64,000 nt of DNA, taken from contig NC_043010.1 in NCBI RefSeq assembly GCF_006345805.1, positions 48,794,001 through 48,858,000 of the forward strand, given 5' to 3'. This document shows positions 1 through 64,000 of the stretch, in pieces. The DNA is from Octopus sinensis (lineage: Eukaryota). How positions within the stretch are numbered: the first letter of the stretch is position 1; every line of letters begins with the position of its first letter. The notes beneath the pieces are model-generated. The model saw nothing but the letters and a program-made list of their open reading frames with translations. It did not search any database and was not told where the DNA came from. Position numbers and translations under genes: made by a program.

Positions 1-39
1 GTAAAGATGGTTTGTCGGTAGCTATTTGCATTATTTAAG

Positions 40-315
40 GTGGTGGTGGTCATCGTGATGGTGGTTGCGGTGATGGTGGTGGTGGTGGTTGCGGTGATGG
101 TGGTGGTGTTAGTTGCGGTGATGGTAGTTGTGGTGATGGTGGTTGCGGTGATGGTGGTTGCGGTGATGGTGGTGGTTTTGGATGCGGTGGTGGTGGTTTG
201 GGCAGTGATGGTAATGATCAGACTCTTGTGGTGGTGGTGGCGTCGGTTTCGGCGGTGGCGGTGGTGTTGGTGGTGGTGTTTGTTTTGGTGTTGGTGTTGG
301 TGGTGGTCACGGTAG
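40..315 (+). repeat. Degenerate (GGT/GAT)n trinucleotide microsatellite
   Basis: Runs of gtggtgatg/gtggttgcg; the poly-Val ORF is its translation. Confidence 0.9.
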
Positions 316-360
316 GAAGATAGTAATCGAATAGTGGAGATATATGCATATATATATATG

Positions 361-480
361 ACGGGTTTCGTTCAGTTTCCATCTTCCGAATACACTCAGA
401 GGCTTTGGTTGGCCCGAGGCTATAGAAGAAGACACTTGGCGAAGGTGCCACGCAGTGGGACTGAACTCGGAACCATGTGG
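361..480 (-). mobile_element. SINE family A, 5' half only
   Basis: Matches the 5' half of the full copies at 54509 and 57484 (ccacatggttcc..gttcagtcccactgcgtggcacc..gaagcccgtc). Confidence 0.8.
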
Positions 481-653
481 ATGGGCTATGCATATCTATC
501 TATCTATCTAATAAGAATTGTTATTGTTGTCGTCGTCGTCGTCGTAGTCATTCTTGTTAGTTAGCCCCAGGTCAGTCTATAATATGAAGCCTACTTACGA
601 TCAAGGATATCACAACATCGATTGATCATATGTCTAAGTGGGTTGGCAGTAGT

Positions 654-870
654 GGAGGCGCATGGCTTAGTGGTTAGAGCGTTGGATTCATGATAATAAG
701 ATTTTGGTTTCGATTCCTAGATCGGGCGATGCGTTGTGTTCTTCGTTTCAGGTTGCTCCAGACCACTCCGTTTGGTAAAAATGAGTAATCCTGCAATGGA
801 ACAGAGTCCCATCCAGGGCTGAGTTATATATATGCCAGAGAAACCGGAGAAAACGGCCTTATGTTCCTTA
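654..870 (+). mobile_element. tRNA-derived SINE family D
   Basis: tRNA-like head with A box (tggcttagtgg) and B box (gtttcgattcc), then gcgttgtgttctt..gttgctccag..aaaaatgagt core; homologous to 2490-2762. Confidence 0.75.
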
Positions 871-889
871 AAGGAGTAATGTGGACTAG

Positions 890-1070
890 GCGCAGGATCA
901 TTAACGTAGGTGGGTGGCGGTCCGCCCCGGGCAGCACTTTTAAAGGGGTGGGCCTTTTCATCCTGTTGTAGACTATTGCTGTAGGCAATGTGTTTTTTTG
1001 TGCGGTCTGGGGGCGGCAAACGGAAGGGCCGCCTCGGGCGGCACACACTCTACGCTAATGCGTAGGATAT
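890..1070. mobile_element. GC-rich MITE-like remnant
   Basis: Subterminal ccgccccgggc / ccgcctcgggcggc motifs around an AT-rich spacer; termini degraded. Confidence 0.35.
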
Positions 1071-1284
1071 CATCCGTGTGCCACTTTCTTCTTTAGGGCT
1101 GTGGCCCGTGATTTGGAGTTGATTTAACTGCTATATTTAGCAGATTCAGGTGACCATGTAGATAATCCAGTGGTGGTTTGGATAGCTGTTGTTGTTTGGT
1201 CCCCTTGTCAGCTCTGCCTGGTTTGGTGTATCCACGATCGAAGGGTTTTGAGCCATACCAATCCCTAAATTTTAAACACACACG

Positions 1285-1339
<55 letters not shown>

Positions 1340-1377
1340 ATACACACATGTGCGCACACATACACACATACACACAT

Positions 1378-1690
1378 TATTTTATTCTTTTACTTGTTTC
1401 AGTCATTTGTCTGAAGGATTTTAGTCGAACAAATCGACTCCAGGGTTTATTTTTTAAGCCAAGTACTTATTCTATAGGTGTCTTTTGCTATGGGGACGTA
1501 AACACACAAACAAGCGTTGATGGGCGGACAAACACAGACACATAGATATATACATATATATATGACGGGCTTCTTTCAGTTTCCATCTTCCAAATCCACT
1601 CAGAGGCTTAGGTTGGACCGAGCCTATAGTAGAAGACACTTGACGAAGGTGCCACGCAGTAGAACTGAACCCGGAACCATGTGGATGGGC
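1378..1690 (-). mobile_element. SINE family A, near full length
   Basis: 3' tail (tcagtcatt..cttgtttc reversed), internal microsatellite and 5' half present. Confidence 0.8.
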
Positions 1691-1696
1691 TATGCA

Positions 1697-1735
<39 letters not shown>

Positions 1736-1737
1736 AT

Positions 1738-1813
<76 letters not shown>

Positions 1814-2489
1814 TTGCTTACATATACGTACGTACATACCTTGGATCTAGAAACCGGTTCTTTCTCTATTAGCAAGAAATCTTGAAATAAACTGTATAAT
1901 GTCATACATACATACATACATACATACATACATACATACATACATACATACATACATACATACATACATGCATGTATGCAAGCATGGTGATTGCCCCATC
2001 TTCACAGATGCCGTCTCTTAGTGCTCACTCTATGTCAATGGCATTCCTGACTTTCCATCCATGACTACTCAAACGAATTTTCAGTCCGGTTGCAAATCTG
2101 CTTGGTTTGAAGAATACGTGACAGACGAAAGTTGTGACCGACTGCGCACTTCCAACCAGTCAGGTGTGCACTTTTTCATCACCACAGGACTTTCAGTAGT
2201 TGGAATGACAAATAAGGTCATCATAAAGAGACACCTGTACGTCATTGGACTTCAGAGATAAATACTCATACAACACAAGTACCACTCTCTGAGATTTAGT
2301 AATTAGTGTCTTGCAACGAACCGAATCGAGATGACCAATAATAACATGAAACTGCAGGTTTTACATTTGTATCCCTCTCCTAGAAGGGTGTTGTGACAAA
2401 AGATAGGATACCCTCAAAATCGGTGGTTTTCCTGCGCGCCTTAACACCAACCAAAGGTATTCCTATGTCCTCATGTTCAGATGGATTGC

Positions 2490-2762
2490 CATCACATATA
2501 AATAAAACAATAAATGTTCATTCTCGAGCCATGCCAGGCTCATAAGGGTCGGTTTCCCGGTTTCAGTGGGGTAGAAATTCCCCACTGGGACGGGACACCG
2601 GTCCGTCGCAGGATTACTCATTTTTATCAGCTGAATGAACTGGAGCAACGTGAAAATGAAGTGTTTTGCTCAAGAACACAACGCATCGCCTGGTCCAGGA
2701 ATCGAAATCACAACCTTACGATCATGAGTTCAACACCCTAACCACTAAGCGACGTGCCTCTA
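2490..2762 (-). mobile_element. tRNA-derived SINE family D
   Basis: Reverse strand reads gaggcacgtcgcttagtggttaggg..gtgatttcgattcctggacc..gttgtgttcttgagcaaaacactt..gttgctccagttcattcagctg. Confidence 0.8.
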
Positions 2763-3371
2763 CGTCATCACATATACTAGTTAGCTAATAGATGGGACCC
2801 TGACAATTGCTACTAATACGGGTCAGAGTAGACCTGGGAACAACGGTGGTTAAGAAGTGGGTCATTACTCCCCGAAACACTGGAACTCCCGAACGAGAGT
2901 CCCATCAGTGGATGCAGTTTCGTCACATCTAGGACGCATACATACATACATACATACATACATACATACATACATACATACATACATACATACATACATA
3001 CATACATACATACATACATACATACACATACATACATACATAATACATCAGTATGTATTATGTATGTATGTATATATGTGGCTGTCGTTACGAGTATGCC
3101 ATTGCACGAAGTTAACTGTTAGCTGGGCTATGATCGTGTGGACTTTTAGCCAGCCAAAGATCTACAATGTATTGTACAGAATTGGCAACTAAAACCTTTA
3201 CCGGTAAACAAACGTTGCTTTTTATAAGGATGTAGATAGTATAAGATACACAACACACACACATATATAGGTGTGTGTATATATGTATATGTATATATAT
3301 ATATGTATGTAGATATATATATATAGTTGTGTGTATATATATATATGTATATGTATATATATATGTATGTA

Positions 3372-3432
<61 letters not shown>

Positions 3433-3953
3433 TATACATATACATATACATATATACACACGCCTGTGTGTGTGTGTGAGAGTGCGTGTGTGTGTGTGTG
3501 TGTGCGTGCGTGTGTGTGTGTGTGTGTGTGTGTTGTGTATCTTATACTATCTACATCCTTATAAAAAGCAAGGTTTGTTTGTACGTTGACCGCTGAAAAA
3601 CACTAAGTAAAATTGATAATATTTCAGGATTTTCGTGTCAGTTAAATTAATTTGACCATTCCGCAGATAACTGTGCACTTATTTTCGGAAAAGGAAATGG
3701 CTGTTGGTGGTGTATTGGCTCCTATTTCTAGCATACATATGTAAACACTTACTTGTGAACAATGTTTTAAAAAAACATATAACAAATGTACAAACAAACG
3801 GTAAACAGACACAGAAGGTCACTAAATTGTCATGAGTTATCGATCAAGACGCGAAATTGCGTTTGACCCTTTGGTTGATAACTGATGAGTATTTGGCGAC
3901 CTTCTGTGTCTACTTCTCGTTTGTCTGTGCATTTATTATGTTTTTTAACTCAT

Positions 3954-4034
<81 letters not shown>

Positions 4035-4129
4035 GTGTGGAAAACGTAAAGGAATAAGGGTTTAAAACCCGGGCAGGTACCTTATCAACATTGATACAAT
4101 TCAGATACGGCTAACCACATCAAACGATA

Positions 4130-4186
4130 GGGACCGGTTGTCAAGCGATGTTGGTGGGGAGGACAAACACAGACACACAAACATAT

Positions 4187-4219
<33 letters not shown>

Positions 4220-4220
4220 A

Positions 4221-4251
<31 letters not shown>

Positions 4252-4253
4252 CC

Positions 4254-4285
<32 letters not shown>

Positions 4286-4440
4286 TACGACGGGCTTCTT
4301 TCAGTTTCCGTCTACCAAATCCACTCAGAAGCCCGAGGCTATAGTAGAAGACACTTGCCCAAGGTGCCACGCAGTGGGGCTGAACCCGGAACCATGCGGT
4401 TCGTAAGTAAGCTACTTAACACACACCACCACTCCTACGC
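4130..4440 (-). mobile_element. SINE family A with expanded internal (CA)/(TA) tract
   Basis: Both halves match family A and flank the microsatellite at about 4170-4285. Confidence 0.8.
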
Positions 4441-4497
4441 CTGTATATATATATAAACATATATAAACACACACACACACACACACAACACACACAC

Positions 4498-4535
<38 letters not shown>

Positions 4536-4813
4536 ATATATATATATGCATATATATTATGTACATACGTAATTATTACATACGTAGATGCGTGTGCTTT
4601 TGTACTCTTGTGTGTATGTGTGTGTGTTCGCAATGATGGGTGTATCGGTTTTGCGTGTGTGTGCGTGGGTGTAAGCGTATGGGATGATACATGTGTATGT
4701 GTTTCTGAATTCGCGTGGGTGGATGCAGATTTTAAGTAGACACGCAATCAAAAAACAAATATAAAAGAAAACAAAACAAAAAAAAGCAAAAAAGGAAACA
4801 AGAACGCACACGC

Positions 4814-4913
4814 NNNNNNNNNNNNNNNNNNNNNNNNNNNNNNNNNNNNNNNNNNNNNNNNNNNNNNNNNNNNNNNNNNNNNNNNNNNNNNNNNNNNNNN
4901 NNNNNNNNNNNNN
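4814..4913. other. Assembly gap (100 N)
   Basis: Run of exactly 100 n. Confidence 1.
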
Positions 4914-5004
4914 ACATATATACATAAATATATATATTGATGCACTCACACACATAAACATATATGTATATGTTTGTGTGTATACACATACATATGTATA
5001 TATG

Positions 5005-5236
5005 AAGGCGGCTAGCTGGCAGAAACGTTAGCACGCCGGGCGAAATGCGTAGCCGTATTTCGCGTGCCGTTACATTATGAGTTCAAATTCCGCCGAGGTA
5101 GACTTTGCCTTTCATCCTTTCGGGGTCGATAAATAAAGTACCAGTTACGCACTGGGGCCGATTTAATCGACTTCATCCGTTTGTCTGTCTTTGTTTGTCC
5201 CCTCTGTGTTTAGCCCCTTGTGGGTAGTAAAGAAAT
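5005..5236 (+). mobile_element. SINE family B (young Nin/Deu-core), monomer
   Basis: ctggcagaaacgttagc (A box), gagttcaaattcc (B box), gcctttcatcctttcggggtcgataaataaagtaccag core, tail ending aaagaaata. Confidence 0.9.
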
Positions 5237-5334
5237 ATATATGTATACAGATATACATGTATGTATATTATATATTGTATATGCAAATATATGTATGTAT
5301 ATATATATATCTATGTATATATATACACACACAC

Positions 5335-5369
<35 letters not shown>

Positions 5370-5610
5370 GATATATATAATATAATATATACACGTAAAT
5401 ACACATATATAAATAAATATATGTGGGGTGTGCGCGCGCGTGTGTGTTGTGTGTACATAAGTCTTGGGATCGATTTCTTCGACTAAATCCCTTGAAGGCG
5501 GTGCCCCATTATGATCACCGTCAAATGACTGAAACAAGTAAAAGAATAAAAGAACACACTCACACACACATAGAAACACACACACTTACACACACACACA
5601 CACATACACA

Positions 5611-5641
<31 letters not shown>

Positions 5642-5785
5642 TGACCAACAACCTACTGTCAGTTTCCTTCTCCCGAATCAAATAACATGTCTTTTTTTAT
5701 CTTATCTGCCCGGAGTTTTGTAGAAGATGCTTAGCCAAGGGAACTGAATCCAGGACTGTGCAGTTTGGGAGCAAGCGTCTTACCT

Positions 5786-5841
<56 letters not shown>

Positions 5842-6085
5842 TATATATAGTGGTGTGTGTTATGTGTGTGTATATATATACACACACACATATATATAAC
5901 GTATGTATTATGTATATATGCATGTATGTATGTATGCATGCATGCATGCATGTATGATGTATGTATGTATGTATGTATGTATGTATGTATGTATGTATGT
6001 ATGTATGCATGTGTGTATAATGTGCATTGCAGACGTTCTTGGACTTTTTCTGAAGAGGTATTCAGCAATTTCTCAAGCTGAAACA

Positions 6086-7099
6086 AAATTTCAATGACAT
6101 TTTTTAAGATGAAGAAAGCTATGGCATGGGTCATGGACACCGTTGCTTTGGAGAAATTCCGTGGAGTTTTCACGAAGTTAGAGAATCCTATTTCGAAGGA
6201 GATCAAAGATTTTTACGTCTCTGAAATTACTGGAATTTCAGAGGTGTAAAATCTTTGATCTCCTTCTAAGTAGAATCTTCTTACTGCAATTCATTTGTAT
6301 TCCTCCAGGCACTTCATGAAGACCCCACGGAATTCCCCCAAAGCGACGGTGTCCAAAACTTGTCACACATTCCATCTTAAAAAAATGCTCTGGAAGCGTT
6401 CCTTCAGCTAGGGAAACCAATAAAAATGGTAGGGACCAGTGTCAGGACTGTAAGAGGAGTGATGGACAATTTTGATGCCCAGCTCTGTCAAGTTGTTTTC
6501 ACCAGAATGCTCGTCTTGGAACACCATGGGAAGAAACTTTGCATAAATTTTGCGCATATTCAGATCTTCATGAATAAATCTGTGTGCAGTTGTCACACCA
6601 ACTCCAAACGGTATCTTATTGTCTTTATAGATAAATGACGGTCTTCGCTCAGAAGAATGCGAATTTTCTCAACCAGTTCTGATGTTCTAACGTCCCTCTC
6701 TTTCCAATACCTCTCATCGTCTCTGACATCCTCTCTACCGTTCTTGAACCTCTTGCGCTAGCTAAAAAGTTAATCCGTAAGCTGTTTGAGGCATTTCATA
6801 AGTTTCAGAGACGACGGGAGATATGGGAAGGAGGAGGCATGTCAGAACATCAGAACTGGTTGAAAAAATTTTTCATTCTTCTCGATGATGACCATCATGT
6901 GTCTATAAAGGCAACAAGCATTACGTTTGGAGTTTGTGTAACAACTGCACACAGAATTCTGCATAAAGGTCTGAATATGCAGAAAATTTGTGCAAAGTGT
7001 GTTTCCAGAGTGTTCAGTGACGAGCATGCTGGTAAAAAAGAAGACACTACTTGACAGAGAAGGGCTTCAAAACTGTCCACCACTCTTCTAACAGTCCAG
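6086..7099. mobile_element. Mariner transposase remnants in alternating orientation
   Basis: Translations include TTAHR.IH.DLNMRKI.AKF, HHSSYSPD (HPPYSPDL-like) and LDTVALGEFRGVFMKCLEEYK*IAVRRFYLEGD (C-terminal YFEG-like). Confidence 0.75.
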
Positions 7100-7480
7100 G
7101 GAGGCGCAATGGCCCAGTGGTTAGGGCAGCGGACTCGCGGTCGTAGGATCGCGGTTTCGATTCCCAGACCGGGCGTTGTGAGTGTTTATTGAGCGAAAAC
7201 ACCTAAAGCTCCACGAGGCTCCGGCAGGGGATGGTGGTGATCCCTGCTGTACTCTTTCACTACAACTTTCTCTCACTCTTACTTCCTGTTTCTGTTGTAC
7301 CTGTATTTCAAAGGGCCGGCCTTGTCACTCTCTGTGTCACGCTGAATATCCCCGAGAACTACGGTAAGGGTACACGTGTCTGTGGAGTGCTCAGCCACTT
7401 ACACGTTAATTTCACGAGCAGGCTGTTCAGTTGATCGGATCAACCGGAACCCTCGTCGTCGTAACCGATGGAGTGCTTCC
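7100..7480 (+). mobile_element. SINE family C (tRNA-Arg-like head; probably the octopus OR type), full length
   Basis: tRNA-like head ggaggcgcaatggcccagtggttaggg..gtttcgattccc; 12-bp TSD ctaacagtccag at 7088-7099 and 7481-7492; nearly identical to 41821-42206. Confidence 0.92.
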
Positions 7481-7742
7481 CTAACAGTCCAGACAGCTTA
7501 AACAGAAAACTTAATTGCATAGTGAGTTTCCAAATTGTCTTCACATCTCGAATGCATTCTGCAGACTAGTTAACTGTATAAGCAGTGTTAAAAGTGCTGT
7601 CACAGCCGTCTCTTTCGATCTGGAATAGCAAAAGTCGGCAGGTCAGGTTATTAGATGTTTAATAATGATACCCTAAAATTACAATATTTTAAAAGTTATA
7701 ACTGCTTCTCTTTATTAAGTCTTAAGCATTCTGGAATACACG

Positions 7743-7819
<77 letters not shown>

Positions 7820-7823
7820 TATA

Positions 7824-7860
<37 letters not shown>

Positions 7861-8099
7861 TTATACATATATATATATAATATAATATGTATATATGTGT
7901 GTGTGGTGTGTGTGTGTGTTATACATACATACATAATACGTACATACATACGTACATACGTACATACATACATACATACATACATACATACATACATACA
8001 TACATAGAATGATAGAAAGAGTGAGAATGAGGCGATGAGAGTTAGATACACATGTCTATATATTTTATTCACTCTCGTTTAAATTGACCATAGTTTTAG

Positions 8100-9060
8100 A
8101 GTAACTCTTTTCCTATCCAACATTGTCTCCAACACAAACTACACAATTTGACCATCGTTGAAGCCACTGTTGAATTCGTTTTAAAAATTCTAGGTGAGCA
8201 CTCTTTTCCCCATTACTTCACAGTACCTTCACCTTATCTGTGACATTTTGTGCTAAACAATTGGACTGAACAATTGGAAATCATGAAGAGTACATCTATG
8301 CTCTACGGTTGATGGGGGACCACTGATCAGCCTAATTTCCCGATTGCTTGATTTGATCTCATATTATCATAGTGAATATTAATCGTTTTTGACTCATGTA
8401 CAATTTCTCCTTCTCAATGACTTCTCTAAGCTTTTTGAATATCTCAATATTCTGCTTTTGTTCACGACACATCCACGTTCCAGAAAATAAAAGAGAATGA
8501 TTCCTTGGTCATCTCAAAGAACACTCACCACCACTTTTTGAACCGATCGTTGTCTCATGAATTTCTCAGTCCTAGGAGAAGCGGTGTAACACCACTCCGT
8601 AGAGAGTCTTTGTTTCTGGATCTTAAAAGCTACATACCTACATTTCTTCCATTGTCACCAGATAAGAAAGGCGTCCAGATCAAAACAGATTTCTTCTCTT
8701 CTCTCCTTTAATTCGAGCGTCAAATAGCGAGGTAGTTACATTTTCTGATCCCCAAAATCTTCCATTATTTTCTGTAAAGCATTGTGATCACAGTCTAGTT
8801 GTGCAGCAAGCTCACCGATTATGATTCATCTGTCCGTACAAATCAATCCGTTCATTCGCTGGCTATTCTTATCAGTAGTCACAGTTTATGGTCTCCCACT
8901 GAGTGGTTTATATTCGATTGTGGTTTCCCTTTCTTTAACCTTCGTCTTTCTGTTCACATTGCTCTTTTTAATGGTGTCATCTCCATAAACAACTTGTAGT
9001 GAATGTTGGATAGTCTGGATCCCCAATTTCAGTATATACTCAACGACAGCTTCTTATTGG
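8100..9060 (-). mobile_element. Highly decayed CR1/L2-type LINE ORF2 remnant
   Basis: Minus-strand fragments resemble the endonuclease end (GDHKL) and RT start (SGP, TVAS..LCS..C); many stops and frameshifts. Confidence 0.35.
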
Positions 9061-9226
9061 AACTCATTGTTTGTTTGCAATGAAGAACAGAAAGAAATGA
9101 TGCAACAGAGTAAGAGTTACTCTTTAACATGTGCAAATAAAGCGACCTTTACCAGTTAAAAAAAAGTTATCTCACTTGTTTTCAGTGCACAGAAACTGTA
9201 CGGTAGCCTGGCGTATGTGTGTCTAT

Positions 9227-9299
<73 letters not shown>

Positions 9300-9449
9300 G
9301 TTAAGGACAAAAATTTGTAATAATGACAATAAAGGAAATAGAAAGAATGCAAATTTCGTATATACTATGAAATACATTTATGCTATCGTAAATGGACTGG
9401 CCTGATGTTCCGACGTCCTTCTCCTTCCCACACCTCTCATCATCCCTCA

Positions 9450-11190
9450 TCTCTCCTCAATAAAAGAAATGTAAACCAGGCCATCCCCAAATAAATTAAG
9501 ACAGACACGAAACGCCAATATTCCCAGGTTAAGCGAAATAATATATGCTGTAGCTATGCTAATTACAAAGAAGCGTGAACGCTGCCTCAGATCTACTTTG
9601 AAACTCAGACGAATGACATGGAAAACAATTATACCGAAAAGTAATGAAAATAAAAGATAAAAGCCTTCAGTACTTACCAAATGAAATCAACATCCAAAAG
9701 ATACAACTGAAAAGATAAGGAGAAATGTATAGGAATATAGTGTTAGCGAAAAGAGTGTGTAAAACTGACGTGGATTTAAAAAAAGAGAAACTTGCTAAAT
9801 CGTGGTAAAAAAAAAAAACAGTATGAAAAGCGACGATTATCTAACAAAATGAGTATTCTTATTTCTTTACTGCCCCCAAGGGGCTACACACAGAGGGGAC
9901 AAACAAGGACAGACAAACGGATTAACTCGATTATATCGACCCCAGTGCGTAACTGGTACTTATTTAATCGACCCCGAAAGAATGAAAGTTAAAGTCGATC
10001 TCGGCGGAATTTGAACTCAGAACGTGACAGCAGACGAAATACCTATTTCTTTACTACCCACAAGGGGCTAAACACAGAGGGGACAAACAAGGACAGACAT
10101 AGGTATTAAGTCGATCACATCGACCCCAGTGCGAAAGAATGAAAGGTAAAGTCGATCTCGGCGGAATTTGAACTCAGAACGTGACAGCAGACGAAATACC
10201 TATTTCTTTATTACCCACAAGGGGCTAAACACAGAGGGGACAAACAAGGACAGACATAGGTATTAAGTCGATCACATCGACCCCAGTGCGAAAGAATGAA
10301 AGGTAAAGTCGATCTCGGCGGAATTTGAACTCAGAACGTGACAGCAGACGAAATACCTATTTCTTTATTACCCACAAGGGGCTAAACACAGAGGGGACAA
10401 ACAAGGACAGACATAGGTATTAAGTCGATCACATCGACCCCAGTGCGAAAGAATGAAAGGTAAAGTCGATCTCGGCGGAATTTGAACTCAGAACGTAACA
10501 GCAGACGAAATACCGCTAAGCATTTCGCCCAGCGTGCTAACGATTCTGCCAGCTCGCCGATGCCACGGAGGATAAATAGAGGCAATGCAAGAAAAGCTCA
10601 TGTGGTAGTGAACATGGTAGCAAAGATCAGTTGCTGTTCAACTAAGCTATAACCGAAGAATGGTTTAAACTTAGAGTGGATAGACTACCTGAAAGTGTTT
10701 TGTATCCTGCAAACATTAGAATAAATGAACAATAACAAGCAGATATCTTAAACATGTAACGAATAAATGGCAAACAATTTTGTAGCAGACGAGGACAAGA
10801 GGAAGGAATTATAAAATTTCACTTCACCTCTACTCCAGGGAGACGCCTTCTCTCTTGGCGATTGTTCAGTCATAGAAAGTTTCTTTCCTACGAATGCAGG
10901 GATGTAGGGTCTTAAGCAAGTAGAAAATTATTAAAGAATAATCACTTTTGATGTAGAAAACATACCTGAAGTACTGTGAAAAACTAACAAAAATAACTAC
11001 CGAATAGGGACAAAACAAAAATTGTTTTCTGTGTTCAAGGAAGCCAATAAGTACAAAACAAATGCTGAAGAGACATACGGTTATGAAGGGAAGAGGAAGC
11101 AACAGATATTGTGAAAAAGCTAGAAACGAGTCTACATGTTTTGCTGAAATGACGCCATTTATATAACCAATACGAGAAAAACTGAACGGG
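9450..11190 (+). mobile_element. Dong/R4-clade LINE RT remnant, interrupted by a SINE-B array
   Basis: Fragments IIYAVAMLIT, GSKDQLLFN*AI, WIDYLKVF, LLQGDAFS and INH resemble the R4/Dong motifs GTKDQLLINKAI, WIDYKKAFD, IFQGDSLSP. Confidence 0.6.
9858..10560 (-). repeat. Head-to-tail array of SINE family B (one ~183-bp unit plus three 157-bp units)
   Basis: gacgaaatacc recurs at 10033, 10190, 10347 and 10504 (period 157); the three units share a ~27-bp internal deletion. Confidence 0.92.
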
Positions 11191-11200
11191 AACAGAAATA

Positions 11201-12087
11201 CGAGAGAGTAGCCAAAGGTAACCGGAAACATTCGCTGTGAGACAAACCAGTTGTAGTACAGGCTTCTGCCGCTAGAATCCACTTATGCGGCATCAGTTTA
11301 CCGACTGGCAACGTTCGGTAAAGTCGTACTGCCACACGGTGCATCTTTGTATTGCAGTGCTTCTCCCCTGTGCCTCTATTTTTGCGATAGCTAAAACGAA
11401 GGAACAGCGAGCTTCCGTGAAAGTCTGTTTTCTGCAGGGGAAAATGGCGGCCGAAACAGTTATCATGCTTCAAACAGCTTACAAGGACGCAGCATGAGCA
11501 AAACGCAAGTTAACGAGTGGTCTCCATGTTTTAGAAATGGTCACTTGTCGCTTGAAGACCATCCTCGACCAGGACGACCGTCGACCTTCCGAACGAATGA
11601 AAACATCATGAAAATTCATGAAGTGACCCGTCACTGAGCAATTGACGAATTTGTTGATATGATTGGTGTGTCCTGGAGCTCCTGCCAATGATTTTTGAGC
11701 GAGGAATTGTGAATGAAAAGAGTTTGCAGCAAAATTTGTGTCTCGTTTGCTCACGGATGAACAAAAGCAGTCACGAGTGAATGCGCGTTGTGAACTGAAA
11801 GAACAGTGGGAAGTTGATCCGGATCTTTTTTCGAAGGGCATCACTGGTAATGAAAGCTGGTACTACGAAATGTGCAGATGTGGAAGAGGTGAAGAAAAAA
11901 ACGATGAAGGCGTTAAAAGGCATCACTCCGTCAGAGTTCCAGCACTGTTTCGAATAATGGAAAACGCGTCTAGACTGATGCATTGCTTGAAATGGAGAAT
12001 ACTTTGAAGGCGATAAAAGTGTAAACATGTAAAACTAAGTGAATAAAATAATACTGCAAAACTCCGGTTTCTTTTGGGAACCCCTCG
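11201..12087 (+). mobile_element. Internally deleted, non-autonomous mariner
   Basis: Imperfect TIRs cgagagagtagccaaaggtaaccgg / ccggtttcttttgggaacccctcg with TA on both sides; transposase fragments KEQRASVKVCF, RPGRPS, SRLLTDEQK, ITGNESW (GDETW-like), NGEYFEGD; the catalytic middle is missing. Confidence 0.88.
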
Positions 12088-12434
12088 TAAAACAAAAAAC
12101 AATTGCAACATTGGCTGAGAAAAACAGCGCTCAAAATCCAAGGCTGAAAAGTTTTTCGTTGTAGCACAAGAGAAAAATTTTCCTTCTAGAAACTACCTAA
12201 GTATGCGATGAAACAGAATACGTGAATATGTGAAGGTTGGGAAATAGCAAATATCCACATTATCACTTGTTGCCAAGTCTTAGTCAAGAGAGGATACATC
12301 TCAGGCCTGTTGGAGTTGGTAGTTTTATACACCGAAAATTATGTCAGCGAAAAGAAACACTTGCGTTAAAATTTGGAAGAAACATATACAGTAGAACAGG
12401 TTTCATAGAATCACAAAGCAATCATACTTTAGGA

Positions 12435-12755
12435 CGGTGGTTCTCAGCCATTTTTTACTATTTTATTCGGGTGGACACCCATAATCATTCGCTGTTTAAA
12501 AACTGGTTTTATACATACTTCTTTCAAAATTCCTATTTTGTTCATCACACGCTCACTTGAGTAGTTTAAACTACATAAAATGTTAGACAATGAGACTGAG
12601 CTGCTTCTTGCAATAAATACATCTGAAGTAAAACGTTTTTCATGGATTCTTAAAATACTACCATGGATCCCCAATTTAATATTTTGCTGGCATGGACCCC
12701 ACAAATTTTTATATGGACCCTCAGGGGTTGTATGGATTCCGGTTGAGAACCACTG
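12435..12755. mobile_element. hAT-type MITE
   Basis: TIRs cggtggttctcagcc / ggttgagaaccactg; 8-bp TSD ctttagga/ctttagaa; same family as 57350-58094. Confidence 0.85.
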
Positions 12756-13359
12756 CTTTAGAATACCCTTTTCTACTCAAAGAAATCAAAAACAGTTGAT
12801 GTGTTATTGTTGCCAAGAACACGCAAGAAAGAAAGTGTTCTCCAATCAAATATGTAACAGACGATCTCTTGACAAAATGGAGATACAAATATAACGATCT
12901 GAAAACAGATATTTAGAATGTGGGAACTGGAAATAAAAACAATTTCTATAATAATAGATGACTTGGGAAAGATTTGAAAAATACGCTGACTTATACATAA
13001 GCCAAACTCTGGGACTTCAAATTGTCAGATAGATACAATATATAGAAAACACTACGGCCAGATACTGTAAACATATATAGAGCATTTCACTGTGATCAAC
13101 CATACAAAATCAAAACAAAACATCACACGTGCGCAAAGTTCATAGGGCTGCACTCAGTAATGCAGTGAAAACATGCAATAAAACTAAAACTACCGAATAA
13201 TAATAATAATAATAATAATAATAGTTTCGTATTTTGACATAGGGTCGCCAGTTTTTGAAAGGAAGGGGAAGGAAGTCGATTGCATTAACTCCAGTACTTG
13301 ACTGGTACTTATTTTATCGGTCCTGAAACGATGAAAGGCAAAGCCGACTTTGACGTAAA

Positions 13360-13620
13360 GTGCTTAGCAGCCTTAAAAAAGACTATAACAGGAAACGAGG
13401 AAGAAAAGCAGCGAAGACCAGTCGAGACAGCATAAAGAGCTGCGGACGTCAGTTGCAGAGCACCGTCAGTCAGAGGAAATGGTGGAGGAAGTCAAGTTTC
13501 ATTCTGTACTTGATACAAGCGAACAATCACCCTGTCCCTTAGTGATAGTAATCAGAATGGTAGTACCATTCAATCGTTGCCTGTCGAGGGAGAAATAGTG
13601 ATATTGGCACTTTGTCAATA
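13360..13620 (+). mobile_element. Partial inverted copy of the retroelement ORF1 remnant at 14680-14925
   Basis: ~240 bp aligned by eye to the reverse complement of 14680-14925. Confidence 0.75.
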
Positions 13621-13870
13621 TCATTTAAGCGCTTTGTCCGACGCGCTGACGATACTGACAGCTCGCCAAGGTCTTAAAGGAATGCAAAAATGCGTTGAAC
13701 GTTCAATAGAGGGCCTACAAAGGGGTGTGTGTAAGGGATGAAACAAAAATGTTATGCAAAGACGAAGTGGCAGATGAAATACGTTATTCAACTGGGAATA
13801 AATTAAAATTACGGAGATGTACTTGCATAGCAAGTGATTTGATCTGAGATCGTGTGCTGGAACGAAAACA

Positions 13871-14056
13871 ATTGCAGCGTGGAAGGTGTTTGTAAGCCAT
13901 TTAAGAAACACAGCTGCATCTCAGATGCAGCACGGATTTTTGTCGCGGTCTTAAAGCGACGAAAATATTTTGACAAATTAAACTTAAATGTTGAAGTGAA
14001 TCGAACGGCTTTTGTTTGTTTCTTAAATGGCTTACAAACACCTTCTACGCTGCAAT
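13871..14056. mobile_element. 186-bp MITE with 40-bp TIRs
   Basis: attgcagcgtggaaggtgtttgtaagccatttaagaaaca versus the reverse complement of 14017-14056, 1 mismatch. Confidence 0.85.
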
Positions 14057-14229
14057 AAATTAAAAATTTATAACATAAGCAATTTCACAGAAATAAATGA
14101 AAAATATAATAAAACACATTAATTAAAACAAATTGAAATTAAAAGGAAATAAAACGTGAAAATCATAATTGATTCTCGTTCACATACAAGGAAGAACCTT
14201 CTAAGCTAGATCATTATCTGCCTGTAATT

Positions 14230-15160
14230 GTTCGTACGGCAGCCTCGTCAGTTAACATCTTTTCGAGTTGGTTAGGGCTGAATACGACCCACGTCTTAAA
14301 TCTAACATTTTCATTGGTTGTAATACATTTGTATTGTTTTTACCAACAAACTGTTCTTCACGTATGTTCTATGCTCTAACTCCAGTTGTGCCTCTGTCAT
14401 TTTGATATCACTGAAGTATTTATGGTCTAACAAACGTGTAATTTTGTCTATCAGCAGTTGTTTTGGTCTTCGAATAACGATGAATCTCCTTTCATCGTTC
14501 TCTTCATCATCATCATCATCATCATCGTTGTCTTCCTCATATTGTGAAGGGACATCATTGTTTTTTTTGGAGAAGTGTGTTCCTCCTCATCCAATTTTGC
14601 AATCTTCTCTTGCTGTTGATTTTCTTCATAGGGATCTCTTTCTCTTCTTTCCTTTTATATTTCTTCAAGTAGTTTGGATACTTTCTCTGCTGCCAATATC
14701 ATTATTTCTCCCTCGACATAGATTGAATGGTATTACTGATTACTTCCATTGAGGGACAGGGTGATTGTTCGCTTGTATCAAGAACTGAATGAAACTTGAC
14801 TTTCTCCACCATTTCCTGTGACAGACGGTGTTCTGGAACTAACGCCCGCAGTTCTTTTTGCTCGACTGGTCTTCGCTGCTTTTCTTCCTCGTTTTCTTTT
14901 ATAGTCTTTTCAGTTCTTCAGGGCAAAAGACTCTTAAGTGATTCTTACTACGAAATGTACAGCAACTAGGCATTGGATCCTGCACCATCTGTCTCATGCC
15001 CTTTGTCTCATTGCATACAGTTCAAGTATAGTCTTGTGGCCTTGTGAGGTTATTAGAACTTGTAAATCCATTCTGATATACATATTTTGTTCTCTGTATA
15101 TGAGGAAAAAAAAACGAAGTACAATCTTGAAGCTAGAATACTCTGAGGGAAAAGGATTAT
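14230..15160 (-). mobile_element. Decayed gag/ORF1-like region with a CCHC zinc knuckle
   Basis: C-CT-F(C)-RSKN-H-LRVF-C (ttt is one change from tgt), followed by an acidic charged region and RRFIVIRRPKQLLIDKITRLLDHKYF; stops and frameshifts. Confidence 0.55.
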
Positions 15161-15732
15161 GAAAAGAAAGTGGGCATTATAATTCCTGAAACAAAATGGC
15201 AGAAAACCTCTTTGTGGTATTTATACTATAAAGCTGGATTTTGAGGAAATGTGAAAACATGTAAATCAATATATTGAACTAAAAATAGAAACATATTTTA
15301 TTTAAGCTGAACGTGGTCGATATACGTACAGCCATTAAAAAAACTATCAAAATAAAGTAATTGAACAAACAAGTTAACGTCGACTGCATATTACTTCTGA
15401 GAATTCATACTGATAGTTTCACTTCGCAATGACAAACGCACAATAACCACGCCTTAGATAACTCTCGTTGGTTGTGGTACCGCCTCGGTGTAAAATTGAA
15501 AAGTAATGATAACGGTAATAATAATAATGATGGTCTCAAATTTTGGCACGGGAGTTTCGGGGGCGGGAAGGAAGTCAATTACATCGACCCCAGTGATCAA
15601 CTGCTACTAATTTTATCGACTCCCGGAAGGACGAATGGCAAAGTCAACCTCGGCGGAATAATAATAATAATAATAATAATAATGATGATAATAATAATAA
15701 TAATAATAATAATAATCATAATAATAATAGAT

Positions 15733-16290
15733 GCCCTGATGCAGTACCAGGCAGTGGCTCTCGTGGCTTCTGATCTTAACTGATTGCAAGTGTTACCATG
15801 TACATTGTTTTGTCTTGGTATAAAAGATAGGCTACAGCAAATATTCTGCTCAATACCAGAGATTTGCTTGTCAGTTGTTTGACCATAACCAATTGAGCAT
15901 GTCTCTTAGTGGCTGACAATATGTGCATCACTAATCACAAGCAGAAGTGGGGGGGGGCATCATAGCCATGTGTTGAGAGGGATTCTTTGAGGTTTGAATA
16001 ATTCACCTCTGGAAACATGGGTGTTTCGTTCAACATCCTTAAACAAACCTTATTCAGGGACCTTTAGAACGGGATGGGCTACTCGAGCAAAATAAAATTC
16101 TAACTGCACCCCCACCTGCAAGATCATGCGCTGTTTATCTTGATATGAGATCACCATGTCGCGCACATATGGTTGTGATGCATGTGCCTAGAGTACCCTT
16201 ATCAGACAGGTAGTCATGGTGTGTATACTGGGCTTCGTATATTTTACCTCAGTGTCACTTTGATGGCATGCACTGCTCTCTCACTCAATA
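15733..16290. mobile_element. ~550-bp interspersed element flanked on both sides by (AAT)n
   Basis: Non-coding block bounded by AAT microsatellites; family not identified. Confidence 0.5.
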
Positions 16291-16316
16291 ATAATAATAA
16301 TGATAATTTTCTCGTT

Positions 16317-16500
16317 CAAATATGGAGACTTGAGAATAGATGTCGAAAATGTGGAATATAAAAGCAAGAGTGATACCAGTTGTGATTGGAGTACTTGGGT
16401 CGGTGACGGAAAACCTTCAAAAACACCTTGACACCATTGAAATCTGTCCCAGCATTACACCTCAAAAGACACTTTTTTTTATATATAGTTAAGGCTAATG
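16317..16500 (+). mobile_element. Dong/R4 LINE C-terminal (RLE-side) fragment
   Basis: KYGDLRIDV..MWN..RVIPVVIGVLGSVTENLQKHLDTIEI matches the KY.DL..E...MW...IPVVIGALG motif. Confidence 0.7.
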
Positions 16501-17111
16501 GGATTCTCAACAGCTGCAAACAGCTTTCGTCTTTGAACCAGCGCTCCTATAATCTCGAACCGTACTAAACAAGATGAAGTTTTCAGTTATTGAGAAAAGT
16601 TAGTTTTCCTTGTGGCTATTATATACGAATCAAGAAGTTTTATATCATTCACTGAGCTTCTCTTGTTCTAGGCCATGATCATTCATACTACAGAACTTTC
16701 AGGCTAGGACCATACAAAGAAAGCAGGGTATTAACTTAAAGCAAAATGACTTCAGATTTGGAAATGAACTAGTTTATAACTGACGTCTTCCTGGCACCTA
16801 AACGTTTTCTACATCTCTGGAGAACAGGTTTACCACTTTAAAGATGACTGTGGAAAACTGAGAGAAGGCTTGCCTCGTGAAGCCGGCGATCTGGCAGAAA
16901 CGTTAGCACGCCGGGCGAAATTCCGCCGAGGTCGACAGTTTTTCATTTGAGCCATCATACATTACTGCGTGGCATTTTTTCTTCCTTTTTTTTTTTAGTT
17001 TGGGAGGAGGGAGTTTGGGAGTTCTTGTCTGCTTGTACATTTTTCTGTGTCAGAGGGGGATGGGCAGGTTTGGTGCCTGTAGGGGGAGGGTGGATCGAAT
17101 GCCGCTAAAGA

Positions 17112-17532
17112 TTCTTATTTCGTTACTGCCCACAATGGGTCACACACAGAGGGGACAAACAAGGACAGACAAGAGGATTAAGTCGATTATATCGACCCCA
17201 GTGCGTAACTGTTACTTATTTAATCGACCCCGAAAGGATGAAAGGTAAAGTCGACCTTGGCGGAATTTGAACTCAGAACGTAAAGACAGACGAAATACCT
17301 ATTTCTTTACTACCCACAAGGGGTTAAACACAGAGGGGACAAACAAGGACAGACACACGGATTAAGTCGATTATATCGACCCCAGTGCGTAACTGTTACT
17401 TATTTAATCGACCCCGAAAGGATAAAAGGCAAAGTCGACCTCAGCGGAATTTGAACTCAGAACGTAAAGACAGAGGAAATACCGCAAAGAGCATTTCGTC
17501 CGACGTGCTAACGTTTCTGCCAGCTCGCCGCC
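17112..17532 (-). mobile_element. SINE family B dimer
   Basis: Two bodies joined at aaagaaata|ggtatttcgtc (17299/17300). Confidence 0.9.
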
Positions 17533-17793
17533 TTTATCGAAAATTAAAAGTAACAATAACAAAACAACAGGAGCACGTGCACATGGAATATATTAGTTCG
17601 ATGCTCGGTAAGAAGAGAGAGTTTTTGACGTTTCGAGTATAACTCTTCGTCGGACAGGAAAACGGAAAGGTTTAAAGAAAGAAAGAAATGCATCACCAAT
17701 ATCCCCAACATGGCTGAAATGACCGTGTATAGTTGTGGAGTCTATTTGTCATGTCGCCCGCAGAGAGCTTTTATCGTGAAGAGAAATGTTATT

Positions 17794-17940
17794 TCTATAT
17801 ATATAAAACTGAGAATGTGTGTCTGTCTGTCGGTCTGTCTGTGAGTTTCCCTAAAACTTGAGAACTACACAACCAATTTCATTCAAATTTTAGACATGCC
17901 TTACTTAAGGTCCGGAGAGTGTCATCGGCAAAAAAAAGAT
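17794..17940 (+). mobile_element. Helitron-type 5' end fragment
   Basis: tctatatatataaaactgagaatgtgtgtctgtctgt resembles the 5' ends at 28415 and 58916. Confidence 0.5.
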
Positions 17941-18184
17941 GCTAGATGGGTGGAAAAAATTGTAGTGATCAATAAAGAATCTCGTATATTTTATCTTCCA
18001 TTTCTTTCATTAATTTACATACCTGACTAAAGTAGTAGTAGTGGTATTCGTTCCTCCTCCTCCTCCTCTCCTTCTTCTTCCTCCTCCCCAACTCTTCTGT
18101 CTTCTTTTTTCTCGCTTCTTTTTCTGTCGAGTTTATGATAATGTGGTTGACGCTATTGTTACCGTAATCCATGTTGTATTTCGG

Positions 18185-18224
18185 CTAGAGTTCTTTCGTC
18201 ACACTTCTGTGACCTCATCAGTAG
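18185..18224 (-). ncRNA. Minimal type I hammerhead ribozyme motif (Penelope/retrozyme-like), intact core
   Basis: cta-CUGAUGA-G-GUCAC-agaagu-GUGAC-GAAA-G-aa-CUC-uag; stem I covaries with the homolog at 63947 (cca/ugg). Confidence 0.65.
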
Positions 18225-18289
18225 TTCTTTGCTTTCTTCTTTCTTTTTTGTGTGTCAATCCTTAATAGTGATCTGCCATTTTGTATTCT

Positions 18290-18323
<34 letters not shown>

Positions 18324-18329
18324 AAAACA

Positions 18330-18510
18330 CGGAGAAAAAAGACAAGAAAAACAACAACGTGAGGATGTTGTACGTACAAAGTATTAATGAGACGCTCAGA
18401 GAAGGAAAGAAAGAGTGGCTGTTTTACGTTTCGAGCATAGCACTTCTTCGGAAGCAAGAGACATAGGAAAGTTTGAAAGAAAAGGAAGGAGAAAAAAATC
18501 GCCAACAGTC
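18330..18510 (-). mobile_element. Short (TA)n-associated element with a degenerate hammerhead motif
   Basis: CCGAAGA-A-GUGC-uau-GCUC-GAAAC-GUA at 18422-18454; homologous to 63330-63500. Confidence 0.55.
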
Positions 18511-18858
18511 AACATGTAGTTACATTTTTGAAATGACCGGAAGTTGGTGGACAAAGAGAAAATGCTTTCTGGGACAGGAGAGTGTGAAGAATAGGTGGTA
18601 TATGTGTGTATGTACGCGTGTGTGAGTAGTGGCATGTGTTTATGTGTGTGTGTGGCATTAACTGAGTGTGTGTGTGTCGTGGTGGCATGTGTGCATGTGG
18701 TGGTGGTAGCATGTGTGCGTGTGAGAGCGTGTGTGTGTGTGGAAGTATCTGAGTGTGTGTGTGGTATTAACTGCTTACAGGTGTTTTTTGTGTGGGTGGT
18801 CTGTATGTGTCTTAATGTCGTAGTGAGAGATCAATATAGTTTTAATAATAATCAGGAG

Positions 18859-19260
18859 AACGGAGATTTTCCACGTCTATAATTTTATTAAACAGTTATT
18901 TACAACATTCTTTTTGTGGATCTACGCGCGTTTCAAATGCATCAACTGCACACTGTTAAGTGTATATCCTGGTGTTATTATCAGTACAGTATCATCAGGT
19001 GAACGATGGGTCATTGAAAGTACAACTATTTATTGTAACACCGACACTTTCTAAAATTAATTTATTCATTCAACTTCCTGATTTCGTCAGCTTAACTTCG
19101 AATGGCAGTAAACAATGGACCCTGATGATACTGTACCGACAATAACACCAGGATGAACATCTAACAGTATGCAGTCGATGCAGTTGAAACGCACGTAGTT
19201 CTACACAAGAATGCTGTAAATAATTGTTTACTAAAATTATAGATGTGGAAAATCTCCGTT
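18859..19260. mobile_element. Inverted pair of Penelope-like pseudo-LTR segments, each with a hammerhead-like motif
   Basis: ~140-bp imperfect inverted arms; each has CUGAUGA..long stem II..GAAAC-GC(G/A)C-GUA. Confidence 0.6.
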
Positions 19261-19639
19261 CGCCAGATTATTATTAATATTATTATTCATTCTACGGAAA
19301 CTATGCAGTCCTGAATAGGACACTCGGATTTACCAAGTGAGAAAAATTACGGGAGTTCAACAGCTTTTTGCTAACTGAGTAACTCGGGTATCACCAAGAT
19401 ACGCTGTTGTTAGCCAGCATGCAAAACCGATTGAAGAGAAAACACGGAAACCGCCAGTGTTACATATCTCTTTGAAATCATTTTTGGATATATCTCTTTC
19501 TTTCTCTTTTTTTGTTCTCTCTCTCTTTTCTCTTTTACTTGTTTCAGTCATTTGACTGCGGAATTTGAACTTAGAAGGTAAAGACCGACGAAATATCACT
19601 AAGCATTTTGTCAGGTGTGCTGACCATTCGACCAAATAT

Positions 19640-19880
19640 TCGTTTCTGCCATAGGCACAAGGCCTGAAGTTTTGTGGGAAGGGGTTAGTCAAGTGCTCGA
19701 CTACCCAGTGCTCGACTGGTACTCAAGTACTCAAGTGCTCGACTGGTACTCATTTTATCGACTTCGAAAGGATGAAAGGCAAAGTCGACCTCGGCAGAAT
19801 TTGAACTCAGAAAATAAAGACGGACGAAATTCTGCTAAGCATCTTTCCTGGCGTGCTAACCATTCTGCCAGCTCGCCGCT
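19640..19880 (-). mobile_element. Older Nin-core SINE (ggccttgtgccta tail type)
   Basis: Same head and core as family B, different 3' tail; similar to 33735-33945 and 60470-60680. Confidence 0.75.
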
Positions 19881-20560
19881 TTCGTCGCCTTAACTATTAA
19901 GAAGTAATGATTTCAGATTTTGACTCAAAGTCAGTAACTTCTGGGTAGGGGTGATAGTCGGTTTCATCGATCCCAGTGTTTAACTGGTACTTATTTTATC
20001 GCTCCCACCACACTCCGAAGGATGAAAGGCCAAGTCAACTTTGGCAGACTCTGAACTCTGAAATCAGAACGTAAAATGCTGCTCAGCATTTTGTGAGTCT
20101 TTATATGTTGTTGTCAAATGGGAATCTCACGTATTGTGCAAAGACGACGCCAACAGCAACAAGACCTTTTGTTTAATATACGGGATTGTGGCTTCAGCTA
20201 CTTTTAGCAGTTCTGCATTTTGTTCTTAATCTGGCTATACTCATCTAAATCTGAAAATTTCTAAAGGCTACAACGGAATATATTTGTAACAAACTGATCG
20301 AAAAGCATTTAGACAACTCCAAAAGAAATTTTCTACAGGATTAAACGACCTTACAACATTAGCAACCAAATTTCACTCAAATAACACCCTGCCTTCTCTT
20401 TAAATGAAAGAGTCATTAGATTACGTAGCCTTCAATAATCTAGAGAATATGTCGGAATAAAACAGCGATTTGTGAACTGGCAGAATCGTTAGCAAGCTGG
20501 ACAAAATGCTTAGCAGTATATCTTCTGGCTTAACGTTTTGAGTTCAGTTTCTGCTGAGGT

Positions 20561-21049
20561 CTTCTTCTTCCAATCAGGACTCGCGCCATTAGGCACAGAG
20601 AATAATCTCTAATTCGAGCCTACTCTAAGCTACTAAGAATGCGTGCGGCAACTTGAAGATCCACTCACCACACGCAATAGACTGGCGGTTGCACAGGCAC
20701 GAAAGCTACGTTGTTATCCTCATTCCGTAAACGGTAGCTTTTAACGGGTGGAGAGCTGAACCATCCTGGGGTACAGAGGATTCGCAATCTAGACTAGGAT
20801 CTGAAAGTTTACCACACCATAGTGGGTTACACTATGCTTCCTCTGCTTTATGGCAGAAGTAGAAAGAAAGAGTGAGAGAAAGTTGTAGTGAAAGAGTACA
20901 AAAGGTTTCACCCACTCTCTACGCCGGAGCATCGTGGAGCTTGTGTGTTTTTGCTCAATAAACACCCACAATTCCCGGTCTGGGAATCGAAACCACGTTC
21001 TTACGACCGCGAGTCCGCTGCCCTAACCACTGGGCCATTGCGCCTCCAC
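20561..21049 (-). mobile_element. SINE with family-C head and an alternative 3' half ending in (GAA)n
   Basis: 11-bp TSD tctgctgaggt at 20550-20560 and 21050-21060, inside an older Nin-core SINE. Confidence 0.85.
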
Positions 21050-21924
21050 TCTGCTGAGGTTGACTTTGCCTGTCATCTTTTCGGTGTCGATAAAATTAGT
21101 ACCGGTTGAACTCTGAGATCGATATAATCGATTTCCCTCCCCCCTCATAGTTGCTGGGTTTGTGCAAAAAATTTTGCCAGAATAAATAAAAGACAAATGG
21201 GCAAGTTTTGAATATCTTTGACTATGGGTCTGCTGCATTAACAACAAAAGCAGTAAAATTGTGTAAATCTTGGCAAAAACAATGAAATTCCGAACTAAAT
21301 ACCTTTTAGTATTCAATCTCATCCTTTTACGTTTTGAGTTCGAATCCTGTCAGAATTGTTACTATGGAGTCCAAAAGTAAAAATTAATCTGTAAAGAACT
21401 CTAATACACTTTCTCCCTCTTTCCCTCTCTCTCTTTTCTCTGTCGTTCTGCCCCTTTCTCTCTCTTTCTCTCTCTTTCTCTTTCACACACACACTCTCTC
21501 TCTTTCTCTCTCTTTCTTTACTGTTTATTTAGGGAGAGAAGGTTGGTGCCACAGACTCTGAGACTGGCGTTGGGGAATGAATAGAGGAATATATGCTCAG
21601 ATCAAAGACCTATCTTAAATGCTAGCAACAGGGTGGGCTCTTCCAAGGGCATCCAAAGACCAGGTTTTGGGGTTATACTAAGCGAGGAATAACATCTTAC
21701 TACCCAAGAATTCAAAACGCAAAGTATCAGAAGAAATACCATGAGGTGTCACGCCCAACACTGACAAGTTTTTCGAACAACCACCATTAACTGGTACTTT
21801 ATTTTATCGACCCCATAAAGATGAGCAGCAAAGTTGTCCTCTGCAAAAATTAATTTCTGAGCCAGTTAAGAGAAATAATTATTACAATTAAATAGACATG
21901 TTTTTTTTTTAATAATGTAGGCGT

Positions 21925-22310
21925 ACGAATGACTATGTGGTGAAGAAGTTCCATTTGAAACCGCGTGGTTTTGGTTTCAATCCCATTACGCGGCTTCTTA
22001 GGCAAATGTCTTCTATTACAACCCTGGGCCGGGCCGACCAATGCCTTGTGAGTGAATTTGGTAGTAGGAAACTATGTGAAAGCCCGTCGTGTGTGTGTGT
22101 GGTGTGTGTGTGTGTGTGTGTGTGCTTGTGTTTGTGTCTGTCACCCACCATGCTTGACAACCGGTCCGGCAAAAGAAATCGATAGAATAAGTATCAGACT
22201 CTTAAAACAAAACAAGGGTACTCGGGATCGATTTGCACGGCTAAACCCTCGAAGGCGATGCTACAGCATGGCCTCAGTTTAACGACTGAAACAAGTAAAA
22301 GATAATGATT
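21925..22310 (+). mobile_element. SINE family A (diverged)
   Basis: Both halves with an internal (TG)n tract. Confidence 0.75.
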
Positions 22311-22877
22311 TACAGCTTCATATACGAATATAATCTTTCCTAAATGTTAGTGAAAGTCTGATGAGAACGTGTTATCAAGGATAACTTTATCACAAACATT
22401 AGTCTTAGAGTTAATGCTTAAACTGAGTCTAGTCACTACTTGTGTAAGAACACATAGTTTATTTGTAAGCACGTGACCACCAAATGAAAGCACGTGACCA
22501 CCAAATGGATGACCAGGATTCCGATTGTGGTACGAATCTTTATCAGCTCCAAATGCTTATCCTCATGTAATATCTCATACACTTGTGAACAACTTATAGC
22601 ATTTTGAAATCCAGCGAGAGAACATCTACACAATCACTCGGCTCGACCTCCTGCTTGAGATAGCACTTAAATCTCCCTCCGATCACATCTCACTATTCTA
22701 AAAAATTAAAAGACAATACACTACGAGACAACAATGTCTAAAGGAAAGACCAGATGGTCATGGTTAGAATGGCTATGACCATAACTCTGATGTGGAACTT
22801 AACAACATCAATAACAATAACTAATGATTATTTATATCCAAACTAACGTAGCAGTCCATAGAAAAGGGCGAATACAA

Positions 22878-23019
22878 CCATTGATTAGCTCCGAGAGGCG
22901 ATCGCCTCTAGGTAGCTATACGATGCACGAACCTGCGTCCATAAACCTTCGAACCTGGACGCAGGTTCGTGCGTCATATAGCTAACTAGAGGCGTTCGCC
23001 TCTCGGAGCTAATCAACGG
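22878..23019. repeat. GC-rich hairpin (~64-bp arms, 14-nt loop)
   Basis: ttgattagctccgagaggcg..gcacgaacctgcgtcca / tggacgcaggttcgtgc..cgcctctcggagctaatcaa. Confidence 0.9.
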
Positions 23020-23519
23020 CAGCATTCGTCCTATTTCTACGGACTGCCACGTTAGTTTGGCAATAAATATTAGCACTCAGTACTGCTACTGTATCTCTCC
23101 TTTGGAGAGATTTAGAGATTATGAAATAACTTATGACATTCTACTAATATCCTGATAGAAATGTAAGTCCGACGAAAATCCTAAACCCTAAACGAAAGAT
23201 CCTTTTGTAGTTATTGTTTTTACCCATCATGTTACTTGGGTTTTCGTGTACCCTGGTCAGTTGTTGACCCACTGACACCATTTATATTTCTGTTGCATAA
23301 TATATTTTATAGCAATCCTTGTACGTACATATACATGTATATTGTTGGTATATATTTGTAGACAACTCAACGTAAACATATCAACAATTATATCCATTTC
23401 TTTACAAAGAATAGCTTCGATCTATAGACATCTTGGTTATAGGCCCCGTACACTTTCACTGTGCCATTCTGATCAACGAGTAAATAATGTATTATTTTCT
23501 ATTATAACCCTCTTCGCAT

Positions 23520-23727
23520 CTCTCTTTTCTCTTTTACTTGTTTCAGTCATTTGACTGCAGCCATTATGAAGCACCGCCTTTAGTCGAGCAAATCGACCCC
23601 AGGACTTATTCTTTTGGAAGCCTAGTACTTATTCTATCGGTCTTTTTTGCCGAACCGCTAAGTAAATACGGGGACGTAAACACACCAGCATCGGTTGTCA
23701 AGCATACATATATATATATATATATAG

Positions 23728-23819
<92 letters not shown>

Positions 23820-23990
23820 CGATAGGCTTCTTTCAGTTTCCGTCTACCAAATCCACTCACAAGGCTTTGGTCGGCCCGAGGCTATGCTATAGTAGAAGAC
23901 ACTTGCGCAAGGTGCCACGCAGTAGAACTGAACCCGGACCATGCAGTTGGTAAGCAAGCTACTTACCACACAGCCACTCCTGCGTTATAT
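23520..23990 (-). mobile_element. SINE family A
   Basis: Full length with an internal (TA)n tract. Confidence 0.85.
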
Positions 23991-24574
23991 AGCCACTCCT
24001 ATGTTATATACTTATTTATTTATTTACTTGCTGAGACGGCAAGCTGGCGGCATCGTTATTGTACCAGATAAAATACTTCGTGGTATTTCGCTCAGCTCTC
24101 TACGCTCTGAGCTCACATGCCGTCGACATCAACTCTGCCTTTTATTATTCCGGGCGTAAATAAAATAAGTACGAGCTGTGAACTATGTGCGATATAATCG
24201 ACTAGACTCCTCCTTTAAAATTTCAGGTCTTTTGCTTACAGTGGAAACGATTATTTATTTACTTATTAAAGCGGCAAGCTGGCCAAATCGTTACTGTGCT
24301 GGACAAAAACCTTAGCAGCATTTCGTCAGGCTCTTTATGTTCCGAGTTTAAATGCTGCCGAGGTCGACTTTGCCTTTTGAGCAAATCGGGGTCGATAAAA
24401 TAAGTACTAGTGGAGAACTATGGGCACTGTAATCTATTATCTCCCTTCCTCAAAATTTCAGGCGTTGTGCCTGCCTATAGTAAAAAGAATGATTTATTTA
24501 TCTGTATTGGACTCAGTCAAATATAGTAAATACGCCATTAACTGCGATGTTTATTTACTGAAAGGCGATAAGTG

Positions 24575-25010
24575 TAGGTGTGTGGTAAGAAGCTTGCTTC
24601 CCAAACAAATGGTTCGGAGTTCAGTCCCACTGCGTGGCACTTTGGGCAAGTGTCTCCTACTATAGCCCCTGGCCGACCAAACCCTTGTGAATGGATTTGA
24701 AAACTGAAAGAAGCCCATCGTATATATATATGTCTGTGTGCGCGCGCGTGTGTGCGTGTGTGTGTGTGTGTGTGTTGTGTGTGTGTGTGTCTTTGTGTCT
24801 GTGTTTGTGCCTCCACCACTACCGCTTGACAACCGATGTTGGTGCATTTACGTCCCCGTAACCTAGCGGTTCGGCCATAGAGACCGATAGAATAAGTACC
24901 AGGCTTTGAAAATAAAAATAAGTGCTGGTGGGGGTTGATACATTCGACTAAAAATCCTTCAAGGCGGTGCCCCAGCATGGCTGCAGTCTAATGACTGAAA
25001 GAAGTAAAAG
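24575..25010 (+). mobile_element. SINE family A
   Basis: Full length with an internal (TA)(TG)n tract. Confidence 0.85.
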
Positions 25011-25097
25011 ATTTCCCTCTGCCGATACTCTGAGAGTCACATTTGACCAACCAAAATTTAAGAATTGCAAACTTCTCTGGGTTTCTCTTCATTTCAG

Positions 25098-25230
25098 ACA
25101 AGCCAGAGAAGCAAGTCAATTCTTTGAATATTTTCTCAGCGCAGCATAACAAATAAGCTTGTTAGTCAAAGAAATCCAGTTCACTTTCAAAATTAAATAC
25201 AATTTTTATGTGTAAAGTACGGTTCATGAG
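25098..25230 (+). other. Candidate 5' UTR exon
   Basis: Acceptor gtttctcttcatttcag| and donor gag|gtgaga in unique sequence ~0.9 kb upstream of the signal-peptide exon; no transcript evidence. Confidence 0.25.
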
Positions 25231-25339
25231 GTGAGACAACTATATCCATCAAACTACAATGAAGTCGAGACAATTGTTGATTCAGTTTATAAATATAATT
25301 TGGTGAATATTTAAACTAACAATCAAAATCGCAATGCAC

Positions 25340-25787
25340 CTGTTGTTAAACACATACTCTCTCTCGCTTTCTCTCTCTCTCTTTCTCCCCTCTCTTTCTC
25401 CCCCTCTCTTTCTCTCCCTCCTCTCTCTCTTTTTCTCTTTCTTTCTCCTTCTCTCTGCGTCTCTCTCTCTCTCTCTCTTCCATACACACTATATATATAG
25501 CTATCCGTTTATATATTTATCCATCCCACTCGCTTTCTCTCTTTCCCTCTCTCTCCACACACACACTCTCTCTCTTTCTCTCTATCCTCTGGCTCTCTCT
25601 CTGTCTCTCCTCTGTCTCTCTCTCCTATGTCTCTCTCCTCTGTCTTTCTCTCCCCTCTGTCTCTATGTCTCTCTCCTCTGTCTATCTCTCCTCTCTCTCT
25701 CTCCTATGTCTATCTCCTCTGTATCTCTCTCCCCTCTGTCTCTCTCTCCTCCGTCTATCTCTCCTCTGTCTATCTCTCCTCTGTCTA

Positions 25788-25831
<44 letters not shown>

Positions 25832-25850
25832 TATCTGTCTCTTTCCGTGT
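25340..25850. repeat. Long (CT)-rich polypyrimidine tract with a ctctcctctgtctat sub-repeat
   Basis: Directly visible; source of the Ser/Leu-rich ORFs. Confidence 0.9.
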
Positions 25851-26194
25851 CTATCTCTGTACCTGGAGGTTTTCTACTAAAATCTATATTTTCATATTTA
25901 GAATGTATTTATGCATAGACTGTATGTGAGGCTGAAACCTTATATAGTTGCCGCCATTGTCAGTTTGTACATAAATTTTAATAAGAGTACGATTCCTTTC
26001 TTATCATATGATCATATTTATTTGTTTGTCTTTTATTAATTTATTTATTTATTCAAATGTAATCCTATCATTTTATTTGTGTATGTGCTTGTTTCATTGC
26101 AGAAATCCTATATTTCACATAAGGTGACAGGCCAAGTTATTATAAAGCCTTCTGTGTATTTTCTTACCAATCGAGACCAAAAACAAGTGGTAAA

Positions 26195-26246
26195 ATGAAG
26201 CTTCTAACAGTTTTCGGATTCGTGTGTGTTTTGATCTTTGTGCAAG
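26195..26246 (+). CDS. Candidate first coding exon of a secreted protein (signal peptide MKLLTVFGFVCVLIFVQ/G); exon probably 26103-26246
   Basis: aaaATG context, in-frame upstream TAA, Lys then a hydrophobic core, phase-1 donor caag|gtaggt, good acceptor tgcttgtttcattgcag| at 26102; alternatively a TATA box (tataaag) at 26141. Confidence 0.5.
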
Positions 26247-26275
26247 GTAGGTAATTTATACATCAACATGCATTA

Positions 26276-26359
<84 letters not shown>

Positions 26360-26368
26360 ATATATATT

Positions 26369-26654
26369 ATCACAATCAAGGAACGGCCATAATAGGCCAT
26401 TCACCCACTAGAAATAACAGCCAAAAGCTTTAACCGCACAAAATAACATCAATTCCGTAAACCAGGAGAAAATTTAAAAAACATTTACCCTGTAATTACA
26501 GGGAAAATTTAAAAAACATTTACCCTGTAATTACAGGGTAATGTTTTTTAAATTTTCTCCTGGTTTACGGAATTGATGTTATTTTGCGGTTAAAGCTTTT
26601 GGCTGTTATTTCTAGTGGGTGAATGGCCTATTATGGCCGTTCCTTGATTGTGAT
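26369..26654. repeat. Near-perfect loopless palindrome with an internal ~35-bp tandem duplication
   Basis: Centre accctgtaattacagggt is self-complementary; arms match out to atcacaatcaagg/ccttgattgtgat. Confidence 0.92.
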
Positions 26655-26750
26655 GTTGAACTTAAAATGGTATATGACTATTTAATTTTTTCCCACTAGG
26701 CCGCTGGTGGCAAAAGAATTCTACAAAATTTTTTTGCCACCCTATATTGA

Positions 26751-26779
<29 letters not shown>

Positions 26780-26781
<2 letters not shown>

Positions 26782-26943
26782 GGGAAAGTTTACGAAAAAA
26801 AACAAAAGACGAAGATAGGTGGTGTACAAAACAAACAGATGTATTAGTATAACGCTCAGGAATAGAAAAAGTCTTTCACGTTTCGAGCCTACGCTCTTCT
26901 ACAGAAAGATACACAGAAAAAACAAGGAGAGAAACAAGGAGAG

Positions 26944-26945
<2 letters not shown>
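26780..26945 (-). mobile_element. (TA)n-embedded element with a degenerate hammerhead motif
   Basis: ucuuu-CUGUAGA-A-GAGC-guag-GCUC-GAAAC-GUG-aaaga at 26872-26909; (TA)n on both sides. Confidence 0.55.
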
Positions 26946-27000
<55 letters not shown>

Positions 27001-27546
27001 GAGCAGAAGAATTGTCTATAAATGCTTATTAATATAGGATTCCATTACAGGATAGCACTTCTGTGAAACGATCTTCTTAAAAAACTTAATTCAAATCTTT
27101 AAACTATCATATACATTATATATTTATACTTATACATTTTTACATATATTCATAATATTTATATCTTTAATCAACAATATTTTAAACATGTATATATCTT
27201 TCTGAAGAATTTCTAATATAGATTTCCTATATTAATAATAATATATCATAATATATATAGATATATATATATATATATCTATATATACATATATATCCGT
27301 AATTGATAACTAACACTATTTTTTAAAATGCGTCTTTCTTCCGTCAGTCCATATTTTCAATGTCCGTAAAAACAAAATGGGAATGCGAATATATGGGAAT
27401 ATATATCCAGCCTGCAGACGTATATAAATATGGTGTGTGCGCGTGTGTATGTGTATGCTCGTGTGTGTGTGTACGTCTCTGTCTCTGTCTGTCTGTTACT
27501 CTCTCTCTCTCTCTCTGTATATATATATATATATTCACGCATATGC

Positions 27547-27580
<34 letters not shown>

Positions 27581-27585
<5 letters not shown>

Positions 27586-27847
27586 AGAAATGAGGTAAAA
27601 AGAAGATCGGATGGTTTATATTTACAGATATTTATTTATATATTACATTTTTACATATATATCATATCATTTAGATCATTAGCGCTTTCTCCCATTCTAG
27701 TGGGGTTTTTAAATTTGAAAACCCCACTAGAATGGGAGAAAGCGCTAATGATCTAAATGATATGATATATATGTAAAAAATGTAATATATAAATAAATAT
27801 CTGTAAATATAAACCATCCGATCTTCTTTTTACCTCATTTCTTCCAA
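27581..27847. repeat. Near-perfect 267-bp palindrome flanked by TATA
   Basis: ttggaagaaatgagg..tagtggggtttt-taaatttg-aaaaccccacta..cctcatttcttccaa. Confidence 0.92.
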
Positions 27848-27880
27848 TATATAATACCTGTACATCTCATCTCCAAACCT

Positions 27881-27942
<62 letters not shown>

Positions 27943-28007
27943 TATGCATATGCGTGAATATGTATATATATATGAATAGTAATATATACATACATGTGTG
28001 TGTGTTT

Positions 28008-28087
<80 letters not shown>

Positions 28088-28414
28088 CAGACAGACAGAG
28101 AAAGAAAGAAAGAAAGGACGTGAAAAGAAAGAAGAAGCAATAAATCTTTGAAATTATTCGTTTTATTAACACATGAAAGAAAAAAAAAACCGAACACGGA
28201 AAATTTTGCTCATTTTGTTTGAAGTGGAGAATAAGAGTTTTATGCAGACGTTCCCGAAATCATCATAAACATATTCCACTCAAAGTCATTCTCTACTTTA
28301 CAACGTCTGCCACCCCTGTAGGTTCTGTGCGATCGTGCGCATTTTTGTGTCACGTATTTCGCCATGGAATAACAGCAAAGAGGCTGCAAAGAAAATATCA
28401 ATCGTTATTTTATA

Positions 28415-28871
28415 TCTACATATATAAAACTGTAGTTGTGTGAGTGTCTGTCCCCTTCGATTTAGATTCCTAACTACTCCCACATTTTGCGGTGCAGTTT
28501 AACCAAATTCGGGTATCTTATAGTCGTGATTCATATCGAGCCCGTCTGGGTATTAGCCCACGTCTACGATGAGTCTACGATTTTAAAAATAATTTAACAT
28601 CATTTTTTATTCCATTTTAATGCATAATTTTTCGTGTCGATGGCGGCGGAGTTGGCGTCCACGCTCACAGCTGCATCTGTGTTGCTTTTCCCCCTTCTTC
28701 CCTCCCTCGTGAAGCTGTGGGGAAGGGAGTGTAAAGAAGTCAACGTCGTGACATCAAAACAGAAATGGCTAAGAAAGCCCGAATTGGCATCTATAAGGGA
28801 AGTAACTCTCTAAAAATGCTTATATAGTTATTTCCCTTACAAACCCGAGCAACGCCGGGCGATACTGCTAG
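28415..28871 (+). mobile_element. Non-autonomous Helitron
   Basis: A|TC 5' end, 3' hairpin cccgagcaacgccggg, CTAG|T terminus; homolog at 58522-58916. Confidence 0.88.
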
Positions 28872-29258
28872 TGAAGCATAAAACATTAAATAACTTAATG
28901 GGAGTTCGTATACGAAGTTCTGACCTGTATTATTTTACCAACGCTTTTGACAATATAACTTGCGTGATATGGTTTTAAACAAAAAAGTACAGAAACTGAG
29001 TCAACAAGCTTCTTTATTTTATCAAATTTGCCATTAAGGTAGTACATAGAGTAAGGTACCTTGCAGGCAGGACACGGACTTTAATGAGGTGGATGATAAT
29101 GATACAAGGATGATAAGGATGGGAGAAGACGAAAAACGCCCGCCGACTTTTGCTTCTCTAAAACATTGTTCTTTTTTAAAAATACTGAATGAAGGATTAA
29201 CCCTCTCACAATTTTATAACACTTTATGGACTAAAAAATCCATTACAATTAAAAATAA

Positions 29259-29648
29259 TTACATAAATGAGTCTTTAATAAACTTTCTTGCCTCCTGCAG
29301 GCATTCCAGCAGCCGCAAGTTGGAGGCCTTTACACAAGATCTGTACTCTTCCTTTGAGAAGGGGTCCATTATGTGATAGAGGTTCCTTTCTTCCAGTACC
29401 CGAGCAGCCATCTGCGGAGGCCACTCTGGAATACAAGTCGAGTCTATCAGGTCCCGACTATCAAAGGAACTTTCTATATAATTCTCTATAGCCCCTCCCC
29501 TGAGATAGAAGATCACATGTTCTTCAACATTTCCTCTGGGAGGGGCCTTCTTCTTCTCCCACCCCCTCCCGCTCCGGTGGCTCACATTCCACCGAACGGG
29601 TTTCGTAACATGCCGCCGGTGCACCAGCAACCGCCGGCGATGCCCCGT
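29259..29648 (-). other. Orphan open frame (~129 codons) in a GC-enriched island
   Basis: Globular-looking translation (EEHVIFYLRGGAIENYIESSFDSRDLIDST..CVKASNLRLLECLQEARKF); no ATG and family not recognised. Confidence 0.3.
29301..29491 (+). CDS. Candidate second, terminal coding exon of the signal-peptide gene
   Basis: Acceptor tttcttgcctcctgcag| is phase-compatible with 26246 and gives an 80-aa product; AATAAA at 29862; competes with the antisense ORF. Confidence 0.2.
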
Positions 29649-30055
29649 TTACAAGCTTCTTGTCGAAATCTTACCTCTACTTGACAGTGTGATGTGACTT
29701 CTTACATGAGTACTAGATTTAATATTTAATATTTACTCAACGATTAATAAGATTATGTGGCCTTTACACATTTTACGCGTGTATTAGTGATAGGCGTGAT
29801 GGAGGATTGTTACACCTGCGAATTAACTGTGCTAGAGACTTATCCGCTAAGAACTTTACTGAATAAAATTAATCCCTTTTCGTTGGACAAGTTATTTGCG
29901 ACTCGACATATAAGTATGTGACGAAATGTAGTTTTTAAGGTCTTTGGGGAGTGACAAGAATTACTTTGGGGTTTCCTAGCTCTTATCTTTATTCTATGTT
30001 GTAAGCAAATAATGTTTTAGAGGAATGAAGGGATTTGGTAGAATACACATAGAAC

Positions 30056-30240
30056 CTTACGGGGGAGTGCTGAAAAGTTCCTGGCTTTAAGAGTGTCACG
30101 AAACGTCTGGTTGGAGGCCCAACCTTCTGAAGTCATATACAGAACTTTGAAAACTTGAAGGCCCTCTGCGATATGTGTGTGAATCTGAGAGAGAAATATG
30201 TTAAATAAAATCATAACTAACTGACCCTCCTATATTTTAC
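30056..30240 (+). mobile_element. Mariner-derived MITE remnant
   Basis: TA+cgggggagtgctgaaaagttcctgg TIR-like end and a gtgaatctgagagagaaatatgttaaataa transposase 3' tail. Confidence 0.7.
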
Positions 30241-30707
30241 TGAATAAAATTAATCACTTTTCGTTGGACAAGTTATTTGCAACTATATAATGAATAGAGA
30301 GTTAGGATTAATTATCCCTACCTGACCCACGAGTTCTAGTTAATGTTCTAATCCGACCTGCAACGCCAAACAAGTTTGGCATCTCTAGTCATGGTAAACA
30401 CTCGATACTAGTAGGCATTACCTCCATCAAAATACAATCTATAGTTGTCTTAAGAGAAAGGACGCATTGAATAAAATGATCGTGAGGGCACAGTGCTGAG
30501 AAAAAAAGACAATCACAGCTAGGATGCCTTCGATAAAAGGTTCGTTAGATCAAGGCTCATTTCGGGATAAACAACGATAAAATCATCTAAGTAACACATA
30601 CCTTAATAATAATTTCCACAAGCAAACAACGGTACCTTTATGTGGTCGTTCAACACCCTATAAAAGGATTGAATGAGCGTATTGGATGATATGGTCCTAA
30701 ATACACA

Positions 30708-30965
30708 TCATCATCATCATCATTGTTCGACCTAGGTCGAGACAATGGAATTTACCATGCTACGCCAGACTTCACGGTCCATCATGGCATTACGGAGGTC
30801 CTGTTGCTGGATGCCTGTATCCCTCGAGATTACATCAGGGTAGGAGAGTGTGCGCCCTCTGGTATTGCGAGTAGATGGCTTCCAGAGGAGAAGAGTAGAA
30901 ATTACTTCTTTTTCAGCTCTACAACAATGTCCAGCAAACTGGACTCTCCTACCCTTCACAGTGAG
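30708..30965 (-). mobile_element. RTE-clade LINE 3' end
   Basis: RRVQFAGHCCRAEKEVISTLLLWKP..GRTLSYPDVISRDTG..DREVWR followed by a (TGA)n tail. Confidence 0.85.
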
Positions 30966-31074
30966 TGGTCACAGCTAGAAAGACCAATGTAAGACCGTGT
31001 TGGAACGACTAAGTTGAAAGCCAGTAAAAAAATTTCAAATTTTGGGACAGCGTCAGTAATTTCGGAGCTAAGTT

Positions 31075-31425
31075 GATTAAGTCGACCCCAGTGCTCAACT
31101 GGTACCTATTTTATCGATCCCGTAAGGATGAAAGGCAAAGTCGATCGCGGTTTAATTCTAACCTAGAACATGAAATCGGACGAAATACCTATTTCTTTAC
31201 TGTCCACAAGGGGCTACACACAGTGGGGACAAACAAGGACAGACAAACGGATTAACGCGATTATGTCGACCCCAGTGCGTAACTGGTACTTATTTAATCT
31301 ACCCCCGAAAGGATGAAAGGCAAAGTTGACCTCGGCGGAATTTGAACTCAGAACGTAGCGGCAGACGAAATACCACAAAGCTTTTTGCTCGACGCGGTAA
31401 CGATTCTGCCGGCTCGCCGCCGTTA
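31075..31425 (-). mobile_element. Young SINE-B body nested in an older Nin-core SINE
   Basis: gacgaaatacc duplicated at 31179-31189 and 31364-31374; diverged head and diverged distal body flank a young body. Confidence 0.8.
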
Positions 31426-31797
31426 CGTGTGAGTACATATCGATTTCCAGTTTGGTGCGAATGTGTGCATGTGTGTGTGTGTTCTTGTGTTTATACCCTA
31501 CCACTCTTGATGAATTTTGTTGATTCGCTTACCCACCCGTATTTAAGCAGTTTGGCGGGAGAAATCGATAGAATGAGTACCTGGCTTTAATAAAAATGTC
31601 CTGGCATTGATTTGTTCAAATAAACTCTTGAAGGCGGCACCCCAGCATGACCACAGTTCAATGACTACAGGTAAAAAAGGAACAAAAAGGAAAGATATTG
31701 CCTGTATAAGTTTGTGTATGTGTGTGAGTGTGTGTGTATGAGAGAGGGAGACAGTGTGTGTGTGTGACAGAGAGAGAGAGAGAGTGTGTGTGTGTGT

Positions 31798-31829
<32 letters not shown>

Positions 31830-33289
31830 CGAGAAAGAGAGAGACAGTGTGTATGTGTGTGAGTGTGTGTGAGTGATGTGAGTGTTTGTGTGTGAGAGAG
31901 AGAGAAACAATGTGTGTGAGTGTGTGTGTGTGTGTGTGTGCGTGGGTGTGTGAGTGGGTGTGTGTGAGAGAGAGAGTGTGTGGGGGGGGGGTGCGCGTGC
32001 GTGCGTGCACTATTTAAATGGATGTGGGATGGGAAAAAGTCGATGTATTCTGATATATATTGGTTACTTTCCTTTATGCCCGATTGACTTTGTCGATTGT
32101 CTTCCTTCGAGATCGATAATGACAGAAATCAATCATTAAATAGTATCTAATGTTATACACGTATCTATGTATCTGGTGTATCCCGTACAGTCTTACAAGC
32201 ACTTATCTAATTACTTTAATGCCTATTAGGGGTTATTTGAGCTCCAGTGAGTAAAATACGAGTTACGACATGTTATTACATAAAAGCTGCGCCCTCCACC
32301 TTTAGGATACGGTTTCCATAAATCCCAACCCCCCAGACCCATACTTACAGTGTCTTTAACAACTTTGTTTATTCGATCGATAGAATTGCAACGTTCCATA
32401 ACCTATTGGGTCACAGAGGCAGGGCTTTCTTAACAAAAGCGCACTGGCAGAATCGTTAGAACGCCGGGCAAAATGCCTAGCCGCACTTCGTCCGAATTCA
32501 TGTTCTGGGTTCAAATTCCACCGCCTCTGTTAAGACAGCCCTGCCTCTGTGACTCAATAGGTTATGGAACGTCGCAGTTCTATCGATCGAATGAACTTTG
32601 CCTTTCATCCTTTCGGGGTCGATAAAATAGGTACCAGTTGAGCACTGGGGTCGATGTAACCAACTTAGCTCCGAAGTTACTGACAGTGTCTCGAAATTTG
32701 ACATTTTTTTTTACTACCTTGAACATATTCGTTCCAACACTGTGTTTCATTGGTCTTTCTAGCTGTAACCATCCCGCTTTTTTTCCCCACATTGTGTATG
32801 TAGGACCATATTACCCAATACGCCCATTCAATTTTCGTGAGGTAGCTAGGAATTCATAACTGTCTAAACAGCGTTATAGGACCCCCTGGGACAAACAGTG
32901 CACCGGACCACTGCATATATAGATCAGAATTGGGTCCCTAAACCCGTGCTCCTCCGTCAGCTACTGCCCTGTATGCTCATCCCTTAAGATGGCTCTGCAG
33001 GGAGGCACCATTAGACTTCCTGTTTATATAGTATATCTAGAACAAATTAATAAAACATAGTTACATAAACAGTGTAACTTTTGGGTACCCCCTCGTGTAT
33101 ACGCGTAGGAGCAGGAAATTACATTTCAGAGATAAGCCACCTTTGAAAAGCTACGTGTAGATTCGACTAGAACACGTTTGCTTAACTAAGTATTGACTAA
33201 GTATTAAATAACAACTAGCTACGAATTCGATCGACAAGCGTCTTTAATGGTTTCATGTTTTGGCACAAGGCCAGCAATAAATAAGGAGA

Positions 33290-33720
33290 GGCAGTGAATA
33301 AGTCGATTACTTGACCCCTGTACTTGGCTGGTACGCTATCTTACCAATGCGGAAGGATGAAAGGCAAAATTGACTTCAGTGTGATTTGAATTCAGAAGGT
33401 AGGTGCATCGGAAAAAATACCTATTTCTTTATTACCCACAAGGGGCTAAACACAGAGGAGACAAACAAGGACAAACAAGGACAGACAAACGGATTAAGTC
33501 GATTACATCGACCCCAGTGCGTAACTGGTACTTAATTTATCGACCCCGAAAGGATGAAAGGCAAAGTCGACCTTGGCGGATTTTAACTCAGAACGTAACG
33601 GCAGACGAAATACAGCTACGCATTTCGCCCAGGGTGCTAACGCTTCTGCCAGCTCGCCGGAAGAAATACCGTTAAGCATATTGCTCGATGCAGTAACGAT
33701 TCGACTAGCTCGCCGCTTTA
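33290..33720 (-). mobile_element. Full young SINE-B (33422-33658) nested in an older Nin-core SINE
   Basis: 12-bp TSD ggaaaaaatacc (33410-33421) / ggaagaaatacc (33659-33670); old head at 33671-33720, old body at 33290-33409. Confidence 0.88.
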
Positions 33721-33734
33721 AGCGTCTTCAATAA

Positions 33735-33945
33735 TTCTTTCTACTATAGGCACAAGGCTGGAAATTTTGCAGGGGTGATGGAAGCTAGTCGATTACATAG
33801 ACCCAGTACATAGCTGGTACTTATTTTATCGACTCTTAAAGGTTGAATGGCAACGTCAACCTCGGCGAGATTTGAACTCAGAACGTAAAGACGGACGAAA
33901 TACCGCTTATCATTTTGTCCTACATGCAAACGATTCGACCCGTTC
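33735..33945 (-). mobile_element. Older Nin-core SINE
   Basis: Head, core and ccttgtgcctatagtag tail. Confidence 0.75.
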
Positions 33946-34372
33946 ACCTCCAGCATCTTTAATTATACAGCGAAAGCATCGGTTAGAAGATGCGAACTGA
34001 CGACCAGGTGTTTGGTTGTCTTATTACTCTATGCAGTTGGCTAATCGTAACTGTCACTACATAGGTTAATAGTGACAAATTCTATTTAACACAATGAAAT
34101 CTAAGGATTTGCTCGTTATCAATATTTTACAGGAAGTTCATCTGAATGTCAGTGATTTCCTTTTATCATTTACCACTTCTCTCTCTTTTTCTCTCTTTCT
34201 TTCATTTTCTAAATCATTTCTTTTTTAAATCGGTTTTCTTCTTGAAGACGTCATTTTCATCATTTCCTTTCTTCCTTCCTTCACTTCTACTTTCACTTTC
34301 TCTTTCAAACCTAATTTTTTTTCTTCTCTCGTGTTCCTTTTCTACTCTCCCAACCTCTTTCCCTTTCTTTCT

Positions 34373-34403
<31 letters not shown>

Positions 34404-34766
34404 CCTTTCCCTCTCTTACTCTCTCCTACAATGAATCTATTTACTCACCTTTATTCACTCATTTTTATTTCTCAATTATCTTTCTTTCTCTTTCTTCAGA
34501 ATTTCCTCATTCTCTCTCTTTTATTTTTCTATCTTCTAATTTTTCTCTTTATACACTGTCTTCTCCCTCTCTATATTTCTTCCTCCCCTCTCTCTGTCAT
34601 ACGTTTGTGTATGTTTGTGTGTGTGCGTACACACATGTGGCAGTATGTTAAAGACGTTTGCCTCCTAACTATATGGTTCCGGTTTCAGTTCCACTGCATG
34701 GCACCTTGGGCAAGTGTTTTCTGTCATAGCTTCGGGCCACTGGAAAGTGAAAGAAGCCTATCGTAA

Positions 34767-34797
<31 letters not shown>

Positions 34798-34835
34798 CGT
34801 ATGTACGTATGTACGTATGTATGTATGTATGTACG

Positions 34836-34867
<32 letters not shown>

Positions 34868-35431
34868 CGATGAGTTTCTTTCAGTTTCCGTCTACCAAAT
34901 CCACTCAGAAGGCTTTGGTCGACCCGAGGCTATAGTAGAAGACATTTGCCCATGGTACCACGCATTGGGACTGAACCCGGAACCATGTGGTTGGCAAGGA
35001 AGCTACTTACCTTACAGCCGTTCACTTCCCAGTAACTTAGCGGTACGACATTTGAGATCCCATACCAAGCTTTAAAAAAATAAGCACTGGAGTTGATTCG
35101 TTTGACAAAAACTCAAAAGTTCAGTGCCCCAGTATGGCCGCAGTTCGATGACTGAAACAGATAAAACAAACAGAGATTATTCCATTCATTCATTCTTTGT
35201 TTCTTTCTTACTACTTCTCTCTCTCTCTCTTTGCTCAAACAATTATTCTATCCCCCCCACCACCACCACCACGCCCTATTTACATAAACCTCAATCACCG
35301 TCTCAACTTATTTACGAAACAACGGATCAGTTCAGTATTTGCTGTTTGCCGCCATAGTAGTGATTGTGACGAAACGGTGAAACGAAACAATTATTTCGTC
35401 CGACGACGCTTATTTACTTTTTTTCTTGTCC

Positions 35432-35496
35432 CACCAGAATAGATGTTTCATCCCTTCTGACTGGACAATAATAATAATAATAATAATAATAATATA

Positions 35497-35539
<43 letters not shown>

Positions 35540-35577
35540 TCCCCCCAGAATAGATATTTCATCCCTTCTGACTGGAC

Positions 35578-35628
<51 letters not shown>

Positions 35629-35636
35629 TAATAGTA

Positions 35637-35683
<47 letters not shown>

Positions 35684-35721
35684 TCCCATCAGAATAGATA
35701 TTTCATCCCTTCTGACTGGGC

Positions 35722-35763
<42 letters not shown>

Positions 35764-35830
35764 TATATAATTCCCCCCAGAATAGTTAGTTCATCCCTTC
35801 TGATTGGTCATAATAATAATAATAATTATA
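35432..35830 (+). repeat. Compound minisatellite: four ~35-bp units each followed by (TAA)n
   Basis: cagaatagatatttcatcccttctgactggaca near 35435, 35545, 35690 and 35777. Confidence 0.9.
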
Positions 35831-36861
35831 ATAATGATGATGATGATGATGATGATAATAATAATAACAATAATAATAATAATTAATAATAATAATAATA
35901 ATGATAATAATGATAATGATAATAGAATATATAAATAACACAATTCATGAACAAAGTGTAAAATGTCATTTATCCAGCCAACCTTTATCTCATCCAGCTA
36001 CTGTCCATTCAACCAAAGGTCATTATACACCATTCAACAGCAAGCCATTCACATCTTTCTTTACTCTCCCCATTTTTTTCTTTCTTTATCCTTTCCTTCT
36101 TTTTTTCTGCCTTTCTTTCTTTCTTTATCTTTCTTCTATTGTTTTCACATTCCTTTTTCATTTCACCTTGCAAATGTGTATGCGCGTATGCATGTATGGG
36201 TATTTGCTTTTATTTTCGTGTGCGCATGCGTGCGTTTATTTGCTTGTTATGTTTGCATGTTTGTGTGTTTGAATGCGTGAGTTTTTTTTGTTTGTTTTTT
36301 TTTTTACCTGTGAATCGGTGTGTCGATGTATGTTTGTATGCGTGTAGGTTCCCGTATTTACGTCTCTTTGTGCGCATGCACATGTATTTGTGTGTATTCA
36401 CGTGTATTCACATGTATTTGTGGGTATACGTGTGTACGCTTGTGGTATGCACATTTGTGTGTGTCTGTGCTTGTGTGTAATCACAGATATTTGTGTGCAT
36501 TCGTGTGTGTGTATAGTTATGCATATTTGTGCGTGTGAGCGAGCATCTATCTGTCTATCTATCTATCTAACTAACTATCTCTCTCTCTCTCTCTCTCCTC
36601 TCTCTATATATATATATATTATATATATATAATATATATATTTATTTATATATGTATATATTTATTTATAATATATATATATATTCTATATTTATATATA
36701 TATATATAAATATATGAAATATATATATATAAATATATGAAATATATATATATAAATATTATATATTTATATATATATATTTATATATATAATGATAATA
36801 TATATATATATATATAATGTATATATATATATATAGTGTATATAATATATATGTATATATA

Positions 36862-36911
<50 letters not shown>

Positions 36912-36942
36912 ATATATATATATATATATATATAGATATATA

Positions 36943-36980
<38 letters not shown>

Positions 36981-38889
36981 TATATATATGTATATATGTA
37001 TATATGTATGTATATATTCATATGTGCGTTTATGTTTGTGTCTGCTTGTATGTGGTTATACATTTCTGTACGAATGTGTGAACGTTTGATTTGTATGCAT
37101 GTATGTATGTATGTATGTTATTATGTATGTATGTATGTATGTATGTATATATATATGTGTGTGTATGTGTGTATGTATATATATGTTTGTGGTGTACAAT
37201 CATATTCATATGTGTGTTTATGTGTGCATTCGTATGTGTGCGTTGTTGTGCATATTTGTGCGTGTGTGATCACACTCACGCACCCACACACACTCTTATA
37301 CACACATATGCCCATGTATATTCATACACGTGTATATGTGCATGCATGTGTGCATGCTTGCATATGCTGGTGTACATGCACAAACACCTGTCTGTATGTG
37401 TGCATGTATTTGCATGTTCACATGCATATAAATAAATCTGTTTATTTGTTTATATGTGCACGTTGCCGTTCATACATGCGTGCATGTTTGCATATATATA
37501 TATGCTTCTGTATGTTTGAAGGTTTTGTACGTGCCCTGTGCGAATGAGTGCGTTAAATATCTGTGACTGGGGTTATGTTTATTCCGTAAGATCGAATATT
37601 GGAGAAACACGTTTGGCTGTGACGTTATCAATTTGCAATAGAATATCAAGAATCAAAAACGGTGAAGGGAAGGTGCTTATTAATAGCAGCAGTCATAGTT
37701 TTGTTGTTGCTGGTTGGTTGGTTGGGGGGGGGGGTGAAATGGTGATGGTGACGGTGCTAGTGCTAACGCTATTAATGATTTTCTCTTTTAAATGCGGCGA
37801 TAGCTCATGTTGTAACTGTCAACATTTTTGTTTGTTTTATTTTGTTGTTTTTTTTTGGTGGGTGTTTTGCTGGAGATTTTATTTATTTATTTATTTATTT
37901 ATTTATTTGTTCGAAAGTTTTGAGTTAATTAGTTATTACCCACCCACACCACTACCACCACCAACAACAACAACAACAACACTACAGCAACAACGTTACT
38001 ACAAGAATATCACTAACCCAAGCGACTGAAATCACGAACACCTGAACGAACAACAACAATAACAACAACAACAATCTCACTAATATCATTACAAACAAAC
38101 ACCACGTAAAAATCAACATTAACTGCATCAACAACAATAACAACACGTTTATAATACTACCAGTACTAACACTCTGTCTACTACCACTGCTACCTTTGTC
38201 CGCAGTAAAATCAAAGAATCAAAGACAAATTCTACTACCAACACTTACACCAACACAAATACCTGTTCGAACACTCGAACAAAGAACAACACAAACACTT
38301 ATACGAATACTCGAACAAAGAACAACACAAACACCTATGCGAGTACTCGAACAAAGAAAAAACACCGAGAATATCAAAATCAACGGCGAAAACAATACCA
38401 ATAAATAACAATAGCCCTATCCCTGTCAGTAACAACACCATCAAAGCCACCATCGACAAAAATAACAGTGACAACAATACGATTATCAACAACATTGATA
38501 ACACCAACACCATCATGAACGGCTGTACCAACAATTATACCATCGCCATCAACAACGTCAACAACACGGACAAAACCTAGAAAGAAATTTAAAAGACATT
38601 ACAGTTGAAAACTGTATTAATAGAGCCATTTATAAAAAGAACAGGTTTTATCAAGCCATTACTGAATAATATCGACCATGGAGGGTTAGGGTTGTAGTCA
38701 GTGAACCAAGAGGTTGGTCGTTCGTATTCTGGAATCTGCAGTTCACAGTAACCGTGGGCAAGACATTTAACTTATAAATTACATAAGATTGATCAACCAC
38801 CTAGAAATAGGAAATAGTAACAAAATCTTACTCGAATCATACCCTGAAACAGGAAGGATACATCTGTTTATGTGGTTCTAGATATAATT

Positions 38890-39160
38890 ATAAAAGGCTA
38901 AAGACCCCCTTCGGTCATGAAGGACCATTGGATAGCACCTAGAAAGTTCCCCTCCGAGGCACAAGTTCAGACAAGGTTGCTTAAAGAAGACCAGTAGTCG
39001 CCTATGTATACCAGCCTCCTCTCTCCACTCCACTGATGTTATCCAAGGGAAAGGTAAAGACCGATACAGCTTGACACCAGTAACGTCGCAACTCATTTCT
39101 ACAGCTGAGTGAACTGGAGCAGCATGAAATAAAGTGTCTTGCTCAAGAACACAACACACA
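38890..39160 (-). mobile_element. SINE family E (family-D-like core, different tail), lacking its head
   Basis: Reverse strand gtgttcttgagcaagacactttatttcatgctgctccagttcactcagctgtagaaatgagttgcgacg.. Confidence 0.7.
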
Positions 39161-39162
39161 CG

Positions 39163-39209
<47 letters not shown>

Positions 39210-39629
39210 TCGTGAGTTCAATTCCCGCCGACGCGTCATCTCCGCACCCTCAACTGGGTACAGCTCCAGTATGACCTTTTAGTTTCTATGAGTCATTCTG
39301 ATTTTTAAGTTCGCCTTTGCTTTCTTCTCACCATATGTCACTCCTCGTCACTTTTGCACTGGCCACCCATCCATATTGCGATAGAAAGATGACAACAAAC
39401 TGAGTGGGGGGTTAATGTCGTTACAATATCCCTGACGTCACCCTTGTATTTGTCGTAAATACTGGGGTGCAAACGTATGTGCAGAGATTATATAGCTATT
39501 TCAGACAGTTTTCTGATCTGAGTCTTTGTTCTTGAGACCACAGATGAGCTTATCGGCCCTATCACTCTCAGTCAAGAGAATTTGTTCGTATGCCGTTGCT
39601 CTTTTGAGGGCAACTTATCTGGTACAGTT

Positions 39630-39840
39630 CTACATTGAAGAGATGAGGAATTATGTACATTATTTACATTATTTACATTCGACGGATATTTGTCCTCATC
39701 ATGTTTGTTGTTAACACAACGTTTCGACTGATATACCCCCCAGCCTTCTTCGGGTGTCTTGGGGAAATGTTGTGTTAACAACAAACAAGATGCGGACAAA
39801 TATCCTTCGAATGTAAATAATGTAAATAATGTAAATGATG
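39630..39840. mobile_element. Penelope-like pseudo-LTR with a hammerhead motif and an inverted duplicated tail
   Basis: Minus 39714-39757: acac-CCGAAGA-A-GGCUG-loop-CAGUC-GAAAC-GUU-gugu; 39655-39720 is inverted at 39769-39835. Confidence 0.65.
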
Positions 39841-41820
39841 AACTTGTCTGGTGTTCTATATAGAGGGATATTTATTATTCAACCACTGAAAACAACAGAA
39901 ACGGTTATAAGCGCCGACGCAGTAGACTAATGGAGGGAAAACGTTACTAATGAACATGAGCAATTTTATGTTATAAGTCCTTTAAAGGGAATAATGAAGT
40001 TTTGAATAGAGATTGCTTCAGTAGTCTAAGACTGCGTAGATTAGAAAGAAAGTGGTTTGTGCGTTTGTGTGTGGGGGGGGGTCTGTTTGTCCGTGTGTTT
40101 TGCACGCGAGGGCACGTACTTAGACACGAACACAAGGCAGTCGATTAATAAAATTGTTATGGCATAGAACAAAATGCCTTGCAATATTTGCTGTGGTTCT
40201 ATGCGTTTTGGGTTCAAATACCGCATATAGTTTATTTTACTTTGGAGCCAATAAAATAATATACAAGTCAACTTCTAGGCTATTTCTCTCGCTCTCTCTC
40301 TTCCATGGAGAGAGAGAGAGGGAGGGGGGGTTATATGAGGAAGCCTCCACTTATATAGATCAATGTCACATTTCAGACCTGCAGAAAATTTGAGTATTTT
40401 CCTTTAGTTCAAAATTTATCCCTAATTAATTCGATGCTTTCTCAGAATATGCGAAACGCTTGAAATAACTATTTAAAAACCTCGATTTCACAAGCGACAT
40501 TCATTTGGCTCCCGAGAAGGGGTGCATCCCCTAGAGTGGAATTAAAAAGCAGCAAAGAGAGCGGCGAGTAGTACATTTATTTTGCGTTTAATTAGAACCC
40601 CTACGTTTATTACAGAAGGATAAAAGTTAGGATGCTGATGAGTAACCAAAAGTTTTAGGCTAGCAATGGTCAAGAAAAGGGCGCGAAAACACTAATTTAG
40701 GAGCATTTAAGAATTTATATGGGTTCTAATGAATTCGCAGTTTTGTGAAATTTAGGAAACTTTGGAACTGATGTTAAAATTTAGATTTTATGTTAAAATT
40801 TAGAATATAAGTTAATCTATAACGAAAGAGATAAGCCTTCATATATTTTAACTTTATTTTATTTTGTTAGCAAGCATTTTATTTTCTGTCCCATTTCCTT
40901 ACCCAGACTCCTAACAAGAACACGCCGAGACATCACGAGCCGACGAGGGGGCTTCTAAGTGGTTGCTTAACCTGCTAGAAATAGCTGTCAATTTTCTTCA
41001 AATCACATCCTACGGTCTTAAAGCACGAAGGATGTTTTAGATAATGCAGCCTTAGATATACTACAAAAACGGAATGATCATGGCTGGAATGCATTCGATT
41101 ATGGTTCTGCTTGATGAGAGTTGTCCCAGAACTAAACAACAACAACAACAACAACACTAGCAGCAACACGAACAACACCGTGACACCATCGGCAAGCAGA
41201 CAACATTACGGCGCCTGTTCCACAAGTATGTTATTAATATCAATAAACGAAAACGCAGCATGCCCATCGTCCAGGGGAGAAGATGGAAGGCAAGCAAAGG
41301 AATGATGTGGTTGGCCTCAGCCAGGTACTAATCATTTCAATATCTCACTGAACAATAACATATATGGACATCGCTATCGATTTGCACGACTTTTGCAACG
41401 CGTAATAAGCATTTGTTTAATAATAGAGATGCCAAACGAATAATAAATAGGCGGAAATTAGCGTTCCATATTGAATGATATGCTTCTTCGGAGTTATTGC
41501 CAGCCTGTTAATATGTGAAGCGATAGAGCTGCTAATTAACGACCATAGAGAAGTAGGAAAAGGAATGCTCGTTTGAGAAACAGAGGGCGGTTTCGAATCG
41601 TTGTGGCATTCTTTCTTTGAATTAGTAACTGACTTTTTTTTAAAATAATGTTTCACACTGGAAGAGTTGTAAATTGAAATGAAATCATTCCACATGGACA
41701 CCGGCCTGAGTATGTGGTTAAGATGCTTGCTTTTGTTACCATGTGGTTTCAAATTCGGTCCCACTGCGCGGCATCTTGGGCAAGTGTCTTCAACTATAGG
41801 CTGAGTAAGTTTGGTAGATA

Positions 41821-42206
41821 GTGGAAGCACTCCGTCGGTTACGACGACGAGGGTTCCGGTTGATCCGAATCAACGGAACAGCCTGATCGTGAAATTAACG
41901 TGTAAGTGGCTGAGCACTCCACAGACACGTGTACCCTTAACGTAGTTCTCGGGGATATTCAGCGTGACACAGAGAGTGACAAGGCCGGCCCTTTGAAATA
42001 CAGGTACAACAGAAACAGGAAGTAAGAGTGAGAGAAAGTTGTGGTGAAAGAATACAGCAGGGATCACCACCATCCCCTGCCGGAGCCTCGTGGAGCTTTA
42101 GGTGTTTTCGCTCAATAAACACTCACAACGCCCGGTCTGGGAATCGAAACCGCGATCCTATGACCGCGAGTCCGCTGCCCTCACCACTGGGCCATTGCGC
42201 CTCCAC
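41821..42206 (-). mobile_element. SINE family C, full length
   Basis: 11-bp TSD tttggtagata (41810-41820 / 42207-42217); inserted in a family-A remnant. Confidence 0.92.
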
Positions 42207-42694
42207 TTTGGTAGATAATGTAATGTACTGTTCTGTGATAGAAAGATGAAAAAAAAGTACTACGTCTGGTGAGGGATAAATATTTATTTAAAGGACACAA
42301 TACGTGTCTTTAAGTGATACTTATAGTTTCATACGTTAAGAAATACCTCATACATATTCATCAAGCACAAACCACATATCATAACGAAGTAAAAAAAAAG
42401 TTGAATAAGAGAAGAAACGCGAAAAAGTTAAGAAGGCAGCATATAGAAAACGCGGAAGGTTAAAAAAAAAACGGAAAACCAAACATTAAAAACTAAAATG
42501 TAAAAAGGAAAAAGGCAACAGAGTTGTCCCCGTTAGATTTTAAATTATATATGTGCACTAATGCTAATTTTTTTTTCCGTCGAGAGATTGCAATTCTATG
42601 GTCAAGATACGGTGAAAGCTTATATGCTTAATCTTATAACTATATTTAGAATATAGATATAGATATAGATATCTATTTATACACATACAGAGTG

Positions 42695-42780
<86 letters not shown>

Positions 42781-42956
42781 GAGAGACAGAGAGACAGACA
42801 GACAGACAGAGAGATACATACATACATAGATATATATTTACAATATATTTACGTTCCCATTATTATATTGTGTGAAATTTGATTTAGTATTTCTAAATTG
42901 AATTTTTTTTTCCTTGTAAGTTTGGATTTTATACCCTCAAATAATAATAATAATTA

Positions 42957-43001
<45 letters not shown>

Positions 43002-43144
43002 GAAAATAATGCAATACGAAAGTATTGCTTTCCAGTAAAAGATAGCCCGTAAGGGTAAAATTATACAATAGCGTCGTATTTATTACGATCGCTATTTTCC
43101 TGTAAAATCGGTACCTCGTTGTACCGTTTATTTACTTTTATATG

Positions 43145-43214
<70 letters not shown>

Positions 43215-43218
43215 ATAT

Positions 43219-43260
<42 letters not shown>

Positions 43261-43328
43261 TTTGATTTTGATTTTTCTAGTTTCAGCTAATGATCTGTGG
43301 CCATGCTGGGGCACCGCCACATATATAT

Positions 43329-43360
<32 letters not shown>

Positions 43361-44229
43361 TTGTATGTATGTGTATATATAAATATACTCTATATATGTG
43401 TGCATGTGTGTGCGTGTGTGTGTATCTGTGTTTGTGCCCCACAACCGCTTGATAGCTGATGTTGCAGCATTGTTTTGTTTACGTTCTCATAACTTAGCAG
43501 ATCGGCATAAGAGACCAACAAAATACGCGCCAAACTTAAAAGAAATAAGTACTGGGGGTCGACTTGTTCGACCAAAGCTTTCACGGCAATGTCCCCCCAG
43601 CATGGCTGCAGTCCAATGATTGCAACGAGTAAGGGATAAAAGATAGTTGCACAAACGTTCGAAGGACTCCTAGTTTGGTAAACAGTTTTATTTTGTGAAT
43701 TGAAACAAACATCATTGTTAATAGAAAGTATTTTTTTCGCAGCAACTCGCTCGCTTTCTCTTAATAATCTGTGATCTATTCACCAGCTAGATCAATCGAA
43801 ATGAGAAAAGTTAAGAATTTTATCCAAAGATTTAACAAATAACCGATAGTGAGTTATATTTGGGTATAACAAGATCTGGCGTATAATGTCTAGTGTTATG
43901 TAATGAAACGTTCACCGATCGTTGCTCAAACGGTGTCTATTAAAGTCTTGAGTTGTTAACTTAATCTTTTAGCTTTTATCTTTTACTTGTTACAGTCATT
44001 AGATTACTGCCATCCTGGGACACCACCTTGAATATTTAGTCGAATGAATCGACCTCAATACTTCTTTATTTTTTAAAGAAACGGTATTCATTCTATCGTT
44101 CTGTTGGCTGAATCGCTTAAGTTACTGAGAAACAAACACTCCAACACCGGTTGTCAAGCGGTGTGTGTTACGTGGGGGAGACAAACACAGACACAAAGAG
44201 ACACACATAGAAATAAACATACATATGTG

Positions 44230-44468
44230 TATATATTACTCTTTTACTCTTTTACTTGTTTCAGTCATTTGACTGCGGCCATGCTGGAGCACCGCCTTTA
44301 ATCGAGCAACTCGACCCCAGGACTTATTCTTTTGTAAGCCCAGTACTTATTCTATCGGTTCCTTTTGCCGAACCGCTAAGTTACGAGGACATAAACACTC
44401 TAGCACCGGTTGTCAAGCAATGCTAGGGGGACAAACACAGACACACAAACACACACATGCATATATAT

Positions 44469-44502
<34 letters not shown>

Positions 44503-44670
44503 CATATATACGACGGGCTTCTTTTCAGTTTCCGTCTACCAAATCCACTCACAAGGCTTTGGTCGGCCCGAGGGTATAGTAGAAGACACTTGCCCAAGGT
44601 GCCACGCAGTGGGACTGAACCCAGAACCATGTGGTTGGTAAACAAGCTACTTACCACACAGCCACTCCTG
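44230..44670 (-). mobile_element. SINE family A, young and full length
   Basis: gcaggagtggctgtgtggtaagtagc head through the gactgaaacaagtaaaagagtaaaagag tail. Confidence 0.88.
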
Positions 44671-44889
44671 CATATATATACGACGGGTTTCTTTCAGTTT
44701 TGGCACAGGGCCAGCAACTTCGAGGGAGGGGCTAAGTCGATTATATCGACTCCAATGCCCGATTGGTACTTATTTTATCGACCCTGGAAGTCGACCTCGG
44801 CAATGAAGAAGGACGAAATACCTATTTCTTTACTACCCACAAGGGGCTAAACACAGAGAGGACAAACAAGGACAGACAAACGGACAGAA

Positions 44890-46040
44890 AGCGACCATCA
44901 CCCTATGGTCGCCTGATTGCAGCGTCGAAGTTGACGGCTTCTAGTAGCATCCTCTACCTGTCTCCTTTATCTCTTTCCCTACCGTCACTGGAATTATGAA
45001 AAAAGTGTGTTGGTGTTGGTATTGGTGTCTTGGTTTGCTGAACAACCTGTATTATGAATATTATTATAGTGCGCTTGTTTTGTGCGGCCCACTAGAATAA
45101 CAATTATAATGCAGGTTCTTCAAACTTGTATTGGTTTGTCTCAACAAGTACTATGAGTCCAAAAGTTATCAGAATGCAGAATTTGTATGGAGTTATCTTC
45201 TCTTAGATGAGCAGCTAAAGAGCTGAAAGGTCTCATTTACTCTGGGTCCGTCGGGGTGTCTGTTAGTGACCTTCTTCTGGGGGCTATGATGGGATACTTC
45301 CTAGTTTATTACTGGTTGTAATTGTTATGGATATCTTCCCTTGTCTTTGCAGGTTGTTGCTGTGATAAGGTTTATCGAGGAAGTCTTATGCTTTGCTTCT
45401 GGTAATGAAGGCGAAGCAATTATTGTACCAACTCACAAATTATGCTTGATATCGCTTTAGGATCGACATCTCCATTGTTTACTTTTGATAATTTTGTTCT
45501 TTCGGGCTGTCTGTGCAGAAAACCATTAAAAATGGGTTTGCTCCCACATGTAAAGCAATTGAATTGTCTATAGTGGATGCTAGTTTTGAAGGGTTTTTCT
45601 CTCAGTATCCTCTACGGGACATAATTCTAGGATTGCATTGTGATCTAGCGGGATCATGAGGATTTATGTCCATGGTGATCGTTAAATGTTACATCAGCGC
45701 TGCACTGATCATCTGCCCATAGTGTGTCACGATGGTGGCCATTAGCTAGGATCCAATTTCGTCATCGATGATCCTCAAGTCCCTGCTTCCCAAACATTGC
45801 AAAAGAAGCTCATAGGTAGCTGTGTTGTATACACTTTGGACTTGTGTCTTTTCCTTACCCTGTGTTTTACATATGAGACATATCGTACTATATGCTCTCC
45901 GTCTCTCAATGAAGGATATCATCCTTGAAATATCTGCCAGAGGTGTCTTCAGCTTTTGCTTGGGTGAAGCAAGAAAACCTCCTGCGTCTTTCACGAGACA
46001 TGACATCTATAATAGACTGAGGTAGACTGAGGCTTGTGTA
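44890..46040 (-). mobile_element. Decayed non-LTR retrotransposon (ORF1/endonuclease region)
   Basis: Fragments IALHVGAN (like the SGNH-esterase HVGTND of CR1/L2 ORF1) and LQSGDHRVMV (SDH-like); many stops. Confidence 0.35.
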
Positions 46041-47097
46041 CAAAATGTCAAGTTTTCGGACACTTCACATATAATGTTCCATAATATGTTTTCTGTTTTA
46101 TCTTTTTGTTGTTGTTGTTGTTGTTAAAAGGTATTTGCAAACGATAGCTTTTCGTTATTCATCCTTACACCCGAAGCAATAAGTGCTTACGTGCATGCAC
46201 ACATTGTTGTTATTGTCGTTGTTTTATACTGTATGCTTTTGTCGGAATGTAATTTTTTATTTACTACAATTTGCTTATATTTTCTTTGATATATTTCTTA
46301 CTACTTTGGCTGTTGTTTTAACGGTTGTTTTACTTTGTTAATTGTAATCTTACTCATGAGCAGATCTTGGAAAGAAGCCATTCTTTTTTACCTTAACGTT
46401 AGACAGCTGAATACAGTGAAAATATTTCTTTAAAAAACCCTGAGCTGGTGTTCTAACTCCAATAAGGGGTATACTTCCGAAATGTTAGAGAAGGGTCTTT
46501 GAGAGAACTAATACCCTGGAAATAAAAATTACTTCCTTCTGTCACACTTGTATAATATATTGAGCAAACACGGAACCAAATATTTTCCATTTGCCGGCCT
46601 TGTACCAAAATTACAAAGGCTTATTTGTTTTGTGTTTTATTAATATTCATTTACAATGCTGCTCTCAATTTGCAACTATTCTACAGCAGCCTTAATCGTG
46701 TCGATCTCACCGATTTCTAAAGAAGCGGGGAGACGAAAGGCATGGGCACAGCCCCATTACCCAAGATTAGACCAATAACAAAAAAAAAAATAGCAGAGTT
46801 AAACTCTGATCGAAGTTACTATTACAGATGTATTGCCGACATTTTAAAAGAAAATACAACAATATTTACCAGACGTTATTCAAGTTTATTGGAACTATTC
46901 ATTTGATTTGTGTTTGATGCATATTTTACTTATTGACCTTCTACAGCTCTGTCCGCATATATATAATATATATATATTATATATATATATATATTATATA
47001 TATATATATATATATTATAATATATATATATACATACACATATAGCATACATAGATACATAGGGCATATGAATATATGTATGGCATGTATGGTGTGC

Positions 47098-47151
<54 letters not shown>

Positions 47152-47316
47152 ATATCGGTGTATGTGCAGCAAGTTTATATATCTACATAAAACCATGGAA
47201 TTGATTTAACGTTCTGATAGTACGTGTGTGTGTGTTTGTATTTGTGTAGGCAGATTTGTATACCTCTGCGCTTATGTATATAATTTTCTCATGTCATGTT
47301 AGGGTGCTTCTCTTCA

Positions 47317-47359
<43 letters not shown>

Positions 47360-47924
47360 CCTGTTTGTGTGTATGTGTGTGTGTATGTGTGTGCGTGCAA
47401 AATCTCTCCAAGCCTAAGCACACTGAACGGTGCCATCATGACTAGGATGTTTGCAAATATATTCAGCAGTTCGCTGGTCATTCTCTTGTATCAGTGACAG
47501 TAAAGCCGGTGGACGTCATCTAATATATTAATATTGAGACTGACAATAGAAGGAAATACATTTCTCTCAATACTTTACACTATTTTTAAACGGTAATACT
47601 AGATCACATTCAACATTTTTATTTGTGTTTGTTCTTGATGGTATGTATAACTGATATCGTATCACTCACTGGACATTTTGTCTCCGCAACAGCTTACTCC
47701 TCATTGATTTATTTAACCTTCGTTCAAGGTATTTTATTTCCCCCTCTTAAGGAGCATGGGAATATTTGGCATAATTTAAAACCATTACTAACTCATTTTC
47801 ATTATATTAACCAAGAAGGTGAAGTTTAAATCTTTTAGGTGTGGTGCAGACATGATCGAATATTTGAGAAGCTTTCTTTACACCTACGATGTAACCGAAT
47901 AGTAGTACATTGGACTTATGTTAA

Positions 47925-48148
47925 CTGCTGGCAGAAACGTTAGCACGCCGTGCGAAATGCTCAGCAGTATTTCGTCTGTCGTTACGTTCTGAGTTCAAAT
48001 TCCGCCAACGTCGACTTAGCCTTTCATCCTTTCGGGGTCAATTAAATAAGTACCAGTTACGCATTGGGGTCCATATAATCGACTTAATCCCTTTGTCTGT
48101 CCTTGTTTGTCCTCTCTGTGTTTAGCCCCTTGTGGGCAGTAAAGAAAT
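47925..48148 (+). mobile_element. SINE family B monomer
   Basis: Full body; short TSD tatgtta. Confidence 0.88.
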
Positions 48149-48509
48149 ATATGTTATACTTTGTATGAAACTAAATAATTGATATGATACACCGATAGTA
48201 TGAATGTATGTTTGTTTGTTTTTTTCTCTAGGTACACGTTTGTACCTACACAAACACACACACACACACACATGTTAACATACTGATAGCCTGTGAGTGT
48301 CAGTAAATTTGTGAACGAATACATGTACATACATAGAGACACTAGAAATGAACATGATATTTGGGACTAAAAACTATGCAAGACTTTAAAATTTAGAGGA
48401 CGATTGAACAAAACAAGATGCCTTCCTTCACAACCTTGCTACCAAGTAGGTGGCCGATCAAAATTTACTCTACATTAAAAAGAGAAAGAGAAGAACATAT
48501 ATATGCACA

Positions 48510-48562
<53 letters not shown>

Positions 48563-48573
48563 ACATATGTATG

Positions 48574-48614
<41 letters not shown>

Positions 48615-48616
<2 letters not shown>

Positions 48617-48915
48617 AGGCACATGGCCTAGTGATTAGAGCAGCGGACTCGCGGTCGAGGGATCGCAGGTTCGAATCTCTGGGCGATGTGTGTGTTTATG
48701 AGCGAAATATCTAAGCTCTACGCGGTTCCGGCAGAAGATGATGGCGAACTTCTGCTGACTCTTTCGCCACAATTTTCACTCACTCTTTCCTCCTGCATCT
48801 TGCAGCTCACTCGAGGTCGATAAAATAAAGTACCAGTCGAGCATTGGTGTCGATGTAATCGATTAGCCCTCTGCTCCGAAATTTCAAGCCTTGTACCTAT
48901 GGTAGAAAGAATTAT
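48615..48915 (+). mobile_element. Old family-C-like head joined to a Nin core
   Basis: ggaggcacatggcctagtg..ggactcgcggtc head, then gaggtcgataaaataaagtaccag. Confidence 0.6.
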
Positions 48916-49128
48916 TGATTTCAAATTTTAGCACAAGGCCAGAATTTGGCGGTGGGGGGAAAAGTTGATTACATCGACACCAGTACTTTACTGGTACTTA
49001 ATTTATCGACACTGAGAAGGATGAAATGCAAAGTCGACCTCGGCGAAATTTGAACTCATTACGTAAAGACGAACGAAATGCCGCTAAGCACTTTGTCCGG
49101 CATGCGAACGATTCTGCCAGCTTACCAC
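48916..49128 (-). mobile_element. Nin-core SINE inserted into the tail of the preceding SINE
   Basis: 15-bp TSD ggtagaaagaattat at 48901-48915 and 49129-49143. Confidence 0.85.
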
Positions 49129-49204
49129 GGTAGAAAGAATTATCGTTCATTACAATCCGGCGAACTGCCTGAGTTGTTAAGACATTGGACAATATACTTC
49201 GAAG

Positions 49205-50640
49205 CAAGACGGCGAGCTGGTAGAAACATTAGCACGCCGGGCGAAATGCGTAGCCGTATTTCGTCTGCCGCTACGTTCTGAGTTCAAATTCCGCCGAGGT
49301 TGACTTTGCCTTACATCCTTTCGAAGTCGATAAATTAAGTACCAGTTACGCACTGGGGTCGATGTAATCGACTTAATCCGTTTGTCTGTCCTTGTTTGTT
49401 TCCTCTGTGTTTAGTTCCTTGTGGGTAGTAAAGAAATAGGTATTTCATCTGCCGCTACGTTCTGAGTTCAAATTCCTGCGAGGTCGACTTTGCCTTTCAC
49501 CCTTTTGGGGTCGATTAAATAAGTACCAGTTACGCACTGGGGTCGTTATAATCGACTTAATCAGTTTATCTGTCCTTGTTTGTCTCCTCTATGTTTAGCC
49601 GCTTGTGGGCAATAAAGAAATAGGAATCGTTAGCACACCGAGCAAAAATGCTGTATGGCATTTCGTCCGTTTTTATGAGTTCAAATTCCACCAAGGTCAA
49701 CTCTTCTTTTCATTTCTCGGAGGCCGATAAAACAAAGTACCAGTCATGTACTGTTCGGTAGTATCCACTAATCCTCAGCCTTCAAAATTGCTGGCCTTGA
49801 GTATAAATCAAAAACAATTATTCCATATGTGAGAAGTGTGACGAGCTGGCGGAATCGTTAGCACGCCGGACGAAATGCTTAGCGGTATTTCGTCTGCCGT
49901 TACGTTCTGAGTTCAAATTCCTGCGAGGTCGACTTTGCATTTCGGCGTCGATAAATTAAGTACCAGTTACGCACTGGGATCGATGTAATCGACTTAATAC
50001 CTTATCTGTCCTTGTTTGTCTCCTCTATGTTTAGCCGCTTGTGGGCAATAAAGAAATAGGAATCGTTAGCACACCGAGCAAAAATGCTGTATGGCATTTC
50101 GTCCGTTTTTATGAGTTCAAATTCCACCAAGGTCAACTCTTCTTTTCATTTCTCGGAGGCCGATAAAACAAAGTACCAGTCATGTACTTGTTCGGTAGTA
50201 TCCACTAATCCTCAGCCTTCAAAATTGCTGGCCTTGAGTATAAATCAAAAACAATTATTCCATATGTGAGAAGTGTGACGAGCTGGCGGAATCGTTAGCA
50301 CGCCGGACGAAATGCTTAGCGGTATTTCGTCTGCCGTTACGTTCTGAGTTCAAATTCCGCCGAGGTCGACTTTGCCTTTCATCCTTTCGGGGTCGATAAA
50401 TTAAGTACCAGTTACGCACTGGGATCGATGTAATCGACTTAATACCTTTATCTGTCCTTGTTTGTCTCCTCTATGTTTAGCCGCTTGTGGGCAATAAAGA
50501 AATAGGAATCGTTAGCACACCGAGCAAAAATGCTGTATGGCATTTCGTCCGTTTTTATGAGTTCAAATTCCACCGATGTTCACTTTGCTGTTTTTCTTTT
50601 AGAGTCGATGAATTAAGTACCAGCGCCAAAATTTGAAATC
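49205..50640 (+). repeat. Higher-order SINE array: a B dimer then a ~440-bp unit (old SINE + young SINE) repeated
   Basis: ggaatcgttagcacaccgagc at 49623, 50059 and 50505. Confidence 0.88.
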
Positions 50641-51024
50641 ATTATTATGTCTGTGAGATAAAGCGACTAGCTGACAGAATCATTAGAACATCGGACAAAA
50701 GTCCTTTGCAACTTTTTCTATATGTTCTATTTTCAAACCCCACCGATGCTCACATAATCCTCCAACCTTCCGGGACAGATAGAAGAAAGTAGCAGTCAAG
50801 AGCTTAAGCCAGTGGTTTCGACTAAAACCCCTTCTCTTAAAATTGCTATCCTTGTCCCAAACTTATAGCTCATTTCTATTTAAAATAAATCTGAGTTGTT
50901 TTTTTTTCATTTTTAGTGAAGTGTTATAATATCATTTACCTTTTATCGGGTCACCGTCTTGAAGGACTTTTAGTCGAATGGATGGACCCTAGTACTTATT
51001 TTTTGTGTGAAGGCTGGTACTTAC

Positions 51025-51057
<33 letters not shown>

Positions 51058-51339
51058 TGTGTGTGTGGTGTGTGTGTGTGTGTGTACAACGGGCTTTTTT
51101 CAGTTTTCATTTACCAAATCAATTCGCAAAGCTTTGATTGGATCGAGACTATAGTAGAAGACATTTGCTGAAGGTGTTACTCAGTAGGACTGAACCAAGA
51201 ACTATGTGGTCATGAAACAAGCTTTTTACTACACAGCCACATTTCACATTTCTTTCATAATAGATGTACCACCAAATCGAAACAAACTCTGAAATAGTAG
51301 AATCTTTATCGTTTAGCTCAAATCTGTTCGAAGTGATTT

Positions 51340-51960
51340 ATAATCTTAGATAACTTAGATAACTTAGATATGTTTCAACCAAAGATTGGTCCAGGCCATG
51401 TCTAACTTAATAGCACCACCTGATAGGATTATTCGAATCCTGTTTAAGTCAAGTTTTGTTTAAGTCAAGTTTTGTTCAAGTAGTGAGTTCTTGTTGGGTG
51501 AGTTGTATCCAATTATGGGTGGCTTATCTGGTATTCTTTGAAGGAATCTATCCAGACTCCGTTTAAAGTTGATGGGATCCTTTTCCTCTTTGATCTCCCT
51601 CGGGACAATGTTAAATAGGGCAGGGCCTGTCGAGGAAAAGAATTATGTTACAGTGTACCTGTATGTTGTGATCTTGAATTGGGCAGGGGACGTATGGCCC
51701 GTGGTCCCAGTCTTGGATGAACCTTGAAGCTAATGTTAAGGTCGTTTGGGCAAAAACTTTCAAACGCAACTCTCCTTTCTTTTTAGAATTATGTAAAGAA
51801 CTGTAATAGTTAATGTATACTGTGCTTTTTCTATTACGGTTGGTGTGGTTTGAGGAAGATTTGGGTGCTACATCTAACACGACGAGCGAACATGCAGAGG
51901 CTCTGTCGATTTCTCGTCTGCATAGGGTGTCTGGTTGACTTGATTAATAACCAAATATAT
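51340..51960 (-). mobile_element. CR1-type LINE 3' end
   Basis: FFSSTGPALFNIVPREIKEEKDPINFKRSLDRFLQRIPDKPPIIGYNSPNKNSLLE, then a 3' UTR and a (tatctaagt)n tail. Confidence 0.85.
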
Positions 51961-52421
51961 ATCAACACAGGTGTAACTTCTACTGAGAACTGTGAAATTA
52001 CAATATAAATAAAACAAACCATATATATATATGTGTGTGTATCTTCTACTTCTTCTGACGCCGCTAGGCTGGCCAATCTCACCAGCTGCGCACACAACAA
52101 TATTCAACAATATTTTCTTAATATATTACAAAACAATCCAGTAATTTGTTTCTGTAATAGAAAATATTTTCAGTTTGCAAACAAATCTGAGATAAAACTA
52201 AATAAAAGCGAATAGAAACAAAATGATAGTAGTAATATTTTCTAATTAATATTCTTCGTTTATAATTATCTTAATTCTTCTTATTATTATTTGTTCCTTC
52301 TAAGACAGAAAGTGGCGGGAGCTTAAATGTATGTCTGAAATTGTTTACATAAATGTATATATATAAGTGTGTGTGTGTTGTGTGTGTTGAGTGTCTCTGT
52401 ACGAATGAATGTATATATACA

Positions 52422-52497
<76 letters not shown>

Positions 52498-52589
52498 TTT
52501 ATTATATTAAGCAGGAAAAAGTTATATATTTATTTATATTTATTCAAAGCATTAAAACACGTAAATATATGTGTCTATTCAAAATATAA

Positions 52590-52780
52590 TCGCCATCGTT
52601 AGCAATATTTTCCCCACTTCAAAACCCATTTTCTGATTCCTCGGGCAAAAAAAGGTCATATTCCTTGGAAGGCAAACATGTTTGGAGTGTCGTTTCGACA
52701 TCGTCCCTGCTTCTAAATGTTTTCCCACTAGTAAAGTGTTCAAATGACTTGAATGAATAAAAAAAAATCTGGTGGTGTCC
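52590..52780 (-). mobile_element. Mariner transposase C-terminal remnant
   Basis: HHQIFFYSFKSFEHFTSGKTFRSRDDVETTL resembles DYHLFRSLQHFL.GK.F...DDV. Confidence 0.6.
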
Positions 52781-52874
52781 ATACATACATACATACATAC
52801 ATACATACATACATACATACATACATACATACATACATACATACATAATACATACATACATACATACATATACA

Positions 52875-52907
<33 letters not shown>

Positions 52908-53170
52908 GGGTGCAGGACGTCAACAACGGTTCAAACAATATGAAATACGTAAACAAACGAGTTAAATAAGTAAACAACGAGTAAAAATGGAGAACAGGAC
53001 AAGTAAACACGGAGAAAGGACCCTTCGTCAGTTGTCGGCTGTACATCTACTCCTCATTTCGAGCATTCAACGACAATATGAGTTTTCAAAGACAGTTACT
53101 CCCATAAATTCTAAAACAGAATTTACGATTTATGGAGAGTCAAAATGGGAACAAAAACATATATATGTAT

Positions 53171-53202
<32 letters not shown>

Positions 53203-53241
53203 ATATATTATATATATATATATATATATATACATATTACC

Positions 53242-53468
53242 TATTTCTTTACTACCACAAGGAACTAAACACAGAGGGAGAAAACAAGACATACAAACGG
53301 ATTAAGTCGATTACATCGACCCCAGTGCATAACTGGTACTTAATTTATCGACCTCGAAAGGATGAAAGACAAAGTCGACATCGGCGGAATTTGAACTCAG
53401 AACGTAACGGCAGACGAAATACCGCTAAGCATTTCGCCCGGCGTGCTAACGTTTCTGCCAGCTCGCCA
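53242..53468 (-). mobile_element. SINE family B monomer
   Basis: Full body; 6-bp TSD ggtaat (element sense). Confidence 0.88.
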
Positions 53469-53818
53469 TTACCGCGGTTTCCCTACTTGCCCTCCTGTTA
53501 CCATTTCCTCTGCAGATGCTAATAACCCATGTGCTGCTATCATCATAACAAGCGCCGCAATATGTCACCAAGATTGAATGTACGATCGTGTACTTGTGAC
53601 TGCTTGTCTTCTTTTACGTATTAAATTCATTAATTATTCTTGACGAAAAGTAACAAGTGGATGAGACGAAAGTGAAACCAAGTTTATATACATATACATA
53701 TATATGCACACGCGCGCATATATATATACACACATATGCACACACATGCACACACATACATATATACAATCTATGCATATACATATATATATATATGCAT
53801 ATATATATAACATATGTA

Positions 53819-53946
<128 letters not shown>

Positions 53947-54508
53947 TATATATATATTCAAAAGAGGCATTAATGCTGGCAACTATTTTTATGACAAAGA
54001 GAGCAGCTTTAAAGCGAACAGTGTTTCGTCTCCTCTGTGCATAGTACTAAAGCAAACTATCTTTTAGTACTGCATAGTTCGTGGATTTGTTTAATTACAC
54101 GCCTCTGTCTGTCTGTCTGTCTGTCTGTCTGTGATCTCTCTCTCTGTCTCTCTCTCTCTCTCTCCCACACTCTCCCTCACTCTCCCTCTCTCTTTCTCTT
54201 CTTTTCTTTGATCTATATAGTTTCTTTATTGTTGTTTTCTTTTAATATTTTTATGTTGTTATTGTAGGTGATAATGTCTTTCAACGGCGGTTGCGATGGT
54301 GATAGGGATATATCTAATCTGGCCTCAATTATCTGTTTAAAACCATATGGAGCATGTGCCGCAATTGAGAAAGACATGAACATCACAACTTCGCATTTCC
54401 TTTCACAATAATTACCAAGTTTCGCATTTTTGTCTATTTCTTTCTTTTTTCTTTTTGCTGGTTTTTAAAACTATTTTGTTCTTTTTTATCATTTTAATGA
54501 GGAAGATA

Positions 54509-55111
54509 GGCGCAGGAGTGGCTGTGTGGTAAGAATCTTGCTTCCCAACCACATGGTTCTGTGTTCAGTCCACCTTTGGCAAGTGTCTTCTACTATAGCC
54601 TTAGGCCGACCAAAGCCTTGTGAGTGGATTTGGTAGACGGAAAATGAAAGAAGCCCATCCTATATATACATATATATGTATATATTTATATGTGTGTATG
54701 TGTGTGTGTGTGTTTCTCCTTCCGCCATCCATCGCTTGACAACCGATGCTGGTCTGTTTATGTCTCCGTAACTTAACGGTTCGGTCAAAAAGACCGAAAG
54801 AATAAGTACTAGGTTTAAAAAGAATAGGTCCTGGGATCTATTTCTTCGACTAAAACCCCTTAAGGCGGTGCTCCAGCATGGCCGTGGTCAAATGACTGAA
54901 ACAAGTAAAAGAATAAAAGAATAAAAGAAAAGATATTTAGGTGCAGGAGTCGTTGTGTGGTAAGCAGCTTGCTTACCAACCACATGGTCATGGGTTCAGT
55001 CCCACTGCGTGGCACCTTGGGCAAGTGTCTTCTACTATAGCCTCGTACCGACCAAAGCCTTGTGAGTGGATTTGGTAGACGGAAGAAATCCCGTTGTATA
55101 TGTATGTGTGT

Positions 55112-55180
<69 letters not shown>

Positions 55181-55370
55181 TCCCTCCAGCATCGCTTGAC
55201 AACCGATGCTGGTGTGTTTACGTCCCCATAACTTAGTGGTTCGGCAAAAGAGACCGATAGAATAAGTACTAGGCTTACAAAGAATAAGGGTCGATTTGTT
55301 CGACTAAAGGCGGTGCTCCTGCATGGCCGCAGTCAGATGACTGAAAGAAGTAAAAGAATAAAAAAAGAAT
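54509..55370 (+). mobile_element. Two SINE family A copies in tandem
   Basis: Heads at about 54509 and 54940, each with its own microsatellite and tail. Confidence 0.88.
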
Positions 55371-56061
55371 GTGTAGTAAGATTAGGATTTTGCTGAACGG
55401 ACATTAGTGGTATCAGTGATTATGTAACATTTTAGCCAGTACGTAGGATTTAGCCGCTTTGTACGGTGACAGATTAGCGTCCAGTTTTTTTAAATGCAAC
55501 GTGTCTTCGACTACAGCAAACACACGCACATAAAATGGCCACCCTAAGCAGTCCGGTCACCTCGCAAACCTCACGTCATTCCACTACCGGACATGTTGTA
55601 TTTCTTCTACTGTCCTTCCTCTTCCGATATATCTACCGTTATTATTGTTGTTGATGTTGCTGATAATGAGTCTGCAGGCTAAGCTTGGCCAGTAGACCTC
55701 TGATCCAAGATACGCTACCCATGACCATCCCGTCTTTTGCCTATATGTAGGGGAAAACCAGTAGCATATTATCCAACGTGATCAATTCTAAGACTATAGA
55801 AGCGATATGAGGGAATTTGGCTTCTATTACCAACAAACTCAATGACCACATAAAGACTGCCTCGTTGGCTTGGCCGAGATATTTGTAAGCTCTGTTTCTT
55901 ATTACATAAGAAAGAGAAAAAAAAAGACGGATACAGCCTAAGCGTGACAAGTACTGTTTAGCACTTATTTCACGTGATGCACATCACATCATCTTGATGT
56001 TACCGCTATATTTGTAAGGAGAAGAGCGGTACACTGCATTACAATACTCTAACTCCTAAAG

Positions 56062-56329
56062 GCGGCGAGCTGGCAGAAACGTTAGCACGCCGGGTGAAAT
56101 GCTTAGCGGTATTTCGTCTGCCCCTTGTGGGTAGTAAAGAAATAGGTATTTCGTCTGTCTTTACGTTCTGAGTTCAAATTCCGCCGAGGTCGACGTTGCC
56201 TTTCATCGTTTCGGGGTCGATTAAATAAGTACCAGTTACGCACTGGGGTCAATCTAATCGACTTAATCCGTTAGTCTGTCCTTCTTCGTCCCCTCTGTGT
56301 TTAGCCCCTTGTGAGTACTAAAGAAATAG
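56062..56329 (+). mobile_element. SINE family B containing a 24-nt 3'-end insertion of its own family
   Basis: ggtatttcgtctg at 56108-56120 and 56145-56157 flanks ccccttgtgggtagtaaagaaata. Confidence 0.88.
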
Positions 56330-57019
56330 CTATATTTGTAAGGAGCTCAATGACCACGTGAATACACGCTCGTTACCTTGGCCGAAATGTTTGTAGGCTG
56401 CGCTTGTTATTACATCAGAGGGAATGAGGAAATTTGGATTCAGTCAGAGCGTGACAGCCACAGTTTAGCTTTTTATCTCACATGATGCTCATTCCAACAT
56501 CTTGATGTTAACGAATTATTTGTATGTTTGTATTATTTTCATGTTTGAAAATATTATATTGTTATATTATATATTGTATTATTGTATTATATATTTTATC
56601 ATTTTCATGTTTGCATGGATTGAGTTGGAGAAATTGTATTCTTCTGATGATGTTTCAGTAATTTTTCTGGGTTGTTGTTTGTGGGTATAGGTATTTGGAT
56701 GTGATGAAACATATTTTAAGGGCTGAAGGGAGTTGTTGCATGCTCTGATGGTCTTTAATGTCGAGGTTTTTCATTTGTTTTGTTGTGTATATTAATTTAA
56801 GGCTGAGGTGTATATTCGCGTATTAAGCCGTATTTGCAACCAAATAGAAATATGAAATGCGTGATATATAATCTGATGCCGTTTGGGATAACGAAGCTGA
56901 ATGATACGCTATCGTATGATTTTTTTCTTTTTTATTCATTGAAATGGAATTGGGCAATATTGATAGGCAGACAGGCAGACAAACAGATTGGCAGAGAGAG
57001 GCAGACACATAGACAGATG

Positions 57020-57102
<83 letters not shown>

Positions 57103-57152
57103 GGATCGATGGATCGATGGATGGATAGATAGATAGATAGATAGATAGATAG

Positions 57153-57209
<57 letters not shown>

Positions 57210-57349
57210 TGATTGATTGATTCATAGAAAGAGACAGACAGACAGACAGATAGAAAGAGAGATAGATAGGTTGGTAGGTAGGTAGATGGACATACAGACT
57301 GACAAATATAGACATGAATATATACGGAGGTACAAAAAAAAACTTACAG

Positions 57350-58094
57350 CAGGAGTTCTCAACCATTTTTTATCTATGGATCCCTTTGATTGCTATTTTA
57401 TTCTGGTGAACCCTCGTAAACATTCGATGTTTAAAAACTAGTTTTATAGAATGTTATTTATTAACTTTTTCACATATGAACTAGGCGCAGGAGTGGCTGT
57501 GTGGTAAGTAGCTTGCTTACCAACCACATGGTTCTGAGTTCAGTCCCACTGCGTGGCACCTTGGGCATGTGTCTTCTACTATAGCCTCGGGCCGACCAAA
57601 GCCTTGTGAATGTATTTGGTAGACGGAAACTGAAAGAAGCCCGTCGTATATATGTATATGTATATAAATATGTGTGTGTATTTGTGTGTCTGTGTTTGTC
57701 CCCCCAACATCGCTTGACAACCGATGCTGGTGTGTTTACGTCCCCGTAACTTAGCGGTTCGGCAAAGAGACCGATAGAATAAGTAGTAAGCTTACAAAGA
57801 ATAAATCCTGGGGTCGATTTGCTCGACTAAAGGCGGTGCTCCAGCATGGCCACAGTCAAATGACTGAAACAAGTGAAAGAGAGTAAACGAGAGTAGGTTG
57901 AACTACGTAAAATGTTAGAGAAAGGAACCTAGCTGTTTCTTGCAATACATACCAAAACCTGTCTAAAGCAAAATTTTTCCAGGGGCCTTTAAGATACTCT
58001 TGTGGAACCCCGGTTTAATATTTTGTTGTGTGTCCCCACCAAAGATCTGATGTGGACCTTCATGGGCCATATGGATCCCGGTTGAGAACCACTG
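57350..58094. mobile_element. hAT MITE interrupted by a SINE-A copy (57484-57895)
   Basis: TIRs caggagttctcaacc / ggttgagaaccactg; TSD acttacag/tcttacag. Confidence 0.85.
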
Positions 58095-58166
58095 TCTTAC
58101 AGACTCGGTTCCGAGAGACTACATATGATACTAAGGACAACTGTAAACGGAGGGATGAAAAGTTTA

Positions 58167-58386
58167 AATGGTTGTATACTGTCAATCTAACGTGAACGTG
58201 ACAGTAGGGGATTACACCACCGCTGTTTAGCCCTAGAAAACATCGACGCTTCCTGATGGCTTCGACACAGGAAAAAAAATGTGTCGAAGCCATCAGGAAG
58301 CGTCGATGCTTCCTAGGGCTAAATAAACAGCGGTGGTGTAATCCCCTACTGTCACGTTCACGTTAGATTGACAGTATACAACCATT
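58167..58386. repeat. 220-bp hairpin (~105-bp arms, 10-nt loop)
   Basis: aatggttgtatactgtc..cttcgacaca-ggaaaaaaaa-tgtgtcgaag..gacagtatacaaccatt. Confidence 0.92.
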
Positions 58387-58521
58387 CTATCGCCCCACCA
58401 CCGCACATATCACTATGAGATATTTAGAAATTTGATATTTCTGAAAAGATTAATTTTTTCAGAAATTGGAGATCACTTTCTCAAAATAGATGTGATCTCG
58501 AAAAATATTTTTAAAATAATA

Positions 58522-58916
58522 CTAGCAGTATCGCCCGACGTTGCTCGGGTTTGTAAGGGAAATAACTATAAAGCATTTTTAGAGAGTTATAGCAAAAAAA
58601 CAGCAAAAAATGCATTAAAAATGGAAAAAAAATCATGGTAAATTTTTTTTTAAATCGTTGACTCATCGTAGACATTTTTAGAGAGTTACTTCCCTTTATT
58701 TAAAAATATGCTTTAAAATGGAAAAAAATTATGGTAAATTATTTTTAAAATCGTAGACTCATCGTAGACGCGCGCTAATACCCAGAAGGACTCGATATGA
58801 ATCACAACTATAAGATACCCGGTTTTGGTTAAACTGTACCGCAAAATGTGGGAGTAGTTAGGAATCTAAATCGTAGGAGACAGACACTCACACAACTTCA
58901 CTTTTATATATATAGA
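58522..58916 (-). mobile_element. Non-autonomous Helitron (same family as 28415)
   Basis: A|TC start, cccgagcaacgtcggg hairpin, CTAG|T end; internal tandem duplication. Confidence 0.85.
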
Positions 58917-59069
58917 TATCCAGTAATAATTTATTTGACTGAATTTGTTATAATGAATTCAGCAACTTAAACAGGACTGACAATAAATGATAGATGTAAC
59001 AGTTTGTTTATTGGTGTTATAATCTCTGTACGTTGGCCAAATGGGGTATCTTTTATCTTTTGCTGTCAT

Positions 59070-59362
59070 TAGACAGCAGCCATACTGGGGCACCGTCTTA
59101 AAGAATTTTTAGTCGAATGAATTGATCCCAGTATTTATTATTGTTTTTGTTTTTTTTTAAGCCGAGAGTTACTTATTCTATCGTCCTCTTTGGCCGAACC
59201 GCTAAGTTATGAGGACGTAAATACACAAACACCGGTTATCAAGCAGTGGTGGGGGACAAACACAGACACGCACACGCACACACACGCGCACTCCAGCACA
59301 CATAAATACGCACATATATAATGATATATATGTATGTATATATGAATGATATATTATGTATG

Positions 59363-59398
<36 letters not shown>

Positions 59399-59590
59399 TA
59401 ATTATATATGCATGTGTATATATATATATATGACGTGTTTCTTTCGGTTTTCGTCAGCCAAATTCACTCACAAGACTTTGGTCGGGCCGAGGCTTTTGTT
59501 GAAGACACTTGCCCAAGCTGCTATACAGTGGACTGAAATCGGGACCAAGTGGCTGGAAAGCAAGCTTCTTACCACACAATTACGCCTATG
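59070..59590 (-). mobile_element. SINE family A (diverged)
   Basis: Both halves around a (TA)/(CA) tract. Confidence 0.75.
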
Positions 59591-59693
59591 TTCTTAGAAT
59601 GTTTTTCTTTTTCTTTCTTAAGCGGTCTTCATTTTCCTGACTTTGTCCTATCGATTTTCCTTTCTCTCTCTCTCTCTCTCTTTCCCCTTCCGT

Positions 59694-59734
<41 letters not shown>

Positions 59735-60239
59735 GTGTGTGTGTGTGTGTGTATCTCTGTGTGAGTAGAATAGTTATACTGTTAGTGATTAGAGTGGTTA
59801 CATCTGATGTTCTTCAATGACACTAGCAAAGAAAAAATAAACTAGAGACTTTCGTACACTGGTACATATAGTTTGTTTTTATTGATCGACTCTATAGAGA
59901 ATCACACTCATGGTACGACTGTCTGGTGAACGGCGAGAAGAGGACACTTTGATGATATTCAACGTAGAAAACTGTTGCCGTTGCTTAACATAAGGTCATA
60001 CTTGATAGAGTAAACGTGATGAAAACGAACATTGATCAAAGCCATTTCAGCCGTGACTATAGAAAGGACTCAATACCTTTGACGCAACACATGTGGCCTT
60101 TGTACAGGAAATTTAATCATGTTTCAGGGCGAATTGTTATTTACGTGCGACATATACACCTTCCTATATCTTAAGTACCGTACCACGATTATATATAAAT
60201 GAGTGTGTGTGTGAATGTACAAATATATACATATATGTG

Positions 60240-60284
<45 letters not shown>

Positions 60285-60469
60285 GCAGGAGTGGCTGTGT
60301 GGTAAGTAGCTTGCTTACCAACCACATGGTTCCTTGTTCAGTCCCACTGCGTGGCACCTTGGGCAAGTATCTTCTACTATAGCCTCGGGCCAACCAAAGC
60401 TTAATCTCGTGCCAACGAGATTAAACAAAAAAACATAACAACAAAACTAATACTATCCATAATATTATT

Positions 60470-60680
60470 TTCTACTCTAGGCACAAGGCCCAAAAATTTG
60501 GGGGAGAGGCCAGTCGATTAGATCGACCCCCAGTACGCAAATGGTACTTAATTTATCGACCCCGAAAGGATCAAAAGCAAAGTCGACCTCGGCGGAATTT
60601 GAACTCAGAACGTAAAGACAGATGAAATGCTGCTAAACGTTTCGGCCGGATTGCTAACGTTTCTGCCAGCTCACCTCCTT
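60470..60680 (-). mobile_element. Nin-core SINE (gggccttgtgcctagagtag tail)
   Basis: Head, core and tail; probable TSD ataatatta. Confidence 0.8.
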
Positions 60681-60859
60681 AAACTCTCTATAATATTACA
60701 ATAGAAAAAAACTCTCCTTTGCGACTACGATATGGTTCTCTGTAGTTTGAGATTTCGGTAACCAAAATTGACGAGGAACAATCCCGCTCAAGCACACTCT
60801 TTTGACTTCATGTATCAGCACAATGTTTAACTTGAAGGCAACAATCCACGATCTTTTAC

Positions 60860-61240
60860 TCGTTCATTGGTCTTTCACTGAATCGTCAGCTTATTTGAGA
60901 GTAACTCATTCCTTGGAAGGTAACATCCTACTAATTCCCAACCAACATAGTTTCTGAAATGGCAAGTACAGCATAACACAGCTCTTGCGTCACTTTGATG
61001 ACGTTCTAAAGAGAGCAGGACCATCTTAACTGGTCCTGCTCTCTTTAACGTCCTACCAAGACACATAGGAGAAGAAAAATGCCTCATAGTGTTGAAACGG
61101 GTTCTGGAGGGAGATCTCATACGCCCGGATATATCTCTGCAAGCAACAACTATTTACCTGAATAAACTATGGTGCCCCCAAAATGATTATAATATGTCTT
61201 TTCCAGGTGGCCTGGACCATTTCTAAGCAAAACTTAACTA
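60860..61240 (+). mobile_element. CR1-type LINE with a large internal deletion
   Basis: LIPNQHSF*NGKYSITQLLRHFDDVLK (RT) joined directly to TGPALFNVLPRHIGEEK (C-terminus) and a ggcctggacc tail. Confidence 0.75.
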
Positions 61241-61276
61241 AGTATCACGTATACATATATATACAGACAGACAAAG

Positions 61277-61311
<35 letters not shown>

Positions 61312-61334
61312 CACATACATACATACATACATAC

Positions 61335-61366
<32 letters not shown>

Positions 61367-61443
61367 GATGCAAAAAGTGATTATGTATACAAGTATATAC
61401 ACACACAGACACACATACATATGTATGTATGTAAGTATGTATG

Positions 61444-61502
<59 letters not shown>

Positions 61503-62797
61503 GTATGTATGTATGTATGTATGTATGTATGTATGTATGTATGTATGTATGTATGTATTATGTATGTATGTGAATGAAACTTTAGAGAAAGACAATATCG
61601 ATATAAATATTCATGCATGTATATGAAAATATATTTATGTAAATGTATGTGTGTATATATACATACACACACACACACACATATATATGCATATATACAC
61701 ATATGTGTGTGTGTTTGTGTGTATGTGTGTGTGTGTGTGTATGTGTGTGTGTGTGTGTGTGTGGTGTGTGTGTGTGTGCGTGTGTGTGTATGTTTGACAG
61801 TAATTATGCGTGAAAAAACCAGGCGTTTCAAATAACGAATCGCGCATAATCAAGCGACGACACACATATACATACAAAACAACGTCACGTTACGCCGTTG
61901 AAGATATTTGATAAATTCTGAATTATTCTCTATATACGATGACAATACTTTTCTTAATACGACACAATTACATTAATTCGATGACGTCTAGTCGTTAGGG
62001 TGCCATAGTCTTGTAGGAAAGTGATATTATTTTTCACCGCTTGTTTAATTTTCAATATCTGATTACGCATATTTATATATGCACAACAATATATGCCCAT
62101 ATACATATACATATATATACATACGTACACATACACACACACTTCCTTGTGTAGCATGTCCTGTACCTTGTTATTCTGTTGTAAATAATGTTTTTCCCGT
62201 TTTCGTTCTCGTCCTGTTCCGTTTTCGTTTCTGTTGAGTTTTACGTCTTTTTGTGGTGTCCTGTACGTATATATATTTATATATGCATGTATATGCACAT
62301 GTAGATGTCGGTACGTACATATATGTTTGTATGTATGCATATATTTTATTTATTACACTATTGTCTGACAGCGCTTCGCGTCGAGTTCGTTCGAATTTTC
62401 GCTTCGTTCCGTTTCTTATCCTCCCAATATTGTTTTATAATATAATTATGACGCGAAATTCTCTCCCTTTGCTTTACCTTCCCCTCTCTCTCTCTCCCTT
62501 CCTCATCCTTCTCTCAGCCGCGTGTCTTTCCTCTATCTATCTATCTCTCTCTCTCACTCCTCCTCACTTTCGTCACTGCTAATCCTTTTGCACGTTGCTT
62601 TCAGGACGTAAGGTCATGTTTCCATGCGCTCGCCAGTACCTCTTCCGTCCCAGCCAGAACAAAGGTCTTTCGTTTGTTTTCTTGTTTATTTTGATTTCTC
62701 GTATTGTATTTTATTTCTCGTTTTGTATTTTCTTGTACATGTATTTTTATCTTGTATTTTATTGTGCAGTTCTATTGTTACGTCCCGTTTGTGTTTC

Positions 62798-62833
<36 letters not shown>

Positions 62834-63119
62834 ACTTTATGTATATATATATATATAATATATATATATATATATAACATATATATACATATATACGACG
62901 GGCTTCTTTCAGTTTCCGTCTACCAAATCCACTCACAAGGCTTTGGACTACTCAATATTTCAGTAGAGGCTTCTTTTGTACCCCTGATAACTTTAGGTAA
63001 GTGGTTGAATTGTTGAAGACCTGTATCAGACTGGTACAATAGAGTGGTTTTTATTCGCGATTTCAAGGGTGGTATATTTGGAAGCTGACAGTAGATACAC
63101 AACAAACACATTTGTGTGT

Positions 63120-63279
63120 GTGGTTGTGTGCTAAGAAGCTTATTTCCCAACCACATGGTTCTGGGAACAGTCGCCTTGCGTGGTGCCTTGAGCAAGTGTC
63201 TTCTACGATAGCCTCGGGTCCGCCAAAGCCTTGTGAATGGATTGGGTAGACGGAAACTAAAAGAAGCCCTTTGTGTGTG

Positions 63280-63332
<53 letters not shown>

Positions 63333-63511
63333 CGTTGGCGATTTTTTCCCTCTGTCTTCCCTTCTCCTATGTTTCCGACGAAGAGCTCCGCTCGAAACGT
63401 TAAATCCTCCTTCTTTCCTTCTTTCCTGTGCGTCCAATAATACTATATTTGTTCCACGTCCTCGCATTGTCGTGTTTTTTTTTGTGCTTTCTTGTTTGGA
63501 TTAACTATATA

Positions 63512-63589
<78 letters not shown>

Positions 63590-63790
63590 GATACAGATAT
63601 AGATATGTGTGTGTGTGTCTATGTTTGTTCCTACCACTGCTTGATAACCTGTGTTGATGTGTTTACACGTCTCCGTTATCTAGCGGTTCGGCAAAACTGA
63701 TCGATAGGAAAGGTACCAAGCTTAAAATTCTTCAATGTTCTGTCCCAGCATACCCGCAGTCTAATAAATGAAAGAAGTAAAAGAAGATAC
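63120..63790 (+). mobile_element. SINE family A whose internal microsatellite carries a hammerhead-motif element (63330-63500)
   Basis: 5' half at 63120-63270, 3' half at 63610-63790; uuu-CCGACGA-A-GAGC-ucc-GCUC-GAAAC-GUU-aaa at 63372-63404. Confidence 0.7.
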
Positions 63791-63946
63791 AAATATTACA
63801 GGCATCCCCCCCACACACACACACATTAAATAAACATAGACGCACATAGAGATAGAAGCATGCGCAAATGAAGACATACAATAGAAATGCAAAATGGCTG
63901 ACGGTTAGTAAGGAGAGACACAAATAAGAAAGAAGAAAACAAAGGA

Positions 63947-63986
63947 CCACTGATGCGGTCACAGGAGTGTGACGAAAGAACTCTGG
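63947..63986 (+). ncRNA. Hammerhead motif homologous to 18185-18224, A9 mutated to C
   Basis: cca-CUGAUGC-G-GUCAC-aggagu-GUGAC-GAAA-G-aa-CUC-ugg; flanks 63880-64000 align to 18180-18290. Confidence 0.55.
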
Positions 63987-64000
63987 CCGAAATAAGATTA

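What the first reader, a model, noticed from the sequence alone, without database searches (positions are those of the whole stretch)
33290..33720. Self-targeting SINE: young Nin-core copies insert at one site (GGTATTTC) in the head of their own family
Seen: the young family-B tail ends ..aaagaaata and is followed by ggtattt(c/t) at 10043, 10200, 10357, 17299, 31189, 33421, 44822, 49438 and 56144. That is about seven loci and about half of all such 3' junctions in this window. At 33410-33670 a full young copy sits between the head and body of a diverged old copy, with a 12-bp TSD (ggtatt(t/c)ttcc, element sense) that follows the old copy's sequence and not the young consensus, so the duplication is target-derived. 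Established: TPRT produces TSDs, and some non-LTR elements are sequence-specific. Inference: the partner LINE machinery or the SINE RNA prefers this site, giving a SINE that homes into its own relatives. The RNA 3' end (AAGAAAUA) is the reverse complement of the target top strand (TATTTCTT), which suggests RNA-assisted targeting. The other junctions (agaatc, agaata, ggaatc, ggtaat) fit a looser RGWAT preference.
Basis: partly seen in the sequence, partly recalled or inferred. Interest (0 to 1): 0.8.

Follow-up and report, generated by a model that had tools for sequence, protein, structure and literature searches.

The report
Octopus SINE inserting into SINE heads
A young octopus SINE (short interspersed element) has repeatedly inserted at two fixed positions inside the tRNA-like head of older SINE copies, building nested and tandem copies, which is an unusual but only partial target preference whose cause is still unknown.

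Summary
The 16-mer AAAGAAATA|GGTATTT occurs 9 times in the window (0.02 expected) and marks 9 of the 18 young-SINE 3' ends, which come from 7 of about 14 independent events. At 33410-33670 a full-length young copy sits in an old copy between 12-bp duplications that carry the old copy's own sequence.

These are mostly DNA-level nested retrotranspositions, not co-transposed chimeras. Four results support this:
- a second clean target-site duplication (TSD) at 56108-56156;
- a composite whose head is far more diverged than its body;
- an intact orthologous host SINE in O. sinensis where O. bimaculoides carries the insert.

Most nested copies lack their own head. I infer that the SINE-derived target overhang anneals to the homologous part of the cDNA. 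Arrays of 157 bp x3 and about 437 bp x3 are secondary duplications.

In about 190 kb of other octopus DNA only 2 of 10 junctions lie in heads, so "half" applies to this dense window. GGT-type motifs are also hit outside SINEs. The RNA/top-strand pairing idea does not fit priming geometry and is unsupported. Target class tracks a tail variant (post hoc, p about 0.01).

The parts
33422..33658 (-). Full-length young SINE copy (237 bp; carries a 10-bp internal duplication relative to the 228-bp consensus) nested in an old SINE
   Evidence: Starts ggcgagctgg and ends gggtaataaagaaata.
33659..33670 (-). 5' copy of the target-site duplication (ggtatttcttcc)
   Evidence: The sequence follows the old host, not the young consensus.
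33410..33421 (-). 3' copy of the target-site duplication (ggtattttttcc); its T run lies 5 nt after the young tail
33671..33721 (-). Head (positions 1-44) and leader (ttaaagc) of the old host SINE, separated from its body by the insertion
33240..33409 (-). Body and tail of the old host SINE (different tail family: ...ctggccttgtgccaaaacatgaaaccattaaagac)
9860..10558 (-). Chain: head 10515-10558, three 157-bp body-tail units that share a 27-bp deletion (10358-10514, 10201-10357, 10044-10200), and an undeleted unit 9860-10043. There are three tail|GGTATTT junctions.
   Evidence: The units are 0.7-1.4% apart, which indicates secondary tandem amplification.
17116..17529 (-). Chain: head + unit (17300-17529), tail|GGTATTT, second unit (17116-17299). 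The second unit's tail abuts agaatctttagc, position 12 of an old head remnant.
31069..31418 (-). Old-type head (31375-31418), then a young body-tail down to 31190 (the 12 nt at 31363-31374 are the 5' copy of the GGTATTTCGTCT site), then the old host body from GGTATTTCGTCC (31189 downwards)
   Evidence: The head is 22.7% diverged from the young consensus against 6.9% for the body (p = 0.004).
44686..44888 (-). 66-nt young tail fragment (44823-44888) abutting an old SINE body that starts at GGTATTTCGTCC (44822 downwards). No host head lies upstream.
   Evidence: Unresolved event.
49159..49622 (+). Diverged old head ending exactly at position 44 (49159-49205) + aagac + full young copy (49211-49438) + tail|GGTATTT + second young unit (49439-49622)
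   Evidence: No TSD is visible. Unresolved.
49623..50623 (+). Second hot spot: young tails (ending 49622, 50058, 50504) abut GGAATCGTTAGCAC, position 12 of an old SINE. The same rare GGAATCG variant precedes the young part at 49851-49864 and 50288-50301. The composite plus 19 bp of flank is repeated about 3 times, about 437 bp apart.
56064..56328 (+). Host young SINE carrying a 25-nt tail fragment (56120-56144) between 12-bp duplications ggtatttcgtct (56108-56119 and 56145-56156). The host itself is flanked by a 17-bp TSD gctatatttgtaaggag.
53236..53473 (-). Solo full-length young copy in unique DNA with TSD GGTAAT (comparison case)
47927..48149 (+). Solo young copy in unique DNA, TSD TATGTTA (comparison case)
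5010..5237 (+). Solo full-length young copy in TA-rich DNA (comparison case)

Best explanation
A young subfamily of a tRNA-derived octopus SINE with a Nin-DC/Deu-type core has been inserted into genomic DNA with a marked target-site bias. The consensus is 228 bp, the tail ends ...CCCCTTGTGGGTAGTAAAGAAATA, and the consensus contains no T4 run. I infer target-primed reverse transcription by an unidentified partner LINE. Two of the preferred sites lie in the conserved head of resident SINEs of the same superfamily: 44|45 (..GCTTAGC|GGTATTTCGTC, at the 3' shoulder of the anticodon-like hairpin) and 11|12 (..CTGGC|RGAAYCGTTAGC, inside the A box). Similar motifs are also used in unique DNA (GGTAAT, GGTTGTCTG, GGTATTTATAG; AGAATA, AGAAATA, AGAAAC). 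SINE heads hold nearly all copies of the longer motif: 19 of the 20 GGTATTTC in the window lie in the SINE context. A sequence preference therefore turns into apparent homing. The staggered second nick gives TSDs of 6-17 bp, 12 bp at the head site. When host and incoming copy are alike, the 12-nt top-strand overhang is itself SINE sequence. It can anneal to the matching part of the new cDNA, so second-strand synthesis starts there. The result is host head + new body-tail + host body-tail with no second head. When the host is too diverged (33422), or annealing occurs elsewhere (56144), an ordinary full-length or truncated insert with visible TSDs results. The direct repeats made in this way are later amplified by unequal exchange (157 bp x3; about 437 bp x3). 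Shown by sequence: the junctions, the TSDs, the hybrid head, the orthologous intact host and the motif occupancy. Inferred: the enzyme, the annealing step and the later exchange. The cause of the bias is open. It could be endonuclease specificity or pairing of the nicked target with the 3' end of the SINE RNA.
For: Recurrence: (9 of 18 tails). Clean host-derived 12-bp TSDs at 33410-33421/33659-33670 and at 56108-56119/56145-56156. At the second site the locus-specific variant GGAATCGTTAGCAC lies on both sides of the young part. Composite 31190-31418 has a head 22.7% diverged from the young consensus against 6.9% for its body (Fisher p = 0.004); six other full-length copies tested the same way differ with p > 0.2, and 53242 shows a weak opposite trend (head 0% vs body 8.1%, p = 0.08), so none has a head more diverged than its body. 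No copy starting at position 45 lies next to unique DNA, and every such unit follows a tail. Cross-species check: the old SINE hit at 11|12 in O. bimaculoides (L025:21979) is present, complete with leader and positions 1-11, at the orthologous place in O. sinensis (L024, about 34100-34330). Motif dependence: 7 of 12 SINE GGTATTT sites are occupied against 0 of 10 non-SINE sites and 0 of 12 heads with a variant site. Use of GGT-type and AGAA-type motifs in unique DNA with TSDs: 53242, L026/L027, L028/L029, comp3761. Hosts belong to at least three tail families. Array units differ by only 0.7-1.4%.
Against: Only 2 of the 7 events at 44|45 show host head + TSD on both sides. Two events (44823 in the window; L025:21979) have a short tail fragment joined to unrelated upstream DNA with no host 5' part. 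Explaining these needs target deletion or filler DNA, or a different mechanism. 49438 has an upstream head that ends exactly at position 44 but has no TSD and is much older than the unit downstream. The O. vulgaris-specific event at L020:24000-24259 is a scrambled three-piece insert with a 790-bp deletion. In two of three young-young chains the neighbouring units are each other's closest relatives in the window: 7.0% and 8.3% apart against a median of 11.3%. Local duplication or gene conversion therefore contributes. The partner LINE was not found, and the whole sample is 24 events.
Confidence: 0.7

Rival explanations
1. RNA-level chimeras. During one retrotransposition event the reverse transcriptase reaches position 45 of one SINE RNA (a cleaved 5' end in the anticodon-like loop, or a stall) and jumps to the 3' end of a second SINE RNA. 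Tail|GGTATTT junctions are then made before integration, not by insertion into a resident copy.
For: Position 44|45 lies at the loop/stem junction of a predicted 13-bp hairpin in the head, a plausible RNA cleavage point. Events 44823 and L025:21979 lack the host's 5' part. The O. vulgaris-specific insert at L020 is built of three SINE pieces, and two of their ends fall exactly at 44|45.
Against: The host-derived TSDs at 33422, 56144 and the site-12 composites cannot be made this way. The host of L025:21979 pre-exists intact in O. sinensis. No solo copies start at position 45, although they should be the commonest product of a cleaved RNA. Old host parts are much more decayed than the young parts joined to them. 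No known ribozyme or RNA family matches the element.
Confidence: 0.1
2. Dimeric or tandem source. The junction arose once or a few times and was spread by retrotransposition of dimeric masters (read-through transcripts) or by local tandem duplication, without any insertion preference.
For: The young consensus has no T4 terminator, so Pol III transcripts would run into whatever follows. Three junctions at 10043-10357 and three at 49622-50504 are plainly local duplications. Units 17116 and 17300 share a private variant (taacag) and are unusually close.
Against: Downstream partners belong to different families: three old hosts with three different tails, and young hosts of different subfamilies. 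The upstream partners range from 25 nt to full length. Internal TSDs are present at 33422 and 56144. Corresponding units of different dimers are not closer to each other than to random copies. The same junction type occurs at unrelated loci in two other species.
Confidence: 0.08
3. RNA-determined target choice. This comes in two forms. In the reader's version the RNA tail AAGAAAUA pairs with the top strand TATTTCTT and guides the nick. In a more canonical variant, read-through transcripts from source copies that sit at GGTATTTT(T) sites end in ...AAAUAGGUAUUUU, and this end anneals to the nicked bottom strand ...AAATACC-3' of other GGTATTT sites. AGAA-type targets would pair with the tail itself.
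For: Target class tracks a tail variant. In the tally tested, copies with gtgggTa lie at GGT... targets 9:1 and copies with gtgggCa at RGAA... targets 5:1 (Fisher p = 0.008, chosen post hoc). Adding L028:805 gives 10:1. The 33422 copy is followed by GGTATTTTTT, a T run at +5. AGAA-type targets resemble the tail's own AGAAATA. An RTE-related precedent exists, in which the first TSD nucleotides correlate with 3' microsatellite-like ends (PMC6007223 abstract).
Against: For the read-through version there is no direct evidence of such RNA ends. The association rests on 16-17 events and one nucleotide picked after inspection. Two partner LINE lineages with different endonucleases would give the same correlation.
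Confidence: 0.25

Closest known systems
Nested-insertion hot spots of Alu and L1 in human transposable elements (Levy, Schwartz and Ast 2010, PMC2836564; listed)
   Same: SINEs land inside other SINE copies at preferred internal positions, because the element sequence contains the motif favoured by the LINE machinery. Head-to-tail pairs result.
   Different: From my own knowledge, the Alu hot spots are A-rich linker and tail sequences that match the loose L1 TTTT/AA site. Here the sites are two specific G-containing motifs in the Pol III promoter head, not A/T-rich runs. At one of them insertion usually yields a precise head-less tandem unit.
Target-specific non-LTR retrotransposons in multicopy RNA genes, such as Utopia in U2 snRNA genes (PMC4640811), and R1/R2 in rDNA and the Tx1 group (own knowledge)
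   Same: Sequence-directed insertion at one nucleotide position of a repeated, Pol-transcribed sequence, in a fixed orientation. This can act as a safe haven.
   Different: Those lineages are near-exclusive for their site and are autonomous LINEs. Here only about one third to two thirds of events use the sites, unique DNA is also hit, the mobile unit is a SINE, and the target is the SINE family itself.
Insertion signature of RTE-related SINEs (Nishiyama and Ohshima 2018, PMC6007223)
   Same: The first nucleotides of the TSD correlate with the 3'-terminal sequence of the retroposon, which suggests that primer-template pairing shapes site choice. TSDs are of about 10-17 bp.
   Different: The RTE signature (a T at the TSD start about 10 nt downstream of a T stretch) is not seen at these sites. 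The partner LINE clade here is unknown.
Microhomology- or homology-mediated 5' junctions and chimeric L1 insertions (Gilbert et al. 2002; Symer et al. 2002; Zingler et al. 2005; recalled from my own knowledge, not read here)
   Same: The 5' end of a new insert is set where the target overhang or an upstream resident element can anneal to the cDNA. This gives precise 'truncations' and hybrids of resident and new elements.
   Different: Here the annealing partner is the TSD overhang itself, because the target is a copy of the same element. The outcome is therefore systematic rather than occasional. This step is inferred, not shown.
Octopus tRNA-derived SINEs OR1, OR2 and OK (Ohshima and Okada 1994, own knowledge). 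RepeatMasker labels 'OR2 SINE/tRNA-Core' and 'AmnSINE2 SINE/tRNA-Deu' appear on O. vulgaris transcripts (supplement of PMC9115989).
   Same: Same kind of element in the same genus: a tRNA-like head, a conserved core and a non-poly(A) tail.
   Different: I could not compare sequences with the reference consensuses. No report of head-directed insertion turned up in the literature searches.

Membership tests
tRNA-derived SINE with conserved core (Nin-DC / Deu type) | Internal Pol III promoter: an A box near position 8-19 and a B box downstream | tested here: met
   The consensus reads TGGCAGAAACG at 8-18 and GAGTTCAAATTCC at about 70-82. This is a match by eye to the TRGCNNAGTGG and GGTTCGANNCC consensus sequences, which I recalled from my own knowledge.
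tRNA-derived SINE with conserved core (Nin-DC / Deu type) | Head recognisable as a tRNA | tested here: not met
   ARAGORN finds no tRNA in the window. Rfam gives no hit at gathering score. The head is tRNA-like only through its boxes and a long anticodon-like hairpin.
tRNA-derived SINE with conserved core (Nin-DC / Deu type) | Core domain homologous to the published Nin-DC/Deu consensus | not testable with these tools
   No reference consensus was available. The core (..gactttgcctttcatcctttcggggtcgataaa.taagtaccag..) is shared by all families in the window. Similar octopus repeats are labelled tRNA-Core or tRNA-Deu by RepeatMasker in PMC9115989.
tRNA-derived SINE with conserved core (Nin-DC / Deu type) | Dispersed copies flanked by target-site duplications | tested here: met
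   TSDs of 6-17 bp at 53242, 47927, 56064-56328 and 33422, at L026/L027 and at L028/L029.
tRNA-derived SINE with conserved core (Nin-DC / Deu type) | 3' tail shared with a partner LINE | tested here: inconclusive
   No LINE carrying this tail was found in the 64-kb window or in about 190 kb of other loci. The sequence upstream of the 66-nt fragment at 44823 has no Pfam hit and no repeat copies.
Target-specific (site-specific) non-LTR retrotransposon system | Near-exclusive insertion at one defined sequence | tested here: not met
   8 of 24 events are at 44|45, 3 of 24 at 11|12 and 13 of 24 elsewhere.
Target-specific (site-specific) non-LTR retrotransposon system | Same nucleotide position and fixed orientation at the target | tested here: met
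   All 8 events at 44|45 and all 3 at 11|12 are at the same phosphodiester bond and in the same orientation as the host.
Target-specific (site-specific) non-LTR retrotransposon system | Specificity conferred by the element-encoded endonuclease or DNA-binding domains | not testable with these tools
   The partner LINE was not identified.
Self-cleaving-ribozyme tandem repeats (retrozyme-like, Penelope-associated) | A hammerhead or other ribozyme motif in each unit that defines the unit ends | tested here: not met
   No Rfam ribozyme hit in the window at gathering score, and none at E up to 10 in the 9700-10700 array. I found no CUGANGA core when reading the consensus printed.

The most novel reading that the evidence does not exclude
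Target choice of this SINE is set by its RNA rather than by a fixed endonuclease motif. Subfamilies that differ in the tail, or in the flank-derived 3' end of their Pol III read-through transcripts, select different target motifs. The major subfamily thereby homes into the head of its own superfamily. It inactivates or hybridises with resident copies, seeds tandem arrays, and recreates at some sites the very flank (GGTATTTT..) that propagates the preference.
Probability: 0.25. Interest if true: 0.75.

Novelty: new variant of a known kind. Interest (0 to 1): 0.55.

Why it matters
If the bias holds genome-wide, it gives a SINE a built-in safe haven in other SINEs. It also offers a simple route from dispersed SINEs to hybrid subfamilies and to tandem repeats. 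Finally, it provides a natural system for asking whether the LINE endonuclease or the template RNA picks the target, in a genome where SINEs are a major component. Three chromosome-level Octopus assemblies exist, so the question can be tested directly by counting junctions and orthologous empty sites.

Tried and rejected
- **Scans of public DNA for the tail.** The viral contig scan gave 0 hits. The metagenome scan gave 18 hits, all chance 20-mers without the SINE. There was no route to a whole-genome census.
- **Protein search with the antisense SINE reading frame.** It returned one 543-bp ENA contig, which added one solo copy.
- **Exact look-up of the ORF spanning the 33422 insert.** Not on record.
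- **Sampling octopus DNA through proteins.** Exact proteins translated from the O. vulgaris transcriptome supplement of PMC9115989 (MCCC2, a THAP protein, an uncharacterised protein) were also found. Together they gave 11 loci in three species. COX11 was not an exact match.
- **Idea that the DNA upstream of the 66-nt fragment at 44823 is the partner LINE's 3' end.** There is no long ORF, no Pfam hit, no other copy in the window or other loci, and no similarity to the DNA upstream of the analogous L025 fragment. Rejected.
- **Idea that unit ends are set by a ribozyme or by tRNA processing.** There are no Rfam or ARAGORN hits and no solo units start at position 45. Rejected as the main cause.
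- **Idea that primer-tail microhomology explains GGTATTT.** The primer ...GAAATACC-3' is not complementary to ...AAAGAAAUA-3'. Rejected.
- **Pfam scan of ten window ORFs.** It found no gene that could anchor an orthologous comparison of the window itself.
Full report
**1. The observation**

The 16-mer AAAGAAATAGGTATTT occurs nine times in the 64-kb window, at exactly the coordinates given. Shuffles give 0.02 on average. I used the copy at 33422-33658 (minus strand) as a query and mapped 42 SINE segments. A search for the last 18 nt of the tail finds 18 tails. Nine of the 18 are followed by GGTATTT.

Some of these are local duplicates:
- The junctions at 10043, 10200 and 10357 belong to one array of 157-bp units. 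The units share a 27-bp deletion and differ by 0.7-1.4%.
- The tails at 49622, 50058 and 50504 belong to a tandem triplication of about 437 bp.

After collapsing these, about 14 independent 3'-junction events remain. Seven are at GGTATTT, position 45 of a 228-bp consensus that I built from 16 copies.

**2. The flagged locus**

In element sense (minus strand) the order is:
- old leader and head, 33721-33671;
- ggtatttcttcc, 33670-33659;
- a complete young copy, 33658-33422;
- ggtattttttcc, 33421-33410;
- old body and tail, 33409-33240.

Related old copies have a single ggtatttcgtcc followed by g(a/t)(t/c)tt. The 12-bp repeat was therefore made by the insertion. It carries the host's letters (cttcc), not the young copy's (cgtctgcc).

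**3.

The flanks 'agaatc' (17116) and 'ggaatc' (49622, 50058, 50504) are position 12 of SINE heads (..ctggc|RGAAYCGTTAGC, inside the A box). In the 49842 and 50279 composites the locus-specific variant GGAATCGTTAGCAC lies on both sides of the young part. The usual young sequence there is AGAAACGTTAGCAC. This is what a TSD of at least 12 bp looks like when the insert's 5' end is set at the homologous position. In total, 9 of the 14 window events are in SINE heads.

**4. Insertion into DNA, or chimeras made before integration?**

Five observations favour insertion into resident copies.
- **A second clean TSD.** At 56108-56156 a 25-nt tail fragment lies between two copies of ggtatttcgtct inside a young host. 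The host has its own 17-bp TSD.
- **The duplicated host variant at site 12** (section 3).
- **A hybrid composite.** The composite 31190-31418 has a head 22.7% diverged from the young consensus and a body 6.9% diverged (Fisher p = 0.004). Six other full-length copies tested the same way differ with p > 0.2. One (53242) shows a weak opposite trend, head 0% against body 8.1% (p = 0.08), so none has a head more diverged than its body. The 31190-31418 head carries old-family letters (cgagcaaaaagct). The arrangement is host head + new body-tail + host body.
- **No solo copies starting at position 45.** Every unit that starts at position 45 follows a tail. None abuts unique DNA. A cleaved or stalled RNA would give solo copies of this kind.
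- **An intact orthologous host.** In O. bimaculoides a 38-nt tail fragment abuts position 12 of an old SINE (L025:21979). The same old SINE, recognisable by its tail and downstream flank, is complete with leader and positions 1-11 in O. sinensis (L024, about 34100-34330).

**5. Why most nested copies have no head (inferred)**

After the second nick the top-strand overhang is the TSD, here GGTATTTCGTCT. This is also present in the incoming cDNA's template. Annealing at that place would prime second-strand synthesis from position 57 or so. The product would be head-body-tail-body-tail with the TSD hidden.

Three cases fit this:
- The diverged host at 33422 ends ...cttcc where the young copy has ...cgtct. 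It received a full-length copy with visible TSDs.
- The junction at 56119|56120 shows a gcc/cc microhomology.
- The direct repeats produced in this way then expand, as in the 157-bp and 437-bp arrays.

This extends to a special case the microhomology-mediated 5' joining and L1 chimeras that I recall from the literature. I did not read those papers here.

**6. Motif or 'self'?**

Counts in the window:
- GGTATTT occurs 29 times, 19 of them in the SINE context. GGTATTTC occurs 20 times, 19 of them in the SINE context.
- Seven of 12 SINE-borne GGTATTT sites are occupied, against 0 of 10 elsewhere (p = 0.005).
- 0 of 12 heads whose site is mutated (CGTATTT, GGCATTT and others) are occupied (p = 0.005).

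The exact motif therefore matters. GGTATTT alone is not sufficient within this window. Outside the window, however, GGT-type motifs in non-SINE DNA are used:
- GGTAAT with a TSD (53242);
- GGTTGTCTGTGGAAGAC with a 17-bp TSD (L028:805 and L029:1185);
- GGTATTTATAG in transcript comp3761.

AGAA-type motifs are also used: AGAATA (9860), AGAAATA (L023), and AGAAACTAT with a TSD of about 17 bp (L026/L027). The simplest reading is a sequence preference whose longest version is almost confined to SINE heads.

**7. How general is it?**

I obtained real octopus loci through exact protein look-ups: rhodopsin, MCCC2, a THAP protein and an uncharacterised protein, from O. vulgaris, O. sinensis and O. bimaculoides. 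These are 11 loci and about 190 kb once loci that are orthologous between O. vulgaris and O. sinensis are counted once. I added one ENA contig and two transcripts.

They add 10 independent junctions:
- one at 44|45 in a SINE (L020:24117);
- one at 11|12 in a SINE (L025:21979);
- eight elsewhere.

Only about 1 of 9 SINE-borne GGTATTT sites is occupied in these loci, against 7 of 12 in the window. Young tails are also about five times sparser there. The phenomenon therefore recurs at unrelated loci and in other species, but the window is an unusually dense patch. 'About half' should not be extrapolated. Over all 24 events, 8 are at 44|45, 3 are at 11|12 and 13 are elsewhere.

**8. What remains unexplained**

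- 44823 (window) and L025:21979 have short tail fragments joined to unrelated upstream DNA with no host 5' part.
- 49438 has an upstream old head that ends exactly at position 44, followed by aagac and no TSD.
- The O. vulgaris-specific event beside the rhodopsin gene replaces 790 bp that are present in O. bimaculoides. The replacement is three SINE pieces in the order [86-227][45-103][leader+1-44]. The last piece is joined to genomic GTCATTT, a near-match of the motif.
- These cases need target deletions, filler DNA or template switches. They keep a minority role open for RNA-level events.
- In two of three young-young chains the neighbouring units are unusually similar to each other. Local duplication or conversion therefore contributes.

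**9.

The tail's GAAATA is indeed the reverse complement of the target's TATTTC. In target-primed reverse transcription, however, the primer is the bottom strand, which ends ...GAAATACC-3'. This has the same sense as the RNA and cannot pair with it. Site 11|12 and most other targets have no such complementarity either.

The head folds into a 13-bp hairpin (28-40 with 45-57), and 44|45 lies at its 3' shoulder. The 'complementarity' is partly a restatement of that hairpin, because the tail end resembles the hairpin's 5' arm CGAAATGC.

Two further observations point to a possible role for the RNA:
- Copies whose tail reads gtgggTa sit at GGT... targets (9:1 in the tally tested; 10:1 once L028:805 is added). 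Copies with gtgggCa sit at RGAA... targets (5:1). Fisher p = 0.008, but the site was picked after inspection.
- The consensus has no T4 run, so Pol III should read into the flank. The 33422 copy is followed by GGTATTTTTT. Transcripts of a copy placed like this would end ...AAAUAGGUAUUUU, which is complementary to the primer at other GGTATTT sites.

This is a canonical pairing model that the present data neither prove nor exclude. Two partner LINE lineages would give the same correlation.

**10. Comparison with what is known, and verdict**

The elements are tRNA-derived SINEs with a conserved core. They have A and B boxes and TSDs, and RepeatMasker labels in PMC9115989 are of the tRNA-Core and tRNA-Deu type. 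ARAGORN and Rfam do not call the head a tRNA.

The behaviour resembles three known things:
- Alu-in-Alu hot spots (PMC2836564);
- more loosely, site-specific non-LTR elements in multicopy RNA genes (PMC4640811);
- the TSD/3'-end correlation of RTE-related SINEs (PMC6007223).

It fails the 'site-specific family' test, because 13 of 24 events are elsewhere. I found no report of a SINE that preferentially enters the head of its own superfamily.

I file it as a new variant of a known kind. The degree of preference is overstated by this window, and the cause of the preference is open.

Noticed in passing
window 19558-20062 (-), 24083-24434 (+), 33722-33936 (-): Old-family SINEs also lie head to tail. 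The tail of one copy (..gaaagaattatt..) is followed within a few bases by the leader ttaaagc + head of the next. At 19600 an old tail abuts a head that lacks about its first 7 nt. Older families may have had adjacency or head preferences of their own.
   Followed up: partly
window 48921-49126 (-): An inverted old SINE is inserted into the tail of another old SINE, with a 15-bp TSD GGTAGAAAGAATTAT.
   Followed up: partly
window 49440-50623: Tandem triplication (repeat distances 436 and 446 bp) of a whole composite (host SINE with nested young copy) plus 19 bp of flank (ccatatgtgagaagtgtga). The first unit is a mosaic of two young subfamilies, which suggests unequal exchange or conversion.
   Followed up: partly
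window 11360-12010 (+) and about 6380-6670: Decayed mariner-like transposon remnants: an HTH region (...MSKTQVNEWSPCFRNGHLSLEDHPRPGRP..., ...AKFVSRLLTDEQKQ...ITGNESW...) and a C-terminal piece (...PSEFQHCFE.WKTRLD.CIA.NGEYFEGD), with an internal deletion. The closest database proteins are 61-67% identical mariner transposases from unnamed JGI/ENA contigs, and none is from octopus.
   Followed up: partly
window 16885-16936 (+): A young-type head with an internal deletion that joins position 38 to about position 78 (gggcgaaat|tccgccgaggtcgac). It lies inverted next to the 17116-17529 chain.
   Followed up: no
window 56022-56063: 42 nt of unrelated sequence lie between the 5' copy of the 17-bp TSD (gctatatttgtaaggag) and the leader of the SINE at 56064. 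This could be 5' transduction from an upstream start, or a template switch.
   Followed up: no
window 44600-44680 (-) and many other places (for example 4100-4450 and 24540-24990): A second, unrelated tRNA-derived SINE family (..ggagtggctgtgtggtaagtagcttg..ggttctgggttcagtcccactgcgtggcacc..) is abundant. In transcript comp3761 its head lies just downstream of the non-SINE GGTATTTATAG target.
   Followed up: no
L020:24000-24259 versus L021:19960-20755: An O. vulgaris-specific event beside the rhodopsin gene. About 790 bp present in O. bimaculoides are replaced by three SINE pieces in the order [86-227][45-103][leader+1-44]. There are microhomologies at both ends: GAG on the left, and GTCATTT against GGTATTT on the right.
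   Followed up: partly
L025:21040-21941 versus L024:33755-34105: Upstream of the site-12 insertion in O. bimaculoides lie about 900 bp that are absent from O. sinensis and O. vulgaris. About 350 bp (including SINE positions 1-11) that are present in O. sinensis are missing. O. vulgaris has a third arrangement, so the spot has been rearranged repeatedly.
   Followed up: partly
L025 10001-19805 versus L023 and L024 10001-30529: The MCCC2 gene spans 9.8 kb in O. bimaculoides but 20.5 kb in O. vulgaris and O. sinensis, which implies large lineage-specific intron gain or loss.
   Followed up: no
window 4814-4913: An assembly gap of 100 N lies inside microsatellite-rich sequence. The window as a whole is very rich in (TA)n, (CA)n and (TATG)n-type repeats and has no recognisable protein-coding exon.
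   Followed up: no
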